DNA of 64,000 bases from Felis catus (Eukaryota). Both the position numbers and the translations under genes were made by a program. Under the pieces are notes generated by a model. The model had not been told where the DNA came from and did not search any database. It saw nothing but the letters and a program-made list of their open reading frames with translations. Location of the stretch: contig NC_058369.1 of NCBI RefSeq assembly GCF_018350175.1, positions 620,001 through 684,000 on the forward strand, in the 5' to 3' direction. How positions within the stretch are numbered: the stretch's first letter is position 1; each line of letters starts with the position of its first letter. Shown here piece after piece: positions 1-64,000 of this stretch.

Positions 1-246
1 CCCAGACTTGCGACCCTCCGCACCCTCGGGTGCCCGGGTTCTGGGCCAGGCGCGCCTCTTGAACTCACGACGAGTACAATCGTTTCTTTTCGAAGAAGGA
101 TTTCCCTTTTTGTTTTTGTTTTTGTTTTTGTTTTTTGCGTTTTTTGTTGATTTTTGTTTTTTGCGTTTTTTTTTTCCTTGGAGAAGGGAACTTTAGGGGG
201 ACAAAAGGAAGAACCGCTCTTCGGGGGGAATAGATAAGGAAGATAA

Positions 247-17978
<17,732 letters not shown>

Positions 17979-18811
17979 GGGTCGCCGCCCGCAGGTAGGC
18001 CGCCTCGGGGACCTGGGGGGGATGGGACGCACCGAGGGCACCGGCCCACCACTGCTGACCGGGGCCGGTTCTGCCCTTCGCCGTTCTGTCGGTCTTCGTC
18101 CACCGCCACCAGCATCTGGGCCAGAGGTAGAGGAACTCACTTGCTCTAGGACCCTGGCCGGGGGTTCGGGGGTGGGGGGTGGCTTGGGCAGCAGCTCCTG
18201 CGAGCAGGAGGCGGGCCCCTCACAGGAGCCGCCTGTCCTGCCAGCCCCGGGTGATGCTGGACTCAGCCCAGAGGTGTATGAGGCGCCGGGTGGCCGGGTG
18301 GGAGGTTGAGACGTCTTGGGTTTGGCTCGGGCTGTCATCCTGGTGGCCGCTCGGCCTCCTCCGCTTCCTCTTCCTGCTCCTGCCTGCCCCAGTCCAAGAA
18401 GGTGTATGTGGAGGGGAATCAGGCCCCAGGGGTGCAGGAGAGCCCATCGTCTGCTCGGGGTGCAGGCGGGGTGCCCTCTCCCAGGGTGCTGCCCCCACCC
18501 CCCCTCAAGTGGCCCCGGAGTGCTTATCTGCCAGCATCAGAACCAGCCAGGCAGGCTGAAAACTGCTTCTTTGGGGAGGCCTGGCTCTCTCTGTGGAGGG
18601 TGGTGCTTAACCCCAGTGGGCAGGGAGTGAACTACAGGGTGGCCCTTCAGATCAGTGCGACCTTGCCTGGTCTCTCTGGACGCCTGACAGCTCCGTGTGA
18701 CCAGGCCTCAGTTTCCCCCACCCTGTCAGCGGGCCCCAGGGTGGGCCCTGCCTCCTGAGATACAGAATGTGTTTGCCGGCCCAGGAGTGACCCATCTGTT
18801 CCCGTCTGCAG

Positions 18812-19810
18812 CCCGTCTCATCCAGGTGCCACGGCCCAGGTCCTCAGTCTTCCCGCCGACTGCTGGCCCACGTCTGCTGCCCAGAAAGGCCACCACCACA
18901 CCCTCCTTGCCGACTGCCCCTCAGGAATCCAGGGGTCCTGGAGGGCCATGGCTGGGGGACAGCAGGGACTGGGGACTGGCCTTCCCCTCATGGCCAGTGA
19001 ACACGGCCTCTCATTGACTTTGCAGCCCTGTGCCGAGCCCCCTCCCCGGGCCTCGGGAGGAGGGAGAGCGCCGGCACGCGGGCCCCGCGGGAAGCCCCTG
19101 CCATGCACTTTACGTTCAGACTACTGGTCCTCGCCCCACCCCGACTTCTTTTTACTCTGCTCCACGTTAGCGCCTCCCACACCTAGTGATGTGTTCAGAC
19201 AAACCACAGCCACAGCCACAGCCGGAGCCAGTAGAAGAACAGGGCCGTCAACCAAGATGCATGCCCAGAGCCCAAGGGAGCCAGGCGGCTGCCTTGTCTT
19301 TGTTGTTTGGTTGGTTCCTTTTCCTTTTTCTAAGAAAAAATAAAGCAGGTGGATTTGAGCTGGTTGTGAAGGGTGTTTGGGAACTGTTGGGTGGTCCTCT
19401 CGTGGGCTTCACAGCCCGGGGGGCTGGCAGGTGGCCGGGTGGTGGGAACTGGGGCTCCCGAGGGGGTCTATCTTTGGCCACGCTGGACAGGAGTCCCCTC
19501 GGTGGTGACCGGTCTCCCCAAAGCTCCCCGGGGCCCTCGGCTCCCCAGTGCAGCAGCCGGGGGGCCTGATCGCAGGACCCTGTCTTTCCAAGTTCTCTGT
19601 GCCCCTGGGTCCCCAGAGAAAACCCGAACCAAAAGCAAGAGTGTGCAGTAAATATTTATAATCAACCAGAAAACAAACACAAGAAACTCCCATCACTGGA
19701 TGGTACACAGACGGCACGAAGCTCCGAGGGGAGGGGCGGGGTGGGGCGACTCAGCCGCAGGCGAGGGCTGCCCCATCTTTTGGCAATAAATAAAGCTTGG
19801 GAAACTTGAA
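18812..19810 (+). other. STK11: STK11 non-coding last exon (3'UTR)
   Basis: Donor CAG|GTAGGC at 17995, 16 nt after the stop; acceptor cccgtctgcAG at 18810-18811; AATAAA at 19339-19344 and 19785-19790. The 3' end is approximate. Confidence 0.75.
19785..19794 (+). terminator. STK11: STK11 polyadenylation signal (AATAAATAAA)
   Basis: Overlapping AATAAA hexamers followed by GT-rich sequence (tttgggttttgtgtct). Confidence 0.8.
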
Positions 19811-19958
19811 ACCTTGGCCGTTTGGGTTTTGTGTCTTAAAACATGACAGAGTTCTGGCTGCTCTTTGGACGGTGCACCTGCGGGGCGGGCGGGTGGCCCA
19901 CTCACATGCTTTGGGTGGGCGTGGGAACTCGGCGGGATGGGGTGGCGGCGAGGCGTTG

Positions 19959-19964
19959 TTTATT
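19959..19964 (-). terminator. CBARP: CBARP polyadenylation signal
   Basis: TTTATT on + (AATAAA on -), about 690 nt past the CBARP stop. Confidence 0.75.
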
Positions 19965-20652
19965 GCTCGGAGGGGGCGCAGACTGCCGCGAGCACATGCC
20001 GCAGTGAGGTAAACAGCTTCAGGGGTTTGGCGGCTGCGGCCTCCACCCGACCTGCGCTGCAGCGCCGGCGCCGGCCGGCCCCCGATCTCCGGAGCCCCGG
20101 GCCCCAGAGGGCCCGCGCGTGCGCCCTGGGGAGGCCTTCAGCGCGTGCAGCCCAGACTCGCCTCGAGGCTCCACTGGTCCTGGTAGGGGCGCCCTGCGCA
20201 TGCGCCGCCCCGCACCGCCCGCCCCTGCCCCGGGGGAGCAGGTCCTGCGCCAGCGCCTCCCGGTGCTCTGTGCCCGAGACGCCACCACTCAGAGGCTGCC
20301 GTCTAGGGTGGAAGGCAGGTGGACGTTCTCCCCGGGAGCCCGAAGATGAGAGCCTGCCACGCCCCCTCCAGCCGAGCCAGGGCCCTGCAGCCTCGCGCTT
20401 TGGGAAGCCACAGGGCACCTGCTAAGTGCCCAACGGGGACCGTGTGCGCGTGCCCACCAGTGGCAGCTCGAGGGTGTCACGAGGACGCGAGCACGCGCAC
20501 GTGGGGGCGTCCGGAAGTCCTGCGCGCGTGCGCGCGCTAGGCCCCGCGGCCCCAGCGCTCGCGCCCTGGAGCGTCGCGCCCCAGGCGGGTCCCGTGGCAG
20601 GGGTCCCGGGCGGCGCCGGAGAAGCTGACGAGGTGGGTGCAGGAGGCAGGGC

Positions 20653-23600
20653 TTAGGCAGGGCTGTGGTCGGGAGACGTGGGCGCGGCGGCGGCCAGCGT
20701 GGGAGCGGTGGCGATGGGCTGGGCGAGGCGCGGCGGGAAGAGTCTGTCATCGAGGCCAGCCGCCAGCTTGTCCAGCAGCGTCCCCGGGGGCCCGACGCAC
20801 AGGCCCGAGCCGGGGCAGGTGCTGCTGCCACCGCCGGGCTCCTCCTCGATGACCGGGATGGCGGGCGCGGTCGGTTCGTCGCCCGCGCGGCCCTCTGGGG
20901 GGCAGTCGACGCTGTCGCCTCGGCGCAGAGGCGCGCGCGTGGGGCGGGAGTCGGCCCCAAAAGGGGCCGCGGGCGGGGCAGGGGTCGTGGCGCGCGCGCC
21001 GGGGTCGCTGTGCTGCCGGCCGCGCTGCTGCCACTGCTTGCGCGTGTGGGGGTGCGCGCGCACGCGATGGCGCGTGGCGCTGGGCAGCGTGTCGTCGAAG
21101 TGCGGGTCGTGGCGCAGGAACTCGTGGAAGAGGGCATCTGTCTTCTCGTCAATGCTGTAGTCGCGGCGCGGGGCGCGGCGGGGCCAGGCGCGCGGGCTGC
21201 GGGGTCGGACGGGCGCCTCGGTGGGCGCCGGCGCCCCCTCGAAACTGGTGCCCACAGTGGCCGTGCGGCCGGCGCTGGTGAAGGAAGAGCGCTTCTCGGA
21301 CGCGCTGAGGAGCCCGTCCTCGCCGGCGCCGCGGCCCTCAATGCTGGCGTAGCCGCTGTCCATCTGCAACAGCTTCCGCGGACCTCCCGCCTCGCTGTCT
21401 GCCGGCCGGGGGGTGGGGGGCGGCGAGGGCGGTGGGAAAGTGGGCACGGTGGTCCCGGAGCCCGAGCCCGAGCTGTCGCCGCTGCGCACCGAGTCGCGGT
21501 CGTTGCCACTGCTGCTGTGGTCCGAGGCGGCAGCCGCGTGCAGCTCAAGAGAGGCTCGCAGGCTCCAGATATCCCGGTAGGTGGTCTGGGCCTGCTCTGG
21601 CCCCGAGTCCCGCTCACCATCAGATTCCTGCTGCAGCTCAGGCCCCGCACCACCACTGCGCTCGGGGGGAGACTCGGGGCTCGCTCCTCCCGCGGCGCCC
21701 GCCTCCTCCGCTGCCTCTAGCCTGCAAGCCAGGCCGCAGCAGTCAAGAAGGCTGTGCGCGCCCCTGCGTGTTCTCCCCAGCCACCCTGCCTCTGGGTCCG
21801 GAAGGGTGGGCGCCGGTGGGGACCCCCTAGGCTCGGCCAGGCTCTGCGGAGAGCGGATTTTAAGAAAATGCTGGCGGTCCCTGTTACAGGGGGTGGTTTC
21901 TGGATAAACCCCAAGCCTTCCTGGCACCTGCCTTTCAATCGTGGCTTTTTTTTTTTTTTTTTTTTCTTCAGTATCTGACCCAAGCACCTGCTGGCGTTGC
22001 AGGTGGCTGGCGCCTCATCCACAGAGTCAACATTCCCCTGTGGCGCTCCCCTCTTCCTAACACCTCAGCGGAGAAGGAAGTGGCTGGGATGGACGGGGCC
22101 AGGCGGGGAGTCCAGCTCGGCCCCTACTCCCCAGCGGGACTACTCAGGCAGCTTCACCACCCCAGTACCTCCGTCTGTGGGGCTGGGGGAGGGGGTGCTG
22201 CGGGCAGAAGCAGCCACAATTTCTGAGAAGGGGCCATCCAGCCTTCAGGAACATGGGCAGGAAGGAAGGGGCACCAGGCCACAGTGGACCCCTCGGGGCC
22301 GTGGACTCTAGCAGGAAGCAGTAACATCCAAGCAGGCACCCGCCCCTGGCAGCCCTGCCTGGGCAGGCGTCCTGTCCTGGGGACCCTGTGGCCATCGTCC
22401 AGGGCCCCACCTGCCCCTCTGCCCTTACCCAGTCTCCCCCAGTTTCCCTCTTCTGGTCCTTGCTGGAGAGGTGGCCCCAGTGAGGCAGTCTCCAGGAGGG
22501 ACGATGGAGCTGGAAGAATGGGATATGTCTGCAGGGTGGGGAAAGCCCTCCCCAGGCCACTTAGCGGGGGACTGGGTGGGGCAGGGGCCCACAGGTCCAC
22601 CCCTGACGCTTCTATCCACTACAAAATACCTGCCGAGAGCGGGGGATGGGCTGGCGGGGCTGGCCAGAAAGGGACGGGGGGGCGGGAAGGCCACCGTGTC
22701 GCCTGCGCTGGCGATGTACTGGATGAAGTCCATGTGGGGGGCGTCCCCCTCCTCCTGCTCGGTGCTCTCGCTGGCTGCCCGCTGCCGCTGGAAGTGGTGC
22801 CGCTTGGGGGAGCCTGTGCAGAGGAAGGCGCGTCAGCCTGCCCGAGTCCCTCCCGGCCCCGGGCCGCAAGGAGCCGCCTGGGTCAGGGGTGCGCTGAGGT
22901 GCCGCGGCGGTAGCGGGACCCCCAAGCAGCTCCGGCCACGAGAGCAAGGCCGGAGCAGGTCTGCACTGGGCACCTGGAGGCGGGCGCCGCTGAGCCAAGA
23001 GGCAGAAGCCGGGACACGTGGGAGGACGAGGGACAGGCTGGCTGGGGCCGCTGGGGGGAGAGAGGGGAGGCCTCTTCTGCCAGCTCGACCTCCACCCACG
23101 GGCCCCCTGGAGGGCCTAGGCGAAGCTCTGGTGGGAAAGGGAGGGGGACAGTCACCCGGCAAACAGGCCCCAGGCACTTGCACACCTATGCCTGGCTCTA
23201 ATCACCCTCGGGGGCCACGGGCTCCGTCTCAGCTCCCGACGGCAGTGCAGTAGGCCGCCTTCCCCGCCCAGGAGCGCCTCGGCCAGAACTCGCTCCTCCT
23301 TCCCCTGCAGCGCTAGCTGGCACCAGGCCCCGACGAGGGGCTTGTGCTCTCTCCTTAGCTCTCCTGACCCCAGGACCCCCCACCTCCACAGGGCCGCCTG
23401 TCCCGTCCTGTCCCGGCCCAGCTCCCTTGGGCACGGGCCTGTTGGTACCCGCCGCTCAGGGTGGCCACCTCCCCACCCCGACACGTGCTCCTGCTCTGGG
23501 CTGACGATAAGAAGGCCCTATAGCCAGGGCTCCACGTGACCAGAGGCCTACAGGAGGCAAGAGCTGCCGCGTTAGTTCAGGGGTGGGTGCGCTACGGCTC

Positions 23601-26427
23601 GCAGGCCAGATGGGCCCATGACCTATCATCCTGAAGACCGTTTCGCACCGGCCCGTCCCTGCGTTCGCTTAGACACGCAGTCTGTGGCTGCTCCCACACG
23701 GCCCCGCCAGGCGGACCACGGATCCAAAACCGCTACGGTCTCGTAGCTTGCAGAAAAAGCTCACCCATCTCTGCTGTGGTCTGACGGTGCCCCTGCTTTA
23801 CTGGAGCAGAGCGCACGGCCCAACCAGCTGTAAGCCCCGGGGCAAGATGCCCAGTGGCCAAGGGGTGCTGCTGGCCAGCCCGGGGCAGGAGCCCGAGGCC
23901 CCTGGGGAGCAGTGACCTTTCCCTGTGCAGAACCTCGCTGTGTAAGGCTGCCTGGGGCTGTACTCTCCGGGCCCTGGTCTCTACCCAGGGCCGCCGCTCA
24001 CCTCTTGTGTCCAGACTAGATGCCCGCTGGCTGGGGTCCAGCTTCCATTTCTTGACCTTGAAGTACGGGCTGGCCCCGTCCAGGCTGGTGTGGCGCCGCA
24101 GGCGGGTGAAGAAATGCAGGACGGGTCCTGCCCCGGAGCCTGGACCTGCCTCCTCGGGTCCCCCTGTGGCCCCTGACCCGACCGGCTTGGTGCTCCGGGC
24201 GCCTGCATCCGCCTGGAAGGAAGGAGGGAGGCGATCAGGCACAAAGACCCTCCCGGTGCTGCCCCAGCCTGGGCCGCAGCTCTGCGCTCCCCCCTCCCCA
24301 CCCCCAGTGCAGAGGGGGAACACACAGCTCTCAGCGGGTGGGTGGCAGCGGGACTAAGCTCAGGGGTTCAGCCAGGCGCTGGGCAGCTCTGTGGTCCCCA
24401 GCCCCGGACAGACGGGCTCCTGAGGACGAGTGTCAGAGAGCTCGCGTCCCTGGTCTGAGGAGTGCCCCGTGCGTGTGTTCTACGCCCTGCCGGCCCCTCT
24501 CCCTCCCACGCAGGGGGACCGGGCAGGAGCAAGGGAAGCCATGGCAGGGGGGAGGCCACAGGCTGACCTCGGTCCTGGAGTGGGGCAGGGAGGGGAGGGG
24601 CCGCTCGGGGGCCCTCACCCAGGCGCCTTCCCCGGAGTCGCTGGACGCCAAGGGGCTGATCTCGAAGTCGGCAGGGCCCGCGGCCGAGTTGTAGGGGTCA
24701 CCTGGCAGGGCGGAGCTGGGGCCCACAGAGCGGCCGGTGAGGGCCTTCCCCGGGGGCTGGGGGAGGAAGCAGTAACAGGTCAAAGAGCACGGGTGCGTGA
24801 GGGGGAGCGCTGGACCCACAGCCCTCTGTGCACCCGAGCCAGGCGCCCCCTCCCTGTCCTGAGGTGCGGGGCCCAGCCCAGAGGGTGGGTGTCCCGCCCG
24901 CTGAGCACCAGGCTGGCGGCCGCCCGCACGCTCACCTGGAATATGGCGAGACTGGCCTTGGGGGCGGCAGCGGCGTGTGGGGGGGTGGTGGCGCTGGCTT
25001 CACCCAAGTCGCACTCGTGGATGGTGATGATCTTGAGGGGTGGCAGGTGCAGGTGGGTGAGGCGGGCATTCTTCAGGTGGTGGAAGTCCCCCTCCGTCAG
25101 GGTGTACCTGCGCCCGGCACGCCTGCCCGTCACCACGCCAGCCGGCCCCCGTGCTCAGCCCGAACCCCCGAGCCCACCCCTGCTGCCGTCCCTGTTGGTT
25201 TGGGGTCGGGGGTGGAAGGCAGGGCCCGACTCCCAGGGAGCCCAATCACAGGGCATCAGGCTCCCACCCCTCCCCAGGGACTGGGTCCCTTCGTGCTGAG
25301 CCACTCCTTACCGGCGCCCCTTGTCCTGTGACTTCCGACTCTGCTCAAACAGGGCTGCTTCGTTGAAGGACACCCGGCGGCCCGTGGAGCTGGTGGACAG
25401 GAAGCGCTCCGTCTCCGCGTCCTGGCCCTCGGGGTCCTCCCCCCTGAAGTCAGGGTCTGCGAGGAGAGCCGAGAGGGTGGGCCCCGGGCGGGCCTCGCCT
25501 GGTGCTGGACCGGCGACTGGCTGGGGGGTGGGTCGGGGAAGGGTCGAGGGGTGGGGCCCGACTGAGCGCTGGGACGGGGCAGGGGCGAGGTGGGCACTCA
25601 CACATCCGCTCACACACTCACTCGCTCAGCACGCGCCTGTGAGCACCTACGCGGGCTCTAAGGAAACAGAGATGAGTCGGAATCGAGCTGCGCCCAGTCT
25701 GGTGGGGGAGACAGACAGACACAGCCGGTCAGGCGGCCCAAGGGGGCGGGCAGGAGGGCGGGCAGGTGGGCAGGGGTCAGGGCCTGGCGGGGCGCCGCAC
25801 CTTGGGCAGGATGGGCGCTGCTGTCCAGGTACGTGGTGGTGGTCTTCTCTGCTTCCTCCATGGCTCTGGGGAGAGACCGCGGGGGGCCCCAAGGTGGGAC
25901 GGGGCAGGCAGACAGTGCTGCCCGAGCTCCTCCCGCCTAGCCGCAGCCCAGGCACCCCGCACTCACCCGGCCCCGCACAGGCCCCCGGATGCCCGCAGAG
26001 CAAGCGCGCGCTGGCGCGCGTCCCCTCTCCTCTCCACCCCCCCCCCCCCCCGCTGGCGCTCCCAGGGGGGCCCCACGGCTGGGTGGGCTGCACACCTGTT
26101 GAAGCGCCGGTGGACCTCCCAGCAGCGCCTGCACAGGAGCAGGACTCCGGACAGCACCACCAGAGTGCCACCGACAAAGAGCGACAGGACCACCACCAGC
26201 AGCACGTAGTTGTTGAGGATGGGGTCAGGCTCCGCCTGTGGGCCGGCAGGGGTCAGGACCGCTGGGGGCGGCCTCCGGAGGCCCGGCCCGCCCCGCCCAG
26301 CAGCCCCACTCCGGGCCCCCTCACTCACGGTGGGGCTGCTGGTGGTGTTGTCCCACCTCGAGGTCAGGGCAGCCGTGGCGGCGGTGCTTGCGGCGGCGGT
26401 GGTGGCCATGGTGGGCGTGGGCTGCAT
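20653..26427 (-). CDS. CBARP: Voltage-gated calcium channel beta-subunit-associated regulatory protein (BARP), 740 aa. Coding exons (- strand) 26427-26329, 26235-26096, 25865-25801, 25456-25312, 25107-24936, 24756-24619, 24212-24002, 22813-22630, 21721-20653
   Basis: MQPTPTMAT...WDNTT, TM helix NYVLLVVVLSLFVGGTLVVLSGVLLLC, RRVSFNEAALF, YRDIWSLRASLELHAAA, C-terminus PTSPDHSPA. GT-AG sites, 2223 nt in phase. Confidence 0.93.
23578..23773. mobile_element. MER58A-like hAT-Charlie MITE in a CBARP intron
   Basis: caggggtggg...ctacggctcgcaggccagat...gtctgtggctgct...ttgcagaaaaagct...ctg resembles the recalled MER58A consensus. Confidence 0.6.
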
Positions 26428-28231
26428 CTTGAAGCTAGGAGGAGGGGCCTGGGGGGGGGGCAGGGCGTGCTCAGACCAGCTCCTCCGCCTGCTCTCCCTC
26501 CCGGGTCCCAGAGAGAGGGAGTGGGAGTGAGAGTCCACAGGGGGGCGGTGACTCACGGAGAGGTGGAGGAGAGCCCCGGGGCAGCCCCCACCCCGCTTAG
26601 ATCGACGCCGGGACCTCCGTTTCCCCCTGCTCAAAACGGGGGAGGCGTCTGCTCTCCACCACCTCCCCAGCCGGTGGGGCCGGCCCGGCGAGCTGGCCGG
26701 GAAGCCTGCCCGCAAAAGGGGAAGCACTCCTAGGAGGAATAGGGAAACTGAGGATGTCAGCTCGCTCCCGCGAGACCCAGGAGCCCTGCCTGCCCCCTCA
26801 CGGGAGAGGAAGGGGCTGCCCCAGCGCCAGAGGCTGGTTCCGCGGTAGCGGTACAGGGACCGTGGAGGGGGGCGGAGGCACGGAGCTCAAGAGACTACCA
26901 AGTCACGACTCCCGGAGGTAGCTGTCCCCCCCCCCACACCCGGTGCTAGGGGGAGCGAAAAGGCCAAAGAAGGCGCATGTGTTCCCAGCCCTGAAGAATC
27001 TGGTTCCCATGGCGACCGAGCCAGCGGGCCGAGCGGGGAGGGGGAAGTGGGGGGGGGTTGCCAGGGAGCACTGCGGAGAGGAGGGGGCGCGGGGGAGGGA
27101 GGCCTCCTGCAGGGCGGCTTGAGCCGGTCCTGGGCGGCAAGATGGCTGCTGCAGCGGCCTCCCCGCCGGTGCCCAGCGCGGGGCCCGGCGCCTCGGCGGG
27201 CGAGCAGGCCAGCCTCCACCTCTGCCTGGCGCTAGGAGTAAACGGAGGCCGGGGACGGGAGCTCAGCCCTCGGCAAAGGGACTGCTCGCACGTTGCACCT
27301 GATGGCCCTCCCCAACGCCAGCTCCTCCCGGTGGGAAGGACCGGGGACTGCACTCCGGGATCTCAGGGAGCAGAGTCCGGGCCGGGATGACCACCAGCGC
27401 TCAGTAGGCAGGGCGTGCGTTCGGTCCTTCCCCAGAGGAAAGAGGGAACCTGTACACAGGCTCCCGCGTCCCCGACGCTTTCGGGTTTAACCCCACTCGA
27501 CAGCGGGGTAAAGAGGCCCAGAGACGGGGGGGCGGCGGGCACTGGCGACACCCAGGTGTTCTCAGCGCCGCGGTCCGAGAACGGCCCGGCTCCCGGGTAT
27601 CCTCTGGGGGAGGGGGCGCGCATAAGTAGGTCGGGAAATGAGTTCCGGCTGTAGGGGGAGGGGGCAGGAGCGGAGGGACCGTGACAGGAGACCAGAAAAG
27701 ATGGCAGGAGGCCGAAGGGGAAGAGAGGTGGACTCGCGGGGGTAGGCGGGGACCGGAGCCGAGGGCGGACGCTCCCCACGGGCCCGCCCCTGAGGTCCAG
27801 CCGGGCCTCCCCGAGCTCGCTCGCCACCGCGCCCATCCCCGCGCCCCCGGCCGGCCCCGGGGAAGAGCATGGCGAGCCCTGGAGGAGAGGCAGGAAGCCA
27901 GACTCCGGGCGCATCCCCGCTTCGGGCTAATCCCGGAGACGGGAGACGCAGACGCCATCACCCTCGCTGGAACTCACAGGGGAAACTGAGGCCGGGGGAG
28001 GGCGTGGGCGGGGGAATGTTCCTTTCCAGGCCGCGACGGGGAATGCAGGTTGCCCCCCCACGCCCGCCCCAGCCCCCGACTCCCACCCCCTCCCTCCGGT
28101 CTCGCCGCCTCGCGGGAAGGGCCGGTGGTCCGGAGCCAGGTCGGGCCCCGGAGCCGGCGGCGATCGCGGGCCGCACGGCCCCCCGCCTGCCCCCGCCCGC
28201 CTCGGCGTATCCCCGGGCCCGCCGCGCCTAC

Positions 28232-28345
28232 CTCAGCGCCGGGGCGCGCGGCCCATGGGGGGCGGGCGGGCGGGCGGCTGCGCGGCGTTCCCGGCGGGCT
28301 CCGGTGCCCGGTGGCCGCGGAGCAGGCGGAGAATTTATGAATGGA
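28232..28345 (-). promoter_or_regulatory. CBARP: CBARP non-coding exon 1 and core promoter in a CpG island
   Basis: Donor GAG|GTAGGC on - at 28231; TATA-like CATAAAT on - near 28332-28338; CpG-dense 27950-28720; EGR consensus GCGTGGGCG at 28002-28010. TSS position inferred. Confidence 0.6.
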
Positions 28346-29139
28346 GAGCGCGGCGCGCGGGGGAGGCAGGGCGCAAGAGGAGGGACCGCGCACGTGACCG
28401 CGTTGGCGGCGAGCCCGCTCCGACCCGCTGGGTGCCACCCGGTCCCGGGCAGACCGCCCCCGCCGCGCTCGCTGCCGCGTCTGGCTCGCAGCGCGCCGGC
28501 CACCGCCTCCCCTTCCCTTCCGGCGGGAGTGGGGGGCGGAGCCTGCGCTCCCGGACGCCCCCTCCCCACTCCGAGCCGCCCTCTCCCGCGGCCGCTGAGT
28601 CTCCACCCCCTCCCCTGCGGCACTGCTCCGGACCCTCGCCAGGGTCCGAGGGACCGGGGGCCGGGAACGTCGGGGAGGAGACGGGTGCGTCGGCTTCCCC
28701 TCCTTCGCCTCCCCCAACTTGGGGGCCCCCAGGATGCAGTCTAGGCGGTGTTGGACACATGCCCCCCACTTTCTCCCCCAATGTGCTGCAGACATTGTCA
28801 GGTTCACCGGGCGCTCTGCCTGTGGGGACGAGCAACGGGCCAAGGTAGTCACTATAATCTGTGCTGAGTGCCACCAGGGCCTTCGCAGCCCCGGGGTGAC
28901 ATCTGAACTACTCTGGCAGAAACTCCATGTCTGGTGAATCCCAAAGCTGCTCCCCCTTCTTCTCAGAGACTAGTGCTTCATCCTTCTAGATGCTTAGGAC
29001 ACCAGCCTGCACTGGCCTGGCCTGGGTCCTAGCCCAGCCCACCTGGCCCTACGCTCAGCACCCCACAATGGCACCTCTTTCTCCAGTGAAAACTGACACT
29101 GCCAGTCGAACCTCAGGGCCTTTGCACTTGCAGGTGCTG

Positions 29140-29450
29140 GGCCTGTCCGGCTCTTTCTCCACTCAGCTTCAAGATTCACTCCTTGGCCTCCTTCAACTCT
29201 CTCCCAAATGGCCGAGTCCCGTTATATCTCTTCATGGCTACCTTTGGTAACACAGCAACTCACACCCCACGTTTCAGTCCCCTGCTTCTTTCCACGGTCC
29301 TCGTGTTGTCTGTTATTTGCTCCAGTGTATTGTGTCGCTCCTCACCCCTTCCCCCACTACAGGGGTGAGTTCCAAGTCAAGCGCTGGGTCCCCAGGGGCT
29401 TGCACACTGGAGACAAGAATGTGCTTGTTAAGTGGGTAAATACCCAGCAA
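29140..29450 (+). mobile_element. Probable L2 3' fragment
   Basis: cttcccccactacaggggtgagttcc...gcttgcacac...tgcttgttaagtg resembles the L2 3' end; very diverged. Confidence 0.4.
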
Positions 29451-30249
29451 AGCTGGCTTAAGCGAGTGGGAGCTGAATGTGCAAAGGACCTGAGGTAAGA
29501 AACCGTGTTTGTAGCTCAACATGTGTTGGAAGGAACAAGGAAAGCCATCTTGTGGTTCCCAGCAGGAGAATGACCTGGTACCTCTGGCTGTGTGTGAAGG
29601 CACCTGCAGCGAGGGGAGGACAGGGGAGGAGGCTGGGGCCATCCAAACCAGTGATCGTGGCCATAGTGGCCCAACTGAGTGGACAGGTCCTGCCGATGGG
29701 TCCACTGGAGATTTCCAGAATAACGCTGGGTTTGGGACTCGACTAACAGGTGGTGCCTTTACCCATTGGCCACCCTGGAGTAGAAACTGGACAGAAATTG
29801 TCCAATGGATGGGTTCCAGGAGCCGAATGATTAGGCAGATTAGGCTTGCCTCCATGTGGGGGCCAGAGCTCTGGGAAAAGTTGGGCTGAACACAGGATGC
29901 ACCCCTAGAAACGCGAGTAGGGCTTCCATCTGCGCACACACACACACAGCGCCAGGATGTCCGTCACGGCACTGGCCCAGAGGGGACGGGGGCTTGGGCA
30001 CTAGGCCTGGGTCCTCCCTCGTTTGCAGACCCCAGGCGGCCGAGGCGCTGGAAGGCAGGGAGCTAGGGCGCGGACAGCCCCTGGGGTTGGAGAGCCAATG
30101 GAGCAACACCTTGACGCAACGACCCCGTCCAGGTGCGACACCACCTCTGCAGCCTGCATACCTCGCTCGGGAGCCAAGTCCCTTCCCGGCGTGGGCCCCA
30201 GGCCCGTGCATCCCGCACTCCGCGTTTTCCCTCAGACCAAGATGTGGGC

Positions 30250-31140
30250 CTGGGGGCCTGGCCTGGGGCGCCACCTGCGTGTGCGCGGGGGCGGAGTGGT
30301 GACGTCAACGCCGTGAGCGAGGCTGCGCGAGCCGCGGTGACATCAGCAGAGCCCCGGGCCGCCCGCGCACGCGTCCGTGCGTCACCGGCGCGCGGGGGCG
30401 GTGGCCGGGCGGGGCTGGGGCGAGCGCATCTCCGGTCGCGGGGCGCCCTCTGCTGGCGTCCTTGGGGATTGTATTCGAGCCGCGCCGGCTGGCCGTCCCC
30501 GCAACGTCTGCGTCTCTGACAGTCCGCTGGCTGCCCGCTCCCGCGTCCCCCCCCCCATTCTGCTTTTCTTTTTCCTTTTTTTTTTTTTTTTTGGAGTTTA
30601 TTTTTAAGTCATCTCTGCATCCAACATGGGGTTTGAACTCACAACCCTGAGATCAAGAGTTGCATGCTCTTCAGACTGGGCCAGCCAGGCGCCCCTGTTT
30701 TTCTTTTTTAGTTAACTTCTAACACGCTGTATGATTTGCGTATTCGTTACACTGAGTGTTAAACGTCCCCACCACCCCAAACCAGAGCCGGAATCTTGGT
30801 ATATCCCTTGATGGCTCTCTAGCGCCTGGCATCCCCACGAGCGTCCCCCCAAATTTTGAATGCAAGTGACTCCTGTTCCGCGCAGGCTTCCGGTCCTCCC
30901 CTTCCCCCCCCCCCCCCCACCTTACCACCGGCAGGCTCCTGGGACTGGAAGGCAACTACAACCCCCAGCATGCTATGCGCGGAGCTCGGCGCGTCGTTGT
31001 TAAAGTCGCCTGCGGCTTGCTGGGGGTCGTAGTTCGCGCGTGCGCCTTCGCCCGGACTCCTCTTCCCAGACGTCTCTGCGCGTCGTCCTCCTCGTCCTCC
31101 TGGTTGCCCGCTTTCGGCCGGAGTCCGTTCGCAGCCGTCG
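30250..31140 (+). promoter_or_regulatory. ATP5F1D: ATP5F1D promoter / CpG island
   Basis: Full CRE TGACGTCA at 30300-30307; CTCF-like GCGCCCTCTGCTGG at 30443-30456; ZNF143/THAP11-type motif ACTACAACCCCCAGCATGC at 30955-30973. Confidence 0.7.
30577..30695 (-). mobile_element. Short carnivore CAN-SINE inside the ATP5F1D upstream island
   Basis: Poly-T followed by aagtc...gaactcacaaccctgagatcaagagttgcatgctc...gccagccaggcgcccc. Confidence 0.85.
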
Positions 31141-31142
31141 CC

Positions 31143-33011
31143 ATGCTGCCCGTCGCGGTCCTGCGCCGTCCCGGCCTGCGCTGCCTCGTCCGTCAGGCCC
31201 GCGCCTACGCTGAGGCTGCGGCTGCGCCGGCCCCGGCTGCGGGCCCGGGCCAGATGTCCTTCACCTTCGCCTCACCCACGCAGGTTCGGACTCCGGTCGG
31301 GCTCGGGACCCCTCCTTGATCACCACCTCCAGTCGGGACCCGCTGTGGTCCGCAATCGGAGACCTCCAACCTTTGGGTTGTCGACCCTCATTTATTCCGC
31401 TCCCTGTGCCCCCTCCCCCGTGTGGTCCGAAATCCATCCCCAGGCCACCGCCTCCTGCTCCGGATCCATGTCCGCCTTCCGCACCCCGGATCCGCGTCGG
31501 CGCCCCATTGTGGTCAGGACTCCGGGATCCCCAGCCTCCGAGTCTCGGAGATCCCTCACTCCCCCTCCAGGACCCCGGACCGATGCCCCCTCCACCTGTG
31601 TCCCTCCGAGAGCCACCCCCCAACCCCTGTGTCGTTGACCCACGCCCTACGCCTTTCCAAGTGGTGTGGAATCCGAGCCCCATAAAGCTTTCCGAGTTCC
31701 CGAGCCTTCCGCCTGGAATCCAACGCCCCAGGGCCGGACCTCAGCGTTCGCCCCGTCCCGCAGAACCCCGAGCCTCAGACACTTGTTGTCTTGTGTCTTC
31801 CTGGGTCGGCGCCCTTCTTGGCAACTTCTTGGCAGTGTTTCTGTGGGGACGGGCTCCGTCTGGATTTTATCTTCTGTGCGCTAAGATGCTGCTAGAGAAC
31901 CAAAACAAGTATGCGCGTCCTCGTGGCTGCTTCCGTGTGTGTTCTGTCGCCGTGGGGTCTTGCCTTGGGCCGTTTCACTGCAGGGCAGACTGAGATCCGG
32001 GCGGGGAGGACTGGCCTGCAGGGATTCCCCGCGTGTTCTTCCAGGTATTTTTCAATGGTGCCAACGTCCGGCAAGTGGACGTTCCCACGCAGACGGGAGC
32101 CTTTGGCATCCTGGCGGCCCACGTACCCACCTTGCAGGTGCTGCGGCCGGGGCTGGTTGTTGTCCACGCCGAGGACGGCACCACCTCCAAATACTTTGGT
32201 GAGTGCACCGGGAAGGGGCTGGGCGGGGCCACGTGCTTCAGCAGGCCCAAGTGTCTGGCTTCTCCGTGTGGATAGAAGCAGAGCCCACGAGAGAGACAAA
32301 CCCGTGCCTCCAGTAGCTTGTGGTGGGTCAGGGTCTCGGTGGGGGCCAGGCGTCTGAGAGGGAAGTCCAGTCCTGTCGCAGAGGAGCCGATGGAGAGGGC
32401 GGGGGGGGGGTACTGGATCCTAAGGAGAGCGTGCAGCAACACGACTCTGAGGTACAGCCAAGATGCAGACCCGGCGCCCCGCTCACCCCTGACCCTGGCT
32501 CAGCTGATGGGCTGGTGCTGGTGGGTGAAGGAAGGAGGCCTTGTGCCCCGTGTGCAGGTGCCAGTGGGCGACCATGGGCCCTGTGGGCATCGGCCTGTCT
32601 CCCATGCTAGACGGCTCTGGAGCCGCTTCTGTGGCTCTGGCTGACAGGGTCCCCCGCACCCGAACACGGGACTCTCACGGCTGTCTTCTCCCGCAGTGAG
32701 TAGCGGCTCCGTCACAGTGAACGCTGATTCCTCAGTGCAGCTGTTGGCTGAAGAGGCCGTGACCTTGGACATGCTGGACGTGGGGGTGAGTGTTCCAGGG
32801 GAAGCCGATGGACCCAGGAGGCCACATCTGAGCCAGGGCACCAGGCGGGGTCGCTGCTTGGCTCTCACCTGCTTCCCACTTCCTGCAGGCCGCCAAGGTG
32901 AACTTGGAGAAGGCGCAGTCGGAGCTGTCAGGGGCAGCAGACGAGGCCTCCAGGGCCGAGATCCAAATCCGCATCGAGGCCAACGAGGCCCTGGTGAAAG
33001 CTCTCGAGTAG
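31143..33011 (+). CDS. ATP5F1D: Mitochondrial ATP synthase F1 subunit delta, 168 aa. Exons 31143-31283, 32045-32198, 32697-32785, 32889-33011
   Basis: MLPVAVLRRPGLRCLVRQARAYAEAAAAPA...QMSFTFASPTQVFFNGANVRQVDVPT...IEANEALVKALE*. 507 nt, GT-AG. Poly(A) ATTAAA at 33394-33399. Confidence 0.98.
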
Positions 33012-36000
33012 GCGGTCCGTGGCCCTTGCCAGCGGGGAAACCGAGGCCCAGGACCGGACCGGGGATGTCCCGGGCAGGCTGAACCAGCTCGCGTGGGTCG
33101 TCTGATTGGGGGTGGGGAAGTGGGGAGAGAGGGGCCTCGAGCCACCTGGGGGAGTCTTGGGCGGAGGGAGCGGTCTTGCCAAGAGGCCGCCAGGGGGCAG
33201 CACACTGTCAGGCCTCCTAGCGAAGGGGGGCTTGCTGAGACCCTGCTCTGCGTCTCACCCTTCCAGCCGCTCCCCCCACCCCGCCCCAACCCGACGTGCC
33301 ACCCACTTTCTCTCTAACCTTGTAGACTCTGCTGTGGAGCCCTCAGCTCCTCGTCCTGCCCCTGGGACAGCCCGCTCCCAGCTTGAGCCCCCCATTAAAA
33401 ACCAGGGACCTGACTCGTGTATGCTGGTTTTGTCTCCTGTCTGGGCCTGTGGCTTCAGGACCTTGCCTGGCCTTTCCCGCAGTGCTCCTGTGCCCCCAGT
33501 GTGACGAGACGTTCAGTACCAGCCTCGGCCTCCAGGGTGTCGAAGCTGTGGCCCAAGAGATCCTTGAGGGTCTGGAGTAAACCGAGGAGCGGGGAGCTTA
33601 CTCAGTGAAACCACGGTGGGTGGTGGGCAGGGCGTTTGCCATCATCCCAGGAGGGTGGGTGTGGGCAAAGTTGCTGGCGGGGCCTGGGGACACAGCAGGC
33701 GGGGGCGTGGCCGCTGTTCCTGGGCTGGGCCTGGGCTGCTGGACAGCCCCCTGGGGCTCTGCCAGGTTTCAGGCTGCCCTGTGGGCTCCCCGGCCCGCCC
33801 CAGCCACGCTGGGAAGAGGCGGGCCCTGCCTGCTCCCACAGAGGCCCAGCCCTCTGCTCACCCGGCCTGTGGGTGGCCTGGGCTGGCCTTGCGCCCTCCT
33901 CCTCGGTGGTGTTGGCACCTCTGTGGCATCCGGGCCCCTGGGCTGGCCCCAGATGGGGTGGGGCAGCCGGGCGGGGGCAGCCCTGGCACCGGGCAGCTGC
34001 TCCATTCCTTCCCTTTTGCAACCGTGGGGGTGGCCCAGACGCTGGCTCCAGGTGGCCTGCGGGAGACTTTGGGGCAGGGGTCTCATTTTTCTCCTTCCTC
34101 AGCCCCGGGCCTCAGCAGGGTGGGCAAGGGGATTCCAGGGGCGTGAGTGTGCAGGAGAGTCCGGGCCTCCCCGTGTGTCATTGGCAGCCTGGAGGTGACG
34201 GGGAGGCCACCCCCAGGCATGTTGTCAGCACAGATGGGCTCTGTGCTCGTGTGTCACTGTCCCGTGTGAGTGACTGTCCTGTGGCTGTATTGGAGGCTCC
34301 AGGTAGTGGAGCCATGCTTGTGGGGGCCTCCAGACTAGCTCGCAGCTGTGGAGGGCTCCTAGCTGGGTCCCCCTCCTCAGGCTGGTAGGCCCAAGCAGCT
34401 GGCCCCCGCTTCAGGAACCCCCAGCCCAGAGAACGCTGTGACAGCCATGGGATCACTTCTCCCTGTCCCCCGTTTTGGAGCGTTTTGGAGTCTAGGTCCT
34501 AGGGTTCCTGGCCAGGCCCTGGGGGCGATAAATAAGACCAAGGACACCGTGGGGGCTCCAGGAGGTGGTGAGAGGGTACAGCGACACCACCGAGACAGCA
34601 GCACCTTCACCAGGCCGCCAGACCGGCACCACCCACACCGGGGATCCTCCTATCTGCACTTCTCTGTGCCCTAAGAGATCTCAGCCTCTGGGACGGGGTG
34701 GGGGGGGGGGGGAAGGGTGGGCAGTCTCGGATGTAGGTAAGGCCCCTCAGCACCGTGCAGGGCCTCTGGGGGAGGTGTGAGCTTTGGAAACTTCCGGATG
34801 CCTCTGCCTGATGTGGGCCTGCGGGAACAACCTGTGTTGTCCCGGGCCTTGCCCTGGGGTGGAGTGGAGTGGGCCCTGTGACCAGGAGCCAGGGGTCTTT
34901 CCTGGAGGTCAGGCTCCCGCAAGGGTCCGTTCCTCTCCCAGGAAGGGGGTCCCCTCGCACTTGGTGTGTGCTCACACCCAAGAACCATCTAGAGCACGAG
35001 GATGCTCTGAAGAGGAAAGGAAGTAGGAAGTGGATGGGCTTAGTGTGTTTATTAGGTGGGACCTGTAGAGGCAGGCTGGGGCCATGGTCCCTTCCTGAGA
35101 GCAGTACCCCACCTCCAAAGTGCGTGACCTTCGGGGCCCCAATTCCAGGAGGACCACCCAGTCCCTCGGCAACCTGACGGCCTAGGTCTCCACGCCCCGA
35201 GACCACAGCCTTGCCCGCCCGAGCCGCGGAGCCCTGACCCGCCACTCACTCCACCTGCAGCCCCTCCAGCGTCGAGATGCTCCAGCTTCAAGTCCGCCAC
35301 TCCCTGGGCCACCCCTGCCTGGTGGGGTGCCCACCTGGCCGTCTGGCCCCTGCAAGGCCCTCGCTTGTGGCCCCACAATCCCCTCTCCAGTCTCCGGCAC
35401 TGCCTCCAGCCGGAGTCCCACCTGCTGGAGCGCACACCTCAACCCCAGCCCCTCAGTGACCCCTTCCAAGGGCTGGCTCAGCCTCTCCCTACAGCCCAGC
35501 CCTGACCCTGAGGGGCGGGGTGTCCTGTGTGGGTGTGACTGGGGGGGGGGGTGCAGAGGCTGCAAGAGTTTTGGGTGGGAGCAGGATGGAGACCTGGAAA
35601 AGCACACAGCCCTGGGAGGGGTGCCCACGATTGGGTGGGGTGGAGGTGGTCAGGCCAGATAAAGTGAGACACCAGATAAATGGACAGGGGGTAGGGCAGT
35701 AGGTCCTGAGGTCCCCCTCCTCTGGGCAGAGGGAGCGGAAGGACTGAGAAGGCCCCACACCAATCATGGTCATCCTCAAAACCGTCCCTACCCAGGGCAG
35801 CATGCTGGGGAAAACCGTGTGGTGTCAGTTAACTGGTCTGTGAGATGGGTAGGGTGGTCCTGCCCGCCCCAACACCCCCGGGGCTCCAGAGAGTCCCGCG
35901 CGGGATTCTCCTATCACTCTATAGCCAAGCTACGGAAACAGGCTCGGAAAGGTCATAGCGCGGCGGGTGGTGCCTGGCTGCACTCGGCAGGCCTGGCGCA

Positions 36001-36949
36001 GGTTAATCGCTCCATAAATGCCGTCTGAGGTCACCGTTAAGGGATGCAGGCGGCCAGGCAGTTGGGCAGCTGGCTGGGGCACCCCCACAACAGGCAGGTG
36101 ACTCCGGCCTGTTTTCCTGGATCGTGGCCACTGACTCAGGCCCCCCTCCGCTCACGCTCCCCTACTCGGGCGCCCCCAGGCGGAAGCACCCGGCCTGGGG
36201 CGGCAGGAAAGGGGGCGGGGCGGGAGTCAGTTCGTGCACCCCGAAACCTCGTCTTGGGGACACTACTGGTCGGCTGAGCCGACTCCGACCCCAGGTTCTA
36301 CAGTATTCATGGAGAGCCCCCACCCCCACCCCCCATAGACGCAGCGAGGCTTCAGGGGTGGGGAGCCAGGCCCCAAGGCGCCCCAGGGCCCTGGCCTGCA
36401 GGCAGGGGCGGGGGCCCGCCTGCGTCACTGGCCGCCCGGCCCTCCGCCCCCTGCCCGCCCAAACTCCACCCCGAGGGAAGGCGGTGCGGATAAAGGCTTG
36501 GGGGCCGCCCGCTCGGTCCCAGACCTGCCCCGCCACCGCGCTCTAGTCCCGGACGTGGGTAAGCTCAGGACGGTTGGGACCTCGGACTGGCGGCGCCTGG
36601 TGAGTGCGGGGTGGGACCTCACGGGACGAGTAGGAGGGTCCCCACTTCAGGCCTTTTATTAAAGGTGTCCCACTTTTCTTTGTTCTGTGGGCAGACAGGG
36701 TTCGGGGTGTCTCTAGCCCTGGCAAGCCCCTCGGGTCGTGGGATGGGAGGGGCTCGGCGCAAGCAGCACCGCCCAGGCAGGACCTCAGCCCCCGCCCCGC
36801 CTCCCGGGCACTCTTCCTACCCCGTGAGTGACCTTGAGCAAATTGCTGTTCGGCCTGAGTTTCTTCAGTTGTGTGGCCCCAGTCTCCTTCCTTAGAGGCT
36901 ACAAGCCCCTAGCGAAGCTCCCCGCTCGCCGGCAGTGCCGTCGGCCTCT

Positions 36950-37759
36950 TCCCGGCCCCAGGGCAGCTTCAGCGCCCCCTCCCCAGGACTCCCGGCAGCG
37001 CTCCCGGGCGGGGCCGGCAGGGGGCGCGCCGGCGCTGCTGACTCACCGCAGCCCCAAGCGGCGCGCGCGGGCGCAGCCGGGGACGCCGCGTCACGTCACG
37101 GCTCGGGCGGGCGCGACTCGGGAAGCGGGCCCGGCCCGCGGGACAGGGGTGGGACGCGAGGTGGTACCGGCGCGGGAGGGGCCCTCCCGGCACTGGCCCA
37201 CGTCATCAGGGTGCAGGCCCCGCCCGCAGCCCCACTCCTCGCCGGGACCTCACGCCCCACAGGTGGGGGACGCCCGCCGTCCGAACCTCCCGAGAGCCGC
37301 CCGGCCACGAAGCGTGGGGATCGCCTCCCGCTTCCGCTCGCGGCGGCTTCCCGGACAGACACGGGGGGGGGGGGGGTGTCCCCCGGCTTCCTGCCCCTCC
37401 CAGCGCAGGGACAGTGCCCGCCCCCACGCCGCGCGGCTCCGGGCTCGGACCCTGCGGGCCGTCCCCCTCCCCCGTCTCCCTCCGGCCGCCTGCCCTTTGT
37501 TGCGGGCCGTATGAATGGCCCCCGGCGCGGGCGGGTGGGGCGCGGGGGCGGGCCGGAGCGGCGCCAGTCCCGCCCCCGCCGCGCTCCCCTTGGCCGCCGG
37601 GCCGGGGGCGGAGCGAGGGGCGGGCCCGCGCGGCCACGTGGGGCAGCGCCGCGGCGGTTCCTATTGGCCCGCCCGTGCGGCCGACTGGGCGTTCGGCGCG
37701 CGACGATTGGCCGGCGCTGGGCCGGCGGAGTAAGTAGTGAATGGGAGGGGGCGGCAGCC
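36950..37759 (+). promoter_or_regulatory. MIDN: MIDN promoter CpG island
   Basis: AP-1 TGACTCA at 37039-37045, tandem CRE half-sites near 37089-37100, CCACGTCA at 37198-37205, reverse CCAAT boxes at 37663 and 37706, GC boxes. Exon 1 probably lies in the adjacent N gap. Confidence 0.7.
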
Positions 37760-37890
37760 NNNNNNNNNNNNNNNNNNNNNNNNNNNNNNNNNNNNNNNNN
37801 NNNNNNNNNNNNNNNNNNNNNNNNNNNNNNNNNNNNNNNNNNNNNNNNNNNNNNNNNNNNNNNNNNNNNNNNNNNNNNNNNNNNNNNNNN
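37760..37890. other. Assembly gap (N run)
   Basis: 131 N at the MIDN 5' end. Confidence 1.
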
Positions 37891-38215
37891 CCGGAGCGGC
37901 GGACGGCACCGAGCGCGGAAGCCCGAGCGGCACCCCCTTCTCCGGACCCTCCTCCGCGCCCACTGTCCTTGAAAGGAGCCGCGAGTGCAGTCCCCACCCC
38001 CGGAAGGCGCCCCGACGAGCCAACGCGACCCCGGAGCGCTGCTTGGATTTTGATTCCTGATTTCACCTTCCGCTCCTGGGACTTTCTCGAAGGGGACGCG
38101 CGCTGCCCCTAGGAACCCCGAGGACCCCGGTTCAGGGAGCCCCCCAGCACTGCCCGGAGGCGCGGCGAGGATTGGCGGCGCCCCGCGGACCCCATCCCTC
38201 CAGCGCGGGCCGGGG

Positions 38216-43986
<5,771 letters not shown>

Positions 43987-45716
43987 GACCCGCGTCCCTC
44001 GCCCGACCACCCTGGGCCGAGAGTTCCCCCCCCCCCCCCCCAGCGAGGCCTGCACGCGGGAGGGCAGGCGGTCAGGGCAGGAGGCCCCCCCCCCCCCCTC
44101 CCCGGCCAGCTTCCTTCTGATTTTTTGTTTTTCGTGTTTTTTTTTTTTTTTTCTTTTAAGTTCCATTCTTAACCGTGGTTTTCCGAACTCTCCATGGACT
44201 GGGTTCCTGCCGCCTCGGTTCAGCTCACACTTCCCCGCCTCTTCCTCCCGCCGCCGGCTCGAGCCTCGGCCGAGCTGGGCCCCTCCCCGCCCACTTCCCA
44301 AGCTCCAGATATGTAGCAGTCACTCCAGATGGTTGAGAGTGGGGACGAGGAAGCCGCCCCCGTCCCTTCAGGTTTAAGTCAAAAATGTAGATGCTTCATG
44401 ATGCACTTTACAGACGGGCAGGGCCCGGGAGGGAAGGCCTGCCGTGCACACCGGCCTCCAGGGCGGCCAGCAGGCCCCACAGCGACCAGAGAGCCCTGCG
44501 CCCGCGGGGCCGTTTCTCCACATCTGTGCTTTTTTTCTCTTGGTCTCTTTTTCCAGGAAAAAAAAAAAAAAAAAAAAAAAAAAGCGCTTCAGCAGGCTGG
44601 CCAAAGCCAGCCTTGGGGTTCAGGTGGGGGTGTGGGGCCCTTTCCTAGTAGGAAAGGAGAGAGAGGGAGGGGAACAGACCAGATGCCAGCCTTCGAGTCC
44701 ACGCACTGTGCCCTTTCCTCCTGCCCCGCCCCCCTTTTGTTCTGAGCTTGGGGTATTTATAGACTATTAATTTTCTGAGCCAATAGTGGTTGGGAGTCTC
44801 TTGAAAACTCGGGAGAGAAATGGTTGGGGGGACAGGGGAAATAATACCCCCAGCCCTCCTTCCTGGCCCAACCTGAGGGATCTGGGCCTGTGGGCTGTGT
44901 CTGGAGGCCCTCTGGCAGCCAGGAGGGGAGGGGGTGCTGAGCTGTGAAGCCCCCAGTAGGGGTGACGCTGTGTAGCATTAACCCCCTTGGGGGGGGGTTC
45001 GCTGCTGGTCTTAATTGGACCCTCCCCACTCTCATCCCCAGATTCCCCCTGGGGCAGAGGGGCAAACCCCCTACTGGGGCCATTTCAATGGGGGTGGAGT
45101 TTTTGTTCATTCACTTATTTTTACTGATAATGGAGATGATTGGGCCCTGCCCCCCTTACTCCCCCAGTCTTGTCCTTGCCCCACCTCTCTGTCCTCCAGA
45201 CACCCCCACTCCCTGTCCCTCCCTTCATCCTATCTTAGGTGAACCCCCCATTATGTGTTTAAAGTTAATGGTTTCAGATGTGAACATCATGTGTTAACTG
45301 TAGCTCTGTAAACTTTTTTGTGGGGGGGTGGGTGGGGAGGGGTCAGAGGGTAGGGGTCAAGGATTTGTTTTTTGTTTGTTTTTATTTTCCAAAAAAAAAA
45401 AAAAAAGGAGAAAAAAGGAGTGGGTTTGTTTTTCAAGAACTGTCTTGGATACCTATTTAAATGTGTTCTGTTTTGGTTTTTTTTGTTTTGTTTTTTTAAA
45501 CGATTTTTAAATAACACCTGTGCCTCCGCGGGTCTGAGGGTGGAGGTCCAGGCAGGAACCAGCCCGCCCCCCTCTGCCCTCACCAGGGCTCCCTCAAGAA
45601 AGCATTACCCACCCTCGGGGGGGTCGGGCTGGGGGGGGGGGTCCCGGCACCTTGCGTGAGTTTCCTGTATGAAAAAATTGGGAAGAAAGCCGCATACAAA
45701 CACCGTGATTTCAAGT

Positions 45717-45722
45717 AATAAA
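45717..45722 (+). terminator. MIDN: MIDN polyadenylation signal
   Basis: AATAAA about 1.73 kb after the stop, following a U/A-rich 3'UTR. Confidence 0.7.
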
Positions 45723-46689
45723 CAGAAAATGAAACCTGAGTGACTGTGCTGCCCTTTTGCAGGGGTCAGGGGAGCGGTCTTGGCCATCACAGAGGGGGCT
45801 CCCTGGTCTGATGGGTGGTCTCTATCGGAGAAAGGGCTTGGGATGATCTGGAGACCCGGTAGGATGTTTGGTTCTCCCACCACCTCAGGCCGTGGGAGCT
45901 GGAAGGGGGGGCGGGGATCCCACAGTAGTTCCCGGGTTCCCTCCGGGCCTGGAGGTGAGGGTGGGCAGGAAGTTGCCCCAGCGGTGGAGGGAGGGGCCAG
46001 CCACTTCCCAGTACCCAAGGCCGGAAGTCCTACAGGGTGTGGGCACAGGGCTGCCTGCCCACAGTGTGTCCCGGGTGGGGCCTCGGTTCCCGGCCCTGGG
46101 AAGTGGACTGGGGACTAACCCCTGGAACCGTCTCCAGGATACCTGACCCACACACCGGGCCTCGGTTTCCCCAGCCACAGACAGGAAAACTGTTCCCACT
46201 GCCGGGCCAAGCAGGAGGTACTGCCTGCGTGGGCCCCCTGACGTGAGCCCTCTCCCTCCCTCAAGGCTAATGGAGCCCCTTCCTACCTGCCAGGCCTCCA
46301 GAAGCTCTCTGGCAGAAATCAGTGATTCCCCAGGGCCCAGGGTTTGCGCTCAAGGCCTCTGGCCTGGCCTTGCCCCAGCCTGGGGTGAACTCTCACCCTT
46401 CTGTGGCCTCACCCTGGCCTCGCATTCCAGCGCTCCCCAGCCCTGACGGTCATGCCTCAAGCCTCCAGGCCTTTGTCCGGGGCCGTGCCCAGTGCAGGAA
46501 CACCCCTCTGCTGGCCGCCCTTGCGTTGCCAGGGGACTTCCTCAACTGGCATCCCCCCAAGGGCCTGGCCAGGGGCAACTCCTCTCTGGGGTCCTGCTTC
46601 CATCCATGTTGGGGCTGGGCAGACAGGACAATAATAGCATCATTTTACATGTATTTCCCCAGTTAACAAGCACTGCCACCTAACAGAAC

Positions 46690-46755
46690 TAATTATACTC
46701 CCATTTAATAGATGAGAAAACCCCAAGCCCAGAGAGAAACATCACTTGCCCTAAG
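46690..46755. mobile_element. MIR core fragment
   Basis: cccatttaatagatgagaaaaccccaagcccagagag...cacttgccc. Confidence 0.6.
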
Positions 46756-46915
46756 AATTGGGGGTGTTTGTTATATTGGTGACCACCCACTCCTGGGCAG
46801 ATTTCTGATAGCCCAAGGCCTTGGCCTCAGCGCCCCAGCTCCAAGGACCCCAGGAGCAAGGGAAACCCCAGGACTGTCCCAGGAGCGTCCTGGAAGTATC
46901 CGGGAGGCCCTTCTG

Positions 46916-47064
46916 NNNNNNNNNNNNNNNNNNNNNNNNNNNNNNNNNNNNNNNNNNNNNNNNNNNNNNNNNNNNNNNNNNNNNNNNNNNNNNNNNNNNN
47001 NNNNNNNNNNNNNNNNNNNNNNNNNNNNNNNNNNNNNNNNNNNNNNNNNNNNNNNNNNNNNNNN
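46916..47064. other. Assembly gap (N run)
   Basis: 149 N. Confidence 1.
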
Positions 47065-47559
47065 ACCATGTACGTTGCAGGCTGACCCTTCCAGACCTCC
47101 AAGTCAAGGGCACAAGCTCCCGCAGGTAAGGAGGGCCACAGGTTGGAGGTGTGGGTGAGACAGCTCAGGTGGAAACTTCCGCCCACGCAGCCGCCCCTGG
47201 GGGTCAGGGCTGAGAGCTGTAAGCAGGTGACTCCACAGGGCTGGGTAGGGGCTGTGGAGGGAGGTGTCACTTGGGCCACCCTCTGAATCACACGCTGAAT
47301 CGCAGGCTGTGTCTGCACGCTGCAGGGCGGGGGGCACTTGCCCTGCTGCCCGGGAACCCACCCCTCAGGGCGCTTCCTGGCGCCCAGCCCGGAAGTCCAA
47401 GGGTCACGGCCCTGCCCTGGGGTCCCAGGAGGACAACACCCCGGTGGGGGCTGCGGGCCACCGGCCTCTTCCCCCTACTCGGCCGCGCATCGCGCACACC
47501 TACCCAGGGGGAAGTGCCCGGCCGAAGGGAGATGCGGTCAGAGGGGCTGCTGGCCAGGC

Positions 47560-48250
47560 CAGGTGAAGGAAAGGTAAACTGAGGCCCTGCGCGGGCAGAC
47601 GCTGCGGAGACCTCAGGGGGCGGAGTCTACCCCGCACCGCCCCCTCCTCCCATTGAGGAAAAAGCTGAATGGGAGGGGGTGGCCCCCGGAAACCCGCAGA
47701 AATGGAATCGCGGTTTCCACGGCAACGCGCCGCGAAACGGGCCTGACGTCACGAAGGGGGGGGAGGGCGCCCCGCTCGCCCCCGTGCGCGCGTCCGCAGG
47801 CCCGGGCCCCGCCCACCGCGGGGGCCGCCTCACTGGCGGCCGCGTCGTTCGCTCCTGCGCACGCACCAATGACAGCGCGGCGCTCACGCCGGGAGGTGGG
47901 ACTGCGCCTGGGCGGCTGAGTGCGCAAGCGCAGCGCGGAGGCGTGCGGCCTCCTCCCTGTGGTCGCGCGTCTGCAAATTTGGGGGCGGGAGGCGCGCCGA
48001 GGGTCTGACGGCTCGGCCGCGCCGGGACGGAAGAGGGGGCGTCCCGGAGGGCGCCGCACGTGGAGCCCCGCACCGGCGCGTTCGCTCGCACCCCTCCTTC
48101 CACGTCCAAGCATTGTCTGCCGTCCCCTCCTCCTCGATTCGGTGACGCGACCTCCGGATTGGGGCAGCCCTGCAGCCCCCGGGCTGGGGGACGCAGGAGG
48201 GCCGGCGGGAGGAGAGCGCTTGGCCTGAGGCTTTACCAAAGGAATAGTAG
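47560..48250. promoter_or_regulatory. Orphan promoter-like CpG island between MIDN and CIRBP
   Basis: X-box at 47713-47726, CRE at 47744-47751, NRF1-like motifs at 47856 and 47921, CCAAT at 47866-47870. Confidence 0.65.
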
Positions 48251-50125
48251 GAGTTTGCCAGCGTTGGGAGGGGGAAGGGGTGCCCCTAGGTGGGAGGCAC
48301 AACGTGTGCAACGAGGGGCCTGGAGGAGCGCGAGCAGGTGTACTTGGGGGGGTGGGGGGAGCTGCGAAGTTAGTTGGGGGAGAGAAGACAAAAGGTGGGA
48401 GGAAAAGGCAGAGGCGAGGACCTGAAAGGGGTGACTCCCCGAGTCTGTCTCTTGGGGAGGAGAGGGCCCCCTCCCCAGGGAGGGGAGCAGGTGGGCGGAG
48501 CAGAGGCCAGAACATCCAGGGGGTGGCTGGATGGCTGGGCGTTCGGCCTGGGTTTACAGGAGAGGCCTGAGGAGGGACAGATGGGGCATTGTCTGCAGCC
48601 GGCCTCCGCTTCACGGGGCGCTGGCTGGCAGGGGGCTGCAGGGAGCTAGGCGTTCGGAGGAAGGGAGCAAGTTTCGCTGCGACCAGGAGTCCTCTCAGAG
48701 AAGGCAGCGGCCAGTGGGAACAGCAGCGGGCTCTGCCCGCTGGGGAGGATGCACGCCGAAACCTTCGGTCCGAGGCCAGCCCCAGGCTGCGCGGGCCCAG
48801 CACCGAGTCGGGGGTCGGTCGGCCGGGCCCTGTGCCGTGGCGTGGCCGCCAAGGGGTGGAGCCGGGACTGGAGGCCTGGGTCCAGGTGGGCGATGCTGCT
48901 GGGGGATGAGACGGCTGTGGGCAAGCGGAAGCAGGTCACCGGGGTCACTGCAGTCCGCTTGGGGCCGGAGCGCCCTGGGGGCGGCCAAATGGGGAATTGG
49001 GGCCGGCTTCACGGTTCTGAAATGCCAAAGGCCGGGGTCAGGGTCTGGCTTGGGGTCGGGCCGGGCCTCTGGGGAGATGGGAGTGAGCGGTGCCCGGTCG
49101 GAGCCGACTTCTGCACCCCCAGCACCAGGCAGGTGCCCGGGGCACAGCCACCCCCACCAGGCCCCGCGGGACCCGCCCACCTCTCCGGGGCGCCTTGGGA
49201 ATGGGAGTTACCAAGCCACAGCCAAGGGCGCTGGGGCCCAACCCAGGAGTCTTGACTCCAGCCCCACCCACAGCTGCCCAGCCCCGGGAGGGCAGGGGAC
49301 GGGCGGCCGCCCGTGTGACCTGGGACAGGTGAGCAGCCCAGCCCTGGCGTGGGGGCGGGGCCCTGTCACTTGGGGCCCTGCCCGCGACTGCCCTCCCGCT
49401 GGCTCTCCATCCCGGGCTGGCTGCCTCTGTTTCTCCCCCTGTGTCTGCGCCCCTCCGTCTCCTTCTCTGCATCTGCCTCTCCTGCGTCTGCCTGGTTCTA
49501 TTTTTCCTTTTCTCTGTTTCTCTTCCCCGTTGCCTCCCTCAGTATCTCGGCCGGTCTGTTTTGCTATCTCGGTCTCCGTCCCACCGACTCCTCCCCCACT
49601 TCCGCCCCCTCTCTGGGGCCCCCTCCCTCACCCCCGGCACACATTCCAGCCTCCACCCCCGTCTGGCTGCCCCTCCCTGGGGCCAGCTGCCGCTGCGTTG
49701 GGTGCCCAGGACGGAGGGAGTGGGCTCAGGCTGGGTCAGAGGTCAGCGTGCAGGCTGGGGCCGTAGAGGGCACCCCCTAACTCCTCCGGAATGTGGGCGG
49801 GGCCGCCCGCCCTCCCCGTTCCCCTCGAGGGGAGGCGATCACCCGCTGGCTGGAGGAGGGGGGGCTCTAGACAGCTGGCTACGACCTTGCCGCACCCGCC
49901 CCACCCCCACCCCCACCCCCTCAACACTGCCCCCGGGCCTCCCGGAGAATCTGCACAACCCCCTGCTCCCACACAGGGCCCCTGGCAGCCACCGGACCGA
50001 CCAGCCCGCCTTCTCGCCCACGCTCGGAGAAGCGCACCCCTCAACAGCTAAGGGGTAGATCCTGACCCCACCTGAACGCCAGGCTCCCAGCTGGGCTCTG
50101 CCGGATACAGACCCCCCCCCCCCCG

Positions 50126-50126
<1 letters not shown>

Positions 50127-50160
<34 letters not shown>
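50127..50160. repeat. (CA)17 microsatellite preceded by a C-run
   Basis: Read directly from the sequence. Confidence 0.95.
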
Positions 50161-50164
<4 letters not shown>

Positions 50165-52940
50165 CCCCAGCCTACACTTCGATGGCAGCACAACCTCAGT
50201 CAACAGTGTGATTTTCAAAACAACGGCACCCCCACTCTCACCCTGGACCAAGACCTCCCTTTAGAAAACCGCAAAATTGAAAGTCACACCGGGCAGGGGC
50301 AGGAACTCAGGTCCTCAGAGACTGCGCACCCTCCCCGAAACACAAGCTTGTGGTTCCAGCCACCCACACTGCCCACACACCCTCCCTGGCTGTAGGCCCC
50401 CCAGAGGAGCAGACCTGCCAATCCGGATTGGGGATAGGTGGGGGGGGGGGGGTTGCATTCACTCACTCGGCACTGAGGAAGGGGGTGTGAGGATCACAGA
50501 CCATTTTCTGTGTGTCCTGCCGTACAAGAAAGACCAGAGAACCCCAAGCGTCTCACTCCCCCACACTGGCTCCAGGAAGCCCTGCTGCAACACCCACTTC
50601 TCGGATGAGGCAGCTGAGGCCCAGAGAGGCACCTGGCCAGCGCTGGCGTTCTAGAGGCAGAGTCGGGGGACGTCAACACTAGTACTGGGGACACAGAGCT
50701 GGAAGGGGTACAGGTGTGCTGCCACAGGACGGGGCACTCTGCATTTATGGCACTCCAGGGTTGCCATGGAGACGCCACAAGCCCCAGGCAGGAGTCCCTC
50801 TGCTCCCTGCCCCCCCACCTTGTGCCTGCAGGGAGCCTGTGTGGGGCCAAGGTCAGGAGAGTGGATGGGACACGTGGGGGTCAGCTCCTCCCACCTGGGG
50901 GTGCCCCTGCTCCGGCATTTCACAGGTACCTGACATGGGTTCTACACACGTGCCTGATGGGTGCCCGTCCCTGTGCATCTGCCACCACACCCGTGCCGAG
51001 TTTCCCAGGTAGAAAGGAAGGGGTCGGCGCCCGGATCTCTGGGGCATCGTGAGTGCGGGAAGAACAAACGTGTGTAACCCAAGGGGCAGGACGGGCCTCC
51101 CACCGGCCTCCTGCCCTTCCACGGGTGGGCCGCGGGGCCCACCCCACAGTCCCCCACATACTCCTGCACTTGGTGCGGCCTGTGGTCACCAACACCAGCC
51201 GTGCACCGCCTGGCCCTTTGCGTTCCTGGGATGCGAGCGCGACCAGGGTGTGAGAATGGCGGCCTCCACATGCCTGGGCCTTGAGTCACAGGGTCTGCTC
51301 CCTGGTGGGTGGGTACCCCCGTCCCCAGCGCCAGACACCCTCCTCCACTGTGGACACCCCTCTCCAGGAACAGGAGGAAACTGAGGCCAGGAGGCAGTCC
51401 CCTCCGGTTCCCCAAGGGACCGAACAGCTGCTGCCTCCAGGAGCTGATGTCTGCCGCAGGAGACCCTGGCCACTGATGACACTTGGTGCGCACTTGTGCC
51501 CACCCTGCGGGCATGCGTCACGCCATCAGTCACCGGCACAGATGCTCTGTGAGCCCTGGCTCGCCCAGGTCCCGCACACCAGACCTGTCTGTGACTGAGC
51601 CCACACCCATGCCCCTTATGCACATGCTTGAGGTCCGCTTGGCTCACACGCAAGGGGTCCCTCGTGTTCCTGCACACGGAGTACCATGCAGGCGGGTTCC
51701 CATGTGCGCGCACACACGTGTGCGTTCCCTGCACACACTTCCATACCCGCACGCGCACACAGCCCCACTTTCGCGTCCACACAAGCGCAGTCCCCAGCCA
51801 TTACCCATGACTCCGCAGCTCACGGGCACACATGGGCACCACACCTGGCAACGCGCACACTCATCCAGTCTCCGCTTCCCCCTCCCTGGCTCTGGGCCCT
51901 GCGGATTTGGGCCGGGCGGGCCGGCTGGAGTCAGCCGGGACGGTCCCACTTGTGCGCCCCCGCCAGGAGGCCTCCAGGTGCACGGTCCCGGCCCCCGCCT
52001 GGCCGGCCGGGAGGGGGCGATAATTACGCGGCCTGAGGGTCCCCCCCACACACGCGCCTTTCATCCCGGCCACGCCCGTCCGGGACCCAGACGCTCATTA
52101 CCGCCTCCCGCCCGGTCATTAACCAGGGTCGGGGGAGGACCCGGCGTCCAGCGGCCGGGCCCGGCGGGAAGGCGGAGGGGGCGCCGCGGGAGCGAGGTGA
52201 CCCCGCCTCGTCTCCAGGGCGACGCCCGCGGGTGGGGCTCTCAGCGCCGGAGGTGTTGGACCTCTGGCGGGGGGGGGGGGGGGGGGGCGGGAGTGGTCTC
52301 GGAGGCAGGCACGGCGGCCGCCCGGGGAGAGGCGATTTGTAAAAGCGCCGACGGGGGCCTCACGGCCTAATCCCAGTCCCGCCGGGCAGGCGGCGAGCAC
52401 TGCGCGTCCGGGCCGCGAATAGCAGCCTCTCCCGTGCCCCGGGCTATTTTGAGCCGCATCCTCCCAGCCCCGCCACCACCGCCACCCCATCCCCGGCGCA
52501 CTGGCGGAGGCGCGGGGGCAGGCCCGTGGGCGGGACGAAGGCTCCCCCCCCTTCCCCCAACGCTGGAGTCCGCGGCGGGACCCGGAACCCCCGGCTGGGG
52601 CGACAGCGAGGCCGCAGCGCCCCCTCGCGTCCGCGGGGAGAGCGTGGCGCAGCGGTCACAGCAGCGATGAGGTCTTCCCTACCTCTTGGGAGCCCCCCGC
52701 CCCCACCACGGCTACGCAGATGCAGGAAACCACAGAAACACAGGTACGGAGACAGGCCACACACCTGAGACGCAAGCTCACAGTTTGCACACAATGCCCA
52801 GAGCAGGCGCACCTGGCGACAGGTGTCCCCAGGTATGGGTCCATTCTGTGATGGGAACCCAGGACAGTCGTGGGCAGACGTGGAGACTGGTAACCCGGCA
52901 ACGGACTGGTAGTAAACACTTAATAATAGCGTGCTGGCGG

Positions 52941-52983
52941 AATGAATGAATGAATGAATGAATGAATGAATGAACGAACGAAC
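52941..52983. repeat. (AATG)8 followed by (AACG)n, probably an L2 tail
   Basis: Read directly; preceded by gtagtaaacacttaataa, an L2-end-like motif. Confidence 0.9.
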
Positions 52984-54789
52984 AGAGCACTTCACAGAAC
53001 CAGGAGAAGGCCGAGTCACTACCACAGAACAGTGGGTGTGGGGGGCCTGGGGGCAGAGGATGATTCCAGGCCACCTTGGCCTGGACTGGAGCAAGGAGCC
53101 GCTGACCTGACTTGCTAGGGGAGCGCCTCAGAAAGGCGGTGGGGCAGAGTTCCTGGGCTGGGCATACCTGCCCCCAGCTCCCCACCCCCCTCCACGGGCG
53201 GCGGAAGGCAGAGGGAGCTGAGAGCTGATGTCTTTTTTTGCTCCTTTTAATAACCACCCTGCGTGAGAGGCTGACGCAGCAGGCTGTGTCTGACGGGGGG
53301 TCTACGGGAGGGCTGTGGCATGGGGCGGGGCTGGGCGGTGCAGAGGGGGTGGCGATGACTCACGAGCTGCTCTGGGAGAGTGGGTTCCTGAGCTGAGGAG
53401 GGGTCCCAGCAACCTTGTCATGGGAGACCGTGTCCTTGCCTGTGTCCCTTCCTTTCTCAGCTGGACCCACCTTAGGGTGGGAGCAAGTCTGAGGCCTGGA
53501 GTGGGGCTGGAACTTCTCTGGGGTGGGCAAGAAAGTGTGTGTGTGTGGGGGGGGGTCCTCTGTTCCCAAATCCCCCCAACTCTTCTGCATAGGGTCCACC
53601 CTCTGGAAACATTCTAGAACAGAACTTGGGCAGTCAGAGTTCTTCACCAGTTTGTTCCACCCCATGGAGGGGTCCAGGACCCCAGGAGACAACATAAGCC
53701 AAACCAGGGCAGGCAGCAAATGGCAGTCACAAGGCAGTTCCCATAAAATGGACTTGGGACTCCCCAGGAGCAATCTGGGGGTGAGGGTCTCTGCAAAGCT
53801 GGTTCGCCTTGTAGCAGAGATCTTGGAACCCCCGGACAGAGACAGGAAAAAGCCACAGAGGAGCAGAGCATTGCTCGCCGCCCCCCCCCCCCGCCCCCAC
53901 CAGGGGTAGCAGAACTAAGCCCTGGCAGGAGGCTGCAGCACATACTGGAGGGCTGAGACGAATGTCGGGGTGCAGTGCTGGCCACAGTGGTGGGGTTGGG
54001 TCCCAGGTTGGGGTCAGCCTGCAGTCCGGAGCTGGAATGCACAAGTGTCTGTCAAGGTGAGTGTAGGGGTGCGGGCGCCACGCCAAGCAGAAAAGTCAGG
54101 GTTGGGGTGGAAGTTAGGTGTGGGTGCTGGTGGAGGTCTGTAGGCAAACTAGGCTGGGTGAAGTTGGGGTGCCCCAAAGTAGGGAAGTAAGAGGAATTAG
54201 GATCTTGGGGAATATTGGGGTCCATGAGGTGGGACTGTCTCAGTCTCGGGGGTTTGGGTAGGCCTTGGGGCCGACCAAGTGAAGCGGTGTATTCATTCAG
54301 GAGCATGGGATCCTGGGAGTACCAGGGTATGGGTTGTGTGGGCAAGTGTATCAGAATGATGTCAGGGTTCAGATGTCCTGACAGCTGGGGCTGCGGTGGG
54401 TATGGGGACCTGGCTAAGGCTGACACGTCAGCGCTGGCTGGAGCACAGCAGGGGATCCCCAGGAGGTTTGGACCCTTGGCCTCCAGAGGCCCTTTTGTTC
54501 CCGGCCTCTGGCCAGGAGGTGGGGATGGGGGCGGGCAAGCAGAAGTGGGTCAGCCCCGCCCCCTCGCGCGCCGGCCCCGCCCCCCGCTCTCGGGCGAGGG
54601 ACGGCGGCCGGGGCGCGTTCCCACCAATTACTCCGCCCGGCATCCGCGCGCCCGGGAGGGGGCGGAGCCAGGAGAGGCCCGGCCCCCATCTCATGAATAT
54701 GAGGTGCGGCTGCGGCCCCCGAGCCCTCGGATTGGCTGGCGCGGTGCAGGGGGCGGGGTCCCCCGGCGGCGTACTTAAGGCCGGTCGCT

Positions 54790-54880
54790 CGGCGCCCCCC
54801 CCTCACTCGGGCGTTAGGAGGCTTGGCTCGGTGTGCTGCGCCTTGTTCCCGCCTGCGTCAGGGACCTTCCCGGCTCAGTG
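54790..54880 (+). other. CIRBP: CIRBP non-coding exon 1
   Basis: Ends CTCAGTG|GTGAGG; reverse CCAAT (ATTGG, 54731) and GC boxes upstream in a CpG island; resembles the human 5'UTR as recalled. Start approximate. Confidence 0.75.
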
Positions 54881-55849
54881 GTGAGGGCCCTGGCGGCACC
54901 GGCTCCGCGAGCCCGGGGCGGCGAGCGGCCTGCGGCCGGCCGGAGGAGGCGGGGCGGCGGCGTCACGCCCCTGGGCGGGGGCGTCGCCGGGGCGGGCCCG
55001 GGGTGGAGTCCGCCCCGCCGGCGGCGATGGGCAGCGGGACACCGGGCCAAGCTGCGGCCGGAGGGCGTCTTTCCCTCGGGCCAGGCCCTCCGCGAGCGGG
55101 ACGCCACCGCAAAATGGCGGTCGCGGGCGCACAGCAGCGCCCAGCGAAATGGCGGGAGTGCTGGGTGCCCGGATGAAGTGGCGCAGGGCGTGCGCGGGGC
55201 GCATGCGCGCGGCAGTGGGCGGGGCCACGTTGCGTGGCCAGGGCCGCCGCTCCCGGTTTCCCGCTGGAGGAGCGTGAGCGGAGCACAGTTCCGCGTCTCT
55301 CTCTGGCCTGTGTCTCCGGAGCCCTTGGGCGGGGGTTCCCCCAGCCCGTCGAGTCGGTCCAAGCTGGCCTCGGCCCCACACGTCAGGCTCCACGTCGGAG
55401 CCTCTGCCCGCGCTCAGTGCCCAGTCCCCCACCCCTCTCGGGTGCCCTACAGTGGACCAAGCACTCTGCCCCTCCCCACCCGGCGCTCAGGGTGGGAGTC
55501 AGTCTGACCCCTCGTACAAAGCGGAAATCCCGAGGTGCGCCCGGCCGGTGCCGGCGGAGCCCGACGCCTGCCTTCAGTGTCCAGCCTTAAGCGTCCCCTG
55601 AGGCCGGCAGCCGGGTGAAACCGTGGAGCCCCGCGGTCTGCGGGCGGAGCTGGGCTGCGCACGGAGGAGGGGCCGGGGGTCCAGGAACGAAGGGCGCGCT
55701 GGGGATTCAGAAGTCGTAGGGGTGGGTTTGAGGGGGCGCCCTCCAGGGCTTACCCCGCAAGCCCCTGTGGCGTGTGCACGGAGGAGGGGGGAGCGGCGAG
55801 GCCCCGGAGGGTCTCGTGAGGAATTCAGCAGCGTTTGCCGCAGGCCGCC

Positions 55850-57144
55850 ATGGCATCAGACGAAGGCAAGCTTTTCGTCGGAGGGCTGAGTTTCGACACC
55901 AACGAGCAGTCGCTGGAGCAGGTCTTCTCAAAGTACGGACAGATCGCGGAAGGTGCGGCTGGTGCTGCCGGCGGCGGAGCGGGGCTGCTTGCGGGGAGGG
56001 CTGGGCGCAGACTCCACGTCTCTCCTGTGCAGTGGTGGTCGTGAAAGACCGGGAGACCCAGCGGTCGCGAGGCTTCGGGTTTGTCACGTTTGAGAACATC
56101 GACGACGCCAAGGACGCCATGATGGCCATGAACGGGAAGGTGAGGGCGGCCGCTCGGGGTCGCGGAAGGTGCAGAACCCCTTGCTTGCTCCCAGGGAACC
56201 CCGCCGCCTCCGAGGATGGGGGAGCACCGACTAACCTGCGCAGGTCTCCGGTTTCCAGTCTGTGGACGGGCGGCAGATCCGAGTCGACCAGGCCGGCAAG
56301 TCGTCCGACAACCGATCCCGAGGCTATCGAGGTGGCTCTGCCGGCGGCCGGGGCTTCTTCCGAGGGGGCCGAGGCCGGGGCCGTGGGTTCTCCAGAGGTA
56401 AGTGCTATGCTCGGGGCCTGGGGCCCCTGGGAACACGGTGGGGACACTGCCGGCGGGCGCTGACGCTCTCTTCCTGTCCCTGTCTGCAGGAGGAGGGGAT
56501 CGAGGCTACGGAGGGAGCCGGTTTGAGTCCAGGAGTGGGGGCTACGGAGGCTCCAGAGACTACTACAGCAGGTGAGGGCGTGCGGGTGCCAGTGCCTGAG
56601 GCCGGGCCACTCTGCTGCTGTCGCGGGCCTGAGTAGCCTCAAGCGTCTTCCTTGCAGCCGGAGTCAAGGTGGCGGCTATGGCGACCGGAGCTCAGGCGGG
56701 TCCTACAGAGACAGCTACGACAGTTACGGTAAGTCCCGCTCCGAGGGCACCTCGCCGCCGGGGCCTGCACTGGGAGCTCAGTAAGCCTTGGCGCCCTCTG
56801 CGAGCGACACTCAGACTCTGTCACCGTGCTCGCCTCTAAGGGGCGATACTGCCCTCTCGGTCTCTGTGCCAGCAGCCATTTGTACCACAAAACACAAAGG
56901 CAGAACCAGAGTGACCAAGACGGAAAGGCAGAGTGAGGGCCCCTCCCCCCTGCGCAGGCAGCAGAAGTGCATGTGCGCCCTGCCTGCCGCCCCGCCCTCA
57001 GCTGGTGGGGGGGGGGGGTTTCTCCTGAGGCTGCGGGGCCGCGCCCTCCAGGTCTGGACCCGGGAGCGGATGCTGCGTCTTGTCGCGTGCTTCAGTGCCT
57101 TTACATGTCCCTGCTTCTTGTTCTCAGCTACACACAACGAGTAA
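55850..57144 (+). CDS. CIRBP: Cold-inducible RNA-binding protein, 172 aa. Exons 55850-55952, 56033-56139, 56259-56397, 56490-56571, 56658-56728, 57128-57144
   Basis: [15 protein letters not shown] (RNP2), RGFGFVTF (RNP1), RGG tail, ends YDSYATHNE*. 519 nt, GT-AG. Confidence 0.98.
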
Positions 57145-58312
57145 AAATCCTTCCTGCTCAAGATCGTCCTTCCAATGGCTGTATATTTAAAGATTTTGGG
57201 AGCTTCGCTGAATCGTTCATGTGTAGTGAACACACCTCCTTGTACCCCACTTTTGTAGTCCTATCCGTTTTGGTCTTGTCAAACACAGCCTGACTGCTTC
57301 TGACCCCCAGATGGCTTCGTTCCTAGACTGCTCTTCTTAAGGAAGCGTTGTCAGTTTTTAAGGGTTTTAAAAATGTTCTGAAAAGCACTTCAGATTTTTT
57401 TTTTTTCTTTTTACCCTGAGCCATAAGTTTTTTAGGAAATCTTTGGGGGTTGTGTGGGTTTTGGTTTTGGTTGTGTTGCCTTTTTTTGTTTCTCTTTTTA
57501 GTGGGGTCGGCCCGTGAGGTCGGGTGCCCCGGTTCACTTCTCTTTAAGATCGAATGGACTCTGAATCCGCTTTTTGCCGGAAGCTCAGCAAAAGCTGTGG
57601 CTTTTTTCCAGCCTTGTGTACTGTTTCTGCGTGTAGCGTGGTGGGACCCATGCCGGGGCTGTGGCAGAGGTACCCCGGCCGCCCCGGGCCTGGCCTGTTC
57701 GGCCCTTCCGTGCTGTGTGTGACGCACAGCAAGAGTGGCAGATGTCTCTTCGAGAGGTTCTTGAAAATGTTTATTTATATTGTCTTTTTTTACCGGAAGA
57801 CGTATGCATAACCCATTGATGTTGTATCTGAAGCGGTTAAGGAATTCTTGTACCCAGTTTTCTTTGGCTTCACGAAGCCGATTAAAAGACCGTCTGAAAC
57901 GAACCTTGCTCTGACAATTTCCCTTTCATTGCACAACACACTCCCTGCTCTCGGGTTCGAGGCGGTCAGAACTGAGCGGAAAGGGCAGTTCGAGAAGTAG
58001 GTCTGCCGGTCCCGCCTGAGGCTCTCAGAAAGCTAGACAGGGAAGGCAGAATAGACAGACGCTGGCCGGGCCCCTCCTGACAGCCGACCGCCATCCGCCC
58101 CGGTGAGGTGAGAAGGTGGGCGACAGGGTGGGCAGCATAGCGGGGGACGGTGGACGCCCGGGCACGTGACACTGACCCGGACCGCCTTAGCTGAGGAGCA
58201 GGCCAGACAGCGGACGGCAGGCAGCGTCCCTGGGCGACCACGGACCGACCGGCTCGTTAGCTAGCTCTGCTGTCGCTTCACGAGTTCTGAGCTCTCACCG
58301 CTAGCCTATGGA

Positions 58313-58444
58313 NNNNNNNNNNNNNNNNNNNNNNNNNNNNNNNNNNNNNNNNNNNNNNNNNNNNNNNNNNNNNNNNNNNNNNNNNNNNNNNNNNNNNNNN
58401 NNNNNNNNNNNNNNNNNNNNNNNNNNNNNNNNNNNNNNNNNNNN
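58313..58444. other. Assembly gap (N run)
   Basis: 132 N. Confidence 1.
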
Positions 58445-59058
58445 ATCCCTCCTCTTGTCGAGAGCTCATTTGAGAGTAAAGTTCTGTACCTGGGGAATGT
58501 TCCTTTGGCTGTTTATCCTTTTCCATTTTTTTTACTTTTTTTTTTTTTTTTAATTTTAATTTTTTTAATCAAGCTCGAACCAGAGTCAGATCTGGGCCGT
58601 TAGCCCTTCCCCGCCTGCAGCCCGGCGAGCGGCCTGGGCGGTCACGCCACAGGAGTAGGTTTGATCCGTAAGCAGGATTGGAGACCACCGAACGCCCTGC
58701 CTTTTGGGATTTTTGTTCATCAGTTGACAGTCTTTTCCAGACCTCCGTCCCTCAGGCTCCCAACTAGCTTTCTCTGATGTCTGTTGCTGCCATGAGTTTT
58801 TCCCAGAGCCCACACGGTCCTCTAAGCTCCATCCCAATTGGGCAGCTGGCTCTGCTCAAGGGTGGGACGTGGCCTGGCCCATCCGCAAGGCGCAGGCCCA
58901 CCCTGGGCACGCCAGCCTGTGACGGGGCCTCTGCCGGGACGGCCCGATGACTAGTTTGAGACCCTCCTAGGAGCTGTGGATGGTTTCAGGGGAGGTGGGG
59001 AGGGGCAGATGTGACCTGTGGCCAGGACACTGGGCGTAACGCTTCTTTGCTTTGGCAG

Positions 59059-59515
59059 GTTGAAGGGAAGCCAGCGTGACTTGGAGGTGTGGCCAGACAG
59101 CAGCGATGACCGGGACTCACTGTCCCAGAAGGGGCTTTACCTGGAAGCAAGAGCCAGAGGCACAGCCACCGGTCTTCGTACCGTGTCCCCTGTAAGTGGT
59201 TCTTGGGGTGGGTGATGTGAGGCTCTCTGGCCCTGCCGCTTGACCCCGCGGGTGGGTTCTCCTTTCCTGGTCTGCCCTCCTGTAACCCCAGTGGGGGCCG
59301 GGGGTGGGCAGCATTCTGCGGGGCTCTCCTGCAGCCAGCTCTTTTCTCCCGTTTGTTCCAGCAGGCGCGTCACTGGGGAGGCTGAGGTGCAGCAACTCGA
59401 ATTGCTCTCGGAGGACAGGTGTGTGGCGGCTGGCACCGCACCGCAGCCAGGACGCCCCCCTCAACAGGAGCAGGACACGGAAGTCGGATTTGAATAAAGG
59501 GCTGGTGTGTCCACA
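59059..59515 (+). other. CIRBP: Candidate alternative downstream CIRBP exons (59059-59191 and about 59362-59515)
   Basis: Acceptor ttctttgctttggcAG, donor CCT|GTAAGT, second acceptor cttttctcccgtttgttccAG(CAG), AATAAA at 59493-59498. Assignment to CIRBP is inferred. Confidence 0.55.
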
Positions 59516-60314
59516 CAAATCTGAGTCTGGCTTGGGACGCGGCCAGGGAGCTTGGGTGGGAAAGGGGTTCGGGGGAGTCTGCTGGAGAAAAGCCTCTTTG
59601 CCCTTGTTCAGGGCACAAGCCGGCCCCAAGCCGGGAAGACCACCCGGTTCTTTGTTGTCCCCTTGGGCAGTTCTCTCAGGTTCTGAGGGGCACAGGCTCC
59701 CTCATCGGAGGCAGGCACCTCTCTCCCAGGGTCTTGGCGCAGTGGCCCCCAGAGCCTCCCACCTGTGCTGCTTGCAGGGCGAGCTTGCTTCCTGAGCTGC
59801 TTGCCTTCCGCCCCCCTCTAGGGATGCAGAGCACTAGGGCTGACCCTTGGTTCCACTGCCTTCGGCCCTCCGTGGCTCCCCTCCACTGTCAGTAGTGGGG
59901 GTTGGGGGGGGGTGGGAGGATGGTGGCGGGGCGGCCTAGGTGCCCACGGTTCTCCCACCGGTGGGAGCCTCTGGCGCCTCCCAGGGTGAGAGCCCCTGGA
60001 GTTCCTGGGGCCCTGGCTGGGACTGAGGGCCTGGAGAGCACTGGGCCAGGCCGCCCTGCGTGGCGCGGCTTCGTCCCCCACGAGGGTCCTGGACACCACC
60101 GTGCCTTCAGGAAAGCTGCCCTCCCCCCCCCCCCCCCCAGGTGTGGGCTCCGGGGCGGGGCCTGCAGCCGGAGGTGCGCGCGCAGCCCGGGCTGGGCACC
60201 GTGGGCCACGCCCACGACCGCCGGGGTTAGGCGAGGTGGGGGCGGGGCGCTCGCGAGAGCTAAGCCCCACCCCCGCGAGCCATTGGCTGGGGCCGCCCCC
60301 ACGCCGGTGAGTGA

Positions 60315-62373
<2,059 letters not shown>

Positions 62374-64000
62374 TGCTCAGGTCAGGGAGGCAGCGTTGCC
62401 AGAAGCTCCGGGGAGAGGACAAGAGACGGAACCGGCTCCCTAGCGTCTGGCGTGCCCCACTGACCGCCTGCCGGCTGTGACGCAGACTCCGCGAGCTCGC
62501 GTGGGTCCTGCCTAGCTCGCCTACTCTGCCCGAGGCCGCCTTGGCCCTTCGCCCAGACAGGACTGTCGAGGATGCTGGGTGGGAACCGGAGAGGCCCTGG
62601 AGGCCTTACACAGGACCTTGAGACTGGTGGGGCCGTGACTTGTGCCGTTCGCCCTCCTCTGTGGGGTGAGGCAGCCCCCAGCTACAGCCTGCCGGGGGTG
62701 GGGAGAGGGGGGCCGGGCGGCCTGAGCGGCCTGTCTGGAAGCATCTTCCCACCGGGCTGGAGACAATAAAGGCGGCGGTGGTTCTGTGGCCGGCGCTCAT
62801 CTGTGCGTGGGGCCCGACCCTGGGTGCTAACTCGTAAGCGGTGGGTGGGCAACAGAGCGGGGCTCCGTCTGGGTCCCCGACCTCCCACCTGTGACCAAGC
62901 TGGGCTTCTCTGGACTTGCCCCCAGCTGCCCGAAGGCCCAGTGAGGAATCCTACGAGGTAGACGGAGAGAAGGGGGAGACGTGCGCTCACCTGCTGGGGT
63001 AAAGGCCCAGAGAGAACTCCTGTTCCCGTGTCACAGTCCTTGCTCGGGCTCCCTGCTCTGTGCCACCTTAAACCCGGAGCCCTGCAGGTGCCACGTCCTC
63101 TGGTGTCCCCACCTGACCCTGCTCATGGCACCAGCACCTCCGGGGGTGTTTCCCAAGGAGCGCCGTCAGTAGCGAATGGGGCCGGAGCGTCCTGCAGCCT
63201 CAGGACCCCTGTGCCTCCCGTGCCCTTCCCGCCGTCAGGCTCCTGCGGAGGCACTGACGCACCTGAGTTCCCACCCCCGGCGAGGAGTTTGGTGGGTTTC
63301 GCTTCGGGCCTCGTCTTTCCTCGAGAGCTGCTCTTTCTGGGTGGATTCCAGTTGTGGCCTGACACCCCGACCCTCTTCAGTTTGGTGGTGGAGAGTCAGA
63401 GGGGAGGGGCTGGCCAGCGGCTGCCCAGCCTGAGGTCGGGGCCGCCCGTTGGCCAGACTTGCCACAGCCGTGTCGTCGTGAGGAGGAGCTGCCACCAGGT
63501 GGCAGCCTCGTGCCGTCCGGCGTCCCCTGCTGGCCCGCAGAGGGTTGGGTGGGAGGGAGGTGGAACCAAGCTGTTGTACCGGTGGGCTCTCCGTGTCCCC
63601 TGCTTCATCCTGAGCCCTGCCTTGTCCCCGTGTCCATGGTGGCGTGGACTGAGCCTGCTGCCTACTAGGGATCTGTCGGCTCTTGGGCCCGTCCACCGCT
63701 CAGGGCAGCTGGCCCGCCCTACCACGCCAAGCCTGCATCCCTGCCTGCTGCCAGGGCATAGAGAAGCCATTTCCATCATGTCAGCTGGCCAGCCTTCTCT
63801 CCAGCTGGGGTGTTCTGCTTAGGTCCCTAGTCTGCTTCCCTAAATATCTCTCTCGGCCTTCCCACACTCCAAATCTCACGTTTCACCCTTCTCCTGTGCT
63901 GACCAGTTGCCGCCTCCAGGAAGTCCTCCCTGACTGCTCCTCCCATGCTGTTCTTTGGGAGGGTCCCGCACTGAGGGCCCAGCAGGTCCTCTGGGGAAGG

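Follow-up and report, generated by a model that had tools for sequence, protein, structure and literature searches.

What is made when transcripts of CBARP read past the normal donor of its last coding-region intron, and has any part of that product been conserved? The question arises in the window, the whole 64,000-nt stretch of Felis catus DNA that was analysed. A first-pass annotation had answered it with a conserved switch among three proteins, selected by a stop codon that overlaps a second donor. The results below bear out the gene structure on which that answer was built and point to a different and much shorter conserved segment.

The CBARP gene and the donors of its last intron

Cat CBARP is encoded on the minus strand by nine coding exons, which together give a protein of 740 aa, and the stretch is single-copy in the genome (G000). 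Judged by its translation, the gene is the orthologue of CBARP/BARP. The N-glycosylation sequon, the one transmembrane stretch and domains I and II match the BARP described in the available part of PMC4003244, so far as that text covers them, with the same gene, the same topology and both Cav-beta-binding motifs in register. Exon 8 together with the extension is identical to Felis catus XP_044898623.1 (100% over 128 aa). A local Pfam search returned 0 families for 5/5 proteins, although PF27937 is precomputed for CBARP matches. The homologue search yielded 173 proteins among 809 candidates, and the best 120 of the 173 were used. The coding exons and the last intron are as follows.

26427-26329, 26235-26096, 25865-25801, 25456-25312, 25107-24936, minus strand: coding exons 1-5
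24756-24619, 24212-24002, 22813-22630, 21721-20653, minus strand: coding exons 6-9
22630..22813, minus strand: coding exon 8, 184 nt, with a phase-2 boundary after ...LGR
21722..22629, minus strand: intron 8, the last coding-region intron, 908 nt, with an A20 tract from 21965
20653..21721, minus strand: last coding exon, 355 codons plus stop

Intron 8 has two donors of the same phase, 201 nt apart, and the frame between them is open in cat.

22624..22632, minus strand: normal (proximal) donor CAG/GTATTT, phase 2, GT from 22629, with middling U1 pairing
22423..22431, minus strand: distal donor TGG/GTAAGG, GT from 22428, which holds the read-through TAA (22427-22425)
22429..22629, minus strand: extension of 201 nt, 67 codons, in frame in cat
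22429..22509, minus strand: in-frame cassette of 81 nt between an internal acceptor and the distal donor, a fourth form found in felid RefSeq models

The geometry given by the first-pass annotation is correct: the frame stays open for 67 codons past 22629 and ends in a TAA inside a donor of the same phase, so that the sizes of 740 aa (normal splicing), 807 aa (distal splicing) and 452 aa (without splicing) all hold. All three outcomes are present among public gene models. The human entry of about 453 aa, which the first-pass annotation had cited, exists as NP_689982.3 (isoform 2, 453 aa, C-terminus GKQGETG), both an NP_ record and a UniProt isoform. Human XP_016882045.1 (773 aa) has a 68-residue in-frame insert, and the +67/+68 forms exist as RefSeq models; in 24 models, all of them predicted XP entries, the distal donor is joined in frame to the acceptor of the last exon. 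These two human entries and cat XP_044898623.1 use the same donors with the same outcomes as the window. XP models are predictions, and for many read-through entries the source is gene prediction from genomic sequence and not a transcript. The alternative-donor and retention event is real and already annotated: the three isoforms are in the databases and the overlap of stop and donor is no new mechanism. The 81-nt cassette, whose internal acceptor came up in an acceptor scan, is used in six felid models (P0019, P0020, P0123, P0129, P0131 and P0132), and a Plecturocebus model uses another internal acceptor in intron 8.

Donors were scored by a crude U1 duplex energy, and on this scale the distal donor reaches -9.7 kcal/mol versus -7.2 kcal/mol for the normal one, the seven other annotated donors of the gene ranging from -5.7 to -11.1 kcal/mol; a third GT at 22410 scores -10.8. 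In the acceptor region of the last exon (21755-21722, minus strand), a branch-like TTCTTGAC lies about 22 nt upstream and the pyrimidine tract is poor, which may contribute to a slow excision of intron 8. The deep conservation of the donor and the branch-like motif without a pyrimidine tract suggested a U12-type intron, which was rejected. The U12-type donor consensus has CC at +5/+6, and TT is found here. Neither AATAAA nor ATTAAA occurs in intron 8 as an intronic polyadenylation signal. A run of 20 A bases inside the intron (21965-21946, minus strand) could prime oligo-dT and so mimic a short transcript end.

The length of the extension and the position of its stop were compared with 5000 dinucleotide shuffles of 500 intron bases. 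An open frame of the extension's length arose in 15.6% of them, a first stop inside G/GTRAG in 3.6%, and such a stop together with an open frame of that length in 0.5%. In the gene's seven remaining introns, the read-through is 31 (no stop), 43, 46, 0, 51, 61 and 88 codons long. A read-through of 67 codons is thus of ordinary length for this gene, and the in-frame distal donor is modestly non-random. The overlap of stop and donor does not stand as a designed feature, since in a phase-2 donor the G closes a codon, so that any donor of the form GTAA, GTAG or GTGA places TAA, TAG or TGA directly after it. The constitutive donor of exon 4 likewise contains an in-frame stop. The same rule is described in the available part of PMC2911113, where phase-2 donors (GTGAGT/GTAAGT) carry the same automatic stop as the CBARP TAA; in that case, a yeast, the stop directs transcripts with retained introns to NMD, whereas the CBARP intron is the last one and has no downstream junction.

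CBARP/BARP literature and database searches found nothing on the function or regulation of human isoform 2. PMC4003244, as far as available, reports one transcript of about 3 kb and a mouse protein of 698 aa; no splice variant appears in its main text, from which the strings 'splic' and 'variant' are absent, or in its supplement file 2. The available parts of PMC4468383 and PMC12992490 do not mention a splice form of CBARP. Among the papers listed for CBARP, BARP or C19orf26 and for intron retention, none deals with a CBARP splice form by title or start of abstract, and the supplementary tables of splicing screens may list the event.

The read-through frame across mammals

The census covered 356 proteins, 106 of which have a read-through beginning with Y; the entries are redundant and should be read as lineages. 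These 106 comprise 24 entries with in-frame splicing (13 from felids, 11 from the human cluster), 25 that stop at the donor, 29 that are shifted and 28 others. All 29 shifted entries still show the distal donor, as GKG or DW[VA]R, so that across mammals the donor is read in three frames (ETG-stop, GKG and DWVR). The frame is intact up to the donor in felids, Suricata, pinnipeds, apes, macaques, gelada and narwhal. It is shifted or stopped early in Equus asinus, Marmota, Aotus, Trachypithecus, Hipposideros, Hippopotamus, Otolemur and Propithecus, and is also broken in bat-like, muroid-like, bovid-like and pig-like entries, with a shift after eight codons and a stop at 21 in the bovid-like ones. 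Most of the frameshifts lie at one C-rich run near codon 20, and whales are back in frame through a different deletion. Single shifts in the C run, for example that of Trachypithecus, could be assembly errors, but the pattern spans many genomes. Both bat entries that are in frame are doubtful: the Pteropus model carries a LOW QUALITY flag, and a look-alike with the same end of exon 8 is out of frame. Conservation of the 67-codon frame, which the first-pass annotation had claimed, is contradicted by frameshifts or early stops in many mammals. A search with the extension alone found 7 felid proteins among 37 candidates, and one with the shifted frame found 4 proteins among 296 candidates, all already in the set. 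In Hipposideros, all 11 of 11 cluster models (P0027 and P0177-P0186) carry about 140 intron-derived residues in frame from exon 8 to the last exon. The extension region is of low complexity.

We further compared codons 22-67 between cat and primates. Identity in the coding frame is 26/46, 27/45 and 26/46 (57-60%), and the same DNA read in the shifted frame gives 24/45 and 22/45 (49-53%). Other shifted entries range from 18/38 to 29/46, and the intron past the distal donor from 14/37 to 26/38, while the controls against human are at 51/57 (89%) for exon 8 and 36/44 (82%) for the start of the last exon. Under an assumed divergence of 0.3 substitutions per site, a neutral simulation gave identities of 0.56 and 0.57 (SD 0.07), and one at omega 0.5 gave 0.73 and 0.67. 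On these comparisons, codons 22-67 appear to diverge about like neutral DNA. The coding frame is slightly more alike than the shifted one, so the tail may be under weak constraint.

The first six read-through codons

The beginning of the extension behaves differently from its tail.

22611..22629, minus strand: first six read-through codons, YFVVDR in cat and YFSVD[R/K] in most other amniotes

Among the 106 entries, which had been required to lead with Y and are redundant, the opening residues are YFS[VI]D[RKG] in 92, YFVV in 13 (felid) and YFSGD in 1; human CBARP reads YFSVD where cat reads YFVVD. In a wider sort of 232 anchored entries, 98 begin with Y, 108 are canonical, 5 are other and 21 are without anchor, and one oddly framed non-mammal entry in this sort (P0247) is without the YFSVD motif. 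A full-library search, from which the best 150 of 266 matches were taken, brought in bird and squamate entries: the read-throughs of Amazona collaria, Naja naja and Anolis carolinensis start with YFSVD[R/K], beyond which likeness is lost. The intron 8 read-through has an average identity of 0.81 over its first six residues (29 distinct rows). As controls, intron 7 with 42 rows and intron 5 with 41 rows reach 0.25 and 0.17; both controls include some mis-sorted spliced rows, and the query itself contained the motif. There is no in-frame GT in the first 16 read-through codons of cat, so the motif could be translated only by retention or by use of the distal site; a nearby conserved in-frame donor is absent in cat and none is visible in the compared models. 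The conservation of the six codons was seen at the protein level, at which an invariant RNA or DNA element would look alike. These data suggest a short amniote-wide constraint at the normal donor, missed by the first-pass annotation, which is worth a test.

In the Anolis and Naja models (P0226 and P0210), short extensions follow the YFSVDK read-through before it meets the last exon in frame, and the motif and the Cav-beta domains may coexist in squamates. A GATA- or MEF2-like DNA site was considered and set aside, the motifs being broken in cat or human. A pattern scan of metagenomes for vertebrate DNA gave 8 loci, 8/8 of them unrelated to CBARP on translation.

Joined to the end of exon 8, the read-through forms LGRYFSVD, which fits phi-X-R-X-X-S-phi (phi at -5, R at -3, S/T at 0, phi at +1), a pattern contained in the CaMKII consensus given in the available part of PMC9336311. 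The basic residue that the full consensus has at -8 is missing, and the L and R of LGR are also kept in the spliced and fish forms. Random intron bases complete the kinase motif in 0.24% of draws. The fit to the consensus was noticed after the fact. Rat BARP has four further RxxS[LIV][DE] motifs versus 0.15 expected in shuffles. Cat fails the motif, with V at position 0 in place of serine; felids have lost the serine, and the element in the cat window is probably degraded. It is a tentative idea that amniotes have kept, for about 300 million years, a candidate CaMKII-type site split by an exon-intron boundary. Skipping of the donor would create LGR/YFSVD and at the same time delete the Cav-beta tail, converting an inhibitor to a membrane-anchored kinase substrate or scaffold, and cats would have lost the site.

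A proposed truncated BARP and the explanations of the read-through

BARP is a suppressor of voltage-gated calcium channels and of secretion, acting in neurons and islets. Both of its Cav-beta-binding domains map to the last exon; the edges of the domains were counted by hand, and the register of the domain I motif was checked on rat P0112.

21520..21582, minus strand: Cav-beta-binding domain I (AID-like helix), mapped from mouse 422-442
21076..21192, minus strand: Cav-beta-binding domain II (LFHEFL), mapped from mouse 525-563

The AID-like helix had been placed in the last exon, which is where domain I lies, as does domain II, and retention of intron 8 therefore removes both. According to the available part of PMC4003244, mutation of both domains abolishes Cav-beta binding and recruitment. 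The proposed opposition of a channel-inhibiting and a non-binding form thus survives in one part, since a short form without both domains should not bind, and fails in the other, the conservation of the 67 codons. As intron 8 is the last one, the read-through stop has no downstream coding-region junction, and with retention the 3' UTR would grow from about 0.7 kb to 2.5 kb. Read in its two other frames, the cat last exon stops after 0 and 27 codons, so distal splicing in shifted lineages would likely truncate the protein too; with an early stop, as in the bovid-like entries, it might instead trigger NMD. From the compared sequences, the outcome common to the lineages is likely truncation with the conserved first hexapeptide, the long insert form not being common.

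We consider it about an even chance that the last intron is leaky, with a second donor, and that its conserved output is a membrane-anchored truncated BARP that gains LGRYFSVD and is without the Cav-beta domains. Some transcripts would read past the normal donor of intron 8, and the product would keep the membrane anchor, gain the motif and lose both Cav-beta-binding domains. The tail after the motif would be a passenger that drifts in length and frame. Both retention and distal splicing would truncate in frame-shifted lineages, and the full-length +67/+68 form of cats and apes would be a lineage-specific accident of indels. Against this truncated-form reading stand the single transcript described in PMC4003244, a conservation seen at the protein level, the many gene predictions among the read-through entries, the loss of the serine in felids, the post hoc notice of the motif with its missing -8 residue and its L and R shared with other forms, and the possible weak constraint on the tail. 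A possible but clearly less probable explanation is that the conserved 18 nt act at the RNA level as a splicing element (e.g. a U-rich enhancer), with the distal donor as a competing or decoy site, which would tune the full-length mRNA and leave the truncated protein as a by-product. The 18 nt directly adjoin a middling normal donor, and the distal donor survives as a sequence even where the frame is lost (29 shifted entries). TIA proteins at U tracts 3' of 5' splice sites control alternative donors and retention (PMC2964331, as far as available), but the U run here covers only +4 to +8, outside the +10 to +28 zone of that work. The distal donor pairs with internal acceptors, as in the decoy exons of PMC6097662 (available part; SF3B1, OGT, ARGLU1), which likewise share an intron-internal donor, alternative acceptors and a leaky cassette. 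However, that class consists mostly of introns >1 kb, whereas CBARP intron 8 has 908 nt; here the donor is kept and the cassette body is not deeply conserved. An RNA element also predicts no kinase-motif match, which chance gives in only 0.24%. The GKG columns are not more conserved than some adjacent glycine/proline columns, and no long-range pairing partner of the conserved bases was found, the best (-18.6 kcal/mol) lying within the range of 20 shuffles.

Splicing noise combined with annotation, in which a GC-rich intron has a cryptic donor and an incompletely spliced human cDNA gave rise to the former reference protein, later projected onto other genomes, seems improbable. It fits the ordinary read-through length, the neutral-looking tail, the quality flag on the in-frame Pteropus model with its out-of-frame look-alike, and an A20 tract able to prime oligo-dT, but it cannot account for the persistence of six codons from squamates and birds to primates when the read-through of intron 7 has not persisted. 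We regard as slightly more improbable still the conserved three-way switch of the first-pass annotation, with the 67 codons as a functional insert or tail and the stop-donor overlap selecting among three proteins. The frame does reach the donor in felids, Suricata, pinnipeds, apes, macaques and narwhal, and 24 models are spliced in frame, with a joint chance of 0.5%. But all of these models come from felids or the human cluster, at least eight named genera have lost the frame, and whales hold it via a different indel; codons 22-67 are 57-60% identical between cat and primates versus 89% in exon 8 and 82% at the start of the last exon, and at phase 2 the overlap is automatic. If the conserved truncated form is made, channel inhibition would be lower than total CBARP expression suggests, and a cloned human isoform of 453 aa would have no activity toward Cav-beta.

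Elsewhere in the window, in exon 5 (25107-24936, minus strand), the second half is read in another frame (RSSPSTSATWVK...) in RefSeq models, rejoining inside exon 6. This alternate frame is found in cat and several other laurasiatherians, and its sequence makes a dual-frame isoform possible. Intron 1 (26328-26236, minus strand) is a stop-free, phase-0 intron of 93 nt whose retention would add 31 residues to the extracellular N-terminus. Three runs of N (37760-37890, 46916-47064 and 58313-58444) are far from intron 8. The sole minus-strand AATAAA below the gene, at 19964, faces a plus-strand AATAAA at 19785, about 180 nt apart, and this pair likely marks the convergent ends of CBARP and STK11, a neighbour named in the available part of PMC4003244.
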